DNA of 63,882 nucleotides, filler included, from Candidatus Woesearchaeota archaeon (GTDB lineage Archaea; Nanobdellota; Nanobdellia; Woesearchaeales; BM511), in the NCBI GenBank assembly GCA_023266675.1. It is 6 parts of 6 records of this genome, joined end to end, with 100 filler letters (N's around TTAATTAATTAA, not from the genome) between each part and the next. Parts side by side here need not be neighbours in the genome. Positions count along the whole stretch, not along the records: positions 1 to 21,213 come from JAHFPP010000017.1; 5 more parts are not named here. The stretch is one strand, 5' to 3'. Shown here one piece after another: positions 1-63,882 of this stretch. Below the pieces are notes generated by a model. The model worked only from the letters and a program-made list of their open reading frames with translations, was not told the origin of the DNA and did not search any database. The position numbers were made by a program, and so were the translations under genes. How positions within the stretch are numbered: the first letter of the stretch is position 1; the number at the start of each line of letters is the position of its first letter.

Positions 1-1
1 T

Positions 2-343
2 GAAAAAAAGGATTTAAAAAGAATTGTTGCTGAGATAAAAGATTTAAAAAACAATGGTGAAGTATCAATACCAGTATTTTCTTCAGATAATTATGATGTA
101 CAAATTTTTAAGGTTGATGAAGCAAAAAGAAGTGTTTATAGTGGTTGTAATCTAAATTATTGCGCTTGTTTTAAAAAAAATTCATACACAATCTGTGAAA
201 CTTTTAATATTGATAAGAATGAATTTAACTTAGATAATGATAAAACTATTGTGGAATTTTTAGGTTCAGCTTCCACTAAAAGTTCAATAAAACTAATTAG
301 GAGCGGAAATAAAGCACCAGCAATAACTTTATCCAATATCTGA
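2..343 (+). CDS. Hypothetical protein, C-terminal part (5' truncated by window edge)
   Basis: Frame open from base 2 (EKKDLKRIVAEIK...CNLNYCAC...TLSNI) to TGA at 341-343; absent from the ORF track because it has no start. Confidence 0.6.
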   Translation, partial: EKKDLKRIVAEIKDLKNNGEVSIPVFSSDNYDVQIFKVDEAKRSVYSGCNLNYCACFKKNSYTICETFNIDKNEFNLDNDKTIVEFLGSASTKSSIKLIRSGNKAPAITLSNI

Positions 344-401
344 CTTTTCAGCAATATTTATATACAAAACCTTAATTCTTTTTCTTTGCTAACCTAATCT
401 A

Positions 402-500
402 TATTGACGGTATTGATATAATCTTTTAATAAAGGTTAATCAAAACATGGCGTATTCAGATAAAAAATCTGAACACACCTTAAAAGTATTGACGGTATTG
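402..500 (-). repeat. Hairpin repeat element (reverse orientation) flanked by a 14-bp direct repeat of the tRNA-His 5' end
   Basis: TATTGACGGTATTG at 402-415 and 487-500; reverse complement of the 71-bp insert resembles the units downstream of the tRNA. Confidence 0.75.
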
Positions 501-647
501 GTGTAATCTGGTTAGCACTGGGGACTGTGGAATAACTGGTTACGGTCAGTTAACACCCAATAGCGGGCGTAAACTCTGTTTAGCCCACTGAGAAATTAAT
601 TGATATGCAGATATCCCCAAGTCCGGGTTCAAATCCCGGGTACCGTC
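491..647 (+). tRNA. tRNA-His(GTG) with encoded G-1 and 82-nt intron at 37/38 (531-612)
   Basis: Acceptor GACGGTAT/GTACCGTC; anticodon arm GGGGA-CT-GTG-G^A-TCCCC; BHB helix CTGT/GCAG with GGA and ATA bulges; T-loop TTCAAAT. Confidence 0.93.
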
Positions 648-1046
648 CTTTTATTTTTAAGTGTGTTACGATGTTTTTAGTAACACGCTGTCTTTTACTT
701 AATTTTTTGTAAAAAATTAATGACAATCCCGGGTACCGTCCCATTTTCATTTTTCTAAGTGTATTACTGTGTTTTGAGTAATACGCTGTCTTTTAGTCAA
801 GGTTTTGTAAAACGTTGGTGACAATCCCGGGTACCGTCCCATTTTTACAAATCTTTCGCAATTTCCACAACAACAAGTTGTTGGGAGCAAATAATTTTAT
901 TATTTTGCTGTAAGCGAGATTAAGGACTATTTCTAAAAATGAAATAGTCCGAACTGTTTTTGCTCAAGCTTTTTCACAAGAAAACAAAGTTTTCTGTGCG
1001 CAGAAAATATTTATATTTTCTTGCGTTTAAAAAGGTTGGTACCGTC
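632..1046 (+). repeat. Array of three hairpin-rich units, each ending in a copy of the tRNA-His 3' end
   Basis: AATCCCGGGTACCGTCC at 632-648, 725-741 and 823-839; GGTACCGTC at 1038-1046; shared GTGT(G/A)TTAC..GTAA(C/T)ACGC hairpin in units 1-2 and TTTT..AA..TTTT..AAAA..TT end motif in all three. Confidence 0.85.
975..1026 (+). repeat. Double-hairpin mini-element copy 1 (CACAAGAAAAC..GTTTTCTGTGCGCAGAAAAT..ATTTTCTTGCGT)
   Basis: Near-identical copies at 17434-17490 and 37327-37382 with variable loops. Confidence 0.85.
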
Positions 1047-1197
1047 ACATTTTTATTTATTATATTTTTTTAAGAACTATTTTTTTTCTTTTACTTACTA
1101 AACTAAATATATTCGAAGAGATTTATAAAAAAATTAAAAATATTTTTTATAAAATGTGCGAGAATTTCTGTGTCTTATAATTTTTCTAAATAAAAAA

Positions 1198-2772
1198 CTA
1201 TTCAAAATCATCTATGTATTCTTCTGTTTTCTCACTATCTTCTTTTTTAGAATCTTTGTTTAATATAACACGCTTCATCTTTTTCTTTGTATTGTAATCA
1301 TATGTCACTTTTACTGGTTTTAATGTGTATGGATTGAGTCCTGTGTAGTACATGCATGTTGAAACACTCATAGGTGTTGGTGTGAAAAGCTGAAAGCTGT
1401 CAGCGTCTAGCGATTCCATTCCTTTTTTTAATGCTTCAATTTTTTCCATTCTGTCGCCCGGATGCCCTATCATGAAGTAGTATGCCAACGATTGCTTCTT
1501 ATCCTTGTTTATGGATTTGTAATACTCAACAAATTCCTTGAATTTTCTCCCGGGCTTATTCATTAGTGCAAGGACTTCTTCATCCATGTGTTCAGGCGCA
1601 ACTTTTAGCCGTCCTGAGACGTGATATTTTGAAAGTTCATCAATGTATTCTTTGGAATTAAGCGCTAAGTCATATCTTATTCCGCTACGCACAAATATTT
1701 TTTTTATTCCGTTTATTTTTCTAGCTTCACGCATTAAGTGAATAACTCTTTTATGGGATACATCAATTTTTCCATTTTCAAAATCCATCCCGTACATATT
1801 TGCGGATGGACCTCCCATATCTTCAATATAACCATTAAATCCAGGAAGCTTTGTTATTTTTTTTATTTCATCAAGTATATTCTTTTCGCTTCTTGAAACA
1901 ATCTTGTCACCTTGCGTCAGCGTAATTGAACAAAAACTGCATCTCCCTAAACATCCTCTATGGGTCACAACCGAAAATCTTGCCATTTTAAGTAGAGAAT
2001 CCTTATTTAATTTTCTAGTGTAGGGAAGCGAGTATATCCAGTCCAAATCCTTTGAAGTGTATAATGGCGCTTTGTACTGCAAAACATAATTATTGTCATA
2101 TTCCTGCGCAAGGTTTTTGTTGTTTGAAAACATTCTTTGCATAATGCAGAATTTTATTTTGTCTTCACTTGCCTCTTTAAAGCTTGGAAGAATTTCAAAC
2201 GATGAATCAACTTCTTTTGACAAAACACATGTCCCGGCGATTCCTTTCAATTCTTTGTTATGCCTTACTCTATCTACAATTTCAGCAATTTGTTTTTCGC
2301 CTGAGCCATAAACAATTATATCCGCACGTGAATCCAAGAGTATTGATTTTCTTAGTGAATTACTCCAATAATCATAATGCAAAAAACGCCTAAGCGCAGC
2401 CTCTGTGCCTCCAATTACTATCGGAATTTTTGCATTCTTAAAATTCTCCTTAATCTTGTTGCAGTAAACTATAACTGCCCTGTCAGGCATTGCAAGAGTC
2501 TTGCTGTATTTGTCCTCGCCTCTTTTTTTCTTTAAAGGTGTATAATTGTTCACCATTGAGTCTATTGAGCCTGAAGTTACAGCAAAAAACATTTTTGGGT
2601 GTCCAAGCTTTAAAAAATCCTCATTTTTCAAAGGTTTTTCAATAATTCCTACAGAGCATCCTTTGTCTTCAAGCACTCTAGCTATTACACCAGCAGGTGA
2701 TAGCGGGTGGTCGTCATAGTATTCACCTGTTATCAGGATTACATCAAAATCTTTACCTTCTTTTGAAATCAT
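1198..2772 (-). CDS. ygiQ: YgiQ/UPF0313 family radical SAM protein
   Basis: DVILITGEYYDDHP, SGSIDSMVNNYT, MPDRAV, HRGCLGRCSFC (CxxxCxxC), DMGGPSANMYG, RSGIRYD, LKVAPEH. Confidence 0.9.
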   Translation of the reverse strand: MISKEGKDFDVILITGEYYDDHPLSPAGVIARVLEDKGCSVGIIEKPLKNEDFLKLGHPKMFFAVTSGSIDSMVNNYTPLKKKRGEDKYSKTLAMPDRAVIVYCNKIKENFKNAKIPIVIGGTEAALRRFLHYDYWSNSLRKSILLDSRADIIVYGSGEKQIAEIVDRVRHNKELKGIAGTCVLSKEVDSSFEILPSFKEASEDKIKFCIMQRMFSNNKNLAQEYDNNYVLQYKAPLYTSKDLDWIYSLPYTRKLNKDSLLKMARFSVVTHRGCLGRCSFCSITLTQGDKIVSRSEKNILDEIKKITKLPGFNGYIEDMGGPSANMYGMDFENGKIDVSHKRVIHLMREARKINGIKKIFVRSGIRYDLALNSKEYIDELSKYHVSGRLKVAPEHMDEEVLALMNKPGRKFKEFVEYYKSINKDKKQSLAYYFMIGHPGDRMEKIEALKKGMESLDADSFQLFTPTPMSVSTCMYYTGLNPYTLKPVKVTYDYNTKKKMKRVILNKDSKKEDSEKTEEYIDDFE

Positions 2773-2815
2773 TTAGTGAAGAGGCAGTATATTATTTAAG
2801 AATTTGATGTTTTTA

Positions 2816-2948
2816 GGTAGTATTGAAAAGTTAACCGTCTGTGCAATAAATTGCATTATTTACAGAGTAAATAACTGCAATGCCAGACGTAATCGAACGA
2901 ACTTATCAAAGTGAGTGAGATGCAGTAGGGTAACTTTTCAATAACGCC
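2816..2948. mobile_element. 133-bp MITE-like element with 21-bp imperfect TIRs and 8-bp TSD
   Basis: TIRs GGTAGTATTGAAAAGTTAACC (2816-2836) and GGGTAACTTTTCAATAACGCC (2928-2948); TGTTTTTA at 2808-2815 and 2949-2956. Confidence 0.8.
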
Positions 2949-2994
2949 TGTTTTTAGCAATATTTATAAATAACTAAGGCAATTAAATCGTTAG

Positions 2995-3387
2995 GTGAGT
3001 TTTATGGATGTAAAAAAAGAGGATATTTCATCATCATTGGCCAAGATAGGTAAAGTCTCGTTTATAATTGGAATCACGCTTTCAGTTCTTTCAGGATTAT
3101 ATATGGGGTACACTGGAGAAAGTCTTAGCACTTTTGTTCTCTCACTATTAATCTTAATAGGATTAATAATAGGGTTAATTAACGTTACACCAAAAGAAAC
3201 ACTTCCATTCATATTCTCAGTAATATCAATTTTCTTAGTCATGGCTTACGGCGGAAATTTTCTAAAAACAATTGATGTCTTTGGAATGTACATTGACGGC
3301 ATTGTAAGGGCGATGATGATAATGTTCATACCTTCAATGATAATTGTTGCATTAAAAACAATATGGGATTATGCAGTCGACGTATAG
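2995..3387 (+). CDS. Small membrane protein (~4 TM), unknown function
   Basis: Hydrophobic segments, GLIIGLINVTPKE motif; TTTATAAA box upstream. Confidence 0.75.
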   Translation: MSFMDVKKEDISSSLAKIGKVSFIIGITLSVLSGLYMGYTGESLSTFVLSLLILIGLIIGLINVTPKETLPFIFSVISIFLVMAYGGNFLKTIDVFGMYIDGIVRAMMIMFIPSMIIVALKTIWDYAVDV

Positions 3388-3551
3388 TTCATTATTTTTC
3401 TAATTTTTATTAATATTAAATCGGTAGATTTTTAAATAGGCTCGATTTTCTTTTAATTATAGCCCGAGTTCACGCGCAGTTAGGGTTTAAGCATTTTTAA
3501 GCAATAATCGTCGTGAATTCTAGCAAACTAAAAAATTAAGTTGTAATCAAA

Positions 3552-4025
3552 ATGGAAAACCAAGAATTTAAACACATTGTAAGGATTCATAACACAGACC
3601 TTAAAGGAGAAAGACAGTTAATAATGGCTCTCCAGAAAATAAAAGGAATAGGTTTTATGTTCTCAAGCATGATTTGTTCAATGTCAGGTATACCAAAAAA
3701 TAAGAAAGCAGGTTTACTAACCGAAGTAGAAGTGCAAAAACTTGACAAAATTCTAGCAAATCCAAAATCATTTGGAGCACCACTTTGGATGCTTAACAGA
3801 AGAAAAGACGTTGAAACAGGAGAAGACTCTCATATATTCACAGCAGACTTAACATTTAAAAATGATAATGACAAGAAAAGACTGCAGAAAATAAGATCCT
3901 ATAAAGGACTTCGACACGCAGTAGGATTACCAGTAAGAGGACAAAGAACAAAATCAAACTTCAGAAGAAACAAAGGAAAAGCAATGGGCGTCAAGAAGAA
4001 TCAGGATGCCAAACAAGGAAAATAA
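3552..4025 (+). CDS. rps13: 30S ribosomal protein uS13
   Basis: ALQKIKGIG, WMLNRRKD, GLRHAVGLPVRGQRTKSN. Confidence 0.98.
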   Translation: MENQEFKHIVRIHNTDLKGERQLIMALQKIKGIGFMFSSMICSMSGIPKNKKAGLLTEVEVQKLDKILANPKSFGAPLWMLNRRKDVETGEDSHIFTADLTFKNDNDKKRLQKIRSYKGLRHAVGLPVRGQRTKSNFRRNKGKAMGVKKNQDAKQGK

Positions 4026-4057
4026 TAGCTTATTTTAACAAATAAAAAGGTAACAAA

Positions 4058-4735
4058 ATGGGAGATCCAAGAAAAACACGAAGAAAATACACAACACCAG
4101 AACATCCATGGAGACGAGAACGACTGGATTCTGAAAAGATAATCAAAGTAACCTACGGACTAAAAAATAAGACAGAGATATACAAGATGGATTCATTCTT
4201 AAGAAGAATAAAATCCCAGATGAAAAAACTTTCATCATTAGAAACCGCTCATGCTGAAAAAGAAAGGCAGCAGCTTTTGTCAAAACTTAAAAAACTGAAT
4301 TTAATAAGTGAAGAAGCAACAATGGATACAGTCCTTGGACTTGAATTAAAAAACGTCATGGACAGAAGACTTCAGACAATCGTATTCAAAAAAACACTTT
4401 CAAACTCAATCAAGCAGGCAAGACAATTCATAATACACCAGCATATAAGTATTGGTAACAGAAAAGTCACATCACCAAGCTACCTTGTGTCTGGAAGCGA
4501 GGAATCAATGATAACATTTGACCCAAGATCATCATTATCAAATGAAGACCACCCAGAAAGGGTCGCTTCACGAAAAGATATTAAGAAGGAACTTGAAAAA
4601 ACAAAGCTAATCAAAAAAGAAGTAAAGCCAATCGACGAAGATTTGGATATGCCAGAACTACCAACACCAGAAAAGGAAGTAGTCATATCAGATGAAGAAG
4701 CAGCAGAAATTGAAAATGCTGTAGCTAAAGAATAA
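4058..4735 (+). CDS. rps4: 30S ribosomal protein uS4 (archaeal type, acidic C-terminal extension)
   Basis: MGDPRK..YTTPEHPW, YGLKNK, RRLQTIV, QARQFIIHQHI. Confidence 0.97.
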   Translation: MGDPRKTRRKYTTPEHPWRRERLDSEKIIKVTYGLKNKTEIYKMDSFLRRIKSQMKKLSSLETAHAEKERQQLLSKLKKLNLISEEATMDTVLGLELKNVMDRRLQTIVFKKTLSNSIKQARQFIIHQHISIGNRKVTSPSYLVSGSEESMITFDPRSSLSNEDHPERVASRKDIKKELEKTKLIKKEVKPIDEDLDMPELPTPEKEVVISDEEAAEIENAVAKE

Positions 4736-4745
4736 GTGAATCACT

Positions 4746-5159
4746 ATGAGAGAACAACCAACACAACAAAAAGGAATAAGATGGGGAGTAGTTCATATTT
4801 ACTCATCATACAATAACACAATTATTCACATAACTGATATTACAGGAACTGAAACCATCGCAATATCAAGCGGCGGACAGGTAGTAAAATCACACAGAAT
4901 GGAGTCATCACCAACAGCAGCAATGACTGCATCAAAGAAAGCAGCAGAAATTGCGATGGAAAAAGGAATAACAGGACTTCACGTTAAAGTAAAAGCGCCA
5001 GGAGGACACAACGGTCCAATGAGCGCAGGACCTGGAGCGCAGGCAGCAATAAGAGCATTATCAAGAATGGGACTACGAATAGGAATAATTGAAGACGTAA
5101 CACCAATACCTCACGACGGATGCCGAAAGAAAGGCGGAAAAAGAGGAAGAAGAGTATAA
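4746..5159 (+). CDS. rps11: 30S ribosomal protein uS11
   Basis: [37 protein letters not shown]. Confidence 0.98.
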
Positions 5160-5186
5160 ATTTAAAATCAAAAGAGTGTTTAAAAA

Positions 5187-5984
5187 ATGGAAGTAGAAAT
5201 AATCGAGCAAAACAAGAAAGATGGTAAAACTAAGTTTATACTTTCAAAAACAACACCAGCATACGTAAACACAATCCGAAGAATAATTGTAGCAGAAGTA
5301 CCAACAATGGCTATTGAAGACATTGAATTTCGGCAAAACAATTCAGTATTATATGATGAAATGATAGCATTAAGACTCGGATTAATTCCATTAACAACTG
5401 ATATCAAAGCATACAATCTGCCTTCAAAATGCAGTTGTAGCGGTGCAGGATGCGCAAGGTGCCAGCTAAAACTCACACTCAAAGTATCAGGACCAAAAAC
5501 AGTATATTCAGGAGACATAAAATCAAAAGATCCAAAAGTAAAACCTGTATATGATAAAATAATAATTGTAAAGCTGCTTGAAGGGCAATCACTTGAATTT
5601 GAAGCAACAGCAGTACTTGGTGTAGGAAAAGAGCATGCAAAATGGGCACCTGGACATATATACTTTCAAAATGCTCCAAAATTAAAAGTATTGCATCAGC
5701 CAGAAGACGTTCAAAAAATGGTCGCTTCATGCCCAAAATCAGTATTTGAAAATAAAGCAGGAAAATTTGGGATAAACGAGAAAAGAATAAACAACTGTGA
5801 CTTATGCGAATCATGCCTTCACGTACCAGGAGAAGACGGCGTTATGGAAGTAAAAGCAGATGAATCAGAATTCATATTCACAATCGAATCATGGGGACAG
5901 TTAAGCCCTAAAGAAATAATTGAAAAAGCAGTCGAGACGTTCGACGAAAAACTTGAAGAGTTCAAAGGACTTTTGAAGGAATAA
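5187..5984 (+). CDS. rpoD: DNA-directed RNA polymerase subunit D (Rpo3) with ferredoxin-like Cys domain
   Basis: NTIRRIIVAEVPTMAIE, NSVLYDEMIALRLGLIPL, GKEHAKW, CDLCESC; operon position. Confidence 0.96.
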   Translation: MEVEIIEQNKKDGKTKFILSKTTPAYVNTIRRIIVAEVPTMAIEDIEFRQNNSVLYDEMIALRLGLIPLTTDIKAYNLPSKCSCSGAGCARCQLKLTLKVSGPKTVYSGDIKSKDPKVKPVYDKIIIVKLLEGQSLEFEATAVLGVGKEHAKWAPGHIYFQNAPKLKVLHQPEDVQKMVASCPKSVFENKAGKFGINEKRINNCDLCESCLHVPGEDGVMEVKADESEFIFTIESWGQLSPKEIIEKAVETFDEKLEEFKGLLKE

Positions 5985-6024
5985 AATATAGCCCAAATAT
6001 AACTCTGACTTAAACGCAAACATT

Positions 6025-6108
6025 GCGGGTGTGCCGGAGCGGTCAAACGGGCTAGGTTGAGGGCCTAGTAGCTTAGTGCTTGCGCGGGTTCGAGTCCTGT
6101 CACCCGCA
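6025..6108 (+). tRNA. tRNA-Leu(GAG)
   Basis: GCGGGTG/CACCCGC-A acceptor, CTAGG-TT-GAG-GG-CCTAG anticodon arm, long variable arm, GTTCGAGTC. Confidence 0.95.
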
Positions 6109-6153
6109 TATATTCATAAATATTCATATTAAAAAAAATAAAGGAAAAATAAA

Positions 6154-6507
6154 ATGACAACAACAAACACTCAATTGGCAGAATTGATAAATGACTTAAA
6201 AAAAGTCTCAAGCGAGAATGACGCAGGAATCTGGAAAAGAATAGCTTACGATTTATCAAAATCAACAAGACAAAGAAGAATAGTTAATCTTTCAAAAATA
6301 AGTAGATACTGTACTGAAGACGAAGTAATCGTTGTGCCAGGAAAAGTTCTTGGAAGCGGAGAATTAAACAAAAAACTGACAATCGCAGCATACCAGTTCT
6401 CAGATCAGGCAAGAGAAAAAATAAAAGAAGCCAAAGGAACATCACTTGATATTTCAGAATTAATAAAAAAGAATCCACAAGGTAAAAAAGTAAGGATAAT
6501 GGGATGA
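6154..6507 (+). CDS. rpl18e: 50S ribosomal protein eL18
   Basis: IWKRIAYDL..RQRRIVNLSKI, VVPGKVLGSG. Confidence 0.96.
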   Translation: MTTTNTQLAELINDLKKVSSENDAGIWKRIAYDLSKSTRQRRIVNLSKISRYCTEDEVIVVPGKVLGSGELNKKLTIAAYQFSDQAREKIKEAKGTSLDISELIKKNPQGKKVRIMG

Positions 6508-6511
6508 AAAC

Positions 6512-6931
6512 ATGAAAATAATTGACGCTAAAGATCTAATCATTGGACGATTTGCAACAATTGCAGCAAAACAGGCATTACTAGGCGAAGAAGTCATAGT
6601 GATAAACTGCGAAAAAGCAATTATAACAGGCGGACGGCCAAACATAGTTGAAAAATTCCAAAGAAAAAGAAGCATGGGAACACAGGCAGTAGGACCATTC
6701 TTCCCGCGAAGTCCTGACAGAATTGTAAAAAGAATAATAAGAGGAATGCTTCCATACAAACAGCCAAAAGGAGACGCAGCATTTAAGAGAGTAAAATGCT
6801 ACAACGGAGTTCCAGAAGCTTTTGAAGGAAAAGAATCAATGCAAATAAAAGAAGCTAACGTTTCAAAAATGCCAAACTTAAGATACATGACAGTAGGGCA
6901 AGTTTCAAAAGTTTTAGGTAACAAACAATAA
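6512..6931 (+). CDS. rpl13: 50S ribosomal protein uL13
   Basis: IDAKDLIIGRFA, VINCEKAIITG, RIIRGMLP. Confidence 0.96.
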   Translation: MKIIDAKDLIIGRFATIAAKQALLGEEVIVINCEKAIITGGRPNIVEKFQRKRSMGTQAVGPFFPRSPDRIVKRIIRGMLPYKQPKGDAAFKRVKCYNGVPEAFEGKESMQIKEANVSKMPNLRYMTVGQVSKVLGNKQ

Positions 6932-6944
6932 AAGGTTTTATACA

Positions 6945-7340
6945 ATGAAAAAAGCAATACACATTTCAGGAAAAAGAAAAAGAGCAATTGCAAAGGCAAC
7001 ACTAACAGACGGAAAAGGTATAGTCAGAGTTAACGGATGCCTTTTAGAACACTACGAACCTGAATTTGCAAGACAAAAAATCATGGAACCATTCCTACTT
7101 GCAGGAAGCCCAACAAACATAGACGTAAATATCAAAATCATAGGCGGTGGCGTAACATCACAGGCTGACGCAGCAAGACTTGCAGCAGCAAGAACAATGA
7201 TACAGCACACACCATCACTTAAAAGCGTATTTTTGGACTACGACAGAACACTGCTTGTTGCTGACGTAAGACGAAAAGAATGTAGTAAGCCAAACAGGCA
7301 CGGTCAAGCAAGGTCAAAAACACAGAAGTCATACAGATGA
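6945..7340 (+). CDS. rps9: 30S ribosomal protein uS9
   Basis: SGKRKRAIAKA, GGGVTSQADAAR, YDRTLLVADVRR, QKSYR. Confidence 0.97.
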   Translation: MKKAIHISGKRKRAIAKATLTDGKGIVRVNGCLLEHYEPEFARQKIMEPFLLAGSPTNIDVNIKIIGGGVTSQADAARLAAARTMIQHTPSLKSVFLDYDRTLLVADVRRKECSKPNRHGQARSKTQKSYR

Positions 7341-7352
7341 GGAAATAAAAAA

Positions 7353-7550
7353 ATGATAATTCCAGTCAGATGCTTTTCATGCGGAAAACCAGTAGGACAC
7401 TTATGGGAAGAATACTCAGAAAGAGTCAAGCGCGGTGAAGACAAGAAAAAAATCATGGACTCACTCGGCCTTGAAAGATACTGCTGCAGAAGCGTATTCC
7501 TAGGACACGTTGAACTTGCTGATATGGCTTCAAAGTTTAAGAAGTATTAG
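7353..7550 (+). CDS. rpoN: DNA-directed RNA polymerase subunit N (Rpo10)
   Basis: MIIPVRCFSCGK...LGLERYCCR. Confidence 0.97.
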   Translation: MIIPVRCFSCGKPVGHLWEEYSERVKRGEDKKKIMDSLGLERYCCRSVFLGHVELADMASKFKKY

Positions 7551-7636
7551 TTTTTTCTAAAATATTTTTTTAATAATTTAAATTTTATTAAAATAGAAAT
7601 CTATAAATTCTAAACTAATTTCACCTTCAATATTAC

Positions 7637-7707
7637 ACGGCTGTGGTCTAGTGGTATGATTCGAGCTTCCCAAGCTTGCGGTTCGGGTTCGATTCCCGGC
7701 AGCCGTA
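7637..7707 (+). tRNA. tRNA-Gly(CCC)
   Basis: ACGGCTG/CAGCCGT-A acceptor, CGAGC-TT-CCC-AA-GCTTG anticodon arm, GGTTCGATTCC. Confidence 0.93.
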
Positions 7708-7775
7708 TATTAATTCTGAAACTATAAAATATAAAACACGAAAGGATTATATATACTTTTTAAATCATATACGAT

Positions 7776-8234
7776 ATGGTTAGAGAAAGAATAAATACGG
7801 ATACTGGTTTTTATTTTGTTGATGATAATAAAAATAATAAGAATTTAGTAAATAAAAAAAATGAAAAAGACACAAGAAAACTTTTCCCATGGTTAATACC
7901 TATAATAAATAGTTATGATGAATTAACTATTTATCTACAGCAATATAATTCTACTAAAAAAGATTTAATAATACCTACATTAATAAACTATTCAAAATCG
8001 CTTAAAAAAACTCAAAAAGAAAAAAATTCAGATGAAACTGTTCATAATGAAATAATTAAGTTATTAAATACTTTAGAAGAAATGAATAATAAACATGCGG
8101 ATAACGAATTTCTAAGAGCAGATATAAATAAAATAATAAAAGAATTTGATTGGGAACTATCAGGTACACAATATCAAGAAAAATATATAACTAAAGTTAG
8201 AGAGTTAATAGAAAAAACTAATTTTAGATTATAA
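7776..8234 (+). CDS. Hypothetical protein (very AT-rich, helical)
   Basis: 152-aa ORF with TATA-like box upstream; no recognised motif. Confidence 0.6.
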   Translation: MVRERINTDTGFYFVDDNKNNKNLVNKKNEKDTRKLFPWLIPIINSYDELTIYLQQYNSTKKDLIIPTLINYSKSLKKTQKEKNSDETVHNEIIKLLNTLEEMNNKHADNEFLRADINKIIKEFDWELSGTQYQEKYITKVRELIEKTNFRL

Positions 8235-8322
8235 TCACTCCGAATTTCTTAATGTTATTTTTTTAATATATTCAACTCAAATCCCCATAAACTTTAAATA
8301 TTATCGACTAATTCAGTTTCTA

Positions 8323-11300
8323 ATGGCAGAGATTGATCATATTGCAATACAGGAGAAATGGCAGAAGCGTTGGAATGATGCCAAATTATTCAAAGCAGTT
8401 CTAGACAAGTCCAAGCCGAAATTCTACTGCCTTGAGATGTTTCCTTACCCTTCAGGCTCAGGCCTTCACATGGGGCACGCCTTCAACTACACAATTGGAG
8501 ATGTATACTCTCGATTTAAGAGAATGAATGGGTTTAATGTTCTTTATCCAATGGGGTATGATTCTTTTGGATTACCAGCTGAAAACGCTGCAATAAAAGC
8601 AAAAAGCCACCCAAGAAAATTCACTGAAGAGGCAATCCAGAATTTCATAAAACAGCAAAAAGCGCTAGGCCTCTCATATGACTGGGACAGGATGCTTATG
8701 ACGCACAGCGAAGAATACTATAAATGGAACCAGTCAATATTTATCAAGCTTTTTGAAAACGACATGGTTTACAAAAAGAAGGCGTCAGTAAACTGGTGCC
8801 AAAAATGCGACACGGTGCTCGCCAATGAGCAGGTACATGACGGATGCTGCTGGAGACACCCTGAAGATGAGATTCAGATAAGACAGCTTGAGCAGTGGTT
8901 TATCAAGACAACAAAGTACGCTGAAGAACTTCTTACAGATCTTGAAAAAATTGATTGGCCTAAAAGAATAAAAATTATGCAGGAAAACTGGATAAGCAAA
9001 AGCTTTGGAACAGAAATAGAGTTTGAAATTGAAGAGAACACTAATTTTGTCTTATTGCATGGATACAACGGATCAGTAAAAAAAGATTTTTTTCCATATC
9101 TAAAAACCGAGCTTGAAAAAAGAGGGAAAAAAGTAAGCGCAAAAGACCTTCCAAACACGTCAGACCCTAACGTTGCAGAACAGGTTGAGTTTGTATTAAA
9201 GAATAATCATTTTGATGAAAACACAGTTTTAGTCGGTCACAGTCTTGGCACAATTATCTCATTAAAAGTACTTGAAAAAATTCAAAAACCAATAAAAAAA
9301 TTAGTGCTTGCAGGCGGATTTTTAACACCTGATTTCAAGGACAATAAAAAACGTGATTTTACAGATAAATTTGACTTTAAGTTTGATTTTGAAAAAATAA
9401 AACGTAACGTGAATGAAATAGTAATCTTAAGCGACAAGAATGATTACGTTATACCACTAGAACAAGGACATAAATTAAAAGAGAAAATTAATGGTGATTT
9501 AATTGAAACAACAGCAAAAATTCCTCATTTCAAAGCTGAACATGAACCTGATGTATTAAACGCGTGTCTAAAAAAGTGGAAAATATTTACAACACGACCG
9601 GATACGATATACGGAGTCACATTCATGGTTATCTCAGCGCAACACCAAAAACTCATGTCTTTAGTGACAAAAGAACAGAAGAATGAAGTTGAGGAGTTTC
9701 TTAAAAAAATAAAGTCCACAAGCGAAAAAGACACAGAGGAACTCGAGAAAGAAGGCGCATTCACAGGTTCATATGCAACAAACCCATTAACCGGAGATAA
9801 AGTTCCAATATACGCAGGAAACTTTGTTGTAGCAGACTATGGTTCTGGAATGGTTATGGCAGTGCCAGCGCATGATCAAAGAGACTACGAGTTTGCAAAA
9901 AAATATAGCATACCAATTAAAGTTGTTATAAATCCAAATGACAATAAAATAGACAAAAACAACCTTCTAAAAGCGTACATTGAAGACGGATACGTCATTA
10001 ACTCCAGAGAATTTTCAGGGTTAAACAATGAACTTGCAAAAGACAAGGTAACAGAATACCTGGAATCAAAAAACTTAGGGAAAAAAACAGTTCAATACAA
10101 ACTACGAGACTGGCTCATATCACGACAAAGATATTGGGGAACGCCAATACCAATGATTTACTGCGGCAAATGCGGAATAGTCGCTGCAAAAATAGACGAC
10201 TTACCAATCAAGCTTCCTGAAGACATAATTTTTGGCGAAGGAAACCCTATACTTTCATCAAAACATTTCTTAAAAACAAGATGTCCAAAATGCAATAGTG
10301 ATGCACGCCGCGAAACAGACACAATGGACACATTCTTTGACAGCTCATGGTACTACTTAAGATATACTGATGCAAAAAATCAGAATGAAATGTTTGACAG
10401 AGAACAGGTTGACTACTGGCTCCCAGTTGATCAATATATCGGCGGAGCAGAGCATGCATGCATGCATCTTGTATATGCAAGATTCTTCACTAAAGCACTC
10501 CGGGATTTAGGATACCTCTCATTTGACGAACCATTCTTAAAATTATTCAATCAGGGAATGCTTCACGGATACGATGGCTTTGTCATGTCTAAATCACGAG
10601 GAAACGTTGTGCTTCCTGAAACGATATCAGAAAAATACGGAATAGACACAGCAAGATTTTTTCTTTTGTCAATAGCAAGCCCTGACAAAGACATTGAATG
10701 GAGCGACAAGGGAATTGAGGGAAGCTACAGATTTATAAAATCAGTTTTCTCATATTTTGAAAGTGTAAAAATAGGCGTTTCTCAGAAGAGGACTGTAAGC
10801 AAGCTTAACAGAACAATAAAAGAGATGACAATCGATATTGAGGAATTTAAATACAATCTTGCCATAATTAAGCTAAGAATGCTTTTTGAATCATTAAAAA
10901 GCGAAGAAAGCAAGGATTCACTTGAGAAATTCTTAATGCTTTTGCATCCTATATGCCCTCACATAACTGAAGAATTATGGGAAAGCATTGGTAATAAAAC
11001 TTTTCTAACAACAACTCCGTGGCCAAAATGCGATGAATCAAAAATAGATGACAGGGAAGAGTTTATGGAGCAGATAGAAATGACTGTTAAGTCAGACATA
11101 AACACGGTTCTTTCGCTTGCAAAAATCACAGAGCCAAAAAAGATAACAATAATAATTTCACAAGAATGGAAGTACAGCTTCTTAAGTCGCCTTAAGGAGA
11201 AAATTGATGAAACAAGAGATTTCAGGGAGCTTATGATGCACGTGCTTCTTGATGAAACGCTTAAAAAACACGCACAGAATATACAAAAAATAATACCAAA

Positions 11301-11493
11301 TGTCCTTAAGGATCCAAAGAAGATTCCGCCAGTGATGCTTGACCAGCATAGCGAGAAAAAAACGCTTGAGCAGATAAAAGATGTGCTGAAAAACGAATTT
11401 AAAACTGAAATTGAAATAGTTGTTGCCGAAGAATCAACGCACGCAAAGGCACAAGCGTCTATGCCTAGTAAACCTGCAATTGTTATAGAATAA
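8323..11493 (+). CDS. leuS: Leucine--tRNA ligase with inserted YdeN/RBBP9-like alpha/beta hydrolase domain
   Basis: MFPYPSG, HMGH (HIGH), FTTRPDT, MAVPAHDQRD, DWLISRQRYWG, MSKS; insert LLHGY..VGHSLG..ND..H. Confidence 0.96.
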   Translation: MAEIDHIAIQEKWQKRWNDAKLFKAVLDKSKPKFYCLEMFPYPSGSGLHMGHAFNYTIGDVYSRFKRMNGFNVLYPMGYDSFGLPAENAAIKAKSHPRKFTEEAIQNFIKQQKALGLSYDWDRMLMTHSEEYYKWNQSIFIKLFENDMVYKKKASVNWCQKCDTVLANEQVHDGCCWRHPEDEIQIRQLEQWFIKTTKYAEELLTDLEKIDWPKRIKIMQENWISKSFGTEIEFEIEENTNFVLLHGYNGSVKKDFFPYLKTELEKRGKKVSAKDLPNTSDPNVAEQVEFVLKNNHFDENTVLVGHSLGTIISLKVLEKIQKPIKKLVLAGGFLTPDFKDNKKRDFTDKFDFKFDFEKIKRNVNEIVILSDKNDYVIPLEQGHKLKEKINGDLIETTAKIPHFKAEHEPDVLNACLKKWKIFTTRPDTIYGVTFMVISAQHQKLMSLVTKEQKNEVEEFLKKIKSTSEKDTEELEKEGAFTGSYATNPLTGDKVPIYAGNFVVADYGSGMVMAVPAHDQRDYEFAKKYSIPIKVVINPNDNKIDKNNLLKAYIEDGYVINSREFSGLNNELAKDKVTEYLESKNLGKKTVQYKLRDWLISRQRYWGTPIPMIYCGKCGIVAAKIDDLPIKLPEDIIFGEGNPILSSKHFLKTRCPKCNSDARRETDTMDTFFDSSWYYLRYTDAKNQNEMFDREQVDYWLPVDQYIGGAEHACMHLVYARFFTKALRDLGYLSFDEPFLKLFNQGMLHGYDGFVMSKSRGNVVLPETISEKYGIDTARFFLLSIASPDKDIEWSDKGIEGSYRFIKSVFSYFESVKIGVSQKRTVSKLNRTIKEMTIDIEEFKYNLAIIKLRMLFESLKSEESKDSLEKFLMLLHPICPHITEELWESIGNKTFLTTTPWPKCDESKIDDREEFMEQIEMTVKSDINTVLSLAKITEPKKITIIISQEWKYSFLSRLKEKIDETRDFRELMMHVLLDETLKKHAQNIQKIIPNVLKDPKKIPPVMLDQHSEKKTLEQIKDVLKNEFKTEIEIVVAEESTHAKAQASMPSKPAIVIE

Positions 11494-11533
11494 TTCTAGA
11501 AATTAATATAAATAAAATTAAAAAATAATTTTA

Positions 11534-11767
11534 TTACCAGCTTGCAAGTGACTTATTTGCAGAACCAAGCTGTGTATCTACCTGCGTTGTGTCAAGCGTA
11601 TTTGATGTTGTGCTTGCATCACTTATTCCCTGCGTTGCCTGCGTATCAATAGCGTTATTCTGCTCACTAGTTGCTTGAGTGTTATCTATAGATGCTTTTT
11701 GTGTGCATCCAACAAATAATGTAACTGATAATATTATCACTGTTAAAATTGTCAATATTTTTTTCAT
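11534..11767 (-). CDS. Small putative lipoprotein
   Basis: MKK + hydrophobic stretch + lipobox-like LFVGC; Thr/Gln-rich mature part; GGAGG/AGGTGG-type RBS upstream. Confidence 0.75.
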   Translation of the reverse strand: MKKILTILTVIILSVTLFVGCTQKASIDNTQATSEQNNAIDTQATQGISDASTTSNTLDTTQVDTQLGSANKSLASW

Positions 11768-11861
11768 TAATCCACCTCGGTGTTTATGGAATACTTTTTT
11801 TGTTATTTAAACCTTTCTTTAGATTATTAAATCAAATAAAAAAATAAAAAATAATTAATGC

Positions 11862-13346
11862 TTATGTTGTGCTTGTCTGCACTGCTTCACTATCAGGGTT
11901 TAGTGTTTCCATACTTGCTGAAGTTGTTTCCTGGACGTTTTCTGATGAATCACCTATTTGATTCTCTTGCTCATCATTATCCATCTTTTCAACAACAGTG
12001 ACATTCTCATTGTCATCTTCAAGACTCAAGTCTCCGCCTTTGGTCTTTATCTCCTTGGCTATCTCAACAAGTGTTTCATGCGCAGTCTTTAACTTCTCAT
12101 TTGCAGCTTTTACTTTTTCTCTTGCCTGTGATGTGTATTCCTGAATCTGTTTTTTTTGTTCAGCAGTCATATTGTTACTTCGTAAAGCATCTGCTTTACT
12201 TAACAAGTCTTTTCCATCACTAAATATAGTCTTGGCTTCACCTACTTGATTACTGAAAGTTGTTATTTTTGAATCCACGTTACTTATGCTTATATTTTTA
12301 GCTTCCATATCCTTAACTATTCTTTCAAGCTTTTTTTCAAGAGCATCGCTTCTCTGTATTATTTCGCCGACCTTTCCTTCAACAATCTTGTTTGCGTGCA
12401 TATCAAGTGTTGGTTTTATTCTGTTCCATGCTGAAATTATACTTGCACCAAATGTTTTGATATCCTCTTTTGTTGTTGCATCTGTTATTTTCTGTTTTAA
12501 AGTTTGTATCTCTGCTATCTTTGTGTCTGTATCAGACACTATTTGTGCAACTTCACTTTCTGTTAAATCAGTTGACCCTTGAGCTTTTTCCTTGACTTTT
12601 TCAAGTGATGCTATTACCATGTCAGCAGCATTTGATAAAAATATTTTTGCCTGTAATTTAGCTTCAGTATCATTTTTGGATTTAACTGCAATATCAAAGT
12701 TTTGCTTGGCTTTTTCATAGTCTTCTTTTGCAGTATTATATTTCTTGTCTGCTTTTTCAAAGTTTTTGTCTGCCATGTCAAGTTTTTCTTTTGCAATCTG
12801 TCTTTTTGAAAATGCGAATTCAGCTTTCATAGTTTTTACAATATACTTATTTAGCGATTTTTTGCCTTCTTTCATGATGCTTTCCTGTTCACTTCTTGAA
12901 AGGTTCATGAATTTCTGTCTCTCTTCCTGGGTGAGGTTTGCATAGAATCCTTTTATGTTTGGATTTTTTTCAAGCAGCCTATTCATGACTCTTTCTGTAT
13001 TATTTTCCTTTCTCTCTTTCAGTCTTTCTTTAATCAATTCTCTGTCAGCTTCACTTAGATTCCTGGTAATTCTTGTTCCATTTAGTCCAGACTCGAATTT
13101 TGTTTCTCTAACACTTACTTTACCAGTATCTATCTCTGGGACATTTTTACCATTTCTAACTTTTACATCATTGATTTCAACATTCTGTTCATTATCAACC
13201 TTAACTTCTCCACCATTTACATCTACGGAGTTTCCGTTAATTTTTATATTTCCAACTTCAATATTGGTATTATCTTCTGCTATGGCTGTTGACATAATGC
13301 TAAGTAAAAACATTGATGCAACAATTGTAGCTAATATTTGTTTCAT
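11862..13346 (-). CDS. Secreted long coiled-coil/helical protein
   Basis: Signal peptide ending AIA, K/E/A-rich heptads, acidic tail; GGAGGTGG RBS. Confidence 0.8.
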   Translation of the reverse strand: MKQILATIVASMFLLSIMSTAIAEDNTNIEVGNIKINGNSVDVNGGEVKVDNEQNVEINDVKVRNGKNVPEIDTGKVSVRETKFESGLNGTRITRNLSEADRELIKERLKERKENNTERVMNRLLEKNPNIKGFYANLTQEERQKFMNLSRSEQESIMKEGKKSLNKYIVKTMKAEFAFSKRQIAKEKLDMADKNFEKADKKYNTAKEDYEKAKQNFDIAVKSKNDTEAKLQAKIFLSNAADMVIASLEKVKEKAQGSTDLTESEVAQIVSDTDTKIAEIQTLKQKITDATTKEDIKTFGASIISAWNRIKPTLDMHANKIVEGKVGEIIQRSDALEKKLERIVKDMEAKNISISNVDSKITTFSNQVGEAKTIFSDGKDLLSKADALRSNNMTAEQKKQIQEYTSQAREKVKAANEKLKTAHETLVEIAKEIKTKGGDLSLEDDNENVTVVEKMDNDEQENQIGDSSENVQETTSASMETLNPDSEAVQTSTT

Positions 13347-13428
13347 ATTTCCACCTCCAATGGAATTATTATAAACTAATTTTATTTATTTTTATTTATT
13401 TTTTCTGAAATATTTTTCCTACGTTTTC

Positions 13429-13445
13429 ACTAAACTAAGTTTAGT
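13429..13445. promoter_or_regulatory. Palindrome ACTAAACT-A-AGTTTAGT in divergent promoter region, candidate operator
   Basis: Perfect 8-1-8 inverted repeat between 13346(-) and 13639(+). Confidence 0.35.
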
Positions 13446-13638
13446 TGATTTTATTTATAAACATACTTTCATTTTATAAAAAATAATACGTTTATAGAAT
13501 TTTTAATACTTTATAAAAATCTATATTTCATTTTAACACTTTAATATTTATAAATAGATGTTATTTAATTATTAATTAGTTTATTATTACATATTATGTT
13601 AAAGAAATCTTTTTATATCATTAACGAATACTATTAAT

Positions 13639-14340
13639 ATGAAAAAGGAAATATCCATTTTATTCACATTCTTATTCTTAATCAACTCATGCATTGCAGC
13701 AACTATTCACGGCACAATATATGACATCAATCTAAATAAGGTTAAAGATGCAATTGTTGAAGTTAACTCAGAACCAAATCAAAGAATGGTGTCATTTGAC
13801 GGCACATATTCATTTAATCTTCCTGTCGGAAACTATGAATTATATGCATATTACGGAGAAAAAAATAACCTTCAAAAAACAAAAGACAATATATCAATTA
13901 ACAATGATGGAACTTTTGTTTATGATTTATTCCTATATTATGATATTATAGGTGAAGAAAGTATTCTAAACAGTTCAGAACTTAATTTTTATGCTCCATA
14001 CAATGAAAATATTAACTATACACTTATTTTTATTATATCTCTAATTGCCTTACTTATTGTTTTTATTATCTTTAAAAATCTAAGTAAAAAAAACAAAGCT
14101 TTAATCCATACATTAAAACAAAAAGAAGAAAAAATATTTTCTGATGACAATGAACTGAATAAAGTTATTTTGATATTAAAAGAACACGGTGGACGCGCAA
14201 CTCAGAAAGAAATAAGAAGAAATATACCCTTATCTGAGGCAAAGATATCACTTATGATAGCAGAGCTTGAATCGGAAGGAAAAATAAAAAAAATAAAGAA
14301 AGGAAGGGGAAACATCATCGTTTTAGAGAATAACCATTAA
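13639..14340 (+). CDS. Membrane-anchored winged-helix protein (COG2512-like) with extracellular beta-sandwich domain
   Basis: Signal peptide, GTYSFNLPVGNYEL, TM helix, GGRATQKEI..LSEAKISLMIAELESEGKIKKIKKGRGN. Confidence 0.8.
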   Translation: MKKEISILFTFLFLINSCIAATIHGTIYDINLNKVKDAIVEVNSEPNQRMVSFDGTYSFNLPVGNYELYAYYGEKNNLQKTKDNISINNDGTFVYDLFLYYDIIGEESILNSSELNFYAPYNENINYTLIFIISLIALLIVFIIFKNLSKKNKALIHTLKQKEEKIFSDDNELNKVILILKEHGGRATQKEIRRNIPLSEAKISLMIAELESEGKIKKIKKGRGNIIVLENNH

Positions 14341-14389
14341 AAAGATACTTTTAAATATTGGTTTTGTTAAAATTAGGCATGGGTATGAA

Positions 14390-14698
14390 ATGACTGAAAA
14401 AGAAGAGATTCAGGATATAGAAAAAAGAGAATTCATAAAGCGAGGATTAATCACGCTTGGCGTTGCAGGAACTGCAGCTATTTTAAGTAAAGTTGAGTTT
14501 GTCTCTGCAGAAAGAAGGTCTTTGGCTCCAATTACACCAGCATCTGGCGGAACTGGTAACGCGTTTACAAAGTTTACTGGACCAACTACAACTGAGAAAA
14601 CTTTTACTTTGCCTGATGCAAACGCAACAATATTGACTACAACAACAGGGGCTACCAACAGCAAAGCCATAGCTATGTCTATACTTTTTGGCTGGTGA
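14390..14698 (+). CDS. Tat-like signal peptide fused to phage tail-fibre-like short protein
   Basis: EKREFIK + hydrophobic + VSA; GGTG, TFTLPDANATI, C-terminal KAIAMSILFG. Confidence 0.7.
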   Translation: MTEKEEIQDIEKREFIKRGLITLGVAGTAAILSKVEFVSAERRSLAPITPASGGTGNAFTKFTGPTTTEKTFTLPDANATILTTTTGATNSKAIAMSILFGW

Positions 14699-14702
14699 AT
14701 AG

Positions 14703-15074
14703 ATGTCAAATCCAAACATAGTTGGTATTACAACCATTAATGGTGTAACTACATATGTTATTCCATCAAACACTTCTCTCACATCTTTACTTTCAAACGC
14801 TAATAGCTCTGGGCACGTTTACAAAGTAAACAGCATCATAGCATCTAATGTAACGGCGAGCGCTGCAACTGTAACTGTTGCTATATATACTCAGGCTGCT
14901 TTAGCAGGAACAGCAAACAGGCTTGCATATCAGATAAGCGTGCCAGGAAATGCATCCTTAATAATAACTGACAAATCAACAACATTCTACCTAATGGAAA
15001 ACCAGTCAATAGGAGTAACATCTGGAACATCGTCTGCAATTGAATACGTAATCAGCTACGAGGACATCTCATAA
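14703..15074 (+). CDS. Phage-like structural/tail-associated protein
   Basis: MSNPNIV..VYKVNSIIASNV..ISVPGNASLII.DK..FYLMEN..ISYEDIS, resembling proteins I recognise from tailed-phage genomes. Confidence 0.65.
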   Translation: MSNPNIVGITTINGVTTYVIPSNTSLTSLLSNANSSGHVYKVNSIIASNVTASAATVTVAIYTQAALAGTANRLAYQISVPGNASLIITDKSTTFYLMENQSIGVTSGTSSAIEYVISYEDIS

Positions 15075-17059
15075 TGGATTATCAAGGCAATATAATAACT
15101 TCAAACCCAACAGCGCCAACAACAACATCAGCTCAAGGTATCTGGACGCTTTCAGAAGCTATAAGATTCATCAAATCAGGCACATGGCCGACAGGAATAT
15201 GCGTTGAGGACGTGTTTAACGCGTATACATATTGGGGTAATGGGGCAACTCAGTCTATTACTACAGGAGTCAACATTTCCGGTAGAGGCGGGATGGTTTG
15301 GATTAAGGGACGGGGATATACATATGTTCATGACCTATTTGATACGGTAAGAGACACAACGAATTTTGTTCAGACTCACTCTACCGGAGCGCAAGGCAGC
15401 GATAGTAATTCTCTAACGGCATTTAGTAGCACCGGATTTAGCCTTGGGTCTTGGGCGCACGTTAATGCTGCGGGAAGTGGTGACAACGGCTTTGTTGCAT
15501 GGTCTTTTGCACAAGCACCAAATTTTTTCAATGTGGCACAAGCAACGGTTTCTGGTGGAGTTACTGCAACTGTTGATTTATCTAATCTTGGTACTGTGGG
15601 GATGGTCGCTGTTAAGAGAACAGACTCAACATCTGCTTGGTTTGTCTATCACAGGTCTTGTACAAGTGGCAAATTACTTTATTTTAACACTACTGACAAT
15701 GAAACTACTGATGGTTCAGTCACACTATCAGGAACTACGCTTTCTCTTGTTGGCGGAACGATAGCGAATGGCACTTATATTGTTTATGCGTGGGCGCATG
15801 ATACGAGCAGTACAGGGATGATTCAGTGCGGAACATTCACAACGAATGGGAGTAGTGTTGGATCAGTGACTCTTGGATGGGAGCCACAATTTTTACTTTT
15901 CAAAGAGAAAGTCACTATTACTGATAATTGGCAGATTTTTGATATGACAAGAGGGTTAAATAATACATCACTCACATACTTAAAAGCGAATTCAACAGCA
16001 GTAGAGTTTACTACTTCTGCAGCTGACTATCTGCATCCAACTGCTACAGGATTTGCTTCTCAAAATGGATTTCTGGATAACAATGGGACTTATGTTTACC
16101 TCGCAATTCGCCGCGGTCCGATGAGATTACCAACAGTAGGGACACAGGTTTATAACGCGATTGCGAGAAATGGTACTGGCGCTGCCGCTACAGTGACAGG
16201 AGTCGGGTTTCCACCAGATTTATCTATTACTCTTGCTAGAACAAATGGCATTGGAGCCCAAGGTGATTTTATTGATAGATTACGAGGTAGCGGTGTGCAG
16301 TTAACTTCGGCAGAAGCTCATGCAGAGTATGCAAATGCTACTGCTATAACCTCATTTGATATGGATGGTGTGACGCTAGGTACTGATGGGCTTGCTAATG
16401 TAAATTACAATACTAAAACTTTTATCAATTGGTATTTACGTCGATATCCGGGTGTGTTTGATATGGTATGTTATACTGGGACAGGGTCAGCACACGTGGT
16501 ATCTCACAATTTAGGTGCTGTACCTGAGTTGATGATTGTCAAGACTAGGGCTTCGACTTATAATTGGTTTGTCTACTCTTCGGCTACTGGAAATACTAAA
16601 TACATGGGGCTGAATGTTACTGATCGCGCAGAAGTTTTATCTACTATTTGGAATGATACGACACCGACATCTACTGGATTTACTATTGGAACCAATGTTG
16701 TTGTAAATACCAACGGGGATGCATATGTCGCCTACCTATTCGCCACTCTCGCAGGAATCTCCAAGGTAGGTTCCTATACTGGCAACGGTTCATCTCAAAC
16801 TCTTAATATGGGTTTTTCTGCAGGCGCAAGATTCTTCATGTGCAAGAGAACTGATGACACTGGCGATTGGTTTGTATGGGATTCTGTTCGCGGAATAAAC
16901 GCAGGAAATGACCCTCACTTGTCTTTGAACACAACAGCTGCAGAAGTAAATACAACAGATGATGTTGACGCAGACAACTCAGGTATCATTGTTAATGAAA
17001 ACGCAACAACACATATCAATGTTAATAACGCAACGTATATTTATCTGAGTTTCTCATAA
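15074..17059 (+). CDS. Phage virion-like repeat protein (DUF7483-like, YTGNG/WxVYH repeats)
   Basis: GIWTL..GTWP N-terminus; repeated YWGNG/YTGTG/YTGNG, GMVWIK, PELMIVK, WFVYH, YVAYLFA, YIYLSF. Confidence 0.75.
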   Translation: MDYQGNIITSNPTAPTTTSAQGIWTLSEAIRFIKSGTWPTGICVEDVFNAYTYWGNGATQSITTGVNISGRGGMVWIKGRGYTYVHDLFDTVRDTTNFVQTHSTGAQGSDSNSLTAFSSTGFSLGSWAHVNAAGSGDNGFVAWSFAQAPNFFNVAQATVSGGVTATVDLSNLGTVGMVAVKRTDSTSAWFVYHRSCTSGKLLYFNTTDNETTDGSVTLSGTTLSLVGGTIANGTYIVYAWAHDTSSTGMIQCGTFTTNGSSVGSVTLGWEPQFLLFKEKVTITDNWQIFDMTRGLNNTSLTYLKANSTAVEFTTSAADYLHPTATGFASQNGFLDNNGTYVYLAIRRGPMRLPTVGTQVYNAIARNGTGAAATVTGVGFPPDLSITLARTNGIGAQGDFIDRLRGSGVQLTSAEAHAEYANATAITSFDMDGVTLGTDGLANVNYNTKTFINWYLRRYPGVFDMVCYTGTGSAHVVSHNLGAVPELMIVKTRASTYNWFVYSSATGNTKYMGLNVTDRAEVLSTIWNDTTPTSTGFTIGTNVVVNTNGDAYVAYLFATLAGISKVGSYTGNGSSQTLNMGFSAGARFFMCKRTDDTGDWFVWDSVRGINAGNDPHLSLNTTAAEVNTTDDVDADNSGIIVNENATTHINVNNATYIYLSFS

Positions 17060-17124
17060 TTTTCTTGAAATAATCTATAATCTTATAATAACCTTTAAAT
17101 ACAAATCAATATTTTAAAGATAGT

Positions 17125-17280
17125 ATGAAGTGCGAAATATGCAAGGAAAAGATTGAAGAGACGTTTTTAAAAAAGATACTAGGCACATACGTCAAGGACA
17201 GCAAAGGAAAAAAGCATCTTATTTGCAAACAATGCCAATCAAAAGCAGGTTCTAAAGAAGAAATTCTTGCAAAATTATAA
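17125..17280 (+). CDS. Small zinc-finger protein (51 aa)
   Basis: MKCEICKEKIEETFLKKILGTYVKDSKGKKHLICKQCQ...; two CxxC; TTTAAATA box upstream; below ORF-track cutoff. Confidence 0.8.
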   Translation: MKCEICKEKIEETFLKKILGTYVKDSKGKKHLICKQCQSKAGSKEEILAKL

Positions 17281-17298
17281 TCTTAATATGTTCATAGT

Positions 17299-17386
17299 GC
17301 CCTTGTAGCATAGTAGCTATTGCGGCTGATTCGTATATGAAATTCGAGAAATCAGCAGGTCAGGAGTGCAACTCTCCTCAAGGGCT
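17299..17386 (+). tRNA. tRNA-Thr(CGT) with 15-nt intron at 37/38 (17336-17350)
   Basis: GCCCTTG/CAAGGGC acceptor, GCTGA-TT-CGT-A^A-TCAGC, BHB TTCG/CGAG; T-loop variant TGCAACT. Confidence 0.88.
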
Positions 17387-17521
17387 TATTTTATAAATTT
17401 CTTTTTTGAAATTTGTTATATTTTTGCTCAAGCCACAAGAAAACATTTTTGTTTTCTGTGCGCAGAAAATCTTTTCTGATTTTCTTGCGTTTTTCTCAAA
17501 AAGGTTGCTCCTCAAGGGCTT
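17374..17521 (+). repeat. Repeat element with nested double-hairpin, flanked by 14-bp duplication of the tRNA-Thr 3' end
   Basis: CTCCTCAAGGGCTT at 17374-17387 and 17508-17521; TTTTTGCTCAAGC[insert 17434-17490]TTTTCTCAAAAAGGTTG. Confidence 0.85.
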
Positions 17522-17524
17522 TTT

Positions 17525-18001
17525 TTATTTTATAAATCTTATCTTGTTTGTAAGGCCAAATCTTTCTTTTACAATAAGATTTTTTCTTTCAAGTGATGCA
17601 AGAAGTCTTGTTGTTTTAACTTTGGAAATTCCAAGATTTCGCACCAATTTATTCTGAAGAATTTCACCTTTGTTATCCTTTAGAGATAAAATGACTTTTT
17701 TTTCATCATCTTTTAGAAATGGTATGACTAAGTCATAGCTATTTTTTTCATTATTCATCTTAAAAACATTATTATCTTTGTCTGAGTTATAAAAAACATA
17801 GGTTATTGCGCCGCCTATAAAAAATGATGTCATGGCAATTATAATCACTTTTGTCAGCGTAAAATAATTAGAACTTGTAGTTACTTCCTGTCCGGTTTCT
17901 AATACTATCTGTATGGCTTGAGAATTCAGCATGTTTATGGCAAATACAACAATGGATGAAATAAGCAGAACCATGGCGATAACCAGTTTAAATTGTTTCA
18001 T
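17525..18001 (-). CDS. Membrane-anchored winged-helix protein (COG2512-like), 2 TM
   Basis: Two TM helices then FLKDDEKKV..GEILQNKLV..SKVKTTRLLASLERKNLIVKERFGLTN; ATG at 18001 preferred (TATA upstream). Confidence 0.8.
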   Translation of the reverse strand: MKQFKLVIAMVLLISSIVVFAINMLNSQAIQIVLETGQEVTTSSNYFTLTKVIIIAMTSFFIGGAITYVFYNSDKDNNVFKMNNEKNSYDLVIPFLKDDEKKVILSLKDNKGEILQNKLVRNLGISKVKTTRLLASLERKNLIVKERFGLTNKIRFIK

Positions 18002-18143
18002 TTTACAATAATTATTGGGATTATATATAAAAACCTTAGTTATTGGTATGTATTTGTTTGATTTCATTAAAATGAAACCAGTTTCAGGAAAGATATATAT
18101 GTCGTTTCATCTTTATTAATGTATATTTAAAATAGAGAATAAG

Positions 18144-18635
18144 GTGTATTTCATGAAAATAAATAAAAAAGAAATAAAAAGTTCAAGTAAAATAACATCT
18201 AATAACTCAAGTAGTAATTTCTGGAAAATATTGTCAATTACTTTCATACTCATTTTTTTGTTGATTATAATAGTTGGTCTTGCAAGACTTTATCATTTTA
18301 ATTCAATATTTCATAAACCTGCAAAAGAGGATTCAGCTTCAATAAATTCTATAAAGTCGGTAGTTTATGATTACATGATTAATGACGGAAAAAATACTAC
18401 AATGGATAATATACATATTTTTGACAGGGTTAAGGAGTTTGATGTAAATTACTCTAAAAAAAAATTAATAGGCGTTTTGATAACTGATGGCAATAATGAA
18501 GATTTTATTTTAGTAGATATTGATTCTAAAGAAATAATGATGGATTCACACACTGAGTTTTACGGATGGTTGAATGATTCAAAAAATAAATTTTTCAAAC
18601 CTCTTCAATATTCAAAAGAAGAGAAACGCAGATAA
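18144..18635 (+). CDS. Single-TM hypothetical protein
   Basis: N-terminal TM helix; first gene of ABC operon; ATG at 18153 is an alternative start. Confidence 0.7.
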   Translation: MYFMKINKKEIKSSSKITSNNSSSNFWKILSITFILIFLLIIIVGLARLYHFNSIFHKPAKEDSASINSIKSVVYDYMINDGKNTTMDNIHIFDRVKEFDVNYSKKKLIGVLITDGNNEDFILVDIDSKEIMMDSHTEFYGWLNDSKNKFFKPLQYSKEEKRR

Positions 18636-18655
18636 AATAACTAATAAAATAAAAA

Positions 18656-19360
18656 ATGAAACAAACTACCAAGCAAGCAAAATCAAACTCAATAATAAGG
18701 CTTGAAAAAGTCTGGAAGACTTATGTAATGGGAGAAGTTGAAGTTCATGCATTAAAAGATGTTAGCTTAGATATAGCTCGTGGAGATTTTGTTGCAATTA
18801 CAGGTACAAGCGGATCAGGTAAAAGTACCATGATGAATCTTGTAGGATGTCTTGATATTCCTTCAAAAGGTATAATCTTTCTCGATGAGAAAGACATATC
18901 CACAATGCATGAATCAGAGCTTGCGCAGATAAGAGGAAGAAAAATCGGATTCATATTTCAACAGTTTAATCTTATCCCAACTTTAACAACTCTTGAAAAT
19001 GTAATGCTTCCGCTGCAATTTCAAGATGTAGATGATGATGTTGCAAAGGAAAAGGCAACTAAACTCTTGAAACTTGTTGGCCTAGGCGACAGGATGGATC
19101 ATCGTCCAACTCAGTTATCTGGCGGGCAGCAACAAAGAGTTGCTATAGCAAGAAGCCTTGTAAATGATCCGGATGTTATTTTGGGGGATGAACCTACAGG
19201 TAACCTTGATTCAAAGACAGGGATGGAAGTACTCGATATCCTGCATAAATTGTGGAAAGATGAAGGAAAAACAATAATAATGGTAACGCATGATTTGAAA
19301 CTTGCAAGCCACGCCAAACGAATAATAAAATTAAAAGACGGTCAGATAGTGGATGATTAA
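18656..19360 (+). CDS. ABC transporter ATP-binding protein (LolD/MacB-like)
   Basis: GTSGSGKST, IGFIFQQFNL, LSGGQQQRVAIAR, DEPTGNLD. Confidence 0.95.
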   Translation: MKQTTKQAKSNSIIRLEKVWKTYVMGEVEVHALKDVSLDIARGDFVAITGTSGSGKSTMMNLVGCLDIPSKGIIFLDEKDISTMHESELAQIRGRKIGFIFQQFNLIPTLTTLENVMLPLQFQDVDDDVAKEKATKLLKLVGLGDRMDHRPTQLSGGQQQRVAIARSLVNDPDVILGDEPTGNLDSKTGMEVLDILHKLWKDEGKTIIMVTHDLKLASHAKRIIKLKDGQIVDD

Positions 19361-19403
19361 GAAATAAAATTAATAAAAAAACAATAAAGAAACAAAATAA
19401 GGA

Positions 19404-20762
19404 GTGATTGAAATGAATAAAAAAATATTTTATATATTAACAATTTTTATGGTAATATCTTTATCAAGTATTATATCATTAAATGTGTCTGCAGATCCTT
19501 TAACAGATGTAAGAATTACATTATTGAATCAAAACCCACTTCCAGCAACAATTGGAGATACAGCGGATTTGACGTTCAGTGTTGAAAATTTCGGCTCATC
19601 AGTAACAAGCAATGTTCAGATAGAATTACTCTCAGAATACCCGTTTACAGCACTTGGAGACTCCCTAAAAGATGCAGGGATACTTTACGGGTACCAAACA
19701 GGCAATAACCATGTCAGTTTAACTTATAAAATAATGGTTGATAAAGAAGTTAAAACAGGAACATACGATTTAAAATACAGATATAAAATTGGAGGCGTTG
19801 CATGGGTTGAAAAAACAATACCTATAAGCGTATCCAGCCAGACTTTTGCCCAGCTTATATACATAGACAGATCAACTTTAATGCCCGGCAAAGAGACAAA
19901 TGTAACTTTTAAAATTACAAACACAGGAAACGCACCGCTTCAAAATATGCTTTTTTCATGGTCCGAGTCAAATAGCGTAATTCTTCCAGTGCACTCTGAT
20001 AACTCACGCTATATAAAATACCTTGATACAGGCGCATCAGTTGATTTGAACTATATAGTAATTGCTGACGTTAATACAAAACCAGGATTGTACTCAATTG
20101 ATATGAATCTGAATTATCAATCAGTAAATAATGTAAGCACAAGCGTTATCAAAAGCAAAGCAGGAATGTTTATAGGCGGAGAAACAGATTTTGATGTTGC
20201 ATTTTCACAAAGCAGCCAAGGACAAACGTCCTTATCAGTGTCAAACGTGGGAAACACACCTGCACAATCAGTATCAGTTAGGATACCTATGCAGCAAAAT
20301 TACAGGATTTCAGGAACTGACACATCAATAATAGGAAATCTTGACAAAGGAGATTATACACTTGTGTCATTTCAAATAACAGCAAATACTAATTCAAGCG
20401 GTAGGAATTTTACTGTAGCAAACCTTCAAAGAGCAGTTCAGACGGAAACTTCACAGGGGTATCAACAAGGGTTTCAAAGAAACATGACAACAAGAACTGG
20501 GACTACTGGAAATCAAAATGGACTTAGAGTATTAATCGATTATACTGATACAACCGGTGAGCGAAGGACAGTTGAGAAATTTGTGTAAATACAATTCAGA
20601 GATACAAGTGCAGCAGGCGTTTTAGCAAATGGTAGAACCGTAGCTCAAACAAGTTTTATTGGTAGCACAAATTTTTATATTTTGATTGCAGCAGCATTGA
20701 TTGTTATTGGATGGGTAATTTATAGAAGAAGAAAATCAAAACTTGGAAATAACAAAAAATAA
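19404..20762 (+). pseudogene. COG1361-like S-layer-domain protein interrupted by in-frame TAA (20586-20588) before its C-terminal TM anchor
   Basis: Signal peptide, Ig-like repeats (ITNTGNAP, SNVGNTPA, IGNLDKGDYT); frame continues 57 codons to FYILIAAALIVIGWVIYRRRK. Confidence 0.7.
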
Positions 20763-20794
20763 TAAGAGATTAAAAACTGAATATAAACCACAAA

Positions 20795-21213
20795 ATGAAA
20801 TTAACAAAATCATTGACACTTGCACTGAATATATTGTTTCACAGCAAAATTAGAAGCTGGCTTACAATAATAGGCATAGTTATTGGAGTTGCTGCTATAG
20901 TTGCAATAGTCTCAATTGGAGAAGGAGCACAGGCAAGTGTTAATGCAAGACTTAGTGGACTTGGCGCAGATTTAATAACGGTTTCTCCGGGATTTGAAAG
21001 AGCGGGAGGAGGATTTAGAGGTTTTGGTGGAGGCGGCGGTGCAGGAGGAGGACAGTCTACAACGCAGCAAAAAAACCTTACAATAAAAGATATTCAAGTT
21101 ATCAGATCTATCGATGGCGTAAGCTTTGTAAATGGAATAGTCAGCGGAAGAGTTAATGTATATTACCTTGCGCAGTCTTCATCAATAAATATTCAGGGAG
21201 TTGACCCGCTTGC
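20795..21213 (+). CDS. ABC transporter permease (MacB/FtsX-like), truncated by gap
   Basis: RSWLTIIGIVIGVAAIVAIVSIGEG, LGADLITV. Confidence 0.92.
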
Positions 21214-21313
21214 NNNNNNNNNNNNNNNNNNNNNNNNNNNNNNNNNNNNNNNNNNNNTTAATTAATTAANNNNNNNNNNNNNNNNNNNNNNNNNNNNNNN
21301 NNNNNNNNNNNNN
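21214..21313. other. Artificial contig linker (N run with TTAATTAATTAA)
   Basis: Same 100-nt spacer at 42291-42390, 48405-48504, 54200-54299 and 59774-59873. Confidence 0.97.
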
Positions 21314-21315
21314 AT

Positions 21316-21795
21316 TTTGAAGCAAACTTCATCTTCATAGGCACAATGAACCCGCAGGACATAAACACCGAGCCAATTTCTGACGTATTTCTAGACAGAG
21401 TTGACTTGATATATATGGATTACCCAGAGTCACAGGAAATCGAGGAAAAAATCGTGAAGAAATATGGAAAAACAATTGTTCCAACGCCTAGCTTCTTATT
21501 CTCCGGAATGATAGAATTCATAAGAATATTAAGGGAAGACGAGAACCTTGAAAAAACTCCGTCAGTAAGAGCATCACTTGGCCTTTATGAAAGAGCTCAG
21601 GCAAATGCTTTGATTGAGAAAAACAGCGCAGTAAGTTTCAAGAATTTCAACGAAGCTGTAATGTCAGTTTTATCCCACAGGATTAAACTTAAACCAAGCA
21701 AAAAATACTTGCAGTCACCAGAACAATATCTTGAAGAAAAATTCAAAACTTTTTCAAAAAACGCGGGACTTGCTGGCAAGAGTGAGTCTCCCTAG
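21316..21795 (+). CDS. AAA+ ATPase (MoxR/ChlI-like), C-terminal part
   Basis: FIFIGTMNP, FLDRV, YPESQEIE, PSVRASL, VLSHRI; upstream of vWA gene. Confidence 0.8.
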   Translation, partial: FEANFIFIGTMNPQDINTEPISDVFLDRVDLIYMDYPESQEIEEKIVKKYGKTIVPTPSFLFSGMIEFIRILREDENLEKTPSVRASLGLYERAQANALIEKNSAVSFKNFNEAVMSVLSHRIKLKPSKKYLQSPEQYLEEKFKTFSKNAGLAGKSESP

Positions 21796-23002
21796 TGTGC
21801 AGGATGAGAAATCTGTAGAGTTTGAAAAAGACAAAGACAAGAAGCTTGGCGAAGGAGAGCATTCGTCAGAGATGGATGGAAAACTCAAAAGCCAAAATGA
21901 GTCTGACAAGCTCATGCATTCAGTGATTGAAGCTGACGAAGAGACTATTGATTTTGGAAAACTTCTAAACGACGCAATAAACCAGGGAATGGGCTCATTC
22001 ACGCCTGACCTTATGTTTGACCAGATGGTAAAAAATTATGCTATGGCAAAAAAGCTTTTTGGCGAAACGCTGATACGAGAAGCAACTGGATACGACCCTG
22101 ATTATATTCAAAAAAACATTAGGATTCCAGAGTTTCAACGGGAGCTTCAAAAGAAACTCAAAGACAGAGTCGAGAAGCTAAAGAAAGAAGGGCTTATCGA
22201 CAAAGAAGGAGATTTGACCGATAAAGGTCTTGAACTTGCGTCACTAGTCATGTACGTTGAAGAGCTTGACAAGCTTGAACCAAAAGGTTTTTACGGCGAA
22301 AAAACCCATAAGAAAAATGCTAGATATGGTCTTGCCGAAGATTATAAAAATTACAAAAAAGGCGATATATACCGAGATATTGCTGTGAGAAAAACAGTGA
22401 AGACTGCTGCAAGAAGAGGGCACTCAAGAATAATAAAAGAGGATTTGAAAGTTTACGAAAAGAAATCAAAAGCCCACATTTATATTATATACGGCCTTGA
22501 CGCGTCAGGCTCTATGAAAGGCGATAAAATCTCTCTTTCAAAAAAAGCAGGTATAGCACTTGCATACAAAGCTATCAGCGAGAAAGACAAAGTTGGCATG
22601 ATAGCGTTTGGCTCTGACATAAAAGAAAAAGTCGCGCCAACAAACGATTTTATGCATTTGCTGCGGACAATAACAAAAGTCAAGGCGTCAATGGAGACAA
22701 ATATTCAAAAAACGATTTCTGAAGCAGTTGACATGTTTCCTGAAACTGATGCAACTAAGCACCTGATTCTTTTGACTGATGCGCTTCCAACAACAGGAAA
22801 AGACCCTGAGCGAGAAGTTCTTGACGAAGTTGCAAAAGCTAAAAACGCAAAAGTTACGATATCAATTGTAGGAATAAACCTTGACGACAAAGGAAGAAGG
22901 TTTGCGGAAAAGATTGTTGAACTTGGTAGTGGAAAACTATATGTTTGTAAAGACATTGAAGAGCTTGACCAGATTGTTCTTGAAGATTATTATAGTCTTT
23001 GA
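21731..23002 (+). CDS. von Willebrand factor A domain protein (partner of AAA ATPase)
   Basis: MIDAS DASGS, DIAVRKTV, TNI, ILLTDALPT; true start probably slightly downstream. Confidence 0.88.
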   Translation: MKKNSKLFQKTRDLLARVSLPSVQDEKSVEFEKDKDKKLGEGEHSSEMDGKLKSQNESDKLMHSVIEADEETIDFGKLLNDAINQGMGSFTPDLMFDQMVKNYAMAKKLFGETLIREATGYDPDYIQKNIRIPEFQRELQKKLKDRVEKLKKEGLIDKEGDLTDKGLELASLVMYVEELDKLEPKGFYGEKTHKKNARYGLAEDYKNYKKGDIYRDIAVRKTVKTAARRGHSRIIKEDLKVYEKKSKAHIYIIYGLDASGSMKGDKISLSKKAGIALAYKAISEKDKVGMIAFGSDIKEKVAPTNDFMHLLRTITKVKASMETNIQKTISEAVDMFPETDATKHLILLTDALPTTGKDPEREVLDEVAKAKNAKVTISIVGINLDDKGRRFAEKIVELGSGKLYVCKDIEELDQIVLEDYYSL

Positions 23003-23031
23003 AAAAAACAAAAATAACTTTTTTAACATTG

Positions 23032-23757
23032 TTAATCAAAACTAAGAAAACTATTTACATATTTATCAAAAAAAGTCTCATTTACATTAGATGAATTACC
23101 ATAATTAGGGAATTTTGAGCAATCATAATCCTTAAATTCTTTTCCATAAACTCCACATTTACAATCGATACATTGTCCTATACAAGAATTTGATTTAAAG
23201 ATAGAGGGTAGTTTGATTCCGTCACAAGAACATTTTTCTTGATTATATAAGAAGAAGTTTCCTGTCTTTTTAGTACACACTTGAGAGGATAAGCTAAGAG
23301 AGGTGTAGAACACTATTATCAGAATTGTTAAATAAATTAGTAATTTAGAAATCTTTCTTTCATTCTTATCTGAAAGTCTAAATCTACAATAAAGTTTTAT
23401 AAATAAAAGATTAAATGCAGAATTAATAGCTATAATTAGAGATATCCAAAAGATTATCTGTAAGATAAATTCAATAATGGACCATAAGAAATCATTAAAG
23501 AGATTATTTATTACGAATGAATATAAACCAATAAAAACTATTAATAAAACTATAGGGATAGTAAAAAAATAAATCGTTGAAAAAATTAATTTATTTTTAA
23601 AACCTTTTGTGAAGAAAGGAAATATAATAAAACCAATGAGTGGTAATATTGTTATAATAGGATACCCGGGAAGTAAAATAGGAAATATAAAGTTTAAAAT
23701 CTGAGAAATTATTACGAATACTAAAGCCTCTTTACTAAATAATTTATTTTTCTGCAT
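23032..23757 (-). CDS. Membrane protein with Cys-rich C-terminal domain
   Basis: ~5 TM segments followed by CSCDG..CIGQCIDCKC..C. Confidence 0.7.
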   Translation of the reverse strand: MQKNKLFSKEALVFVIISQILNFIFPILLPGYPIITILPLIGFIIFPFFTKGFKNKLIFSTIYFFTIPIVLLIVFIGLYSFVINNLFNDFLWSIIEFILQIIFWISLIIAINSAFNLLFIKLYCRFRLSDKNERKISKLLIYLTILIIVFYTSLSLSSQVCTKKTGNFFLYNQEKCSCDGIKLPSIFKSNSCIGQCIDCKCGVYGKEFKDYDCSKFPNYGNSSNVNETFFDKYVNSFLSFD

Positions 23758-23828
23758 CAGACTAGTATAATAGTTGGATATTTAAAATAGTTTCTACCAA
23801 AAAAATAAAAGAAGAAGTTTGTTAGTAT

Positions 23829-24428
23829 TCAGAACGTCATTGAATTGATTACTTTTTCAATCCCCTTAAAGTCAGAAATTATTTTTAGCGGCTTTCCTTT
23901 TTCAAGACGTTTTCTGTCGTGAAACCCGTAGTCGACAGCGATTGTTTTTATTCCGATTTTATTTGCTTCCAAGATGTCGCCAAGCGTGTCTGTGACAAAG
24001 ATACATTCGTTTTTCTTCAGTTTATGCTTTTTAAGTATCATATTAAATTTGTGCTCTTTTGATGTATGCGTCTCGTACCCAAGGACTTCATCAAAGAGGT
24101 GTATAATGTTATTATTCTCAAAGTAAAGGTTGAGTGTTGATTCGCTGTTTGAGCTTATTATGTATAAATTATACTTTTTTTTCAGTTTCAAAAGTTCTTT
24201 TTTTATCTCCCGTTCAATCTTTAAGAGAAGATATTTTTCGTGCTGAAGCGTAAGAAACTCTGCCCTGAATTTTTTTATGACTTTTTTATGGGAATAGATG
24301 TTGCCGTTAAACATATTCTTGTATTGCTTAAGCGTCAAATCTGGATAAAATATTTTTGCAACACTGTATGCAATCTTTAAAGTGTCGTGTATAACGCCGT
24401 CAAAGTCAAGTATCACTGATTTAATCAT
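23829..24428 (-). CDS. HAD-superfamily hydrolase (phosphoglycolate phosphatase-like)
   Basis: MIKSVILDFDGVIHDT, ISSN, FVTDTLGDI, VDYGF; start moved to ATG at 24428. Confidence 0.9.
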   Translation of the reverse strand: MIKSVILDFDGVIHDTLKIAYSVAKIFYPDLTLKQYKNMFNGNIYSHKKVIKKFRAEFLTLQHEKYLLLKIEREIKKELLKLKKKYNLYIISSNSESTLNLYFENNNIIHLFDEVLGYETHTSKEHKFNMILKKHKLKKNECIFVTDTLGDILEANKIGIKTIAVDYGFHDRKRLEKGKPLKIISDFKGIEKVINSMTF

Positions 24429-24541
24429 TTTTATTAAAAAGTTAAATTGGTTTATAATTATAACTAAAAACATCCAGAATAGGATTATATCTGAGTTAGA
24501 ATATGTGCACAATAACTTTTATAAATTGATACTACTTTCTA

Positions 24542-26454
24542 ATGATAATGTTAGAGGAAGAATTAGGAGCTGTCGATGCTGAAACTATTTCTATCCTGTT
24601 TAAAAACCAGCAGTTGCATACTGGCAAAGCATTAAGTCAATGGGATTATGGATTAGAATCGAGTTCTGAACGAAAACAGTTGTTGGATGATTTTTTCTAT
24701 ATTCCGCTGAATAAAAGACTAGCGACCCAATGGGTAATTCAGGAAAAAACAAAAAGACGAATAAAAGTCAGATTCGTTCCAAAGCATGGATTTGAAGAAG
24801 TTGAAGAAGACAGGGATGTTCCAATAAACAATTTTTGCATGAGCTCCCCCCGAGTGATGGGTGGACACAATCAAAAATACATTGATATAATCAAAAAAAA
24901 TAAACTGGAAGAGATATTAAGTTTATATGAATCATCCTGGACACAGCCTCTTCCAACTATTGACACAATACAGAAAAGACAGCTATTTCTTCGTGATATA
25001 GTAGACAACCCATCTTATTCAAAAACACTTGAAAATATTGCGCAAGCAGTTAATAATATGCTGGTTCCTCATCTTCATCTTTCCTCGCTTACAAAACTAT
25101 TGATTTCAAATGAACTTGGCTCGTCAGAAAGCGGAGCGATCCATTGGCAAGAGCAGGACCCTTTTTATCAGGATTATCTTCGTTTCTGTAAAGATTTCAC
25201 CCATTGGTTTAAACAGGCAAAAACAATTTCAGAAAATGTTTTAGCNNNNNNNNNNTAGCGTCAACAAAATTTTTGGATGGTTTTGCAGTTCTGATTGATG
25301 AAAGTCCTCTTTTTAAATCGTATAGATTTGCAGAAGAGATAGTTAATGACCCGCCGCAAACGTTTGGGATGCTAAAATACAGGCTTATGAAAACAATTGC
25401 CGAAAAGCCAATAGCAGCAAGGGAAAGGTTAGAGGAAGTTGCTGACAGTTTGCAGGCAGAGAGAATGGAGAGGGAAGTAGGTTATAGTTACTATGATTAT
25501 GGACGCATTGAAATACCCAATTATCTAAAAACAAGAACAACACTTGATAAAAAATATTTGAATCATTACATTTCACTTGAACAATGGAGAAGATTTGAAT
25601 ATTTTAGCAAATCCCCAATTCTTAGCGTGCAATGGCCATTTGCAGGGTCAGATGGAGATATTGTAAGCGCAAATATGCTTGCAAATCAGCTTATAGTTGC
25701 GGCATCGCAGGCTGAATATTTTAGAGATAATAAAGGATGGACATTGCCACAGATCCTTCCAAAAGAGGATGGAATAATTGATATTAGAGAAGGAACTTAT
25801 CCGCTTACATCAAATTTTGGAAAAGAAGAACTTACGCCAAACAACACACTCCTTGATGCGAAGAAAAGAGTTGAGATTCTCGATGGAACAAACCGCGGCG
25901 GAAAAACCATTGACATGAAGAAGACCGCATTTGCAGTTGTATGCGCATTGGCAGGAAATTATGTTCCCGCTAAGCATGGAACAAGAATCTCTCATTTTGA
26001 TAAAGTATATTTTCGCCTTAAAGGCAGCGGACTTAACGACCGCAGCGCACTTGAACAGGAACTTAATGCATATGACAGTGTTTTAAAAAATGTAAAAAAT
26101 GGATCTTCAGTATTGATATGCATAGATGAAGCATGGTCATCTACAAATGCCAAAGAAGGGGAAGCTTTGACATACGGACTTGTGAAAAGAATTTCAGAAT
26201 TGCCGACAGCGAGAGGAATGTTTGCCATTCATTATCCTCAGTTAAAACATCACTCCTTGAATATTGAAGGAGTTATCCATTCACATTTTGAATATCAGGA
26301 GATAAATGGTAATGTTTTAACTGCGCATAAAAAGCTTCCAGGAGCAAATCCTCAGCCAGGATATGCATTTGTAATGGCTAAAGCTGAGGGGCTTAATCAG
26401 CAGATTCTTGCACACGCATATTCATTAAGCAAGGTGAATACCAATGGCAAATGA
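24542..26454 (+). CDS. MutS-family ATPase-domain protein A (single gene split by a 10-N gap)
   Basis: GTNRGGKT, AGNYVPA, SALEQEL, CIDEAWSSTN, AIHY; TAGC duplicated on both sides of Ns 25246-25255, and merging restores one ~632-aa frame. Confidence 0.8.
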
Positions 26455-28099
26455 TGTCTTGGATGAAGAGACAAAGAAACTATTCACTTATCAAGATAGT
26501 ATATCAAGATGGGATTCAATGCACAGAAGAATAGATGCATTATTATCGTATGGAGTAAACTACGCGTCAGATGTTCCATCACTTGACGCTTTACTGCTAA
26601 ATCCAAAGAAGGATATTACAGCAATAAACAATCAGCTTGATTCTGTTGAGTATATTGTCATGCATAATGAATTCCTAAGACAATTCAAAAGAGGACATGA
26701 AAATGATGAAAAAAATGATGATGACAGCTTAAGACCCCCTATGCAATTCTTTTTTTCGAGTCCCTCTAAAGGGATAGAGTCCGGATGGGAAGCAAATCTT
26801 GAGAAAGTAACAGGAAACGGGCTTTCTTACATGCTGGATAGATTGGGTATTTTTGGCAAGGAGAAGAAGGAATTGATTACTATAGCTACAGAAGGGCTTA
26901 ATGATGCAATGCAATATTTTCGCCTTGCAACTAAACTGCCAAAGGAGTTGAAAACAGGAAAAAGAGTTCCTCCAAATATTTTTGATATTTGCAAACAGTA
27001 CAATGATTTTCTATCGGATAATCAAGTCACAATTGCGCTAAAATATGCTACAGATGCAACAAAATCTTATGATAAAGCGTTTAGTGATTTCTATGATGAC
27101 AAACGAAAGGAGAAATATGAAAAGATAAAGAAATTAAGAAATAAACGTGTATCAGATGCAAAAATACACAATCGTGATCCAACAGATTTACAGAGAAAAT
27201 TAGGAATATCGGAAGACAGATTAGAAGCATATGAGATAAAGCTTGCCAAAAGGCTTGTTTCAGAACTTGCACAGCAAGTCAAAACAGATGACGCGAATAA
27301 ACATATCGCAACACTTACTGAACTTCATGGAAAATGGAACTTTTCAGAATTGATGACCTATATAGAATTAGCAGATATTGCTTACAATAACCATTGGTCA
27401 CGACCGGAAATTGTGCCAAAGGAAGACAATTGTTTAATAATCCGAAACGGATATTTCTATCCATTAGGGCAAAGAAGAGGGAGAATGGTCCCAAATGACA
27501 CCTACATGAATCTGCACCTTAGCAATGAAACCAGAGTAGAGGTTCTTGAAGGAGTAAATAGTGGAGGAAAAACCGTTGATATGAAAAAAGCCCTCTATGT
27601 TGCTACACTTGCTCTTTCAGGAAGTTTTGTTCCCGCAACATATGCTCGAGTTTCTGTAAGGGATAAGATTATTCTTCGAGGCAAAGGAGATGGACAGGAC
27701 AAGTCAGCATTCCAGCAGGATGTTGCAAGAGTGAATGAGATTATTCCGCCAAACGGGCAATACTGGATTTCAGCATTGGATGAACCATTTACATCCACTG
27801 AAGCTGATGGAGGGATGTACCTTACAGCAGGCGTGATAAAAACAATGGCTGAACAAGAGAACTCTTTATTGATTCTTTCAAGCCATTACCCAAGCTTAAA
27901 CGAGATACTTGGTAATTCTCCAAAAGTCACATTCAATAATTTTCCATTTATTGTGGAAGGAGATAAAGTAACTTTTCCGCACAAAAAACGTCCGGGGAAT
28001 CTAAAAGAATATGCATATGCAATCGCTGTCGCTAAAACCAGAGAGTTTGATGTAATGACATTGAATTATGCTTCTGAATACCTTAAGAATCAGAGATAA
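26444..28099 (+). CDS. MutS-family ATPase-domain protein B
   Basis: WSRPEI, GVNSGGKT, SGSFVPA, SAFQQDV, LDEPFTSTE, SSHY, YAIAVAK. Confidence 0.85.
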   Translation: MANDVLDEETKKLFTYQDSISRWDSMHRRIDALLSYGVNYASDVPSLDALLLNPKKDITAINNQLDSVEYIVMHNEFLRQFKRGHENDEKNDDDSLRPPMQFFFSSPSKGIESGWEANLEKVTGNGLSYMLDRLGIFGKEKKELITIATEGLNDAMQYFRLATKLPKELKTGKRVPPNIFDICKQYNDFLSDNQVTIALKYATDATKSYDKAFSDFYDDKRKEKYEKIKKLRNKRVSDAKIHNRDPTDLQRKLGISEDRLEAYEIKLAKRLVSELAQQVKTDDANKHIATLTELHGKWNFSELMTYIELADIAYNNHWSRPEIVPKEDNCLIIRNGYFYPLGQRRGRMVPNDTYMNLHLSNETRVEVLEGVNSGGKTVDMKKALYVATLALSGSFVPATYARVSVRDKIILRGKGDGQDKSAFQQDVARVNEIIPPNGQYWISALDEPFTSTEADGGMYLTAGVIKTMAEQENSLLILSSHYPSLNEILGNSPKVTFNNFPFIVEGDKVTFPHKKRPGNLKEYAYAIAVAKTREFDVMTLNYASEYLKNQR

Positions 28100-28125
28100 T
28101 AAAAAGAATATTTGTTTTAGGAAAG

Positions 28126-28707
28126 TCAGATTAAATTTATTATTGTCATAACTGTCCCTGCGACAAGAGGGATTAGGAGGTTGTCATCGATGAAGCTTGT
28201 TTCATCCCAGAATTCGAGTAGCATTGATATTGTTGCGCCAAAAAATGCAAGCGTGTATCCTACAAGGGGGATTACTACGATAAAAGAGAGAAGCGTGCCT
28301 GCTATAACTCCTTCTAGAAGTTTTGTTTTTGAGAGCTTTGTCTTTGTCTTCCCAAAATGCATCCCGATTATTGGAGAAACCGCGTCCCCAATTGAAAGTA
28401 TGAGTATTGATGCAACTGCGATATCCTTTGAAAAAAGAACCATTGACAGCAGTATTCCAAATATGAGAGTTAATGCGCCGTATCCAGGAAACTCTTTATC
28501 ACGTGATACAACATCCAGTATATCTGTGATAAGTGGAATTCTTTTTTTAGTTTTATGAATAAAAAACATCAATGATAATGAGATTATAAAAAAAATTGAA
28601 AGAGAAAGTGCAGATAGAAAACCAAAGTAGATTAATGCTGCAAATGCCGAGCCTATGAATAAATGCATGGACTTTCTTATTAGTTCTTTTTGTAAATCCG
28701 CTTCCAT
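28126..28707 (-). CDS. Polyprenol/dolichol kinase family (SEC59/DGK1/VTE5) membrane protein
   Basis: ELIRKSMH, LSIGDAVSPIIG, KLLEG, IDDNLLIP. Confidence 0.85.
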   Translation of the reverse strand: MEADLQKELIRKSMHLFIGSAFAALIYFGFLSALSLSIFFIISLSLMFFIHKTKKRIPLITDILDVVSRDKEFPGYGALTLIFGILLSMVLFSKDIAVASILILSIGDAVSPIIGMHFGKTKTKLSKTKLLEGVIAGTLLSFIVVIPLVGYTLAFFGATISMLLEFWDETSFIDDNLLIPLVAGTVMTIINLI

Positions 28708-28854
28708 TTTATGTTATGAGTAAGATTCTATTCATAAAGTTTTTTATATTGTTAAGGATTATAAAATAAAGCACCATACAAATAACTATTTAAAGAAATC
28801 CTTATTTTAAGATATAGAAGAAAAACAATAAAAAAAGCTATATAAAATTAAAAA

Positions 28855-30255
28855 ATGCAAAGAAATAAAATTAAAGAAAATATTGAAAGAATCGTTTCTG
28901 ACGTTGGAATAAAGACTTCAAGATACTGGAAAAATTTGTTATACAATATTCCAGAGCATGAGATTGGAGTTATAAAAGTAAGCGGGGATGTAATCTCGAC
29001 AAAAAATTTAAAACAGCTCTCAGCGGAAATAGGCTACCTTGGACGATGTTTTCCAAAAAACGACGGATTTTATCTTCCATTAATTATTGGCGGAGGAAAA
29101 TATTATTCTAAAATCACAGGAAAAACAAAGAAGGTGAACGGGTATAAAGTGATTTCGTCAGAATTAATTGAAAAAATTATTGACGACGCAAAAGAAAACT
29201 CGCTAAACGTTTCCAAAGAACTCAAAAAAGCAGGTATAAAATCTGTGATACTGCCGCTAGACACCATAAAAGTCATCCCTCACGGAGAAGAGACTGACGA
29301 CAATGGGAAAAATTATGACACAGAGTTTCTGGGCGACATAATAAATATTGATACAAAGCCTATAATTGAAGTGATATATCAGAATAAGATACCGATTATC
29401 ACTGCAATTGGAAAATACAATAATAATTTTTATAAGGTTGACGGGGACGACCTTGCAACTGAGCTTGCAAAGACGCTTAAGGCAAAGAAGCTAATAATAA
29501 TAGGCCAAACACCATTTGTTGATAAGGACGGAGAAATTGTTTCTGAAATCAATTCGGAATTTGAATTTAAGAAAATGATTCAAAAAGGAAAAATAAGGAA
29601 AAGCCTGATAAAAAAAGGACTTGACGCTTACGAGCTTCTTGATTATATGGGTCCTGGAAATTCTGTGCAGATAACATCATTGAAATATAAGAAGGGGCAG
29701 ATAAAGTCAACAGGGCTGATTGAAGAGCTTCTAGGCAACGGCAACGGCACAAAAATTAGCACACCATTTATAATAACGTCATATCCTCTTAAGGTTGTAG
29801 AGAAAAAAATGCTTAAAAAACTGATAAATGACATTTTTCATCCTCAAAGAAAAAGGATAGTGAAAGATTATTTCAAGAGAATATCAAAAAAATCACCAAC
29901 TGTTTATCTAGCAACCAAGAATGCCGGCGGCGCAATAAGCTATGCAATTGACGAATGCGAATATATATGCAAAATGTTCACGCATAAGGATTACGAAGGA
30001 ATAGGTATAGGTACAAGCATCATTGACACAATATATCTTCAGAAAGGGCCTGTTTCGTGGCGGACAAACATAAAAAATGAAGGTGCAATAATTTTTTATG
30101 ACAAGATAGAAGCGCACTATAAAGACCAGGGGATACCTACTGACTCAGAGAAAGTCGGGCAATACAAGGTCTACTCAATAGGCCTTGAAAAAAACAAAAG
30201 TGAAAAAGCAGCAAAGAAAATTGCTGAGATAGAATCAACGATAACATCGTTTTAA
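28855..30255 (+). CDS. Acetylglutamate-kinase-like amino-acid kinase fused to NAT/GNAT (DUF619-like) domain
   Basis: VIKVSG, IIGGG, GDIINID, KIPIITAIG, DGDDLATELAKTLKAKKLII; C-terminal YICKM..EGIGIG..SWRT. Confidence 0.75.
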   Translation: MQRNKIKENIERIVSDVGIKTSRYWKNLLYNIPEHEIGVIKVSGDVISTKNLKQLSAEIGYLGRCFPKNDGFYLPLIIGGGKYYSKITGKTKKVNGYKVISSELIEKIIDDAKENSLNVSKELKKAGIKSVILPLDTIKVIPHGEETDDNGKNYDTEFLGDIINIDTKPIIEVIYQNKIPIITAIGKYNNNFYKVDGDDLATELAKTLKAKKLIIIGQTPFVDKDGEIVSEINSEFEFKKMIQKGKIRKSLIKKGLDAYELLDYMGPGNSVQITSLKYKKGQIKSTGLIEELLGNGNGTKISTPFIITSYPLKVVEKKMLKKLINDIFHPQRKRIVKDYFKRISKKSPTVYLATKNAGGAISYAIDECEYICKMFTHKDYEGIGIGTSIIDTIYLQKGPVSWRTNIKNEGAIIFYDKIEAHYKDQGIPTDSEKVGQYKVYSIGLEKNKSEKAAKKIAEIESTITSF

Positions 30256-30326
30256 AAGTATTAATCCAAGTACTAAAGTTATATTTTAAATAAATATTTA
30301 TAAACACCATTTAATTCTTTAATATT

Positions 30327-30920
30327 ATGAGAATACTGCTTTTCACTGACACGCACTCAAGCAAGAGCCATATTGAAGCAGTTAAGAAAAAAGCGCTCAA
30401 TGCCGACTTGGTAATATGCCTTGGGGACTTCACGATGTTTCAGGCTTACATGAAATCGTTTTTAAGAGAAATCAACAGCATGGGAAAAACTGTTTTGATG
30501 ATACCAGGCAACCATGAAAGTGAGGATGAACTTAAAGATGCCTGCAAGGGACTAAAAAATATTTTTTATATCCACAAGAATCATTATGAAATGGATGGCT
30601 TGCTGTTTTTAGGATATGGTACAGGCGGTTTTGCATATGAGGATCTTGTTTTTGAGAATATTGCAAAAAAATGGGAGAAGATGATTAAGGGAAGGGACAA
30701 AGTGATTCTATTGACTCATCAGCCTCCGTATAACACCCTAATTGATGTTGTTGGGAAAAATCACGCTGGAAACATGTCATTTAGGAGATTTATAGATAAA
30801 TACAAGCCTGTGCTTGCAGCAAGCGGACACCTGCACGAGAATTTCTACAAAACGCAGAAAATTGGAAAAACAATCGTGCTAAATCCAGGCCCAAGCGGAC
30901 GAATAGTTATTATTAAATGA
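30327..30920 (+). CDS. Calcineurin-like metallophosphoesterase
   Basis: DTH, GDFT, PGNHE, THQPP, GHLHE, NPG. Confidence 0.92.
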   Translation: MRILLFTDTHSSKSHIEAVKKKALNADLVICLGDFTMFQAYMKSFLREINSMGKTVLMIPGNHESEDELKDACKGLKNIFYIHKNHYEMDGLLFLGYGTGGFAYEDLVFENIAKKWEKMIKGRDKVILLTHQPPYNTLIDVVGKNHAGNMSFRRFIDKYKPVLAASGHLHENFYKTQKIGKTIVLNPGPSGRIVIIK

Positions 30921-30982
30921 GAAACGTGTTGTAAAAAAATATTTACCAAAACTTTTTAAACTACTGAAGCAATAAAGTTTTT

Positions 30983-31486
30983 ATGGAACCGAATGATACG
31001 ATAGAAAAACTTGAAAAAAGCCAGGAATTTAAGAATTGGAAGAAAAGCAATAAAAAATCATACCTTGCAAACGTTTTTGCAATGACGGGAAAAGAAGATA
31101 TTTCTGAATGGCATATTGGCTACTACAAGGAAGATTCGGAGAGGATAGTCACATTTGTTGTTGGCGACAAAATAACACAGACTCCTGAGAGCGAAGTGTT
31201 TAGGGAAAGCGGAAAAGTGTCGCCGCTTGAGATTTCAAAAGTAAAAATTGATATTAATGATGCACTTGACAGCGCAGTAAAATTCCAGAACCAGAAGTAT
31301 CCCGGAAATTCTCCGCTAAAAAGGATTATACTTTTGCAAAACTCCGGAGAACACCACGTTTACAACATAACGTTTGTCACTCAGACATTCAAAACACTGA
31401 ACATCAAAGTATCGTCAAGCGACGGAAGAATAGTGTCTGACAAAATCCATTCGATATTTGATTTCAATGACAAAACCATTAATTAG
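30983..31486 (+). CDS. Conserved hypothetical protein (PepSY-like C-terminus)
   Basis: WHIGYY, IDINDAL, YNITFVT..NIKVSSSDGRIV. Confidence 0.65.
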   Translation: MEPNDTIEKLEKSQEFKNWKKSNKKSYLANVFAMTGKEDISEWHIGYYKEDSERIVTFVVGDKITQTPESEVFRESGKVSPLEISKVKIDINDALDSAVKFQNQKYPGNSPLKRIILLQNSGEHHVYNITFVTQTFKTLNIKVSSSDGRIVSDKIHSIFDFNDKTIN

Positions 31487-31646
31487 ATTCAAAGAATATT
31501 GTTGCAAAATATATACTGAAGTAACGATGTGTTTAAATATAAAATGAATTAATATTTTTTATCCATCTTTTGGAAAGGTTTGTGGGTGGGACTACAAAAC
31601 TTTATTTTTTGTCTATAAAATAGTTAAATCGTGTTGAGATGAAAAT

Positions 31647-32075
31647 ATGGAAGTGCAAATAGTCAAAATCGAGAAAGATCTGCCTACTCCATCATACGCT
31701 CATGAGGGTGACGCGGGTATGGACCTTTATTCTGCTGAATCTTACACATTAAAATCTGGCGAGTCAAAAGTTCTTTCTGCTGGAATCAAAGTCGCTGTTC
31801 CATTTGGATACGAGATGCAGGTTAGACCACGCTCTGGACTTGCTGCAAAGTTTGGCGTCACAGTTCTAAACACTCCAGGCACAATAGACCACCAATACAG
31901 AGGAGTGGTTGGCGTTATTCTAATCAATCACAGTAAAAATGATTACGAAGTTAAAAGGGGCGACAGAATTGCCCAGGCAGTTTTTTCAAAATTTGAGTCT
32001 GCAAAACTTAAGGAAGTAGATGACCTAGACGCGACTATTCGCGGCGAAGGTGGATTTGGTTCAACAGGAAAATAG
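31647..32075 (+). CDS. dut: dUTP diphosphatase (trimeric)
   Basis: AGMDL, RPRSGLA, GTIDHQYRG, GDRIAQ, RGEGGFGSTG. Confidence 0.97.
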   Translation: MEVQIVKIEKDLPTPSYAHEGDAGMDLYSAESYTLKSGESKVLSAGIKVAVPFGYEMQVRPRSGLAAKFGVTVLNTPGTIDHQYRGVVGVILINHSKNDYEVKRGDRIAQAVFSKFESAKLKEVDDLDATIRGEGGFGSTGK

Positions 32076-32106
32076 TTTTAAAGTAACAGAAACAAAAGAG
32101 GCCGCA

Positions 32107-32211
32107 ATGATACAGACACAAAACAACAAGATAAGCTATGACACAATAAGAAAGAACAGGACACTAAGCAATTTTTTAGAGACAAAAGAGGATGAACATG
32201 AGTCAGATTAA
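32107..32211 (+). CDS. Possible 34-aa small protein
   Basis: MIQTQNNKISYDTIRKNRTLSNFLETKEDEHESD; GAGG upstream; fills the gap between co-oriented genes. Confidence 0.35.
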   Translation: MIQTQNNKISYDTIRKNRTLSNFLETKEDEHESD

Positions 32212-32231
32212 AATTTTAAGAGGTTCAAAAC

Positions 32232-32969
32232 ATGCAAGTATATATGGGTGGAATAGTCCCTATATCTTTAGCAAGCTTGAAGACGAGTACATGCTTAGCA
32301 ATCTTCCTTGCGGGATGTGACTTTAAGTGCCCGTATTGCAATACGCCTGAAGTTTTGGATTTCAAAGCAGAGTACCTCATTGATATTCTTGAAGCAAAAA
32401 GAAGAATAAATGAAGCTCAAGGTTCTTATGACACCGTCATATTCACAGGCGGCGAACCAACTTTGCAACGTCAGGCGCTATTAAATCTTTCTCGCCACTG
32501 CAAACAAATCGGACTGAAAGTCGGGATCCAGACAAACGGCGCAAGACCCACAAGCATTCTTTCATTACTTCGCGAAAACATTCTTGATTTTATTGAAGTT
32601 GACTTGAAATCTCAGTTTGAAAATAATTTATTTGAAAAAACAACTCATTCAAAAAACTTTTTCAAACAAACGGATGGAATAATGAATGAGGTAAAGGAAA
32701 CGATAACCCTTCTAAAGAAAAATGAGAACAACTTAAAAATATTCTTTAAAACAACAATTGTACCAGGACTTATGGATAAAGAAAGCGATTTGATAGAGAT
32801 TGGAAAAACTATAGAGAACATAAAATGCGTCTGGATACTCCAAAAATTCAACCCTGAAAAAACGCTTGACAAGAAATATATGGAACTAAAAAATGAAGAA
32901 GGACATATTGAACGCCTGCGCGAAAAACTCTCAAAAAGATTTCAGAACATGCAGATAGATATAGGCTGA
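32232..32969 (+). CDS. Radical SAM activating enzyme (anaerobic RNR activase NrdG-like)
   Basis: FLAGCDFKCPYCNTP, FTGGEPTLQ, IQTNG, VDLK, TTIVP, LQKF. Confidence 0.88.
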   Translation: MQVYMGGIVPISLASLKTSTCLAIFLAGCDFKCPYCNTPEVLDFKAEYLIDILEAKRRINEAQGSYDTVIFTGGEPTLQRQALLNLSRHCKQIGLKVGIQTNGARPTSILSLLRENILDFIEVDLKSQFENNLFEKTTHSKNFFKQTDGIMNEVKETITLLKKNENNLKIFFKTTIVPGLMDKESDLIEIGKTIENIKCVWILQKFNPEKTLDKKYMELKNEEGHIERLREKLSKRFQNMQIDIG

Positions 32970-32998
32970 AAATAATTGTGGAATTATGATACTCCACA

Positions 32999-33251
32999 TT
33001 GGCTAATATGAAACCTTACGCTTGCATCTTATCCGCAAGCACTCGATATAAACATCAAGCTCGTCGCTGGGGGATGTCCCAAGAACTTTTAATAAAGTTC
33101 TATCAAAACAAGGCCTATTCAGTATTTTTGCTGAATAGCCCATCGGCGTCAACTGACGAAACGGTTGCGGGAACGCAGATCCTTCTCGCTAAAATCATAA
33201 TTCGCGAGGACCGATGCAAGCTAAAAAATCGGATGGTTTCATATTATCCAA
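32999..33251. other. 253-bp GC-richer, highly structured element: MITE or ncRNA
   Basis: 17-bp terminal inverted repeat (1 mismatch), CCACA direct repeats at 32994-32998 and 33252-33256, many internal hairpins. Confidence 0.65.
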
Positions 33252-33293
33252 CCACATGAAAAAGTATAAATATACAGCGCTAAACATAATATT

Positions 33294-34565
33294 ATGCAAA
33301 TTGATAATACTCTTCTAATCACGTTTGTCATAGCGATAACAATAGTCATACTCGGGTTTGTCTTAAGAGTATTAAACCAGCCGCATGTTGTAACCTATAT
33401 CATTGTCGGCGTTTTCATAGGCCCTTCAGTCATCGGACTCATTACTGACCCAACGTCACTAAGCAGCATCGGCTCAATAGGCCTTGTTCTATTGATGTTC
33501 TTTGTAGGAATGGAAATTTCAATTCCAAAGCTTGTTTCAAACTGGAAGATTGTGATAATCGGACCGATTCTTCAGATAGTATTGTCTTTTGGGATAATGT
33601 CCCTCATTGGAAAAATATATGGGTGGCCAATAGAAAAAGTTGTTCTTTTCGGATTCATAATTGCCTTAAGCAGCACAGCTGTGATAATAAAGATGCTTCA
33701 TGACTGGAAAGAGCTTCACACGCAGATAGGACAGAATATTGTTGGAATACTCATTGTCCAGGACATTGCTGTTGCGCCAATGCTGATATCGCTTGAGATA
33801 TTGAAAAACAAAGCAGAATCAAATGTGTATAATATTATTGGCGAATCAGTTTTTGGAGTGATGGCTATATTTCTTATATTTTACATAATTAAAAAAGAGA
33901 ATATTAAATTTCCGTTTGAAGATGAGATAAAGAATGACCCCGAATTATACATTTTTCTTGCGCTAATAATGTGTTTTGGCTTTGCGATACTTGCATCAGT
34001 ATTTGGGCTTTCAAGCGCGTTTGGAGCGTTTCTTGCAGGACTTTTAGTTTCTGAAGGGGAACATAAGTTTCATATTAAAAAGACGCTCGAACCATTTTAT
34101 TTAATATCGGTGGCGTTATTCTTTGTATCAATTGGACTACTACTAAACATCAGTTATGCGCTAGACAACATAAAAATAATCCTCATATTAACATTTATAG
34201 TATTTATAGTAGGCACAATACTCAACGCGGTTATATTAAGGCTTCTTGGAAGCAGTTTTCAGGAAAGCCTGTATGGCGGCGCATTATTATCTCAACTTGG
34301 AGAGTTCGGGTTTGTTTTGGCATCAATGGCTATAGGAATTGGATTAATAACAAAAAGTGACAATGCACTTTTAATTGCGTTAATAACGTGCACGCTTATC
34401 TTAAGCCCATTATGGATTAAAACTGTAAAAATGTTTATGAAGATAAACAAGCAGCACATATTTGAGATACCAAAAAAGATAACCATTGATAAAGTGAAGG
34501 ATATGTATCCTGACAATGAAAAAATAAAAGAGTTCTACAAAAAAATAACCAAGAAAGAACAATAA
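33294..34565 (+). CDS. Cation:proton antiporter (CPA2/KefB-like, no KTN domain)
   Basis: LMFFVGME, ALSSTAVI, GILIVQD, FGAFLAG, SQLGEFGFV. Confidence 0.92.
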   Translation: MQIDNTLLITFVIAITIVILGFVLRVLNQPHVVTYIIVGVFIGPSVIGLITDPTSLSSIGSIGLVLLMFFVGMEISIPKLVSNWKIVIIGPILQIVLSFGIMSLIGKIYGWPIEKVVLFGFIIALSSTAVIIKMLHDWKELHTQIGQNIVGILIVQDIAVAPMLISLEILKNKAESNVYNIIGESVFGVMAIFLIFYIIKKENIKFPFEDEIKNDPELYIFLALIMCFGFAILASVFGLSSAFGAFLAGLLVSEGEHKFHIKKTLEPFYLISVALFFVSIGLLLNISYALDNIKIILILTFIVFIVGTILNAVILRLLGSSFQESLYGGALLSQLGEFGFVLASMAIGIGLITKSDNALLIALITCTLILSPLWIKTVKMFMKINKQHIFEIPKKITIDKVKDMYPDNEKIKEFYKKITKKEQ

Positions 34566-34656
34566 CATTTAAGGAGGATATATATGTCCGATAATTATTT
34601 AAAGAATAGTTCTAATAAACCACTAGATAAAAAAGAGGATAAAATTAAAAAATAGC

Positions 34657-37287
34657 ATGGAACATGTAGGTTTAACTGAAAAAGAAGCAAAAGAAAAGCT
34701 TTTAAGATATGGATTTAACGAGATAGATTCTTCATCAAAAAACAGCGCATTTTCAATACTGAAAAGGCAAGTAATAAACAATTATGTAATTTATCTTTTG
34801 TCTGCAACATTCTTTATATCGCTTTTTCTTGGAAAAACAATAACATCACACGTCATACTGTTTGTCATATTTACAGTAATTGGTGTGAGCTTTGTACAGG
34901 AGTTCAAAGCAGAAAAATCCATAGAGGCGTTAAAACAGATGATAATGCCTGTGTCTATCGTTATGAGAGAAGGAAAAGAAAAAGAAATATATACAAAAGA
35001 GCTTGTGCCAGGTGACGTAATCCTTCTTAGGGTTGGCGAAAGAATACCTGCTGACTGCCTGACACTTGAACAAAAAGACCTCAAAGTCGATGAATCAATG
35101 CTTACTGGAGAATCCAAGGAGATAAGAAAAGAAGCCGCGGGTTCTTCTGAGAAATATTCTGAAGTGAATATCCTGTTTATGGGAACATTTGTGACTCAGG
35201 GAAAAGCATATGCAAAAGTTCTGCATACTGGGATGAACACAAAATTTGGGAAAATAGCAAAGATGATGTCCTCAGCAGAGAAGCAGCTTCCGCTTCAGGA
35301 GAAAGTAAATAAGCTAATTAATGTGATGGTGATATCTGCAATAATAGCTTCAGTTTTGACTGGAATTTTTATTTTACTTAGGAATATGCCATTCACGTAT
35401 TCAATGTTTCTTGAAACACTTATTATTGTTCTTGCTATATGCGTTGCTGCAATGCCTGAGGGTTTTCCTGTAGTACTTGTCACAGTACTTGCATCAGGCG
35501 CTCATCGCATGGCTAAAAAGAACGCAATAGTTGGAAGAATGTCAATAATAGAAACGCTTGGCGAAACAACAGTAATATGCTCTGACAAGACAGGAACAAT
35601 AACTACAGGCGAAATGACTGCAAAAAAAATAATACTTAACAATAGAACAATTGAAGTCAGCGGCGCAGGATATGAAGGGAATGGGACATTTATGGAAAAT
35701 GGAAAAATCATATCCCATCTAAAAGACAGGCAGCTAAATCTTATCTTAAAGGCGTCAGTGTTATGCAATGACTCGCGAATTGAAAGAAAAGGAACAGACA
35801 AAGAATACAATGTTTTTGGAAATTTTACAGAAGTGTCCTTGCTAGTTCTTGGGGCCAAAGCCGATATTTACAGAGAGGATTTTAAGTCAAAAAGAATTGA
35901 TGAAATACCATTTAGCTCTGAAAGAAAAATGATGTCTGTTCTTGTCAATGATAATGGATTTAAACATATATATTCAAAAGGCGCGCCATCAGTTCTCCTA
36001 AAAAAATGCACTCATATTCAAAAGGGAGAAAGAATTGTGAAATTGACAAAGAATGAAAGGGAGTTTATTGTTAAGGAAAATCTTGCTGCCACAAGCAGCG
36101 CATTTAGAACCATTGCTCTTGCATATAAAAAAACAGCATCAGCAAACTTAAAGACGTTTGAGGAAAATCTTGTATTTTTAGGAATAATCGCAATGGATGA
36201 CCCTCCGCGTGATGGAGTAAAAGAATCAATATTAACATGTGAGAGTGCAGGAATAAAAGTGAAAATGATAACTGGCGACTCTCGTCAGACTGCAAAAGCA
36301 ATTGCAAGTCAGATAGGATTATCATGTGAAACTCTTGACGGCGAAGAAATTGATAGGATGACTGATGATGAACTTTCAAAAGTTGTAAATAATGTAAGCA
36401 TATTTGCAAGAGTAAGACCAGAACATAAATTGAGGATTGTAAAAGCATTAAAGCAGAACAATGAAATTGTCACAATGACTGGAGACGGCGTCAATGACGC
36501 ACCCGCATTAAAAGAGGCGCACATAGGTGTTGCAATGGGTGCATCAGGAACAGATGCTTCAAGAGCTGCGTCAGACCTAATTTTAAAGGATAATCATTTT
36601 TCAACAATAGTTGACGCCATAAAAGAGGGAAGGACCATATTTGCAAACATACAGAAGTTTACAGCTTTTCAGGTATCAATAAACGTTGCTCAGGTTTCAA
36701 TACTTTTGTTATCCGCAATGTTTGGGTTTCCCCTTCCGCTTGTTGCAATACAAATCCTTTTGATGAATATAGTCTCTGATGAAATGATTGCGTTGACTCT
36801 TGCATTTAATTCATACTCAAAAGATGTCATGGCTGCAAAGCCAAGAAAGAAAAATAATATTATCAACAAGCCGCTTTTTGTTATGGTAATGGTATCTGGA
36901 ATAATTATGACCGCGGGCGCGCTTTTCACGTTCTTTTATGTTAACACAATAAAAGGGGAAAGTGAGCAGGTTGCAAGAACTGCTGTTTTTGTAATGATGA
37001 GCTTTTTTGCAATAACAAATGCATTCGTGTTCAGGTCATTTCGTAAACCTGTTTTTAGGCATAAAATAGCTGCAAACAAATATCTTATCTATGTTTCTAT
37101 ACTGGTATTAATAGGAACATTTGCAGCTGTTTATTCACCTTTAAACAGCGTGTTTGAAATGACAAGCATAAGCGGAAGTTACTGGCTTTTAGCTTTGGGA
37201 GTATCATTAATACTGATAATAATATTTGATATATTGAAGGTTATAAAAGGGAACAATATGTTTCTTGATATTAATGAGTTTCACTAA
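34657..37287 (+). CDS. Cation-transporting P-type ATPase (type II)
   Basis: DESMLTGES, PEG, DKTGT, KGAP, MITGD, TGDGVNDAPALK. Confidence 0.96.
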   Translation: MEHVGLTEKEAKEKLLRYGFNEIDSSSKNSAFSILKRQVINNYVIYLLSATFFISLFLGKTITSHVILFVIFTVIGVSFVQEFKAEKSIEALKQMIMPVSIVMREGKEKEIYTKELVPGDVILLRVGERIPADCLTLEQKDLKVDESMLTGESKEIRKEAAGSSEKYSEVNILFMGTFVTQGKAYAKVLHTGMNTKFGKIAKMMSSAEKQLPLQEKVNKLINVMVISAIIASVLTGIFILLRNMPFTYSMFLETLIIVLAICVAAMPEGFPVVLVTVLASGAHRMAKKNAIVGRMSIIETLGETTVICSDKTGTITTGEMTAKKIILNNRTIEVSGAGYEGNGTFMENGKIISHLKDRQLNLILKASVLCNDSRIERKGTDKEYNVFGNFTEVSLLVLGAKADIYREDFKSKRIDEIPFSSERKMMSVLVNDNGFKHIYSKGAPSVLLKKCTHIQKGERIVKLTKNEREFIVKENLAATSSAFRTIALAYKKTASANLKTFEENLVFLGIIAMDDPPRDGVKESILTCESAGIKVKMITGDSRQTAKAIASQIGLSCETLDGEEIDRMTDDELSKVVNNVSIFARVRPEHKLRIVKALKQNNEIVTMTGDGVNDAPALKEAHIGVAMGASGTDASRAASDLILKDNHFSTIVDAIKEGRTIFANIQKFTAFQVSINVAQVSILLLSAMFGFPLPLVAIQILLMNIVSDEMIALTLAFNSYSKDVMAAKPRKKNNIINKPLFVMVMVSGIIMTAGALFTFFYVNTIKGESEQVARTAVFVMMSFFAITNAFVFRSFRKPVFRHKIAANKYLIYVSILVLIGTFAAVYSPLNSVFEMTSISGSYWLLALGVSLILIIIFDILKVIKGNNMFLDINEFH

Positions 37288-37456
37288 CCTTTTAACCGGT
37301 TTTTAAAAAAAAGAAAAAACAAAAAGCACAAGAAAACAAAGTTTTCTGTGCGCAGAAAATGCGATTTTGCATTTTCTTGCGTTTGACCAAAACAGTTCGG
37401 ACTATTACTTTTTTGTGATAGTCCTTAGCCTCGCTGACAACTGGCGAAAGAGTTGT
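37287..37456 (-). repeat. Non-tRNA copy of the hairpin repeat family with the double-hairpin module in opposite relative orientation
   Basis: Reverse complement matches 847-967 (TCTTTCGC..AGCGAG..TAAGGACTAT..ATAGTCCGAACTGTTTT); module at 37327-37382. Confidence 0.8.
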
Positions 37457-37508
37457 TTTCATAACATATATAAATAATTAAGAAAAACTTAAGCTTTAAG
37501 GGTTAAAC

Positions 37509-38675
37509 ATGATAAAGATTCCAAGAGACTACATCATAGAGAAAATAAAGGAAAAATCAGGACTTTCAAGTCAGGAAATAAATGACAAAATCAAGGCAAA
37601 GCTTGAAGAGTTGTCAGGGCTTATTTCTGAAGATGGTGCAGCTCACATAATCGCCAATGAGCTTGGGATAAAAATCATGGAAGCTCAGGAAGCGCTTTCT
37701 ATTAAGGACATATTTGCAGGCATGAGAAATATAGAGCTTGTAGGCAAAGTCACACGGGTTTTTGAAGTAAGGACATTTAATACGCCGCAAAGGTCAGGAA
37801 AAGTCGGTTCATTCATGATTGCGGACGCAACTGGACAAACAAGAATAGTCGCATGGGGTAATCAGGCAGACGTGCTTTCAAAACTTAAGGAAGGCGACGT
37901 TGTGCGCGTAAAATCAGGATACGCAAAAGAAAACCAGGGAAAAATAGAAGTAAACCTTAACGATAATTCTCAAATAATAATAAATCCTGAAGGTGTCACG
38001 ATTGGCGACGTTAAAACTCGCGAGAATTCACAAAGAAAAAAAATTTCAGAACTGAGCAACAATGACCAAAACGTGGAAGTGCTTGGAACAGTTGTTCAGG
38101 CGTTTGACCCAAGATACTTTGAAGTTTGCCCAACATGCACTAAAAGAATAAAGAACCAGGGACTTGTTTTCAAATGTGATGCACACGGCGAAATAGCTTC
38201 CCCGGATTATTCATATGTCATGAATGCAATAATTGATGACGGCTCAGAAACAATAAGAACAATATTCTTTAGAAACCAGATGCAGCACCTTACTAATCTC
38301 ACACATGACGAAATAATCAACAGAAAAGGCGGAAGCTTTGAAGAAATAAAAAATGATTTGCTAGGAAAAATAATAAAAGTCATAGGACGAGTCTCAACAA
38401 ATGAGATGTTCTCAAGAATAGAGCTCGTTGCGCAGGTTGTTGATTCAAATCCTAATGCATCTGAAGAATTAAAAAGAATTGAAGCTGAAAAACCTGTAGC
38501 AGCAAAAATTGAAATCGTAAAGCCAGCTGTACAAAAAACAGAAGCTCCAAAACAAGTTGAAAAAAAACAGGTTTTTGAAGCGCCAAAACCTATTCCTAAA
38601 AAAGAAATAAGTGAAGACATAATCAGACTTGACGACATAGAAAGCGTTGACGATGATGACGATATATATGAATAA
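37509..38675 (+). CDS. rpa: Replication protein A (OB folds plus Zn finger)
   Basis: GLISEDGAAHIIA, GKVGSFMIADATG, CPTC..CDAH, IDDGSETIR, acidic tail. Confidence 0.85.
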   Translation: MIKIPRDYIIEKIKEKSGLSSQEINDKIKAKLEELSGLISEDGAAHIIANELGIKIMEAQEALSIKDIFAGMRNIELVGKVTRVFEVRTFNTPQRSGKVGSFMIADATGQTRIVAWGNQADVLSKLKEGDVVRVKSGYAKENQGKIEVNLNDNSQIIINPEGVTIGDVKTRENSQRKKISELSNNDQNVEVLGTVVQAFDPRYFEVCPTCTKRIKNQGLVFKCDAHGEIASPDYSYVMNAIIDDGSETIRTIFFRNQMQHLTNLTHDEIINRKGGSFEEIKNDLLGKIIKVIGRVSTNEMFSRIELVAQVVDSNPNASEELKRIEAEKPVAAKIEIVKPAVQKTEAPKQVEKKQVFEAPKPIPKKEISEDIIRLDDIESVDDDDDIYE

Positions 38676-38760
38676 GAATACTTCTAATCATATAAATTAA
38701 TTAAAATTTTATTTTAGATAATTTTATTATCCATTAATATTATTCTTAATAAAAATTCAT

Positions 38761-41556
38761 CTAATTGCAAGTACAAGAACCGTCTGATGCAATTACAGAT
38801 GAGCAATATCCTATTTGCGTTGCTGTTTTCCAGCAAGTTGCTCGTCCAACAACTCCTGTTCCAGTTGAAACAGATGTACCACTCCATGTCAATGCGCCAT
38901 TGTCATTATATATCGTATTTGCATTAACACCTGGAACAGCGCTGTTCAAATAAATCCCAGCATACGACCCATTAGTTCCATTAATATCCAACTTATTATT
39001 AGGCACAGACGTACCAACTCCAACATTACCAACACTATTCACAACAAAATTACTAGTGATATTAGCTGAAGAATTAGTATAAATAGTTGCATTAACTGTA
39101 CTAATCGTTTGATAACGAACAATAACAACACCAGAACCTCCTGCACCACTATATCCCGTTCCTGAATTATAACCTCCGCCACCTCCGCCAGCACCTGTAT
39201 TTGGTGTTCCTGAAATAGCATTAGTATCATCCCTGCTTCCAGCTCCACCACCACCAACTGCGCTTCCGCTGCCTTCAGTGCAAACAACACCATAAGTGCT
39301 TCCTCCTCCACCTCCTCCACCTGCATAGTAAACATTTGATCCATTTATTGAGGAGTTAGTTCCATTTCCTCCAATACCACCTACTGTTCCTTGTCTGTCA
39401 TTACCTACGGCTCCAGCTCCTCCGCCTCCACCTCCACAATAAGGATTAACATTACCAAGTCCACCATTATTTCCTTGTCCTAATGTACCATTACCACCTG
39501 AGGCCCAACCAGTTCCTCCCCCGCCAGAACTCCCATTATTACCAGGTCCTACTGCAGCTGCTCCTGCACCACCTCCTATTGAAGTTATATTTCCAAAAAC
39601 AGAATTTCTACCATCTCCAGAAGGACTTCCTCCTGCATTAGATTGAGAAGGGCCACCACTTCCAACAGTAACAGTAATAGAGACTCCCGTATCAACAGTA
39701 TAACCTGTGCCGTTTCTAAATCCACCAGCCCCACCACCACCGCCTGCATAACCTCCATTACTTCTACCACCTGCACCACCACCACCCACAACTAAGTATT
39801 CTACTGTACCATTGAAACTTGGCGTAAAAGTTCCATTGCTTGTAAAAGTATGAACTGTGTAATTAATTCCATTAACAAGAATAGTAGTTATTGTACCGCC
39901 GGTAGCGGTATTTGTAATATTAACTAAACCTATATGTGAATTTAATACAGTAACATTACTAGCCTGATTAAAAATATTCAATGTTCCGTTACTAATAGAA
40001 ATATTTGAACGTGATAAACTCACATTCAAACTAGTTGTAATAATTGTTGAAGCATTACTCCATCCTGCAGCATTATTCTGATAAGGCAGAGTTGTTAAGT
40101 TGTAAAAACCAGAAGGATTTCCAATTGCGTAATACAAATTATTTAATTGTGATGTTGTGTTATATCCAGACTTGTCTGCAGTCCAGTTACCAATGCTAGC
40201 AATTGCTGCTGATTCATTGTTTGGCCAAGTTGTTTGGCAATTTCCATTCAAACAAATTTGTGGGGTTGAAATATTTCCACTGGCATTAACATTTCCAACA
40301 ACATGTAAAGCTTGATTAGGACTTGTTGTTCCAATACCAACTTTTGAATTTGTATTATCAATAAATAAATTATTCAGTGAGATATTGTTGGAAGTGTTTG
40401 CGAGTGAAACTTGGTTTGAAGATACACTCCAACCTGTTCCAGTGCAGGTACTAACAGTTAAAGAGGTGCTTGTTAAGTATCTTACAATAACTATTCCAGC
40501 ACCACCATTGCCTCCTGCTACTACGTTATTCTTTCCGTTTCCTCCTCCTCCTCCTCCAGTATTTACAATTCCTGAAGATGCAGGGTCATGAGAGGCATCT
40601 CCTCCATCTCCTCCTCCGCAAGTTGCTAGTCCTTGAGTGTTTCCTTGCAATGTTCCTCCCCCTCCTCCTCCTCCAGCGTAACAAACAATAGAACCATTAA
40701 TTGAATTATTAATTCCTAACCCCCCATTACCTGCTGGTGGATTTCCTGAATTTCCAGTATCATGTCCACCAACTCCACCAGCACCACCCCCTCCTCCCGA
40801 TGCTAAAGTAAGTATGTTATTATCTCCTCCTGAATATCCTTGTCCTGCGGTTCCATTACCTCCAACTAAAGAACTTCCACCAGCGCCTCCTCCACCTCCA
40901 GAGCTACCATTACCTCCACTTTGTTGACCTCCTCCTGCACCTCCAAATCCTCCACCCAGTGCAGTTATATTCCAAAAAGAAGAATTACCTCCTTGTATAG
41001 CAGATACTGTGTTTGTTCCACCTGTTCCGCCGTTACCTATGGTTATATTATAACTTTGAGACGTGATATTTACAGTACCATTTCTAAAACCGCCTCCTCC
41101 TCCACCTGCTCCACCATTATTTCCGCCTCCTCCTCCGCCACCACCAACGATTAAGTATTCAATTGTTATATTGATATTTGGAGTAAAAGTTCCATTAGAT
41201 GTGAAAGTGTGAACAGTATAATTTATTCCATTGACAAGAATCGTTGTAATCGTTCCACCTGTAGCGCTTATTGTAGTTGTTGTGTCTGTACATGTCGTCT
41301 GCTGCCACGTAGTTTGGCATACTCCTCCAAGACAAATTTGTGGTGTGTATAATATTGAAGAAATATTTACTGAACCATTCACATCAAGTTTTTGAGACGG
41401 CGACCCAACACCAATCCCAATATTACCTGACGAAGAATTCTGAGTGAAAGTGAAACTAGCAGGGTTGTAAGTAGCAAAAACACTGACTGATAAAATGATG
41501 AGTGTCAAAACTAATACAGAGTTTCTCATATTATTTTTTATTCTATTTTTTATCAT
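38761..41556 (-). CDS. Secreted Gly-rich fibre/adhesin with tail-fibre-like NVGIGT repeats
   Basis: Signal peptide; two HTFTSNGTF..EYL.VGGGG..G.VIVRY Gly-rich domains; GNIGIG/KVGIGTTSP/GNVGVGT repeats; Cys-rich tip. Confidence 0.85.
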   Translation of the reverse strand: MIKNRIKNNMRNSVLVLTLIILSVSVFATYNPASFTFTQNSSSGNIGIGVGSPSQKLDVNGSVNISSILYTPQICLGGVCQTTWQQTTCTDTTTTISATGGTITTILVNGINYTVHTFTSNGTFTPNINITIEYLIVGGGGGGGGNNGGAGGGGGGFRNGTVNITSQSYNITIGNGGTGGTNTVSAIQGGNSSFWNITALGGGFGGAGGGQQSGGNGSSGGGGGAGGSSLVGGNGTAGQGYSGGDNNILTLASGGGGGAGGVGGHDTGNSGNPPAGNGGLGINNSINGSIVCYAGGGGGGGTLQGNTQGLATCGGGDGGDASHDPASSGIVNTGGGGGGNGKNNVVAGGNGGAGIVIVRYLTSTSLTVSTCTGTGWSVSSNQVSLANTSNNISLNNLFIDNTNSKVGIGTTSPNQALHVVGNVNASGNISTPQICLNGNCQTTWPNNESAAIASIGNWTADKSGYNTTSQLNNLYYAIGNPSGFYNLTTLPYQNNAAGWSNASTIITTSLNVSLSRSNISISNGTLNIFNQASNVTVLNSHIGLVNITNTATGGTITTILVNGINYTVHTFTSNGTFTPSFNGTVEYLVVGGGGAGGRSNGGYAGGGGGAGGFRNGTGYTVDTGVSITVTVGSGGPSQSNAGGSPSGDGRNSVFGNITSIGGGAGAAAVGPGNNGSSGGGGTGWASGGNGTLGQGNNGGLGNVNPYCGGGGGGAGAVGNDRQGTVGGIGGNGTNSSINGSNVYYAGGGGGGGSTYGVVCTEGSGSAVGGGGAGSRDDTNAISGTPNTGAGGGGGGYNSGTGYSGAGGSGVVIVRYQTISTVNATIYTNSSANITSNFVVNSVGNVGVGTSVPNNKLDINGTNGSYAGIYLNSAVPGVNANTIYNDNGALTWSGTSVSTGTGVVGRATCWKTATQIGYCSSVIASDGSCTCN

Positions 41557-41559
41557 TTT

Positions 41560-42290
41560 CTATGAGCAAATACTTGCATTTTGATGATCAATACAAATCA
41601 ATTTTTTTAAATCATTTATTTTTTTATTCTGTTCATCTATCTGATTTTGTTTTATTTTATTATCAAAATCTAATTTTTCAAGTTGTGATTGTTGCTCCTG
41701 TATTGCTTTGACTAGTTTCCAGCTATTTACTTCTGAAACCATTAGGTATCCGTCGCTTCCGTTTTTGACTAATTCAGGAATTGTCTGCAAAGTTTCTTGC
41801 GCGATGAGACCAGTCATGTTGTTACCACTCGCAATTACTGTGTAATCTCTAACTTTTAACTTCATCAAATCAGGAATAACTGACTTAGCGTCGTGAATAT
41901 TAGTTTTAAGACGCGCATCAGATGAGCACGTAACAGTTTCACTTCCAGACTCAGGATTATGCAAACATGTACCATCGCTGTCAAATAATTTTAAAACGTC
42001 ATTATCAGATGAAGTTGAACCCCAAGTTAATGCTCCATTATCATTATAAATCGTGTTTGCGTTAACTCCGGGGATTGCGCTATTTAAATAAATCCCGGCA
42101 TATGTTCCATTTGTTCCATTAACATCTAATTTATTATTTGGTGTTGTTGTTCCAATTCCTACGTTACCAACATTATTTAAAATAAAATTACTTGAAATAT
42201 TTGCTGAATTATTAGTATAGATTGTTGTATTAATTGTACTAATAGTTTGATATCGAACAATAACAATACCTGAACCGCCATTACCACCTC
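41560..42290 (-). CDS. Fibre protein paralogue with C-terminal S74 intramolecular chaperone domain (5' truncated by gap)
   Basis: Frame open to gap: GSGIVIVRY..GNVGIGTTTP..SSDARLK..GLIAQE..PELV..LVKAIQEQQ. Confidence 0.85.
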
Positions 42291-42390
42291 NNNNNNNNNN
42301 NNNNNNNNNNNNNNNNNNNNNNNNNNNNNNNNNNTTAATTAATTAANNNNNNNNNNNNNNNNNNNNNNNNNNNNNNNNNNNNNNNNNNNN

Positions 42391-42515
42391 GGAAAACATA
42401 TGTTGTGATAAACTTCAAGACAGAGATGAAAAAGTATAATAGGGATTATCATAAACCAGATGAAAATGAAGGATATGTGGTGCCTGATTGTTCTGTTGTA
42501 ATATTTGTAGTCCAT
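42391..42515 (-). CDS. Membrane hypothetical protein, N-terminal fragment (3' truncated by gap)
   Basis: MDYKYYNRTIRHHISFIFIWFMIIPIILFHLCLEVYHNICF running into gap. Confidence 0.5.
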
Positions 42516-42685
42516 TTTAAAATGGGTTATGCATCTCTTTTTAAAGTTTACTCTAAACGAGAATGATGTTAAAATAGATAAGTTGAGTTAGTATTAGAAA
42601 AAATAATAGAAAGAGTTGGTATTTTAGTTTTATTATATTTATACAACGTCATTATTTATTCATGTTCTCATTATCGGATTTATTA

Positions 42686-43957
42686 TTATAATTCTAGATT
42701 ATCCTTTGTTATTTTATGCGGTTTATAGAATATGGAAAAATTTACTCCTGCAAATATGATGATGAATGCTGCTATGATTAGCGGTGTGTAAGGAGATATG
42801 TTTGATGCGATTATCCCTGCAAGTATCGGAGGAAAAATCTGCGCGAATGCCTGCACACTTGAATTAATCCCCATTATCTCTCCCTGAATCTTCTGGTAGC
42901 TTGATGAGCTTATTAAACCGGATAGATTCGCCATTGTTACACCATTGAAGAATGCAAAGAATGGAGCAATAAACAAAAGGCCCCACCAGACAGTTGGTAT
43001 GAAGTAGAGTAATATGGAAATTCCTGTTCCAAGCAGCCCGAGAGTTATTAATTTTTCAGTTTTTATTCTGGTTATTAATCTTATAAAAACTCCCTGTGTA
43101 AGCACTATCCATACACCAACGTACGCGAAGAAGTCGCCGATATTACCTTGGGTGAATCCTAATTTTAGTATGAGGTAAACAGCAAAGAAGGTTGTGTAAA
43201 AGGTGAATCCTGCAGTAAACAAAAATGAAGTAAGAAATAATAGCCTTAAGTCCTTGTATGTATACGCTTTCAATATGTTTCTCACTGATTTGTTTAACAT
43301 TATTTTTGACGCAGATTCTTTTACTTCATGAGTTTCCTTAAAAAAGAAGTAAATGAATATTATGTTTAGAAAACTTAGTATTGCTGCAAACCAGAAAGGC
43401 GTCGCTGCATGAAACCATGGAAGAATTGTTGGGTCGGATAGTTTTCCGCCGATGTATGGTCCAATAATAAATCCTAGCCCGAAAGCTGCGCCTATAAGAC
43501 CAAAATTTTTTGCACGATTTGCAGGTGTTGTAACGTCAGCAATTGCCGCCTGGGCAACTGCAATATTTCCTCCTGTGGCGCCATCAAGAGATCTTGCAAA
43601 GAACAGCAAAGGAATATTTTTTGTGAGTATTGCATACGCAAACAAAAGGTAAGATATGCACGTTCCAAGTATGGATATTAGAAGAATCTTTTTTCGTCCG
43701 TATTTATCTGAAAGCTGCCCAAGTATTGGCGCAGACAAAAACTGAAAGAGAGGAAATGCCGCAAGTAAGAATCCAAGAAGGATGTACCCCGTATTGACAC
43801 TGACTCCAGCTGGAAGAAGATAAAACGGTGATGCTGAATCTGCAAGCAAAAGCGGGATTACAGGTATAAGAATTCCATATCCAAGCATATCAATAAACAC
43901 TGTCATGAAAATTATATGCATTGGATTTCTTGATTTTTCAGATGATTTTTTTTCCAT
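42686..43957 (-). CDS. MFS drug:H+ antiporter (TetA/DHA1-like)
   Basis: FIDMLGYGILIPVIP, GQLSDKYGRK, RSLDGATGG, AAFGLGFIIGP. Confidence 0.93.
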   Translation of the reverse strand: MEKKSSEKSRNPMHIIFMTVFIDMLGYGILIPVIPLLLADSASPFYLLPAGVSVNTGYILLGFLLAAFPLFQFLSAPILGQLSDKYGRKKILLISILGTCISYLLFAYAILTKNIPLLFFARSLDGATGGNIAVAQAAIADVTTPANRAKNFGLIGAAFGLGFIIGPYIGGKLSDPTILPWFHAATPFWFAAILSFLNIIFIYFFFKETHEVKESASKIMLNKSVRNILKAYTYKDLRLLFLTSFLFTAGFTFYTTFFAVYLILKLGFTQGNIGDFFAYVGVWIVLTQGVFIRLITRIKTEKLITLGLLGTGISILLYFIPTVWWGLLFIAPFFAFFNGVTMANLSGLISSSSYQKIQGEIMGINSSVQAFAQIFPPILAGIIASNISPYTPLIIAAFIIIFAGVNFSIFYKPHKITKDNLEL

Positions 43958-44104
43958 TAAAAAAAAGTAAAATTATCTGAATTTAAAGGTATGGTTTAAT
44001 TGTGTTATAAGAAAGAAAAACATAGGTAGAATAAAAAAGAGAAACAGAAGTAACAAGGTTTTATCAAAAAGACTTATATATAATAAAGTTGATTCATAGT
44101 TTAT

Positions 44105-44968
44105 ATGGGAAAGTTAAAAGCAGCGCTTGTTTCAATTGCGATAAATGTTACGCTATTAATCAGCAAGGTTGGCGTTGCGGTAATCACAGGTTCTGTTGGA
44201 ATATTTGCTGAGGCAATTCATTCATCTTTTGACCTGATTTCTTCGGTTCTTGCATATTTTGGAATAAAAAAAGCAGAAGAGCCTGATGATACTTCACACC
44301 ATTACGGCCATGACAAGTTTGAAAATCTCTCCTCGCTTCTCCAGGCTTTACTAATCACAGGAACATCATTCTTCGTTATGTTTGAGGCATATCATAAGTT
44401 TATAAAACCGTTACCTGTTGAAAATTCTGAGATTGGAATAATTCTTATGGCAATAACGATACCTGTGACTTTCTTTACTGCAAGATATCTTTCTGCAGCT
44501 GCAAAAAAAGATGGAGGGTCGCATGCACTTGAGGCTGACTCAGCCCATTTCACAACAGATGTTATAGGCTCAGTCGCAGTTTTACTTGGACTTTTAATGG
44601 TAAAAATCGGACTTCCATGGGGTGATCCGCTTGCTGCATTAATTGTCGGTTTGGTAATGTTATATATCTCATATGATATTGGAACTCGAGCATTTTATGT
44701 TTTCATGGACTTTAGTCCTGATAAGAAAAAGATTGCAAAGATAAAGAAGGTACTAGACAATGCACGAAGAAAGAAAAAGATTAGCGCGTACCATAAGCTT
44801 AGGGCAAGAATGGCTGGAAGCAAAATACTTCTTGAATTTCACATATTAGTTAATAAAAATCTTGATGTTACATCAGCTCATAAGATATCATCAGAAATAA
44901 AACATGAAATAAAAATTGCTGTTCCCGAGGTTAAAGAAGCCACGATACACATTGAACCTGATTCTTAG
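44105..44968 (+). CDS. Cation diffusion facilitator (FieF-like)
   Basis: AEAIHSSFD, HHYGHDKFE, ADSAHFTTD, HIEP. Confidence 0.93.
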   Translation: MGKLKAALVSIAINVTLLISKVGVAVITGSVGIFAEAIHSSFDLISSVLAYFGIKKAEEPDDTSHHYGHDKFENLSSLLQALLITGTSFFVMFEAYHKFIKPLPVENSEIGIILMAITIPVTFFTARYLSAAAKKDGGSHALEADSAHFTTDVIGSVAVLLGLLMVKIGLPWGDPLAALIVGLVMLYISYDIGTRAFYVFMDFSPDKKKIAKIKKVLDNARRKKKISAYHKLRARMAGSKILLEFHILVNKNLDVTSAHKISSEIKHEIKIAVPEVKEATIHIEPDS

Positions 44969-44971
44969 AAT

Positions 44972-45757
44972 TTATCTGTTTTCTTTTAAGCGCTTTTCTA
45001 AATCATGAATTGGTTTTAGCGAAACTTCTGTTCCACTCTCGCCATGAACTGAATAGTCAAATGGGTTGTCAAGATCTTTAATTAAAAAGAACATGTATGA
45101 AATTAGGAATGTAACAAGCATTGTGAAGATTAGTGATTCATAGAATTTATCCATCTTAATTAGTATCATTGCAACTGCTATTGAAACCCCAAGTGCTTCA
45201 ACGATTGCGTATCCTGATGCGATAAAATCTGTGTCCCTGATTGTATGTATTCTTATTATCATCTTTCTAAGATTGTTTTGCTCAGTCTTCATTCTAATGA
45301 TGAATCCGGCCTGTACTCCCTCTTTCTCCATCTCAATGAAAAAAGCGTTCATTTTACTTACACTTTTAAGAATTGCGCTTGTTTTTTCTTTTTTGTAAAG
45401 CCAGTCGTTAAGAAGCTGCATGAAAGATTTATGGTATTCAAGGAAGTCCTTTGCTGCCTTTGAATTCTTTACGCTTATCATTGTATGTGCCTCATCATGA
45501 AGAGATTCCAAAGACGCTGCGAGTTCTCCTGGAAGTTTTTCGCTTTCCTTGTAATCTGAGAGAACGCCGGAGATTAAGAATCCTAAAAGGAATATTGTGC
45601 CCCCAACAAGGCTAGTAAATATTGCATTTAATGCAATCACTTCAAAGCCAAATTTATGTGAAAGTGTCTTTAAAATCAGAACAAGTAGCAGGATTGGTAT
45701 TATCTTTACAGCTATTGACCACTTCTGCCAAAACTTTGCAACATACTCATTTTTCAT
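44972..45757 (-). CDS. Membrane protein, bestrophin-like/DUF4239-like
   Basis: 4 TM, GFLISGVLSDYKESEK, IKDLDNPF. Confidence 0.7.
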   Translation of the reverse strand: MKNEYVAKFWQKWSIAVKIIPILLLVLILKTLSHKFGFEVIALNAIFTSLVGGTIFLLGFLISGVLSDYKESEKLPGELAASLESLHDEAHTMISVKNSKAAKDFLEYHKSFMQLLNDWLYKKEKTSAILKSVSKMNAFFIEMEKEGVQAGFIIRMKTEQNNLRKMIIRIHTIRDTDFIASGYAIVEALGVSIAVAMILIKMDKFYESLIFTMLVTFLISYMFFLIKDLDNPFDYSVHGESGTEVSLKPIHDLEKRLKENR

Positions 45758-46018
45758 GAGAGTCAGTTATTACAGGAATTTTATAAACCTTGCTAAAATA
45801 AATAGAGTTGTGCAGAAAATTATATTGCCCTTATTTGTGAGCATCTTTAAATCATAATTTGAACAAAAAGGAAGTTCCAGTGGGAATTTTTGTATTCTAA
45901 TAACAAATAGAAATGCGAACTTGGCAATGATAGCGTTAGCGATTTCTGCACAACTCCAATAAAATAAAGAAATGACCCCAATTTATTTAAATGCATAATT
46001 TTTTCTTTAGTTTATAGC

Positions 46019-46125
46019 AGCCCTGTAGTGTAGCGGCACAAGCAAAGAGTTAAGTCTCAAGCTTGCGCGAACAATCATTTCGCCCTCTGGAGGCGAAGAC
46101 CTCGGTTCAAATCCGAGCAGGGCTA
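46019..46125 (+). tRNA. tRNA-Gln(CTG) with 34-nt non-canonical D-loop intron (46038-46071)
   Basis: AGCCCTG/CAGGGCT-A; TCGCC-CT-CTG-GA-GGCGA; removing the insert gives TAGCGGCCAATCAT D-arm; relaxed BHB. Confidence 0.88.
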
Positions 46126-46158
46126 TCTTTTTCTTTAAAAATTTATCAGAAAAAAAGT

Positions 46159-47106
46159 TTAAACTATAAAATTAAACAGATACCCAATAATCATTATAGA
46201 TACTGCAACTATTCCAAAGAATATCATTATCAATTTTAGTTTCATTACGCGCCTAAGCATAACTGCTTCAGGGAGTGATAATGCAGCTGTTGACATTAAA
46301 AATGCGAGCGCTGTTCCGAGAGGAATGCCTTTGCCTACAAAAGCTGCGGCAATTGGTATGAGTGATGCGCATGAAGCGTAAAGCGGCACGCCGATAAGTG
46401 TTGCAATAGGGACTGCAAATATTCCTCCTTTGTTTACAAGTGACGAAAAGAATTTATCAGGAACATATCCGTGGATTACTGCAGCAACTCCTATTCCTAT
46501 AACTGCATAAAGCCATGTTTTTTTTAAAACATCAGACGCTTCTCCAAGACCAAACTTTATCCTTTCACTAAATAAAATATAAACTTTTTCTTTCCTTATC
46601 CTGTCCTGCTTTAAAAAATCTTTGACAAGGTATTTTTCAAGCTTCATTTTGCCAAGAATTATTCCTCCAGTTATTCCTATAAACATTCCTGCAAGGATAT
46701 AATACAAAGTTATTTTCAACCCAAAAACGCTTATCATCAAAACAGCAACATACTCGTTTACAAGAGGAGAGGTTATGAGAAACGAAAATCCGACACCAAG
46801 AGGCACTCCTGCATCTATCATTGAAAAAAATATTGGAATTGACGAGCACGAACAAAACGGAGTTACCGCCCCAAAAAGTGAGGCAAATAAATTACCAACA
46901 CCTTCCTTTTTTCCTGTGAGATACTTTTTTACTTTGTATGTTGGAAGATAAGTCCTAAGCGTTCCTACAAAAAGTATCATCAAGAAGAGCAACAGTAAAA
47001 CTTTAATTGTGTCATATACAAAGAAGCCTAACGCTTCAGCTAGTCTTTCATTTGATATGCCAAATAATCTTTTTACAGTTTCAAGTGTAATCGTTTCAAG
47101 ACTCAT
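46159..47106 (-). CDS. DUF318/ArsP-family permease
   Basis: TPFCSCSSIP, FLITSPLVNE, GVPLYAS, ALSLPE. Confidence 0.92.
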   Translation of the reverse strand: MSLETITLETVKRLFGISNERLAEALGFFVYDTIKVLLLLFLMILFVGTLRTYLPTYKVKKYLTGKKEGVGNLFASLFGAVTPFCSCSSIPIFFSMIDAGVPLGVGFSFLITSPLVNEYVAVLMISVFGLKITLYYILAGMFIGITGGIILGKMKLEKYLVKDFLKQDRIRKEKVYILFSERIKFGLGEASDVLKKTWLYAVIGIGVAAVIHGYVPDKFFSSLVNKGGIFAVPIATLIGVPLYASCASLIPIAAAFVGKGIPLGTALAFLMSTAALSLPEAVMLRRVMKLKLIMIFFGIVAVSIMIIGYLFNFIV

Positions 47107-47246
47107 TTCTTTTTAACCGTCTTTTTGTCTACTTTAACAGTTTTCTTAACAGGCGCACATTCATCAGAGCAGCATCCGCAGGATTCTTTTGATTTCTCTT
47201 CCATTTTTCTGTCAATATTTTCAAACAGTTTTTTCATAAATTTCAT
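47103..47246 (-). CDS. Small Cys-rich protein (47 aa, CGCCSDEC)
   Basis: ATGA overlaps with both arsR-like stop and permease start; GGAGGAG RBS; missed by ORF track. Confidence 0.75.
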   Translation of the reverse strand: MKFMKKLFENIDRKMEEKSKESCGCCSDECAPVKKTVKVDKKTVKKK

Positions 47247-47509
47247 GTTTTCTCCTCCATCATCCTTAAAATATTGATTAGTTTGTTGTTGTTTAGACAG
47301 TAGATTACCATTTTTCCATCCCTTCTGGACTTTATCATACCCAAATTCTGAAGTTTGGAAAGATGCATAGACGTGTTGCTTTGTGTCCGCTTAATTAAAG
47401 CAGGCAATTGGCACGCGCATCTTTCCTTGTTTAATAGCTCCTGAACTATCAAAAGCCTTGTTTCCTCTGAAAGCGCCTTGAAAATTTTAAGTTTATCCTT
47501 GTTAATCAT
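47243..47509 (-). CDS. ArsR/SmtB family transcriptional regulator
   Basis: FKALSEETRL, CACQL, QSNTSMHL, RRDGKMVIY. Confidence 0.93.
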   Translation of the reverse strand: MINKDKLKIFKALSEETRLLIVQELLNKERCACQLPALIKRTQSNTSMHLSKLQNLGMIKSRRDGKMVIYCLNNNKLINILRMMEEKT

Positions 47510-47530
47510 ATCAATATATATTGATATGAT
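47505..47530. promoter_or_regulatory. Perfect 26-bp palindrome, likely ArsR-family operator
   Basis: ATCATATCAATATATATTGATATGAT overlapping the regulator start codon, just downstream of a TTTAAATA box on the minus strand. Confidence 0.75.
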
Positions 47531-47596
47531 GATATATTTAAATCTTTCCCATCTTCACCCGTTTATTTTATATAGTGGTGGTTTTTTCTATGTTTT

Positions 47597-48133
47597 ATGG
47601 ATATAAGAATCAGAGGAAAAGACTACAAGATTAATATAATCAAAGATTCATCAGTAAGACGTTCAAGGCAATATTACAACAATATCTTTTTAAGCCTAAG
47701 AAAAATTGGTTTAAGCACGGATGATGTTGATGTAACCTTAGAGAATAATCCGATAAAAAGGATTCCAGCAAGCGCGTCATGGTACATTGACGGGCACCAT
47801 TGCCATTTCAGCTTCAATAAGATGGAGAGATACGTGGACAATATTAACGTCGTATCAAAAGTAATTGAACTAAGCGTGAATGAGCTTCTAAATGAAGAAA
47901 TAACAGCTGAAGAATTCATCTCCGGGTTTAAGGAAGACAAGAATTTCAAGAAGCAAAGAGATGAAGCGCGAGAATTTTTTGGACTTGAAGAGGATCACAT
48001 AGATTTGGAATCAATAAATGCAAAATACAAGCAGCTTGCAAAAGAACTTCACCCTGATATGCCTACTGGAGACGTGTTAAAATTCAAGGAATTAAACACC
48101 CATCATAAAACTCTTAAAAGAGAACTTGAATAA
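47597..48133 (+). CDS. Protein with C-terminal J domain
   Basis: AREFFGL..INAKYKQLAKELHPD..FKELN. Confidence 0.85.
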   Translation: MDIRIRGKDYKINIIKDSSVRRSRQYYNNIFLSLRKIGLSTDDVDVTLENNPIKRIPASASWYIDGHHCHFSFNKMERYVDNINVVSKVIELSVNELLNEEITAEEFISGFKEDKNFKKQRDEAREFFGLEEDHIDLESINAKYKQLAKELHPDMPTGDVLKFKELNTHHKTLKRELE

Positions 48134-48143
48134 ATTTCTTTAG

Positions 48144-48404
48144 TTATATAGTGCCATAATATCCGCTTTGTTTTGGAACTGGATCTAATTTTTTAATTCT
48201 TTCCCATAATCTCTCTTGAGGAACTGGATCAACTTTCATTAAGACATCAGTTAATCCTCCGCGGGAATACAGAAGTCCTCCAAAAAGTTCAGCCTTTCTT
48301 ATTTCATTCAAAGCGTTTGCTACAGCCAAATCATGAAGAGTTGGATTAAGTGACCCGTCTTTTCCATAATTCGCGTTTGCAACTTGAATAGTGATGGTTC
48401 GTAT
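48144..48404 (-). CDS. Hypothetical protein, C-terminal fragment
   Basis: Frame open from gap (YEPSLFKLQTRIMG...) to stop at 48144. Confidence 0.45.
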   Translation of the reverse strand: MRTITIQVANANYGKDGSLNPTLHDLAVANALNEIRKAELFGGLLYSRGGLTDVLMKVDPVPQERLWERIKKLDPVPKQSGYYGTI

Positions 48405-48511
48405 NNNNNNNNNNNNNNNNNNNNNNNNNNNNNNNNNNNNNNNNNNNNTTAATTAATTAANNNNNNNNNNNNNNNNNNNNNNNNNNNNNNNNNNNNNNNN
48501 NNNNGATTGGT

Positions 48512-49267
48512 TTATCCTCCTAGTTCGATGTAAAAGTAGTAAGTTGTCGGGTTTGTTAATGCTACTGCTTCATTTTCTGCAGTTATAGCTTGAAAATCCT
48601 ATTGATTATTGTCAAAACCTGCATGGTCTTGTTCAAGTACAGTCATATAAACTAAATTTGAAAGACTATCTTGTAAAAGAACTTCCTGGAACTTATTTGA
48701 TTCACCGCTACTTTGTGGAGCATCATTAATATATGTTGATATTGCTGGGCAGGTACTGTTTGAATAGGTTAATCCTGATACTATAAATGATTTATGAATG
48801 CTTCCATTAAACGTTTTGTTTATGCTGTTCGCATTTGATGAATTAAGATTTAAGAATGTATCCTCATTTTGTATAACTGTCCGGTTTGAACAGCTTATTG
48901 CTCCCCAACTTACTGTCTGGTTTCTTGAGATATATACGTTACCGGATGAAATTTGTGCAAGATTCCATTCATATATTGAGAATTGTGCTTGGTCTTCTAA
49001 TATCAATTTACCTGATACATTACCTACATACGCTTTCCACGCATAGTTTTGCTGTACCGCATTTATATCTACTGTTGTTATATATCCTCCTTTGTCACCA
49101 ACACTAGCTCGTCCAATTCCTGCAGTGCTTGATGTTTCATTGCTAAGATAGGTTATGCTTGGTTGTGAAGGTACTGCTGTTACATATATAGATAATGAGA
49201 TTAAAGTGATTATAATAAATGAGATTAAGATTTCTTTCTTTTTTGTGTTGTTTTTTGTTTGTCTCAT
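48512..49267 (-). pseudogene. Secreted beta-rich protein (paralogue 1) with in-frame TAG at 48599-48601
   Basis: GGYIT, WKAYVGNVSG, IYEW, EVLL, LEQD..GFD; after TAG the frame continues DFQAITAEN..YYFYIELGG, matching the paralogue 2 C-terminus. Confidence 0.75.
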
Positions 49268-49368
49268 TTTATTTTTATTCTCTTATTTTGTTTTTTTGTT
49301 TTGTTTTTTTTTGTTCTCGTTAATAAAAAATAAAAAAAATAGTATGGAAAGCCTTTCCATCTATCTTT

Positions 49369-50202
49369 TTATTCTAGTTCTACATAAAAAAAGTAAGGTG
49401 TTGTTGATACATCTGTTCCATGTCCGTTTTCTCCAACTAACATTTCAAAGTCGTGTGCTTTTCCGTCAAAGCCTACATAATCCTGTTCAAGTATTGCTGT
49501 GTAAACAATATTTGTCAAACCTGAACCATCAGCTAGTAGCACTTCTCTCCAATGATCTGGGTTATTTCCTGCGCTTTGGTCTCCTTCAACCCATCCTGTT
49601 GCGTTGTGTAGGACTGTTGAGTAACATTCATTTGGTTCTGTTGTTCCATTAATCTGTACTGGTCCAACCCAAAATCTATCATATACGGCGTGCTGTACTA
49701 GTCTTGAGGTTACGCCGTCAGTTCTCATATTGTCAGTTGATATAGTAAATGTGTTATTAACTGAGTCAATTGGGATATTTCCGTTTCTGTCTGGTGTGGC
49801 TGTTAATGTAAATGTGGCTTCTGTGCCGTCAAGAATTGTTGCTTTGTCTGCGCATGCTATTGTTGTCCAGTCAATGCTGTCTACTCTTGCTGCGTAAACT
49901 CGGCCGTTTGGGTTTGTGTTTGTCCAGTCGTATAGTGTTGCGTTGTTTTGGTCACCAAGTACTATTGTACCTGTTATGTTTCCAAAGTACCCTTGCCAGG
50001 TTCTTGTTACTGACCATGCGTTCATGTTTATTTCTGTTATGTTGCCTGCTATTGCATCGTTGCTTGGAGCTCCATATGGGAGTAATCTATAATCTATTTC
50101 TCCTGTTATGCTTCTTGGACCTGTTGGTATTGCAAATCCAAAACTCATTAGAATACATAGTAGCATGGTGTATATTGATATTTTCATAATGCTGCTTCTC
50201 AT
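49369..50202 (-). CDS. Secreted beta-rich protein (paralogue 2), unknown function
   Basis: Signal peptide, AGNITE, WQGYFGNITG, LYDW, EVLL, LEQD..GFD..DFEM.VGEN..YFFYVEL; GGAGG RBS. Confidence 0.85.
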   Translation of the reverse strand: MRSSIMKISIYTMLLCILMSFGFAIPTGPRSITGEIDYRLLPYGAPSNDAIAGNITEINMNAWSVTRTWQGYFGNITGTIVLGDQNNATLYDWTNTNPNGRVYAARVDSIDWTTIACADKATILDGTEATFTLTATPDRNGNIPIDSVNNTFTISTDNMRTDGVTSRLVQHAVYDRFWVGPVQINGTTEPNECYSTVLHNATGWVEGDQSAGNNPDHWREVLLADGSGLTNIVYTAILEQDYVGFDGKAHDFEMLVGENGHGTDVSTTPYFFYVELE

Positions 50203-50490
50203 TGTTTTGTGCCTCCTTCCTTTTTTACCAGATTAGTAATTTTTATTTACTCTGTAACATCTATCGCCAGATATATCTAACAACTACAGAGATATAAGTT
50301 GTTAAACTAATATACTATTTTGTATACTCATATATAAATGTTTCGCATTTGTTTTTCTACTTTTTCTTTAATTTATTAATATTGTAATTTATATGTATTA
50401 TACTTGTGTGACAAATAAGTATTAATTGTTAGTTATTATATAAAATAAAAAGATTTATATACTACAATAATAACTTATATAGTATTTAAT

Positions 50491-50510
50491 TGTATTACAA
50501 GTGTCTTACA
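50491..50510. promoter_or_regulatory. Tandem TGT(A/C)TTACA repeats directly before RHH gene, candidate operator
   Basis: TGTATTACA-AG-TGTCTTACA abutting ATG at 50512; TTATATA box ~15 nt upstream. Confidence 0.4.
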
Positions 50511-50511
50511 G

Positions 50512-50670
50512 ATGGATAAAGAGGCAGAAATAATTAATGTAAGGTTGTCAGAAGAAATAGTCAGATGGCTGGACTCTTTAGTTGAAAAAAATATTTACCG
50601 CAATCGTTCTGAAGCAATAAGAGAGTTTACTCGTGAATATATACTAAAAAGTAGGGAGGCTGCTCAATAA
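50512..50670 (+). CDS. Ribbon-helix-helix (CopG/MetJ/Arc) protein 1 (52 aa)
   Basis: IINVRLSEEIVRWLDSLVEKNIYRNRSEAIRE; TAATG coupling to next gene; missed by ORF track. Confidence 0.88.
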   Translation: MDKEAEIINVRLSEEIVRWLDSLVEKNIYRNRSEAIREFTREYILKSREAAQ

Positions 50671-50939
50671 TGACTTCCTCAGTTGTTAGCGTCAGGATGC
50701 CAGCATCTCTTGTCAGGGAATTAAAGAATTTTTCAGAAAAAAATCATTTTATGGATGTCAGTGACGAGATAAGGTATATTATAAAACAGAAAATGATTGA
50801 AAAAATTGACCCTTTCTCTTTTCAGCTTCAAAGACTAAAAGATGAAATCCGCGGAGAAGTATCAAAAAAGAGTCAGATGGACAGGGTTAGGTTTGTTGAG
50901 GAATTAAATAAAATGCTTGAGGAGCTTAAACGAGGATAA
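50670..50939 (+). CDS. Ribbon-helix-helix protein 2 with C-terminal coiled coil
   Basis: VVSVRMPASLVRELK..HFMDVSDEIR. Confidence 0.82.
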   Translation: MTSSVVSVRMPASLVRELKNFSEKNHFMDVSDEIRYIIKQKMIEKIDPFSFQLQRLKDEIRGEVSKKSQMDRVRFVEELNKMLEELKRG

Positions 50940-50940
50940 A

Positions 50941-53844
50941 ATGGGTAGTAATAATAATTTCAGAAAAAAAGAAATTATTTCGCTTATCCTATTATGCTTC
51001 TTATTTGTATTATCCTTAAAATCAGTCTATTCCTCTCCAGATGATGTTGATAATGATGGATATAATTTGTCTGCTGATTGCAATGATAATAATGCAAGCG
51101 TTTTCCTTAATTTAACCGGATATGCAAATTTTGACGCCGATAATTTCACAAGTGCAGGACCTATAACATTTTGCACTAATGGGACTCTTCCGATTGGATA
51201 TTCTTTAATTCAAAATTCTGAGGATTGTAATGATTATAATTCAAGTGTCTACATAAATTTGACAGCTTTTGCTGATTTTGATGCTGATAATTTCACATTA
51301 GGGTCACAGCTAACATTATGCACAAATGGCACATTGCCACTTTCCTATAAATCTGTTCAAAAATCAGAGGATTGTGATGACTTAAACTATTCTATTAATC
51401 CTAATGCAACAGAAATATATTACAATAATATTGATGATGACTGCAATTCATTAACTAAGGATAATCTAACATTTAATATCGTGACTTCATCTCAGTCTTA
51501 TAATATTGGTGATGCTGTAACCTTTACTATTTATTCAGAGAACCGTTCTAATGTTAATGTAAGTCTCAAAGTTCCAAATAATTATTATGTTTACAAATCC
51601 CAATTTTTAAACCAGACTTATCCTATAACTGACTTAATCCCTTTTACAAAACGAGTCGGAGAATATGTTATTATGGGTGTTGAAACTTATAAGGGGTATA
51701 CTGTTTATCAGAACATATCAGTAAATATTTCAAATTCAATTGCAATCTCACTTAATGGCGCAAGGACTATCAGAGAAAATGAATCATTCTCGCTTTCTGC
51801 TGTAGCAAGTGGCGGATATGGTTCTTCATACAATTATACTTGGTTTTTTAATAATGGAACAATAATTCGCGGAAGCAATATAATATATACACCTAAAATA
51901 CCTGATGATTATGATGTAACTATTAATGCAAAAGACTCTGAAGGAAATGAAAAAAATTCGACTTTTTCGCTTACTGTAAAAAAGATATACTCTACAAGAA
52001 TAATTGTTATTGATAAAACCTCCGAAGGACCGATATCGGACGTTAACATTGATCTTGATGGCAATTCTTTAGTATCTGGTGGAGATGGTTCAGTCATTTT
52101 TAATGAGGTGCGTGGGAAATATGACTTAACTGCCTATAAAGATGGTTATTCAATATATACTAATGATGGTGTGTCTTTCTATGGAAATTCCACTTTTATT
52201 GTAAGGATGTCTCCAATTGATAAATCTGTTCCAGTCATAACACTATATAATAAAACAATTTCTTCCTTTGGGAGTTCAGTTAATATTGATTTCAGTGTTT
52301 CTGATGCTACAAAAACCATTTGCTCTATATACACAAGTTCTGATTCAAACTGGTGGAGCCTAATATATAATATTTCAGATATAACAACAAGTTCAAAACG
52401 TACTTTTATTTTAACTAATCTTGGGGATTTAGATTATAAATATAAATTGGAATGTACTGATTCTGGCGGAAATACTGCGCTTTCAGATGAAGGAATAATA
52501 AACACTGTCACAGAAGTTTTATCTATTACACCTGATTCCATTAACTCCACTGCATTTACAAACATAAATGAATTGAGGGAAGGGTTTATACTTGCAAAAT
52601 CAAATATAGCCAGACTTGGAACTAAAGAAAATGAGGTATATTCAATACTTGGCTTTGATGCTGTGTTAAAAGATGCAGAGAGGTTATCCACTGGGTTTGA
52701 AAGGGATTTAGATTCTATACAAAATCCTCGGTGTCCTGGGCTTAACTGCAACATAAACAGTATTGATAGACAAAAACGTATTAGTGATCTTACTGACAAG
52801 ACAGCAACTTCCCTTGGGAATGTCCCATTAACTATAGAGGTTATACATTCTGAGGAATTTGTGAAGTATCCAACCAAATCAGATATTGAATCCGGGTTAA
52901 AGACTTACTTTGAGTCAAAAAACAAAGTATTGACTAAATCGCAATTGAACAGCATGGTTGAGAAAAACTTTTTGCTTCAGTCAAAGGTTACTGTAAGTGC
53001 AAAAATATATCATTTGAATATAGTTTATCTTAATGGAAAGAATGAAAAATTGACTTTGATAAAGAAAGATTTGGATTTGTATGATAAAGACAATTCCATA
53101 GCAAATAATAGGAATTACTTATTTATAGAGGATATATCAAAAGAGACATCTCAAAATTCAAAGCTTTCCTTTATTTCTCAGTCAAATATTTTAAAAAATA
53201 ACAGCTTATTTGAGGTCGGAGTCTCAGAAAAAAATATAGTTTATACACTAAATCAGGATATTGCAAGCGAAAAGGCTAAGATGGCAAATACCTTATTAAT
53301 CTCCACATCTTTACCTGAGTCAAATCCAATTATAGGCTTTGTGACATCTTCATCTCCTAGTTTTAAAGATATTAATTATACCTACCTAATAATCGGATTG
53401 ATATTTTTTGTTATTATCCTAAGATTATTAATCATGTTTGGTATTTTTGACAGTTTTAAAAATAAATTATTTAATTCTGATGAAAAAGAGTATCATTCAT
53501 TTTTAATGATTATCAACGATGCCAAGGATTATCTGTCTGCAGGTGACGCACAGAAGGCTTCGCTTGTTTATAAAGAGATAAAATTAAGATATGAGAATGT
53601 TTCAGTTAAGACTCGTGAAAGAACCTATTCTGAAATTCTTGAACTCTGTTCAAAGATTGATGAAGATTATATTAAAACACTCGTAAATACAGCTAATGAT
53701 GATTTATCTAAAAAAGACAATAATCATGCTGCAAAAGTTTATTTTGTTATAGAAAATGTTTATAAAAAACTAAAAGATGACTCAAAATCAGTGTTTGAAG
53801 ATGAAATTAAAAAGATATACTCAAAGATAACTGGTGCAAATTAA
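50941..53844 (+). CDS. Large membrane-anchored surface protein (Ca-binding DxDxDG/DCND repeats, PKD/Ig-like domains, TM, cytoplasmic helical tail)
   Basis: Signal peptide; DVDNDGY..DCNDNN, DCDD..INPNATEIYYNNIDDDCN; YNYTWFF; TM IIGLIFFVIILRLLIMF. Confidence 0.85.
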   Translation: MGSNNNFRKKEIISLILLCFLFVLSLKSVYSSPDDVDNDGYNLSADCNDNNASVFLNLTGYANFDADNFTSAGPITFCTNGTLPIGYSLIQNSEDCNDYNSSVYINLTAFADFDADNFTLGSQLTLCTNGTLPLSYKSVQKSEDCDDLNYSINPNATEIYYNNIDDDCNSLTKDNLTFNIVTSSQSYNIGDAVTFTIYSENRSNVNVSLKVPNNYYVYKSQFLNQTYPITDLIPFTKRVGEYVIMGVETYKGYTVYQNISVNISNSIAISLNGARTIRENESFSLSAVASGGYGSSYNYTWFFNNGTIIRGSNIIYTPKIPDDYDVTINAKDSEGNEKNSTFSLTVKKIYSTRIIVIDKTSEGPISDVNIDLDGNSLVSGGDGSVIFNEVRGKYDLTAYKDGYSIYTNDGVSFYGNSTFIVRMSPIDKSVPVITLYNKTISSFGSSVNIDFSVSDATKTICSIYTSSDSNWWSLIYNISDITTSSKRTFILTNLGDLDYKYKLECTDSGGNTALSDEGIINTVTEVLSITPDSINSTAFTNINELREGFILAKSNIARLGTKENEVYSILGFDAVLKDAERLSTGFERDLDSIQNPRCPGLNCNINSIDRQKRISDLTDKTATSLGNVPLTIEVIHSEEFVKYPTKSDIESGLKTYFESKNKVLTKSQLNSMVEKNFLLQSKVTVSAKIYHLNIVYLNGKNEKLTLIKKDLDLYDKDNSIANNRNYLFIEDISKETSQNSKLSFISQSNILKNNSLFEVGVSEKNIVYTLNQDIASEKAKMANTLLISTSLPESNPIIGFVTSSSPSFKDINYTYLIIGLIFFVIILRLLIMFGIFDSFKNKLFNSDEKEYHSFLMIINDAKDYLSAGDAQKASLVYKEIKLRYENVSVKTRERTYSEILELCSKIDEDYIKTLVNTANDDLSKKDNNHAAKVYFVIENVYKKLKDDSKSVFEDEIKKIYSKITGAN

Positions 53845-54199
53845 TATGGTGAAAAAAGTCTTGTTTACGCCGGAAATCAAAAAAACTATTTTGATAGTTG
53901 CACTTATCATTTTGAGTATTCAGGGTATCCTGTTTTTTTCAAAGTTTATCGGTTTTGTTGCTTGGCAGCCAAATCCTAATTCAAATGAGGGCACGCCTTT
54001 AAATGGTGCTCGTGGAGGATATATCACTGAGATGGAGATTAAATATAAAGAGCCTGCGTATTTTTGGAGTGGACTTTATGGTGTTGCGCTGCCTGCTGAA
54101 TCTTATAACAATACTCAAAGTTTTACTCTTTTGTCTGCAGGAGTGGATGAAGAGAATATGGTTTTCCCATGTTTTCCCAATAAAAAGGGAAAATTAATC
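53834..54199 (+). CDS. Secreted beta-rich protein (paralogue 3), truncated by gap
   Basis: TM/signal then ARGGYITE..FWSGLYG, matching the N-terminal motif of 48512-50202 genes. Confidence 0.65.
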
Positions 54200-54367
54200 N
54201 NNNNNNNNNNNNNNNNNNNNNNNNNNNNNNNNNNNNNNNNNNNTTAATTAATTAANNNNNNNNNNNNNNNNNNNNNNNNNNNNNNNNNNNNNNNNNNNNA
54301 TAATATACACATGGATACAAAACGCAGGATTATTAAAATGGTACATGGAAAAACATCACGATAAAAA

Positions 54368-55978
54368 ATGAGCCAAGCAAAAAAATTATTCACAAACGTA
54401 AGAGTAATAATCCTTCTGGTACTTATACTGATATCAATAGTTGCTATAAATCCAAAACCGTCAAATGATGGTGTCGCCATAAGAAGTGTAATGAAGGACA
54501 GCGCAGCAAGCCTTGCAGGAATTCCAGTTCCTAATCCAAAAACGCCACCTGTATCAAAAGAGCGAATCACTTCAATAAATAATGTTCAGATAAAAACTGA
54601 AACAGATTACTATCATTATATATCAACACTTTTGCCAAATCAGACTATCACAATAAAAACAAACAAAGGAGTATATCCCTTAACAGTAAAGCCAATCGTT
54701 ACTGACGGAGAAGTCATTGGCTCTGAAGATATTGGCTTAAGAGTTTATAACGCTCCAAAAAACAATATAAGAAAGGGGCTTGATTTACAAGGCGGAACAA
54801 GAGTACTTCTTGAGCCTGAAACAGTTCTCTCAGCTGAAGACACATCAAGTCTTATTGATAATATGAAAGAAAGGCTGAACATATATGGATTATCAGATTT
54901 AAACATACAGGAAGTAACCAATAGAGAAGGATTCATCGGTGAAGTAAAACACTATATTCTTGTTGAAATAGCAGGGGCATCACAGGAAGATGTAAAGGAT
55001 TTGCTTTCAAAACAGGGAAAATTTGAAGCAAAGATAGGCAATAAAACAGTTTTCCTTGGCGGCGACGATGTAAAAGCAGTATGCAGAACATCTGACTGCG
55101 CAGGAATAGACCCACGGGTAGGATGTTCACCATCTCAAGGAGCATATGCATGCAGATTCAGATTCTCAATTACATTATCAACATATGCAGCGCAAAAACA
55201 GGCAGACATATCTGAAAACCTTGATACAATAATTGAGGGAAATGAAGAATTCTTAAACGAAACACTTGATTTATATCTTGATGATTCACTTGTTGATTCA
55301 CTTAGAATTTCTTCAGACCTTAAAGGAAAGGCGGTTACAGATATATCAATAAGCGGCTCAGGAACAGGACGAATGCAGCAGGAAGCAATTCAGGATTCAC
55401 TTAAGAATATGAAGAAATTACAGACCGTGTTAATAACTGGAAGTCTGCCAGTAAAACTAAGCATAGTCAAAATTGACACACTTTCCCCAGCACTTGGCGA
55501 AGGATTCATCTCAAATATACTCTTAATTGCTTTTGCATCAATAATCTCAGTTGCACTCGTAATCTTTCTAAGATACAGACGCCTTGAAGTCTCACTTCCA
55601 ATAATCTTAATAATGGTCTCAGAAATAGTGATACTTGTTGGAATAGCAGCATTAATCGGATGGAATCTTGATTTGGCAGCAATTGCGGGAATACTTGTGG
55701 CAGTAGGAACAGGTGTAGATTCGCAGATAGTAATCACTGACGAGACACTTCGAGGTGAAAATATCGCTTTCACAAGCTGGAAAGACAGGCTAAAAAAGGC
55801 GTTCTTCATAATAATCGCAACATACTTTGTATCAGTATCATCAATGATTCCATTATTATTTGCAGGCGCCGGCTTACTCAAAGGATTTGCGCTCACAACA
55901 ATAATTGGTGTAACAATAGGCGCATTTGTAACACGGCCGGCATACGCAAGCATTTCAGAGATACTTATTAACAAATAA
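54368..55978 (+). CDS. secD: Protein translocase subunit SecD (with PDZ-like insert)
   Basis: GLDLQGGTRV, RLNIYGLSD, GSLPVKL, LDLAAIAGIL..GTGVDSQIVITDE, LKGFALTTIIG. Confidence 0.95.
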   Translation: MSQAKKLFTNVRVIILLVLILISIVAINPKPSNDGVAIRSVMKDSAASLAGIPVPNPKTPPVSKERITSINNVQIKTETDYYHYISTLLPNQTITIKTNKGVYPLTVKPIVTDGEVIGSEDIGLRVYNAPKNNIRKGLDLQGGTRVLLEPETVLSAEDTSSLIDNMKERLNIYGLSDLNIQEVTNREGFIGEVKHYILVEIAGASQEDVKDLLSKQGKFEAKIGNKTVFLGGDDVKAVCRTSDCAGIDPRVGCSPSQGAYACRFRFSITLSTYAAQKQADISENLDTIIEGNEEFLNETLDLYLDDSLVDSLRISSDLKGKAVTDISISGSGTGRMQQEAIQDSLKNMKKLQTVLITGSLPVKLSIVKIDTLSPALGEGFISNILLIAFASIISVALVIFLRYRRLEVSLPIILIMVSEIVILVGIAALIGWNLDLAAIAGILVAVGTGVDSQIVITDETLRGENIAFTSWKDRLKKAFFIIIATYFVSVSSMIPLLFAGAGLLKGFALTTIIGVTIGAFVTRPAYASISEILINK

Positions 55979-56035
55979 TCTTTTCTAAATATTTTTTTAG
56001 CAATATTTTTATATGCAAGACTTTAAAACAGTTAT

Positions 56036-57652
56036 ATGTTTTTTAAAAAAGATGAAAATAAAATCACTCTGGCTTTGCAGGGTAAAAAATCAGTTCTTCC
56101 AGAATTAATAGAAAAGGCAATAGATGAAGATGAAAAGTTTGCAGAAAAACAATATCACATTGATAGACTAATTGACAATGCTGCAAAACTCTACGAGTTA
56201 AACAAAGTTGAATCCAAAGTTTACAAAGATATAAAACTTCACCTTCGATGGGCTGCACCAAAAGAGATAACTGGTTTTTTAGTCAAAAGCAACAAATTAT
56301 CTGAAGGAATAATAAAAATATGCAAAATATCTTACGCAGGGATGTCTAACTCAATAGAGACATCAAATAATATTGGAAATGAGATTGAAAGATTAAATCA
56401 ATATGGCATAAAAAATAAAGAGATCTCAGCGCTTTTTGAAGCAAACAACAGACGTTTGCAGAATTTAGAGAATATCACTAAACTTCTAAACATAATAACT
56501 TCACATCTCCTAACTATATCTGAATCAACAAAGAAAGCAGTTCTGTGCAAAGATAAAAATGAATACGAAGAGCTCTTAAGACAAATTGACAACCAGAAAT
56601 CAAATCTTATTGAAATAATAAAAATTGAGCTTGAACTTACAAAAGAGGAAGAATCAATATTGCTTATAGATTCAAACTTAATCAATGAGCGATTTAATTC
56701 TAAAGGATTATTGAATATAAATAAAAAATTAAAAGAATTAAAAAATAATCGTGTTAAAACTAAATTAACAAAGATTGTTGCTGGCACGCTTTTATTTGCG
56801 CATATAGCAGGCATTGGCACAAGCACGTACCTCTTTACTCATCATATGCCTATCCAGACTAATCAGATTGTAAATCAAGATATCTCTAAAAAGTTATCTG
56901 AGCAAAAACAAAATATAACAAAAGAAAGCATTGTTTTTAAAAGTAAAGACGGACTTAATCTTCATGGAGATTTTTATAAAAACTCTAAAGCAGATCCTTC
57001 AAAAGCCATTGTATTAATCCACGGATGGGCTGCAAATAGATCTCAGATGCTTTCATTTGTCGAGAAATATATTGCTGATTATAACGTGTTTGTATATGAT
57101 TCAAGAGGCGCTGGGGAAAATGAATTCAACTCAACAGGGCTTGGTTTTGAAGAAAGGTTAGATCTAGTCGGCGCATTGGGCATGTTATCTTCAAAAGGAG
57201 TTAAAGATGTTGTGCTTCAAGGACTTTCAATGGGAGCAGCTACAATAGCGTTTACGCTTGGCGAAGAAAAAATTGATAATATAAAAATCAGCGGAGTCGT
57301 ACTTCAGGGAATGTATGCAAATCAGGGAGCAACACAGGTGCATTACAATGAAACATTGAACCATATGCCTCCAACAATATCCAAACCTGCAGGATTGATT
57401 CTAAAAATGATAAAAGGAAAAAACTTATCTGAGATATCCACCTTAAATGAAATTCACAAAATAAATGTTCCAATACTTCTGGTTTATAATGATAAAGATC
57501 CACAGCTTGTTTCATCAGACAATGAGATGCTGTCGAAGGAAGTAAATAAAAAGTCAAATTCACAGGTATTAGTGATTCATGGGAGCAAGCACGTTGATAT
57601 GTCAGCAGGAACACAGGAAGGAATGTATAAATTCATAAAAGATATTTTTTAA
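56036..57652 (+). CDS. Alpha/beta hydrolase with long N-terminal coiled coil and TM helix
   Basis: VLIHGW, YDSRGAG, GLSMG (GxSxG), D..DP, H; helical N-terminal ~240 aa. Confidence 0.85.
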   Translation: MFFKKDENKITLALQGKKSVLPELIEKAIDEDEKFAEKQYHIDRLIDNAAKLYELNKVESKVYKDIKLHLRWAAPKEITGFLVKSNKLSEGIIKICKISYAGMSNSIETSNNIGNEIERLNQYGIKNKEISALFEANNRRLQNLENITKLLNIITSHLLTISESTKKAVLCKDKNEYEELLRQIDNQKSNLIEIIKIELELTKEEESILLIDSNLINERFNSKGLLNINKKLKELKNNRVKTKLTKIVAGTLLFAHIAGIGTSTYLFTHHMPIQTNQIVNQDISKKLSEQKQNITKESIVFKSKDGLNLHGDFYKNSKADPSKAIVLIHGWAANRSQMLSFVEKYIADYNVFVYDSRGAGENEFNSTGLGFEERLDLVGALGMLSSKGVKDVVLQGLSMGAATIAFTLGEEKIDNIKISGVVLQGMYANQGATQVHYNETLNHMPPTISKPAGLILKMIKGKNLSEISTLNEIHKINVPILLVYNDKDPQLVSSDNEMLSKEVNKKSNSQVLVIHGSKHVDMSAGTQEGMYKFIKDIF

Positions 57653-57661
57653 TGGTAAACA

Positions 57662-57850
57662 ATGATAACTAAAAAACTAAAAAAAGCAATAAAAAAGCTT
57701 GACAAGCATGTAGTTCAAAAAGGAACACTGCTAAAGAAAGAGTTAAGAAAAGCAGCAGACGATATTGAACCTGTAATCAAAGAGGCAAGAAAAAGTCTTC
57801 TAAAACTTGGTAAAAGAATAAATAAAAAAATTATAAAATACCATCATTAA
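57662..57850 (+). CDS. Small basic hypothetical protein
   Basis: 62-aa Lys-rich amphipathic ORF directly after hydrolase gene. Confidence 0.55.
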   Translation: MITKKLKKAIKKLDKHVVQKGTLLKKELRKAADDIEPVIKEARKSLLKLGKRINKKIIKYHH

Positions 57851-57928
57851 TTGAAATAGTCATATAACTTTTTATTCCATTAATTTATTTTTTATAACTC
57901 TAATCTGAAAACATTTATTAACACGTAC

Positions 57929-58570
57929 ATGTTAACTGAAGTTATGTACTCTGATTTTTTATCTGCAATGCAGTCTTTTGTTGAATCAAACGGGTATTTT
58001 CTTATCTTCCTTGTCATGGTTGTCGAAGGACCTACTGTAACATCTGCAGCAGGATTTGCAGCGTCACTTGGGTATTTTAATGTATGGATAATCTTCGTGC
58101 TTGCAGTTTTGGGGGATATAGTTGGTGATGTCCTTTATTTTCTTATGGGTAGGTATTTTGGTAAAAAGTATGCACTGAAATTTTTCAATTATTTCAGGTT
58201 GGATAAAACTATTCTTGAAAAGATGGAGAATAAAGTACAAGAGAATCTTGGAAAAACTCTGTTTTTTGTCAAATTTACACCAGTAGCAGGGATGTGCATA
58301 CTTTTTATAGGAAGCTTAAACACCTCATTTAAAAAAGTTTTGTCATGGATAACAATAATAACCTTTCCAAAAGCATTATTTTTTACTTTTCTTGGTTTCT
58401 TTTTTGGTTTGGTAATGGGAAAAATCCTTAATATTTTTGCTTTAGGGCAATATGCGATTTTTGCAATCTTAGTATTAGTTTTATTAGTGTATTACATTAA
58501 TAAAAAAACAGTGCCTAAAATTAAATCATTATTCTTTGACAAAAACAATAAAAAATTTAATGCCAGATAA
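57929..58570 (+). CDS. DedA/VTT family membrane protein
   Basis: GYFLIF..EGP, GDIVGDVLYFLMGR, KFTP. Confidence 0.9.
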   Translation: MLTEVMYSDFLSAMQSFVESNGYFLIFLVMVVEGPTVTSAAGFAASLGYFNVWIIFVLAVLGDIVGDVLYFLMGRYFGKKYALKFFNYFRLDKTILEKMENKVQENLGKTLFFVKFTPVAGMCILFIGSLNTSFKKVLSWITIITFPKALFFTFLGFFFGLVMGKILNIFALGQYAIFAILVLVLLVYYINKKTVPKIKSLFFDKNNKKFNAR

Positions 58571-58659
58571 AAACTTCTAGTTCAGAATTTTAAAAAATAT
58601 AACTAATAAAATTATACCAAATAATTAGGTAATGACGTCATGTTTTGTGTTTTTATACT

Positions 58660-59670
58660 TTACTTGACATTTCTTAAAATATCTTCATAGTTCTTTTTTA
58701 ATTCTGCTCCAGTCTTTTCAAGACTGTGCTTTTTTGAAAGCTTAAATGCATTTCTTGAAAGTCTTTCCCTAATCGCTTTGTTCTTCAATAAGAGATCAAT
58801 ATATCTTCTGAACTCTTCATTACTTTTTGCTTTAAAACAATTCTTATTATGGTATAACCATCCTTCATAAACAGGAATATCCCTTACAACTATAGGTTTT
58901 GCCATCGAAGCAGCCTCTAAAACTACGATTCCCTGATTTTCTTCATAGCTAGGAAAAAAGAAGATATCGCCTGCAGAATAAGCAGAGATTATATCTTTAA
59001 CATATCCTGTCAATAAGAAATTTTTTGGTGCAGTATTGATTGATTTTTTTAATTTTATGTCCTCAACAATAAATCCCATATGTTTGCCTATCCATAAGAA
59101 TGGTTCGCCAAAACATCTGCTAACATCTATAAAATCTATTATCCCTTTTCTTTTAAAAACCAACCCGACTGAGAATATTAATGGCTGTTTTTTTTTAATT
59201 CCGTATTTCTTTCTGAATTCATCTCCCTTTATGCTATCTTGTCTGAATTTGTTTATATCCACACCATTGCTTACCACAACAATATCTCTTAATCCATACC
59301 TAGTCTCAAGAATATTTTTCGTGTACTGTGAAGGAGCTATTAATAAATCTGCATTTGCATAAAACATCTTTAACCAAAATTTTAAGGGATAGGAAAATAA
59401 GTTTGAGAATATAAAACTATTCTTCAGGTCTTCCGCAGTAGTATGTGCGTGTATTACCACTTTTATTCCTCTTTTCTTTGCAAGCTTAACATATCTATAT
59501 GAATTTATTCCGCAAAAGTTAATATGCAATATGTCATAATCAAACTTTGAAGGGTTGAATGTAACTTTAACTCCATTTAATTCCAAAGATTTAGCCTGGT
59601 GATTTAACGCATTGCCAATTCCTGAAGATTTGATTCTATCATAATTTTCAAGCTATAAGCAGACTTTCAT
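58660..59670 (-). pseudogene. GT4 glycosyltransferase with in-frame TAG at codon 6 (59653-59655)
   Basis: MKVCL*LENYDRIKSSGIGNA..HAHTT.ED..SNGVD..RKG..FPSYEENQGIVVLEA. Confidence 0.8.
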
Positions 59671-59873
59671 ATTCTTTATCCTACCTGTGTTTATAACATT
59701 TTAACATTTTTATTTTTGGATGACATGACAGCACCAATATTATTTTTGCTTTCATTTTGTTTTATTAATATTCNNNNNNNNNNNNNNNNNNNNNNNNNNN
59801 NNNNNNNNNNNNNNNNNTTAATTAATTAANNNNNNNNNNNNNNNNNNNNNNNNNNNNNNNNNNNNNNNNNNNN

Positions 59874-59986
59874 GCGGTAGCATAATCTGGTATTGCGGTG
59901 GTTTGAGACACCACTGCCTTAACTGGCTTCTGGGTTCAAATCACAAGTACTACTTTTGTGCCTGGGTGAAAGTCCCAGCCGCGGCG
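59874..59986 (+). tRNA. Long-variable-arm tRNA with Ser-type body (G73), 32-nt T-loop intron (59941-59972), anticodon ambiguous (GAG by fold, TGA off-register); 5' 3 nt lost in gap
   Basis: GCGG/CCGCGGC-G acceptor; GTGGT-TTGAGAC-ACCAC; BHB TTCA/TGAA; splicing restores CTGGG-TTCAAAT-CCCAG. Confidence 0.8.
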
Positions 59987-60019
59987 CATTATGTAAAAGA
60001 AACTAAAAGGTGAACTAAA

Positions 60020-60139
60020 ATGATTGATGCAAAAAGGTATTTAACGCATATGTTTTTAGAGTTTGAGAGACTCGGGTATTCGCAGGACCAAATTACTGCA
60101 GCGCTTTATGATTATTATGAGCGAGAAGTTGCAATATAA
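60020..60139 (+). CDS. Possible 39-aa small protein
   Basis: AGGTGA RBS, MIDAKRYLTHMFLEFERLGYSQDQITAALYDYYEREVAI, T-rich terminator-like run after. Confidence 0.55.
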   Translation: MIDAKRYLTHMFLEFERLGYSQDQITAALYDYYEREVAI

Positions 60140-60215
60140 AAAATATATTTAACTTTTATTTTGTTCTTTTTTTATGAAACTTAGAAAATCTTTGATTATT
60201 TTGTGTCCTAAAAAC

Positions 60216-61979
60216 CTACTTCTGGGTTTTTATGATATCATGCTTCAAATGAAGTTCTTTCATCTGTTTTTCTTCAATCATTCCAGGGCTTTCATCCATT
60301 GGGCACTGAGCTGACTTGTTTTTAGGGAAAGCTATTACCTCCCTGATATCGTTTGTACCAAGCATTAAAGCAACTGTTCTGTCGATTCCAAGACCCATGC
60401 CACCGTGAACGGGTCCGCCGTATTTATACGCGTCAAGTAAAAAACCGAATTTTTCATGCGCAGATTTATGGTCGATTCCAACAAAGTTCATTATTCTTTC
60501 CTGCAGCTTTGGATCAGTGACTCTTATTGAGCCTGAACCAAGTTCAACGCCATTTAATACAAGGTCCCATAAGTCGCCAAGTACCTCGCCAGGCCTTTTT
60601 TCAAAGTCATTGACAAATTCTTTTTTTGGAATTGAAAACATATGATGCTCTGGCTCCCATGTTTGAGTGTCTTCGTTGAACGCGAATAGTGGGAAATCAT
60701 TTATCCAGCAGAATTTGAACTCTCCTTCTTTTACTAGTTTCAAGTCTTCTGCAAGTTTTAATCTAAGCTGTCCAGCGAGTTGCGCTGATTTTTTTGGTTT
60801 ATCTGCGATGAACATCACTATGCTTCCAGGTTTTGCATTCATTGCATGAATCAACTCTTTTTGTACGGATTCAGAAAAGAATTTTGCTATGTTTGACTCA
60901 AGCCCTTTCTCAGTAACTCTCATCCATGCCATTCCCTTTGAGCCTATTGATTGGCAAAACTCGATGTACCTGTCAATTTCGTTTCGAGCAAGGTCTTTAT
61001 GAGGGTTAATGCATCGGACTTTGCCGCCACTTTCAGCAACTGTTTTGAAAACTCCAAAATCTGACTTTCTTACAATCTCTGTAACATCTTTTAATTCTAA
61101 CGCAAACCTTATGTCTGGCTTGTCTGAGCCAAACCTTTCCATTGAGTCATTATATGAGAATGCAGGGAAATCATCAAGCGTTATGCTCAGTGTTTCTTTG
61201 AATATTTTTTTGTAAAGCCCTTCAACAAATGCGCGTATGTCTTCTTGAGTAACAAAGCTCATTTCAAGGTCAAACTGTGTATGTTCTGGCTGGCGGTCTG
61301 CTCTCAAATCTTCATCTCTAAGGCACCTTGCGACCTGGTAATATCTGTCAAAACCTGAAATCATAAGTATCTGTTTGTAAAGCTGAGGGCTTTGAGGAAG
61401 CGCGTAGAACTGTCCAGGATTAACTCTTGACGGCACAACATAATCCCGTGCACCCTCAGGTGTTGATTTTATTAAAAGTGGCGTTTCAATTTCTATAAAG
61501 TCATGTTCGTTAAAGTAATTTCGTGCAGTTGTTATAACTTTATGCCTGAACTGAAGTGCCTTTTGCATTGATGGCCGTCTTAAATCAAGATACCTATACT
61601 TTAATCGCATTTCTTCATTGGCAACTTTTCTGTCATCAATTTCAATTGGAGGCGTTTCGCTTTCAGACAAAATTGTTATTTCATCAACTAGAATCTCTAT
61701 TTCGCCGGTAAAAAGCTTTGGATTAGTAAGTCCTTCGCCTCTCATTCTAACGTGCCCTGTTACCTGTATGACATATTCACGTCTTAACTTATTAGCAGTC
61801 TCATGAACCTCTTTATTATGCGTTGGCTCAAAAACTACCTGCGTAAGCCCGTACCTGTCCCGAAGGTCAACAAAGACAATGCCTCCGTGGTCTCGCCTTG
61901 AATCTACCCATCCGCATAGCGTTACTTTCTTTTTTACGCCGTCTTTTGTGAGTTCTCCGCAAGTGTGTGTTCTAAGCAT
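60216..61979 (-). CDS. aspS: Aspartate--tRNA ligase, bacterial type (GAD-like insertion)
   Basis: MLRTHTCGEL, RRDHGG, YRYLDLRR, STPEGARDY, ALPQSPQLYKQ, RDEDLRADRQPE, IREVIAFPK. Confidence 0.96.
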   Translation of the reverse strand: MLRTHTCGELTKDGVKKKVTLCGWVDSRRDHGGIVFVDLRDRYGLTQVVFEPTHNKEVHETANKLRREYVIQVTGHVRMRGEGLTNPKLFTGEIEILVDEITILSESETPPIEIDDRKVANEEMRLKYRYLDLRRPSMQKALQFRHKVITTARNYFNEHDFIEIETPLLIKSTPEGARDYVVPSRVNPGQFYALPQSPQLYKQILMISGFDRYYQVARCLRDEDLRADRQPEHTQFDLEMSFVTQEDIRAFVEGLYKKIFKETLSITLDDFPAFSYNDSMERFGSDKPDIRFALELKDVTEIVRKSDFGVFKTVAESGGKVRCINPHKDLARNEIDRYIEFCQSIGSKGMAWMRVTEKGLESNIAKFFSESVQKELIHAMNAKPGSIVMFIADKPKKSAQLAGQLRLKLAEDLKLVKEGEFKFCWINDFPLFAFNEDTQTWEPEHHMFSIPKKEFVNDFEKRPGEVLGDLWDLVLNGVELGSGSIRVTDPKLQERIMNFVGIDHKSAHEKFGFLLDAYKYGGPVHGGMGLGIDRTVALMLGTNDIREVIAFPKNKSAQCPMDESPGMIEEKQMKELHLKHDIIKTQK

Positions 61980-62099
61980 AAATCAAAAGAACAAAGAGGC
62001 TATTTATAAATATTATGGGTTGGTCAATTAAATCAAAAGACAATTTACCCAAAATCTAATTAAAATAAAATAATAAAAATCCAGAAAAATATTAATAAA

Positions 62100-62681
62100 C
62101 TATCTAAAGCTGCTTCCGCATCCGCAGCTTTTTGTTGCATTAGGATTCTCTATTTTAAAACCTGCGCCAGATAGGCTGTCTATATAATCAAGGTTTGATT
62201 TGTTGATTTTTTCTATGCTCTCTTTATCAATAAACACCCTTGCGCCTTTCTCATCTATGACTACATCGTTCTTCAAGGATTTGCTGCCAATTCCAAATAC
62301 ATATTTAAAACCTGAACATCCGCCTGGAATAACAGCAATTCTTAATCCTTTGTCTTCCCTATTTTTTATTAATTCTTTTATCTTGGCTGCTGCTTTCTTA
62401 GTGATTGTTATCTTTGCCTGACTGCTATTTTTATCTTCATTTTTGGATTTATTTTCCATATTCTTCACCACAATTTCATTTAATTTTGATACAAACTTAT
62501 TCATGTCGCTTGTGTTTTTTCCATTTTGCTTAATGCTTTCTTCCAAGGTTATATCCTGAATTGTATTGCAGTCAGCATTATGCACACCAACTTCAATCAG
62601 ATAATCCATTGTTTCAGGATATTTTTTTACAATATCCCCCATCATCATATCTTTTGTTATCATTGAATTTTTTTCTTTCAT
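62100..62681 (-). CDS. A-type Fe-S carrier (IscA/HesB) fused to N-terminal DUF1858-like domain
   Basis: GGCSGFKY, NPNATKSCGCGSSF; N-terminal ITKDM.MGDIVKKYPE. Confidence 0.9.
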   Translation of the reverse strand: MKEKNSMITKDMMMGDIVKKYPETMDYLIEVGVHNADCNTIQDITLEESIKQNGKNTSDMNKFVSKLNEIVVKNMENKSKNEDKNSSQAKITITKKAAAKIKELIKNREDKGLRIAVIPGGCSGFKYVFGIGSKSLKNDVVIDEKGARVFIDKESIEKINKSNLDYIDSLSGAGFKIENPNATKSCGCGSSFR

Positions 62682-62810
62682 AATTTTCTGTTATGGAAGT
62701 GTATTTTTATATACTTTGTTTAACCGATATATCAGAAATTTTTAATAAAACGCATCATAAATCATATTTAATAAAAAGCTTTATTAATAAATGCAATTTT
62801 TTTAGAATCA

Positions 62811-63791
62811 ATGGGCAAGATTAATAGTGGAGAAAAAGGAAATGTGCACAAAAATGCACACAATGAATCAGTCAAGCATGAACCATCTCCCTCTCACAGC
62901 AAATCTTTAGGACTTAAGGAAAAACTTCACAGCATATATGTTAAAGATTACAAAAAACTCATGATTATACCAAATCTTTTGCTCTTCTTGTCATTTGCAG
63001 TATTATTCTTCAATCTTTTCACAACAGGACAGTTTATAGAAAAAGGCGTATCAATCCAGGGAGGAGTTTCTATAACAGTTATATCAAAAACTCTTCAAAG
63101 CAGTGACGTAGAAACATTCCTAAAACAAAGTTTTCCTAAGGCAGATGTTGAAACAAAAACCTTGTCAGGTGCAGGCGAACAGATTGGACTTATTATAGAG
63201 GCGTCTGACGTGACAGCTGACGAGCTATTACAAAAATTAACATCGCAGTATGGAATATCAAAAAATGATTATACAGCTGAAGTCACAGGGTCAAAACTTG
63301 GAAATTCTTTTTATAACCAGTTAATAATTGCAGTAATAATAGCTTTCATACTTATGGCAATTGTAGTATATATCTATTACAGGATGTTTGTTCCTTCATT
63401 TGCAATAATACTTGCAGCATTCTCAGATATGATTACAACACTTGCCATTATAAGCCTTCTTGGTGTAAAGCTTACAACCGCAGGAATCGCAGCGCTGCTA
63501 ATGCTTATAGGATACTCAGTTGATACAGACATCTTGCTTACAACCAGAGTTGTCAAGAGAAAAGAAGGAACAATTGACGAAAGAATATTCGGGGCTTTCA
63601 AGACAGGAATGACTATGAGCGCTGCAGCAATAGCAACAACAGTAGTTGCACTTACACTTTCACATTCAGATACATTAAAACAAATAATGATAATATTATT
63701 AATTGGACTGCTTGCAGACATAATATACACATGGATACAAAACGCAGGATTATTAAAATGGTACATGGAAAAACATCACGATAAAAAATGA
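62811..63791 (+). CDS. secF: Protein translocase subunit SecF
   Basis: GVSIQGG, GSKLG, IAALLMLIGYSVDTDILLTTRV, TWIQNAGLL. Confidence 0.95.
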   Translation: MGKINSGEKGNVHKNAHNESVKHEPSPSHSKSLGLKEKLHSIYVKDYKKLMIIPNLLLFLSFAVLFFNLFTTGQFIEKGVSIQGGVSITVISKTLQSSDVETFLKQSFPKADVETKTLSGAGEQIGLIIEASDVTADELLQKLTSQYGISKNDYTAEVTGSKLGNSFYNQLIIAVIIAFILMAIVVYIYYRMFVPSFAIILAAFSDMITTLAIISLLGVKLTTAGIAALLMLIGYSVDTDILLTTRVVKRKEGTIDERIFGAFKTGMTMSAAAIATTVVALTLSHSDTLKQIMIILLIGLLADIIYTWIQNAGLLKWYMEKHHDKK

Positions 63792-63882
63792 GCCAAGCAA
63801 AAAAATTATTCACAAACGTAAGAGTAATAATCCTTCTGTACTTATACTGATATCAATAGTTGCTATAAATCCAAAACCGTCA
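63720..63882 (+). other. Contig-end overlap with 54300-54463 (secF end / secD start)
   Basis: Identical sequence except one G missing near 63838. Confidence 0.93.

Follow-up and report, generated by a model that had tools for sequence, protein, structure and literature searches.

Elements that integrate by means of a tyrosine integrase carry a surrogate end for the gene that they enter: their att sites lie in the T-loops of tRNA genes or at the ends of protein genes, each integrase serves one specific target, and their nonautonomous derivatives are known as CIMEs. The REP/REPIN repeats associated with RAYT and the PATEs derived from IS200/IS605 have no flanking duplication. Casposons are large, encode Cas1 and a polymerase, and duplicate a fixed 14–15 bp of the gene end. 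In the Thermoproteales, bulge–helix–bulge tRNA introns are themselves said to transpose, as Fujishima and coworkers reportedly described in 2010. Casposons integrate at the 3' ends of archaeal tRNA genes and some protein genes (Beguin et al. 2016, PMC5137440), and in a model of Sugahara et al. 2012 (PMC3293823) an element that integrates is connected with tRNA fragments and with the gain of introns. How archaeal tRNA genes gain introns, split, and scatter their fragments is an old question, and the genomes of DPANN archaea are full of tRNA genes overlooked by standard tools.

Within a window of 63,882 nucleotides from the genome of a Candidatus Woesearchaeota archaeon, we analyzed a tRNA-His gene surrounded by four related inserts, one reversed upstream and three downstream, with second copies of the gene ends of 14–23, 17, 17, and 9 nt. 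This arrangement had been proposed in a sequence-only reading and was confirmed here. All four belong to a modular, noncoding, single-strand-structured repeat family of Woesearchaeota-type DPANN archaea. The literature that we searched contained no published description of the hairpin family, in agreement with the earlier view that it was undescribed; the matching passages of a 2026 Nanobdellota preprint do not mention the repeats, and the circular omega-RNAs (PMC12558985) and C/D-box MITE-like elements (PMC6009581) are, as presented in the passages concerned, different from it. Misassembly had been raised as a concern. In the source sample, one independent Logan contig matched positions 301–912 with 0 differences and another matched 979–1400; no single Logan contig spanned 912–979, a dispersed repeat. 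From the metatranscriptome of that sample, nothing aligned to this stretch.

The tRNA-His(GUG) gene occupies positions 491–648 of the plus strand, as placed by Rfam and the cloverleaf, with an encoded G-1 at 491, exon 1 at 491–530, exon 2 at 613–647, and a C at 648. The Rfam model RF00005 matched 492–647 (+) with 37.8 bits (E 1e-05) and an 85-nt insertion in the anticodon loop; this insertion and the fold indicate an intron on the plus strand at the canonical 37/38 position, and its borders (531–612) and those of the exons were read by eye from the sequence. The predicted fold of the anticodon arm is bulge–helix–bulge-like within the cloverleaf. ARAGORN made no call for the tRNA-His of this locus, and the gene was absent from the 29 matches of a whole-genome Rfam tRNA pass; with the Rfam covariance models run over positions 1–3000 at E values up to 1, tRNA was the sole family matched.

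Upstream of the gene, a leftover copy of its 5' end lies at 402–424 (+) and consists of 4 nt of leader, G-1, and positions 1–18. The repeat TATTGACGGTATTG is exact over 14 nt (402–415 and 487–500) and extends to 23 nt with two mismatches (91% identity). Downstream, a repeat search recovered the 17-mer AATCCCGGGTACCGTCC, exact at 632, 725, and 823: the first occurrence (632–648, +) is the tRNA's own segment from the T-loop to the 3' end, the second (725–741, +) reads ...GTCCCA when followed through to 744, and the third lies at 823–839 (+). A fourth copy of the 3' end measures 9 nt (GGTACCGTC; 1038–1046, +) and is followed by a T-rich trailer; four of the five occurrences of this 9-mer in the genome are at the tRNA-His locus.

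The upstream insert U0 (416–486), read on the minus strand, consists of a T-rich start, a hairpin P1 (449–479), a linker, and a tail hairpin P2 (421–448); it is the reverse complement of the downstream design, and its left end faces the intact 5' end of tRNA-His. Insert U1 (649–724, +) has a T-rich start, P1 at 660–689, a linker, a P2 tail at 699–720, and the end TGAC, and U2 (742–822, +) has P1 at 758–787, a linker, a P2 tail at 797–818, and the end GTGAC; the corresponding units at 654–747 and 752–845 are 85% identical. Insert U3 (840–1037, +) is a full-length composite whose termini pair (850–856 with 1031–1037). Its predicted fold, all on the plus strand, places two hairpins inserted in the head at 863–886 and 889–905, then an A-type P1 at 924–950 and a linker, and finally B hairpins in the tail loop at 975–998 and 999–1025; the modules of U3 are dispersed over 19 contigs, its own included. 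Full-length copies have ends of only 7–8 nt, AAYCnTTT and AAAGGTT, which are paired in the U3 fold, and U0–U2 are without the head. As RNA, U0, U1, and U3 were predicted to fold at −22.9, −16.0, and −52.5 kcal/mol (z of −6.7, −3.8, and −5.8), and in U0, U1, and U2 folding was better on the forward than on the reverse strand (−15.6 kcal/mol for the opposite strand of U0). It is plausible that the inserts would be removed by tRNA processing, as had been proposed.

Related copies elsewhere in the genome, whose existence the sequence-only reading had implied, were found with an nhmmer profile of the tail: the 1.22-Mb genome holds at least 28 tail-bearing copies (a loose regular expression of linker and tail had given 148 mostly spurious matches). 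The unit runs from a T-rich start through TAAG and a variable, covarying hairpin P1 to the linker (C/G)TGTTTTG and a palindromic tail, TCAAGCTTTT..AAAAGGTTG (P2), while a head hairpin H1 and the B hairpins are optional and occur in longer copies. Units measure 45–200 nt and contain no ORFs, and P1 lies directly upstream of the tail in 25 of the 28 copies. The stems covary, as had been claimed: across 19 copies, P1 was paired in 92.5% of cells as against 71.9% in shuffles, 0 of 500 of which were as high, and 33–43% in slid controls, and 8 of its 11 pairs vary on both sides, pair 3 being a U·G wobble in 17 of the 19. In P2, pair 1 was CG in 14 copies, GC in 6, and TA in 1, pair 4 was AT in 17 and GC in 5, and a G·G mismatch was kept in 20 of 26.

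Such uniformity bears on the idea that larger plasmids or viruses, integrated into tRNA genes by a tyrosine integrase, have lost their interior and left the inserts as scars, with only sequence adjacent to attL and attR remaining. The identity block from the T-loop to the tRNA's 3' end is what Williams, in 2002, reportedly described for integrase att sites. The genome encodes two tyrosine recombinases, one XerA-like and the other a 417-aa protein encoded at C73:2900–4153, 535 nt downstream of a tRNA, and in the model of Sugahara et al. 2012, too, tRNA fragments and the acquisition of introns are tied to an element that integrates. Independent deletions, however, would not recreate one P1–linker–P2 spacing in 25 copies, and the targets are many different genes. 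The tRNA beside the 417-aa recombinase also has no partner repeat, either on the same contig or in the rest of the genome, and the tail pattern had 0 matches among 2.9 million viral contigs; we consider an origin from integration scars highly improbable.

Termini of tRNA genes had been proposed as the target of the element. Enrichment there was borne out, with a tail match within 250 nt of 9 of 31 tRNA loci while such flanks make up 1.5% of the genome, and exact repeats of at least 14 nt of a tRNA terminus were present at 5 of 32 tRNA loci. Exclusivity did not hold: copies were also found at 5S rRNA, close to ribosome-binding sites, and at protein genes, both where these begin and where they end, and the H1 module sits within the tRNA-His intron. 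By crude ORF calls, which are too rough for orientation, 27 of the 28 tails lay outside ORFs of at least 90 aa. Across genomes, the same gene ends are occupied, such as a ferredoxin-like C-end (L022 and L072) and an alaS-like end (L013 and L021), and tandem arrays of element plus arm were found at L072, L073, and C62 as well as in U1–U2. The exact tail pattern occurred in 3 of 201 genomes sampled from the order, these belonging to three different families. Genome G001, of a different genus in the same family, has a tRNA-His with the same layout and with arms that match its own tRNA, which differs at the 1–72 pair. Empty orthologous sites, which the sequence-only reading had called for, were found in two relatives from other families, G021 and G024, whose tRNA-His genes lack both the intron and the inserts.

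These distributions also bear on a reading without mobility, in which functional modules at gene boundaries (terminators, promoters, or hairpins for processing or protein binding) have multiplied by local tandem duplication and gene conversion. The constant position at gene ends, the T-run after P1, the conservation of the tRNA-His layout between two genera, and the three tRNA 5' ends directly abutted by tails are in keeping with it; U1 and U2 could have arisen by tandem duplication on the spot, and the U-rich linker between the two hairpins may resemble an Sm-type site. The sites in G021 and G024 are nevertheless empty, the exact tail is sporadic among families of the order, and only 9 of 31 tRNA loci carry an element. 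A purely local function would, moreover, leave the allele-like arms and leftover gene fragments unexplained, and we regard such immobile modules as a very unlikely explanation.

The layout is shared among copies: the T-rich end lies against an intact gene end and the tail against a short leftover copy of the same end. Because the T-rich end faces the intact gene end, the insert at the tRNA 5' end is reversed. The result is an att-type layout, in which the target gene is intact and is restored by a direct repeat of part of it. Compared with shuffles, flank repeats were significant (p~0) at 12 of the 28 copies in the genome, 8 of these being target repeats and 4 tandem element heads, and at 10 of 16 tails in other genomes. 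When the whole genome was searched by 12-mers for remote partners of the tRNA ends, conserved T- and D-loops swamped the result.

The flank repeats are 9–62 nt long overall and imperfect at protein genes. At L076, the fragment is 62 nt long and has retained an ATG of its own; it encodes MTLDYQKLGFKCGIEIHQQ as against MTIDYNQIGFKCGIEIHQQ in the gene, its 14 mismatches amounting to 7 synonymous and 4 nonsynonymous changed codons; at C1:11900, GTT CGT stands against GTA AGG, both coding for Val-Arg, and the L013 arm has 5 synonymous and 0 nonsynonymous changes. Across nine arm pairs at protein genes, we counted 25 synonymous and 11 nonsynonymous changes (25 of 36 changed codons synonymous), an excess with a binomial p of 3e-4 against the 40% expected for a decaying duplicate under a rough model and a small tally; two of the nine pairs (L022 and C44) were read by eye, automatic alignment having picked spurious AT-rich matches. 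Arm differences that are mainly synonymous are what two functional alleles would show if brought next to each other, and in their sequences the arms at protein genes look like alleles rather than fresh staggered-cut duplications. The flank repeats are thus probably not the target duplications that they had been taken for, being up to 62 nt long, imperfect, and predominantly synonymous in their codon changes at protein genes. Since the arms at tRNA-His are identical, an arm and a target-site duplication cannot be told apart from this locus by itself.

The earlier view was of a MITE-like element mobilized in trans by a staggered-cut transposase, with true target-site duplications of variable length and a preference for tRNA termini. 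It accords with the arms at tRNAs, which are perfect and share the same T-loop start (AATC) in four genes (tRNA-His of the source genome, tRNA-His of G001, and the genes at C30 and C11), with the short terminal inverted repeats of the full-length copies (AAYCnTTT/AAAGGTT, paired in the fold), and with the dispersal of copies through intergenic DNA as judged by crude ORF calls. Against it, the repeats vary from 9 to 62 nt instead of having a fixed length, the arms at protein genes differ mostly synonymously with one keeping its own start codon, and two differences from the tRNA are common to both arms at C11. Nor did the source genome, 95.9% complete, yield a suitable enzyme among the four transposase and integrase families searched: it had 0 matches to Y1_Tnp (PF01797, the Y1 HUH domain of RAYT or TnpA), no match to the TnpB zinc-ribbon or DDE_Tnp_1, and 0 matches to Cas1 (PF01867). 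On this evidence, a MITE-like element seems unlikely. The expectation of a mobilizing gene flanked by the family motif also went unrealized, as neither tyrosine recombinase is flanked by the hairpin motif and the four families gave no match.

We favor, tentatively and at somewhat less than an even chance, a nonautonomous element that is accompanied by a surrogate gene end as it moves and that enters a matching gene end through recombination. The unit would move joined to one copy of a gene end, which would serve as surrogate end or homology arm, and the intermediate would probably be a small molecule, single-stranded or circular; a double-stranded circle of 75–200 nt would be physically awkward. 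Integration would take place by recombination at the matching gene end in the same or a related genome, and such a Campbell-type event would leave an intact gene, the element, and a leftover fragment, so that the gene would survive with two end alleles adjacent. Repeated events or unequal crossing-over between arms could then produce tandem arrays like the one behind tRNA-His. One of the two tyrosine recombinases of the genome is a candidate for the enzyme, as is host recombination. The T-rich start is probably a terminator of the preceding gene, and in reversed copies it may act as an A/T-rich promoter element. Counting against the surrogate-end model, 16 of the 28 copies in the genome have no significant flank repeat of the target, and the tails at C18, C46, and C73 adjoin a whole tRNA 5' end rather than a fragment. 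The 23% divergence over 62 nt at L076 is too high for ordinary homologous recombination, so either a homology-independent enzyme would be needed or the divergence has another origin. The model also does not account for the way in which an element would gain a fresh arm. Among the assembled contigs, the only material compared, there was no sign of an intermediate, a circle junction, or an excision joint.

The family resembles integrase elements and CIMEs in the intact gene and leftover fragment around the insert, the T-loop-to-3'-end identity block, the allele-like imperfect arms, the tandem accretion, and the targeting of the same gene in different genomes. Unlike them, it consists of hairpin units of 45–200 nt without cargo or integrase, uses one scaffold at many targets, has conserved strand-specific hairpins in place of double-stranded arm sites, and occurs in reversed copies at 5' ends. 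With REP/REPIN and PATEs it shares small size, multiple intergenic copies, and definition by hairpins whose structure is kept over sequence, the conserved mismatches suggesting single-strand recognition, but it differs in its gene-end arms (flank repeats at 8 of 28 copies in the source genome and 10 of 16 elsewhere) and in the lack of a Y1 HUH or TnpB match. Casposons, too, use the ends of archaeal tRNA and protein genes and duplicate the gene end, whereas the repeats here are 9–62 nt long and allele-like and no Cas1 was found in the genome. As in the Thermoproteales, related modules occur in tRNA introns and elsewhere, with tRNA genes as hot spots, but most copies lie outside tRNAs with duplicated target ends and are also found at protein genes and 5S rRNA. 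We rejected four further candidates: a C/D-box sRNA, since inspection by eye showed neither C nor D boxes; a TnpB omega-RNA with guide (no TnpB, and it would target itself); an integron attC, whose AAC/GTT geometry is different; and a primer-binding site of retroviral type, which fails at non-tRNA targets.

Movement could also have passed through RNA. Modules would then be excised and circularized as bulge–helix–bulge-type introns, or read-through transcripts would carry a part of the gene end, before being copied to DNA and recombined; a tRNA–element–3' fragment arrangement would be an intermediate of intron gain. Several observations are consistent with this scheme: H1 is present in the tRNA-His intron of both the source genome and G001 while more distant relatives have neither intron nor inserts, the structure is strand-specific with U·G pairs and lies on the strand that read-through transcription would copy, and the genome encodes one reverse transcriptase. 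The distal His copies, moreover, read ...GTCCCA like a mature CCA end where the gene has ...GTCC-TTTT, and likewise in G001; read by eye, the UGAC at the end of the tail could pair with UCA of the T-loop, so that AAU would form a bulge of 3 nt ahead of the T-stem. The reverse transcriptase is nevertheless closest to the defense family Drt2 (314.9 bits, below the cut-off of 390) and lies on a separate 2.9-kb contig, and the CCA pattern is inverted at C30 and absent at other tRNAs. Around the element and arm at tRNA-His, no convincing bulge–helix–bulge could be drawn, only a partial motif by eye, and the copies at 5' ends would require antisense transcripts. An RNA-level route of this kind appears distinctly unlikely.

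A broader proposal, which we find possible but rather doubtful, is that DPANN archaea have in these elements a new class of mobile DNA. Such "homing" modules, protein-less and single-strand-structured, would carry a short surrogate copy of the target end (which could be RNA-derived, a possibility hinted at by the tRNA-His copies that bear CCA), move from one genome into the matching gene of another, donate terminators or promoters at gene boundaries, and become introns inside tRNAs. If true, this reading would make a route to tRNA intron gain and gene fragmentation in archaea open to direct observation. The family may reveal the way in which elements of this kind spread and seed introns in tRNAs. 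It offers dozens of dated, comparable events per genome, each with an intact gene, an element, and a leftover allele, which make it possible to test in what direction transfer went, what the enzyme is, and how intergenic repeats are linked to tRNA introns. For annotation, the risk is that leftover gene ends are mistaken for att scars or pseudogenes. The H1 head module within the tRNA-His intron (534–560, +), which is followed by a P1-like hairpin, suggests that the same modules also seed tRNA introns. Among the 11 H1 matches in the genome, the one at C64:17386–17412 differs from the intronic copy at one position (counted by eye), and a 90% copy of the module lies in intergenic DNA of genome G023.

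The tRNA-His gene lies on C52, the contig that supplies the window's first 21,213 bases and belongs to a 1.22-Mb genome (G000) of 83 contigs, 34% G+C and 95.9% completeness. Rfam placed the gene at 492–647 (37.8 bits, E 1e-05) and counted 85 nt as inserted into its anticodon loop; it was absent from the ARAGORN output and from the whole-genome Rfam pass. Read from the sequence, G-1 stands at 491, exon 1 with anticodon GTG spans 491–530, an intron at the canonical 37/38 position spans 531–612 and exon 2 spans 613–647, and the predicted fold is a cloverleaf with a bulge-helix-bulge-like anticodon arm. The sequence-only reading had described related hairpin inserts at both ends of this gene, each duplicating the tRNA terminus, and this description held. 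Upstream, beside the reversed insert U0 (416–486), TATTGACGGTATTG is found exactly at 402 and 487 (91% over 23 nt when extended). Downstream, where U1 (649–724), U2 (742–822) and U3 (840–1037) follow one another, the 17-mer of the tRNA 3' end, AATCCCGGGTACCGTCC, occurs exactly at 632, 725 and 823, and GGTACCGTC forms a further copy of that end at 1038, four of its five sites in the genome being at this locus. U1 and U2 share 85% identity over 94 nt, and U0 is built to the same plan on the opposite strand. Mis-assembly, raised as a concern earlier, is countered for most of the array: one Logan contig from the source sample equals 301–912 with no differences and another equals 979–1400, leaving 912–979, a dispersed repeat, without an independent bridge. 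The whole complex lies between two direct repeats of 30 nt (375–404 and 1079–1108; 70% identical), which may be due to chance in such A+T-rich DNA.

Using an nhmmer profile of linker and tail, we found 28 copies of the inserts in the genome, and a BLAST search with 841–1060 gave 32 alignments on 19 contigs, C52 included. The unit runs from a T-rich stretch through TAAG and a hairpin (P1) to a linker, (C/G)TGTTTTG, and a palindromic tail (P2), with a hairpin directly 5' of the linker-plus-tail match in 25 of the 28 profile copies. Full-length copies have in addition a head hairpin, H1 (AACYGGTTAYGSTCRGTTRACRC), and some carry two further hairpins (B) within the P2 loop; U3 is a composite of the full-length type with B hairpins, and its termini pair in the predicted fold.

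The proposed covariation of the stems was borne out. Across 19 copies, 92.5% of P1 cells were paired in comparison with 71.9% in shuffles, none of 500 shuffles reaching as high a value, and controls with slid partners gave 33–43%; both sides were altered in 8 of the 11 P1 pairs. Within P2, pair 1 is CG in 14, GC in 6 and TA in 1 copy, pair 4 AT in 17, GC in 5 and GT in 3, and pair 5 CG in 17 and TA in 5, and a G.G mismatch is retained in 20 of 26 copies. The third P1 pair is a U.G wobble in 17 of the 19 copies and would be a C.A mismatch on the opposite strand. The structure is selected and strand-specific. Predicted folds of U0, U1 and U2 are stronger on the forward strand (–22.9, –16.0 and –18.3 kcal/mol) than on the reverse (–15.6, –11.6 and –10.2 kcal/mol), which argues that the element functions in single-stranded form, be it RNA or DNA.

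A tail match lay within 250 nt of 9 of 31 tRNA loci, such flanks making up 1.5% of the genome, and exact repeats of a terminus of at least 14 nt were present at 5 of 32 tRNA loci: at both ends of tRNA-His, at the 5' end of the tRNA-Val on C49 (18 nt, with a reversed element), on C30 (17 nt), in tandem at the tRNA-Arg on C11 (14 and 17 nt) and at C52:17299 (14 nt). An imperfect repeat is present at the tRNA-Lys on C76. At window 17299–17521, a second tRNA of the window, called Tyr(ata) by ARAGORN, has an intron-like insert and the layout of tRNA-His; its element has B hairpins in the tail loop and the terminus AAAAAGGTTG, and is followed by the 14-nt repeat of the 3' terminus of this tRNA (~17508–17521). 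The supposed restriction to tRNA termini failed, as copies with flanking repeats also occur at three ORF ends (C1:11900, C66:10312 and C44:21487) and in a tRNA-Ser trailer; in other genomes, repeat-flanked copies were found at an alaS-like end, a ferredoxin-like end, 5S rRNA, tRNAs and the start of an opposite-strand gene. In all inspected cases with a leftover copy of the target, the element is oriented with its T-rich end towards the intact gene end and its tail towards the leftover, which explains why the copy at the 5' end of tRNA-His is reversed. Next to three tails lies an entire tRNA 5' end rather than a fragment, and at 16 of the 28 copies in the genome no significant repeat of the target was found. 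The string ACTGGACA(T/C)GCT(C/T)GCGTGAG recurs right behind element tails and also 5' of odd tRNA-like genes, there followed by an ATATATAAA box (C66:16780–16800, C9:9221–9240, C57:~7990–8010 and C13:8630–8660). At C57:7703–8000, the T-arm region of a tRNA with the Ile-like anticodon loop TTTGATA contains an insert. The anticodon-arm segment of this tRNA (ATGGTTTGATACGCCA) recurs ~150 nt upstream, and a XerA-like recombinase gene begins directly behind the tRNA.

At protein genes, the two arms, intact end and leftover copy, look like two alleles. At L076, a locus in another genome, the 62-nt tail-side fragment has retained an ATG of its own and mismatches the intact gene at 14 positions, with seven codons changed synonymously and four non-synonymously; within the segment GFKCGIEIHQQ, all six changes are synonymous. 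Likewise, C1:11900 has GTT CGT versus GTA AGG, Val-Arg in both, and L013 shows five synonymous and no non-synonymous changes. At the ferredoxin-like end, read by eye, the gene ends MIKEEK* and the fragment MVKEEK*, with three lysine or glutamate codons synonymously altered and the stop TAG versus TAA. Together, the nine arm pairs have 25 codons with synonymous and 11 with non-synonymous changes (binomial p = 3e-4 in this small sample, against the 40% expected under our rough model of one selected and one decaying copy). These allele-like differences speak against the earlier view of the repeats as fresh target-site duplications, and movement by a transposase making staggered cuts appears unlikely. 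From the codon comparison we conclude that the leftover copy was, until recently, a working gene end of this or another genome. The best-supported account, a tentative one that falls a little short of probable, is that the element is a non-autonomous module which takes a surrogate gene end along and recombines into the corresponding gene end. Such an event would leave the intact gene, then the element, then a leftover fragment, and repeated events or unequal crossing-over could create tandem arrays. What the data show is the structure, the positions, the arms and the allele-like differences. At tRNA-His, the distal copies (725–744 and 823–842) end in GTCCCA, which looks like a mature end with its CCA already encoded, but in the gene GTCC runs into T-rich sequence (GTCC-TTTT). 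The same contrast is seen at tRNA-His in a genome of another genus (G001, locus L003); the pattern is inverted at C30 and missing at other tRNAs.

G001, of the same family, shares the tRNA-His layout: upstream a reversed U0-like element with 5' fragments, downstream one element and then a 17-mer matching its own tRNA, which differs from that of G000 in the 1–72 pair. In two genomes of other families (G021 and G024), tRNA-His has neither intron nor inserts, making these empty sites; that the elements are functional modules that do not move is very unlikely. The G001 intron is 53 nt long with H1 at its start, and G023 has an intergenic 90% copy of the first 40 nt of the G000 intron. Among 11 H1 matches in G000, seven are within full elements, three are H1-plus-hairpin minis upstream of genes and one is inside the tRNA-His intron. 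Two of the minis (~60 nt; C33:12839–12865 and C64:17386–17412) immediately precede genes and are bounded by direct repeats of the ribosome-binding region AAAGGTGA, and by our own count of the two strings the intronic H1 is one position apart from the C64:17386 copy. These H1 positions support a relationship between the family and tRNA introns. Intron-like mobility at the RNA level, in whose favour the intronic H1 and the strand-specific structure count, seems quite unlikely. The genome has a single reverse transcriptase, of 433 aa, on a 2.9-kb contig (C15:1–2863) beside a D12-class adenine (Dam-type) methyltransferase; its best match is the defence family Drt2, at 314.9 bits not reaching the cut-off of 390. 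Behind it, a ~280-nt G+C-rich stretch closed by 19-nt inverted repeats may be a non-coding RNA of the enzyme.

In G000 no head and tail enclose an ORF, and the 95.9%-complete genome gave no match to Y1_Tnp, the TnpB zinc-ribbon, Cas1 or DDE_Tnp_1. It does encode the XerA-like recombinase on C57 and a 417-aa tyrosine recombinase on C73, with a tRNA 535 nt upstream of it; that the copies are scars left by an integrase is nonetheless highly improbable.

Of 201 genomes sampled across the order, three, each of a different family, contain the exact tail pattern. It was also present at 10 loci in a species-level genome collection, among MAGs labelled Woesearchaeota and on 11 metagenome contigs, and in none of 2.9 million viral contigs; diverged tails also exist, as in G001. 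A full-text literature search, supplements aside, found no description of the family, the closest match being Sugahara et al. 2012 (PMC3293823) on tRNA fragments and intron gain via an integrating element. A complete relative genome (G019) has two B hairpin modules in opposite orientation 15 kb apart (C1:1159973–1160021 and 1174974–1175022), which could bracket a larger element. Contigs C3, C10, C68 and C74 of G000 are densely covered by arrays of other repeats that reach ~80 self-matches per site, many of them containing TCTTTTT(C/T)TTTGACCTATAA upstream of ORFs; these are unrelated to the hairpin family.

Follow-up and report, generated by a model that had tools for sequence, protein, structure and literature searches.

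How did a fibre module of viral appearance come to stand on the chromosome of a Candidatus Woesearchaeota archaeon (GCA_023266675.1), and how could its products reach the cell surface? These questions are raised by a three-gene cassette on JAHFPP010000017.1, which forms the first part of the window, that is, of the whole stretch of 63,882 nucleotides that was analysed. To our knowledge, little is understood of how DPANN archaea find and keep hold of the cells they associate with, and there are few candidate molecules; the cassette, a small and defined gene set, is a candidate for such an attachment apparatus. A sequence-only reading had described it as a phage tail-fibre-like unit re-fitted with a Tat-like export signal.

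The ORF listing confirms three tightly coupled genes on one strand at 14390–17059, as described in that reading (Table 1). A spacing of four nucleotides (14699–14702) separates genes 1 and 2, and the stop codon of gene 2 and the start codon of gene 3 have one base in common in the sequence TAATG. The motifs quoted for the three genes were all located in the translations, with the end of gene 1 being one residue longer than quoted (KAIAMSILFGW). The word TTTTAAATAT, found before gene 1, is also present upstream of two other cassettes of this genome (C41 and C6) and may act as a promoter. A scan for sigma-70 promoters and terminators gave nothing above chance (four sigma-70 sites were found vs 9.6 expected).

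Table 1. Features of the cassette; positions count along the window.
Feature	Position	Strand	Description
TATA-box-like TTTTAAATAT	14349–14358	+	32 nt before the start of gene 1
Gene 1	14390–14698	+	ORF, 102 aa
Gene 1 leader, aa 1–40	14390–14509	+	n-region, G/A-rich core and c-region; leader alignments
Gene 1 mature part (putative), aa 41–102 and stop	14510–14698	+	Fibre motif GGTGNAFTKFTGPTTTEKTFTLPDANATI; C-terminal KAIAMSILFGW
Gene 2	14703–15074	+	ORF, 123 aa; jelly-roll protein without signal peptide
Gene 3	15074–17059	+	ORF, 661 aa
Gene 3 N-terminal segment, aa 1–40	15074–15193	+	GIWTL..WP, conserved with phage distal proteins
Gene 3 body	15209–17059	+	Two DUF7483 repeats (15209–16111 and 16148–17056), all-beta

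The product of gene 3 matches the Pfam family DUF7483 with an E-value of 6e-85 (285.7 bits, with a gathering cut-off of 27) over two repeats, as well as PHROG virion and tail-fibre families (1.8e-80 and 8.9e-64). Matches were found in 63 of the 50,697 phage records, and 36 of the 63 extend across at least 80% of the gene 3 length. When 8000 candidates were scored, 7047 homologues passed E ≤ 1e-10; the nearest relatives belong to phages of bacteria and to Patescibacteria MAGs. The GIWTL motif occupies residues 22–26 and WP residues 38–39, and one exact YTGNG (at about residue 568) is accompanied by the variants YWGNG and YTGTG. The N-terminal segment is conserved in phage distal proteins whose C-terminal domains are unrelated, and it shows 36% identity over 55 aa with the product of the next gene of phage DSL-LC04. 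In the AlphaFold2 monomer model (pLDDT 87.9), residues 1–40 are disordered (pLDDT < 50), and this segment may serve docking. A Foldseek comparison of the full model with the PDB revealed no convincing match (all TM < 0.2). With VIA-align, the best match among 48,161 chains was to tip domains of phage fibres and tailspikes, with a Z of 5.5, which is below the level that is meaningful for this tool. The genome contains two gene 3 paralogues, both intact and 60% identical, which are sisters in a 120-row FastTree phylogeny (SH-like support 99), and DUF7483 was found in none of 40 relatives searched.

Gene 2 encodes a protein that starts with MSNPNIV and finishes with ISYEDIS. It shows 52% identity to a "putative lectin" of DSL-LC04 and 61% to the copy at the IMG/VR locus L005, and 251 of the 294 candidate homologues pass E ≤ 0.001. 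Its AlphaFold2 model (pLDDT 93.9) yielded 158 matches in BFVD at E ≤ 0.001, with a top TM of 0.93, several of them named virion structural protein, and weak jelly-roll matches in the PDB at a TM of about 0.5 (the KHP40 cement protein and Ena spore-appendage subunits). A single-sequence search of a genome-contig database returned no match for gene 2, nor was the gene found in any of 300 genomes of the order. As for gene 1, its middle motif GGTGNAFTKFTGPTTTEKTFTLPDANATI is common to it and three metagenome proteins, and its C-terminal motif is common to it, the fibre of DSL-LC04 and the 644-aa fibre of L005.

In DSL-LC04 (OR003939, WJZ48130–WJZ48128) and in the IMG/VR contig of L005 (UViG_3300044633_000282), the fibre end, the gene 2 homologue and the gene 3 N-terminus follow each other in the order of the cassette and are just as tightly coupled. 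The first protein in the phages is a fibre with the C-terminus KxxAMxxxFG, gene 2 is 52–61% identical, and the distal protein of the aquatic phage module likewise carries an N-terminal GxWxL..WP; in this distal protein about 45 N-terminal residues are conserved, and the binding domains at the C-terminus are exchanged between phages. The DUF7483 body shares 39% identity with gp41 of Roseobacter phage CRP-1 (38.9% over 94% of the query). Since each part has a phage homologue and the order is the same, the cassette appears, on sequence comparison, to be a fibre module of tailed-phage origin. The earlier attribution of the order and motifs to aquatic tailed phages is thus borne out by the DUF7483 and PHROG matches, the 63 phage records and the two phage loci of identical order. 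There are two differences, however. The first protein of the phage module is a leaderless fibre of 216–644 aa with a virion-side N-terminus, whereas the archaeal one is 102 aa in length and begins with an export-type leader. In phages the module sits among tail genes, whereas its neighbours in the archaeon are cellular genes.

The leader opens with an n-region of the form M..EKREFIKRG, which includes K12-R13-E-F-I-K17, and continues with the G/A-rich core GLITLGVAGTAAILS (G19–S33) and the sequence KVEFVSA; the c-region contains K34 and V38-S39-A40, and a putative signal-peptidase cut follows A40. Among the 4657 open frames of the genome, five have the leader motif; all five are fibre-like, have K-R and never R-R, and are spread over four loci of the 1.22-Mb genome, a sixth copy at C41 being decayed. 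What had been described as a single re-fitting is one member of a dispersed family with at least six loci in the genome. Between the leader copies, amino-acid identity is 57–90%, whereas third-position identity in conserved codons is 39–72%. Because the amino acids were kept while the synonymous sites diverged, the leader is under purifying selection and reads as a sorting signal.

A leader profile gave 21 matches among 1.84 billion representatives. After leaving out P0001 (gene 1 itself) and P0023 (a repeat protein with six short stretches), 16 metagenomic relatives from outside this genome were read. All 16 retain the G/A-rich core and the AxA-type end, 14 have K-R, and two have R-R (GRRDFIKK and SRREFVKNG); the last alanine of this end is kept in 90% or more of the 21 sequences. 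No match for gene 1 was found in the 50,697 phage records, and none of the 37 pattern matches in IMG/VR was confirmed as a relative of the leader; the phage counterparts being long fibres with other N-termini, the leader is missing from the phage versions, as had been supposed. The leader was found in none of 300 other genomes of the order, and when 400 further genomes of the phylum were searched, its profile had one other match, in which an enzyme-like protein of 424 aa bears the canonical Tat signal SRRDFIKK. The system of leader, gene 2 and DUF7483 is a narrow lineage trait, which counts against the reading favoured below, and is carried elsewhere on metagenome contigs. The 424-aa protein reads like a radical-SAM enzyme. 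A search of genome contigs with the leader alignment returned only Bacteroidia proteins, which by eye have ordinary K-R Tat-type enzyme leaders and were rejected as family members.

The Tat pathway moves folded assemblies across the membrane. Like Tat signal peptides, the leader has x-R-x-F-[IL]-K, and it fits their three-part scheme, with the weakly hydrophobic core GLITLGVAGTAAILS, the basic K34, and V-S-A at 38–40 as an AxA-type end; tat genes adjoin some of its relatives. The consensus S/T-R-R-x-F-L-K has consecutive arginines; the corresponding sequence is K-R-E-F-I-K in gene 1 and in all four of its paralogues. One report describes SufI and TorA variants and the natural TtrB in which a lysine at the first arginine position still permits Tat transport (PMC1182353). 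Compared with such signal peptides, including the K-R variant of Salmonella TtrB, the difference is that K-R is the rule in this leader family (14 of 16 relatives and five of five leaders of this genome). The curated Tat-signal models PF10518 and TIGR01409 were not matched by gene 1 (no Pfam family at E ≤ 1 and no NCBIfam family at E ≤ 10), and P0016, one of the R-R relatives, scored 12.2 bits, the cut-off being 16.7. One other protein of the genome, at C38, bears a canonical SRRQFLG signal, which a loose Tat pattern matches and a strict one misses.

The assembly (1.22 Mb in 83 contigs, 95.9% complete) encodes TatA (52.6 bits) and two matches to archaeal signal peptidase I. In the same assembly, tatC was not detected either with Pfam TatC (no matches) or with tblastn using the TatC of metagenome locus L040 (best E 0.84). 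The tatA gene is an orphan with no tatC beside it, whereas in the three relatives that possess tatC it is adjacent to tatA. At L040, a full-length TatC (Pfam 1.5e-40, PDB 4b4a 5.9e-25, 39% identity to a TatC of the same order) is encoded 45 nt upstream of a small leader-bearing gene. At L036, a TatA 75% identical to that of this genome adjoins leader genes, and L039 has the same layout; these tat-linked relatives are known only from contigs of 2.9–3.7 kb. The 117-aa protein that follows the leader gene of L040 could not be related to gene 2 by hhalign (probability 0.4%). The description of the leader as Tat-like is therefore supported by the KR/RR family, the G/A-rich core, the AxA end and the tatC and tatA neighbours of relatives, and not by the curated models.

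The leader could instead be a Sec signal, an uncleaved membrane anchor or a class III (prepilin-type) signal cut after K-K-G; the membrane would then be reached by gene 1 proteins only, with the products of genes 2 and 3 staying elsewhere or taking another route. This alternative agrees with the undetected tatC, the K-R of all five leaders and the silence of the curated models, and both a prepilin peptidase (A24) and signal peptidase I are encoded. We nevertheless regard it as doubtful, because tatC or tatA stands beside relatives at L040, L036 and L039, R-R occurs in two of the 16 metagenomic relatives, and the leader profile cross-matches a canonical Tat signal. As for Sec, the core of the leader is short and rich in Gly and Ala, whereas proteins encoded nearby in this AT-rich genome have Sec signals rich in Leu, Ile and Phe. 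Class III signals have a short charged N-terminus and are cut after [KR]-G/A, which is followed by about 20 strongly hydrophobic residues. A [KR]-G before hydrophobic residues would fit this pattern, gene 1 having K-R-G-L, and an operon of pilin type is found at a distance of about 2.3 kb from the leader genes at C2. However, the region before the site comprises 19 residues and is acidic, the core is rich in Gly, and K34 and E36 fall within the 20 residues; moreover, the supposed –1 Gly is W or S in two relatives, whereas the final Ala of the AxA end is conserved at 90% or more.

According to another explanation, the cassettes are remnants of tailed viruses that infected this archaeon and integrated, or misassembled phage DNA, with no present use for the cell and with a leader of viral origin. 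The strong phage homology would agree with this, as would the GC content of the cassette (0.38–0.45 vs a genome mean of 0.343) and the decayed leader gene at C41, owing to which not all cassettes are complete. A tRNA-like gene lies 240 nt downstream of the cassette, and a second copy of its 3' 21 nt follows after another 134 nt, an arrangement also seen at integration sites; this is the only notable repeat, and no att-like direct repeats bracketing the cassette were found. Nevertheless, we consider this explanation very unlikely. The cassette contig (21 kb) also encodes archaeal ribosomal proteins and LeuRS, and fibre-like genes are scattered over at least seven contigs where their neighbours are housekeeping genes, the cassette being one of at least six dispersed loci. 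The earlier statement that no capsid, terminase or integrase gene is nearby agrees with the 56 ORFs scanned in the window, and the assembly-wide search for HK97 capsid, TerL ATPase, portal and sheath families gave no match. The GC excess is confined to codon position 2, whereas the third-position GC of the cassette genes (0.17–0.33) resembles that of host genes (0.22–0.35). The purifying selection on the leader, the intact sister gene 3 paralogues at 60% identity and the lack of a confirmed leader match in IMG/VR or the phage records argue in the same direction. The cassette is therefore best read, from its sequence context, as a resident of the archaeal chromosome and not a provirus. Exported fibres could also have a surface function other than attachment, as decoys or blockers against viruses that use similar fibres or, like tailocin fibres, as carriers of a secreted activity that kills or lyses. 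Such a function would be in keeping with the variety of cargo behind the leader, which includes an S74-chaperone fibre, Gly-rich domains and, at scores under the Pfam cut-off, weakly C1q-like heads, and with the lack of a detected anchoring device for a cleaved product; we judge it highly improbable, as the cassettes have no linked toxin, enzyme, tube or sheath part, and DUF7483 and LamG-type domains are, by family annotation only, binding-type modules of phage fibres. R- and F-type pyocins, other tailocins and contractile injection systems are phage tail parts, including fibres, kept by cells for their own purposes. One domain of gene 3 weakly resembles the fibre tips of phages and pyocins (the Z of 5.5 given above), a resemblance that goes no further than a common beta-sandwich; unlike those systems, the cassette lacks tube, sheath and baseplate and belongs to an archaeal host, and its products would be released via a signal peptide and not by lysis.

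The reading that we favour, with somewhat better than even confidence, is that a receptor-binding fibre module of phage origin is now chromosomal and selected and is exported by Tat, with the products of genes 2 and 3 as passengers; the carriage and the attachment are inferred parts of it. The phage fibre would have been cut to a 62-residue stub and its virion-proximal part swapped for a 40-residue leader of Tat layout, with K-R-E-F-I-K replacing R-R-x-F-L-K. The three proteins would fold and assemble in the cytoplasm, like phage fibres, and the leader of gene 1 would be presented to the Tat translocase; the signal-less products of genes 2 and 3 would cross together with gene 1, and the DUF7483 protein would become a binding fibre exposed on the cell surface. 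Tat export makes sense because phage fibres fold in the cytoplasm and Tat moves folded assemblies. The translations agree with the earlier claim that genes 2 and 3 lack signal peptides: the leader is found on gene 1 only, the starts MSNPNIV and MDYQGNI have no hydrophobic stretch, and all three genes are in the same operon, which is the pattern expected of hitchhiker export. The cassette at C26 has the same layout, with a leader on one protein only. E. coli PaoABC, likewise with the signal on one of three co-encoded proteins, is a precedent for three-part hitchhiking (PMC4273604). Compared with known Tat systems, the cargo here would be a virus-derived fibre instead of a cofactor enzyme, the curated models are unmatched, and tatC was not found in the assembly. 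A 1:1:1 complex prediction of gene 2, gene 3 residues 1–60 and gene 1 residues 44–102 gave no verdict for or against a complex (score 0.01, mark 0.32); single copies were used, whereas fibres are trimers. The homology, the leader family, the selection on the leader and the tat genes beside relatives are observed; Tat dependence in the cell, the cleavage or anchoring of the leader, a complex of the three proteins, its ligand and a role in host attachment are presumed from these patterns. No anchoring device was found for the fibre in case the leader is cleaved.

A bolder variant, which we think unlikely, is that this archaeon and the carriers of the related leaders have a private Tat route with phage-derived fibres as its sole clients, Tat being the suitable pathway since the folding and trimerisation of phage fibres have to take place in the cytoplasm. 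Since gene 3 has its closest relatives in phages of bacteria and in Patescibacteria MAGs, the fibres may then bind bacterial surface glycans, and the archaeon would attach to bacteria, not archaea.

If the favoured Tat route is true, the range of Tat cargo widens from cofactor enzymes to virus-derived fibres, a natural leader family has K-R and not R-R as the norm, and receptor-binding modules pass from viruses into cellular surface equipment. No description of a DPANN tail fibre with a twin-arginine leader, or of DUF7483, was found in the literature. What appears to be new is that the leader is not a one-off feature; it belongs to a family, counted genome-wide, with synonymous-site divergence, and with R-R variants and tatC and tatA linkage among relatives. 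The sister gene 3 paralogues are likewise apparently new, as are the absence of the leader from the 300 order genomes and the lack of a fibre-borne match among the 400 phylum genomes.

Logan contigs of DNA runs leave much of 14636–16806 uncovered, a gap in cover that is not a finding, and transcript ends or levels are not readable from such contigs. An RNA-library contig of 222 nt, from a sample that is a possible source of the analysed DNA, maps to 15319–15537; as an RNA library can hold DNA, this contig is a weak hint of cassette expression.

The cassette lies on contig C52 (places 1–21213 of the window; C numbers denote contigs of the assembly) and consists of three coupled genes, with a 4-nt gap between genes 1 and 2 and a TAATG overlap between genes 2 and 3. 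The open reading frames confirm this coupling and the end motifs quoted in the sequence-only reading, with two corrections: gene 1 ends in ...FGW, not FG, and YTGNG occurs exactly once, along with two variants. The contig also encodes an archaeal ribosomal-protein cluster (S13, S4, S11, RpoD, L18e, L13, S9) and LeuRS; therefore, the cassette is located in archaeal chromosomal DNA. The assembly comprises 1.22 Mb in 83 contigs, with a completeness of 95.9% and a contamination of 0.9%. Since the window consists of six separate contigs of this assembly (C52, C55, C56, C59, C60, C78) joined by 450 N, distances across the joins are meaningless. The immediate neighbours are of the envelope type: a secreted coiled-coil protein, an ABC/MacB set, and two DUF7343 membrane proteins, which are possible membrane-tethered regulators. 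The word TTTTAAATAT, found 32 nt upstream of the gene 1 start and also preceding the cassettes of C41 and C6, would fit an archaeal TATA box. A single 222-nt contig of an RNA library, whose sample is the possible source of this DNA, maps inside gene 3, a weak hint of expression. The LeuRS has an alpha/beta-hydrolase domain (Abhydrolase_1 / Ser_hydrolase, aa 242–397) inserted before its editing domain.

Features of the cassette, the leader family and associated loci (window positions for C52 and C55, contig positions otherwise; L005 is an IMG/VR contig and L040 a metagenome contig)
Feature	Contig	Position	Strand	Description
Gene 1 (leader frame 1)	C52	14390–14698	same as genes 2, 3	ORF, 102 aa
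Gene 2	C52	14703–15074	same as genes 1, 3	ORF, 123 aa
Gene 3	C52	15074–17059	same as genes 1, 2	ORF, 661 aa
Membrane protein	C52	13639–14340	+	C-terminal DUF7343 winged-helix; one flank of cassette
Membrane protein	C52	17525–18067	-	C-terminal DUF7343 winged-helix; other flank
LeuRS	C52	8323–11493	+	
tRNA-like gene	C52	17299–17386		
21-nt repeat	C52	17508–17528		
Leader frame 2	C26			102 aa, gene 1 type; then gene 2 paralogue and two Gly-rich proteins
Leader frame 3	C2			544-aa fibre with S74 chaperone domain; adjoins frame 4
Leader frame 4	C2			513 aa, Gly-rich C-terminus; no Pfam or PHROG match
Leader frame 5	C20			593-aa Cys/Gly-rich protein
Frames 3 and 4 together	C2	25991–29169		
Pilin-type operon	C2	31740–36470		
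Protein with S-R-R-Q-F-L-G signal	C38	2612–3142	+	
PHROG 7759 small gene	C6	7621–7968		
PHROG 7759 small gene	L005	7748–8203		
PHROG 7759 small gene	L040	2996–3238		
Second fibre-like locus	C55	38761–41964	-	

The phage likeness proposed for the cassette was borne out for gene 3 by phage records, for gene 2 by viral structures, and for the whole by gene order. Gene 3 contains two repeats of DUF7483 (Pfam, 6e-85) and matches PHROG families annotated as virion structural protein or as tail fibre protein. Matches were found in 63 of the 50,697 phage records, mostly Pelagibacter, Synechococcus, and Roseobacter phages; the top one, gp41 of CRP-1 (38.9% identity over 94% of the query), sits among tail genes. 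In a large protein collection, 7047 of the 8000 scored candidates matched gene 3 with E ≤ 1e-10, and a few of these are named as Patescibacteria MAG proteins. Three close relatives of gene 3 (P0176, P0185, and P0270; 50–60% identity) have source names of Patescibacteria or unclassified-bacterium MAGs, and one of them is on a 176-kb contig; the same fibre family may be present in small symbiotic bacteria. No Pfam family matches gene 2, for which 251 of 294 candidate homologues reach E ≤ 0.001. Its predicted fold is a jelly roll (pLDDT 93.9) with 158 matches at E ≤ 0.001 among predicted viral structures, several of them cyanophage proteins named virion structural protein.

Whole gene 1 has no match among the 50,697 phage records. 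Over its C-terminal ~45 residues, it can be aligned to the end of the fibre of phage DSL-LC04 that precedes a gene 2 homologue, the common C-terminus being K-[AS]-I-A-M-[SA]-[IM]-[LI]-F-G, and a 644-aa fibre of L005 ends in the same way. The gene 2 homologues following these fibres are 52% (DSL-LC04) and 61% (L005) identical, and the third gene of both loci opens with a counterpart of the N-terminal ~45-residue segment of gene 3, then encodes unrelated binding domains. The shared order thus defines a conserved phage junction in which the fibre end, the jelly roll, and the distal N-terminus follow one another and to which different binding heads are attached. This junction is intact in the archaeal cassette, and its first protein is re-headed with a selected Tat-type leader.

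A tblastn search of the whole assembly with the three proteins revealed paralogues on other contigs. The word [KR]R.F[ILV]K[KR]G, which marks the leader (the first 40 aa of gene 1), occurs in exactly 5 of the 4657 open frames in the genome with a length of 60 aa or more. The five leaders have a mean column identity of 74%, and the parts downstream are unrelated. In pairs, amino-acid identity is 57–90%, and the third positions of conserved codons are 39–72% identical; therefore, the likeness is held by selection, not by recent copying. On C41, paralogues of genes 2 and 3 are preceded by a sixth, decayed copy; it keeps K-K-R-E-F-I-K-K intact, and its hydrophobic core is gone. The two long leader proteins of C2, ~2.3 kb from a pilin-type operon, form with it a surface-protein island.

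A profile of the five leaders gave 21 hits (E ≤ 0.001) among 1.84 billion representative proteins, and 16 of the 17 hits from outside this genome were read. The twin-arginine position is K-R in 14 and R-R in two (GRRDFIKK, SRREFVKNG), and in all 16 the core is rich in Gly and Ala and is followed by endings of the type F-A-R-A, F-A-N-A, or F-V-S-A. Their cargo is fibre-like, weakly C1q-like (14.5 bits in metagenome contig L036, under the Pfam cut-off), or repeat-rich; three relatives are encoded on a single 36-kb contig. Run against 400 further genomes from the phylum, the profile found a single other hit, a canonical SRRDFIKK signal fronting a 424-aa protein resembling a radical-SAM enzyme. 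Metagenome contigs were scanned as well and yielded five short ones with true leader relatives; on three short contigs, tat genes lie beside such relatives. In L040, a full-length TatC (Pfam 1.5e-40; PDB 4b4a 5.9e-25; 39% identical to TatC from a genome of the same order) ends 45 nt upstream of a 93-aa leader gene, followed by a small protein, a Gly-rich protein, and a PHROG-7759-like gene. In L036 and L039, a 42-aa TatA, 75% identical to that of this archaeon, lies between a fibre-like gene and a leader gene. The PHROG 7759 small gene (1e-33), with the start MSHFAKV or MAHFAEI, accompanies fibre cassettes in the archaeon, the phage contig, and the tatC-linked contig.

The leader of gene 1 has the layout of a Tat signal with the first R replaced by K; curated models of Tat signals do not recognise gene 1. 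According to PMC1182353, SufI or TorA retain transport with lysine at either arginine, and Salmonella TtrB is a natural case with K at the first. The assembly contains one tatA (52.6 bits). No Pfam match to tatC was found in it, tblastn with the L040 TatC gave a best E of only 0.84, and none of the genes beside tatA is tatC. In the order, tatC is sporadic (3/40 relatives), with tatA adjacent each time. The sole classical Tat-type signal found in the assembly, S-R-R-Q-F-L-G of a C38 protein, runs into an apparent lipobox, L-Y-G-C; this signal hints that the cell uses Tat, with tatC possibly in an assembly gap. Alternatively, the leader could be a class III signal cut after K-R-G, given that an A24 peptidase is encoded; this reading fits the conservation pattern of the leader more poorly. 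As a Tat-type signal, the leader would either be cut after V-S-A, for which two signal peptidase I genes are available, or be retained as an anchor. The earlier interpretation of re-fitted Tat export is thus partly supported: the leader family and the tat linkage in relatives strengthen it, and the absence of tatC from the assembly weakens it.

The signal is present on the first protein only. The products of genes 1–3 would assemble in the cytoplasm and cross the membrane together via Tat, a three-part co-export with a precedent in PaoABC (PMC4273604), and the DUF7483 protein would be displayed on the surface as a binding fibre. Phage fibres are presumably made for cytoplasmic folding and trimerisation, which would suit Tat, not Sec. 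Tat signals and cell-adopted phage parts are both known kinds, of which the cassette is a new variant; our literature search turned up no account of phage fibres led by Tat signals in DPANN archaea. The fibre-like 'antennae' that PMC11329633 mentions on the host cell in a DPANN co-culture are a separate matter.

As for a provirus, the four families searched for (HK97 capsid, TerL ATPase, portal, and sheath) have no match anywhere in the assembly. The GC content of the cassette is 0.38–0.45 versus a genome mean of 0.343; codons for Gly, Ala, and Thr account for the excess, which is at codon position 2. At the third position, GC in the cassette (0.17–0.33) equals that in host genes (0.22–0.35). 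In a FastTree phylogeny of the 120 best homologues of gene 3, the C52 and C41 copies are mutually nearest (SH-like support 99). They are both full length and only 60–62% identical, which suggests that the gene entered once, was duplicated long ago, and has been retained. In other genomes of the order, the leader (0/300) and gene 2 (0/300) were not found, nor was DUF7483 in relatives (0/40). Downstream of gene 3, ARAGORN detected a tRNA-like gene with an odd anticodon call and no Rfam call at the gathering score; a copy of its final 21 nt (20/21 identical) lies 134 nt downstream, an arrangement like the scar left at a tRNA by an element that integrated and was later lost. The second fibre-like locus, on C55, encodes a 134-aa S74 'chaperone of endosialidase' fragment, then a 931-aa protein with two Gly_rich_2 domains (PHROG 2295, 1.5e-94) and an ordinary Leu/Ile-rich Sec-type signal in place of the K-R leader.
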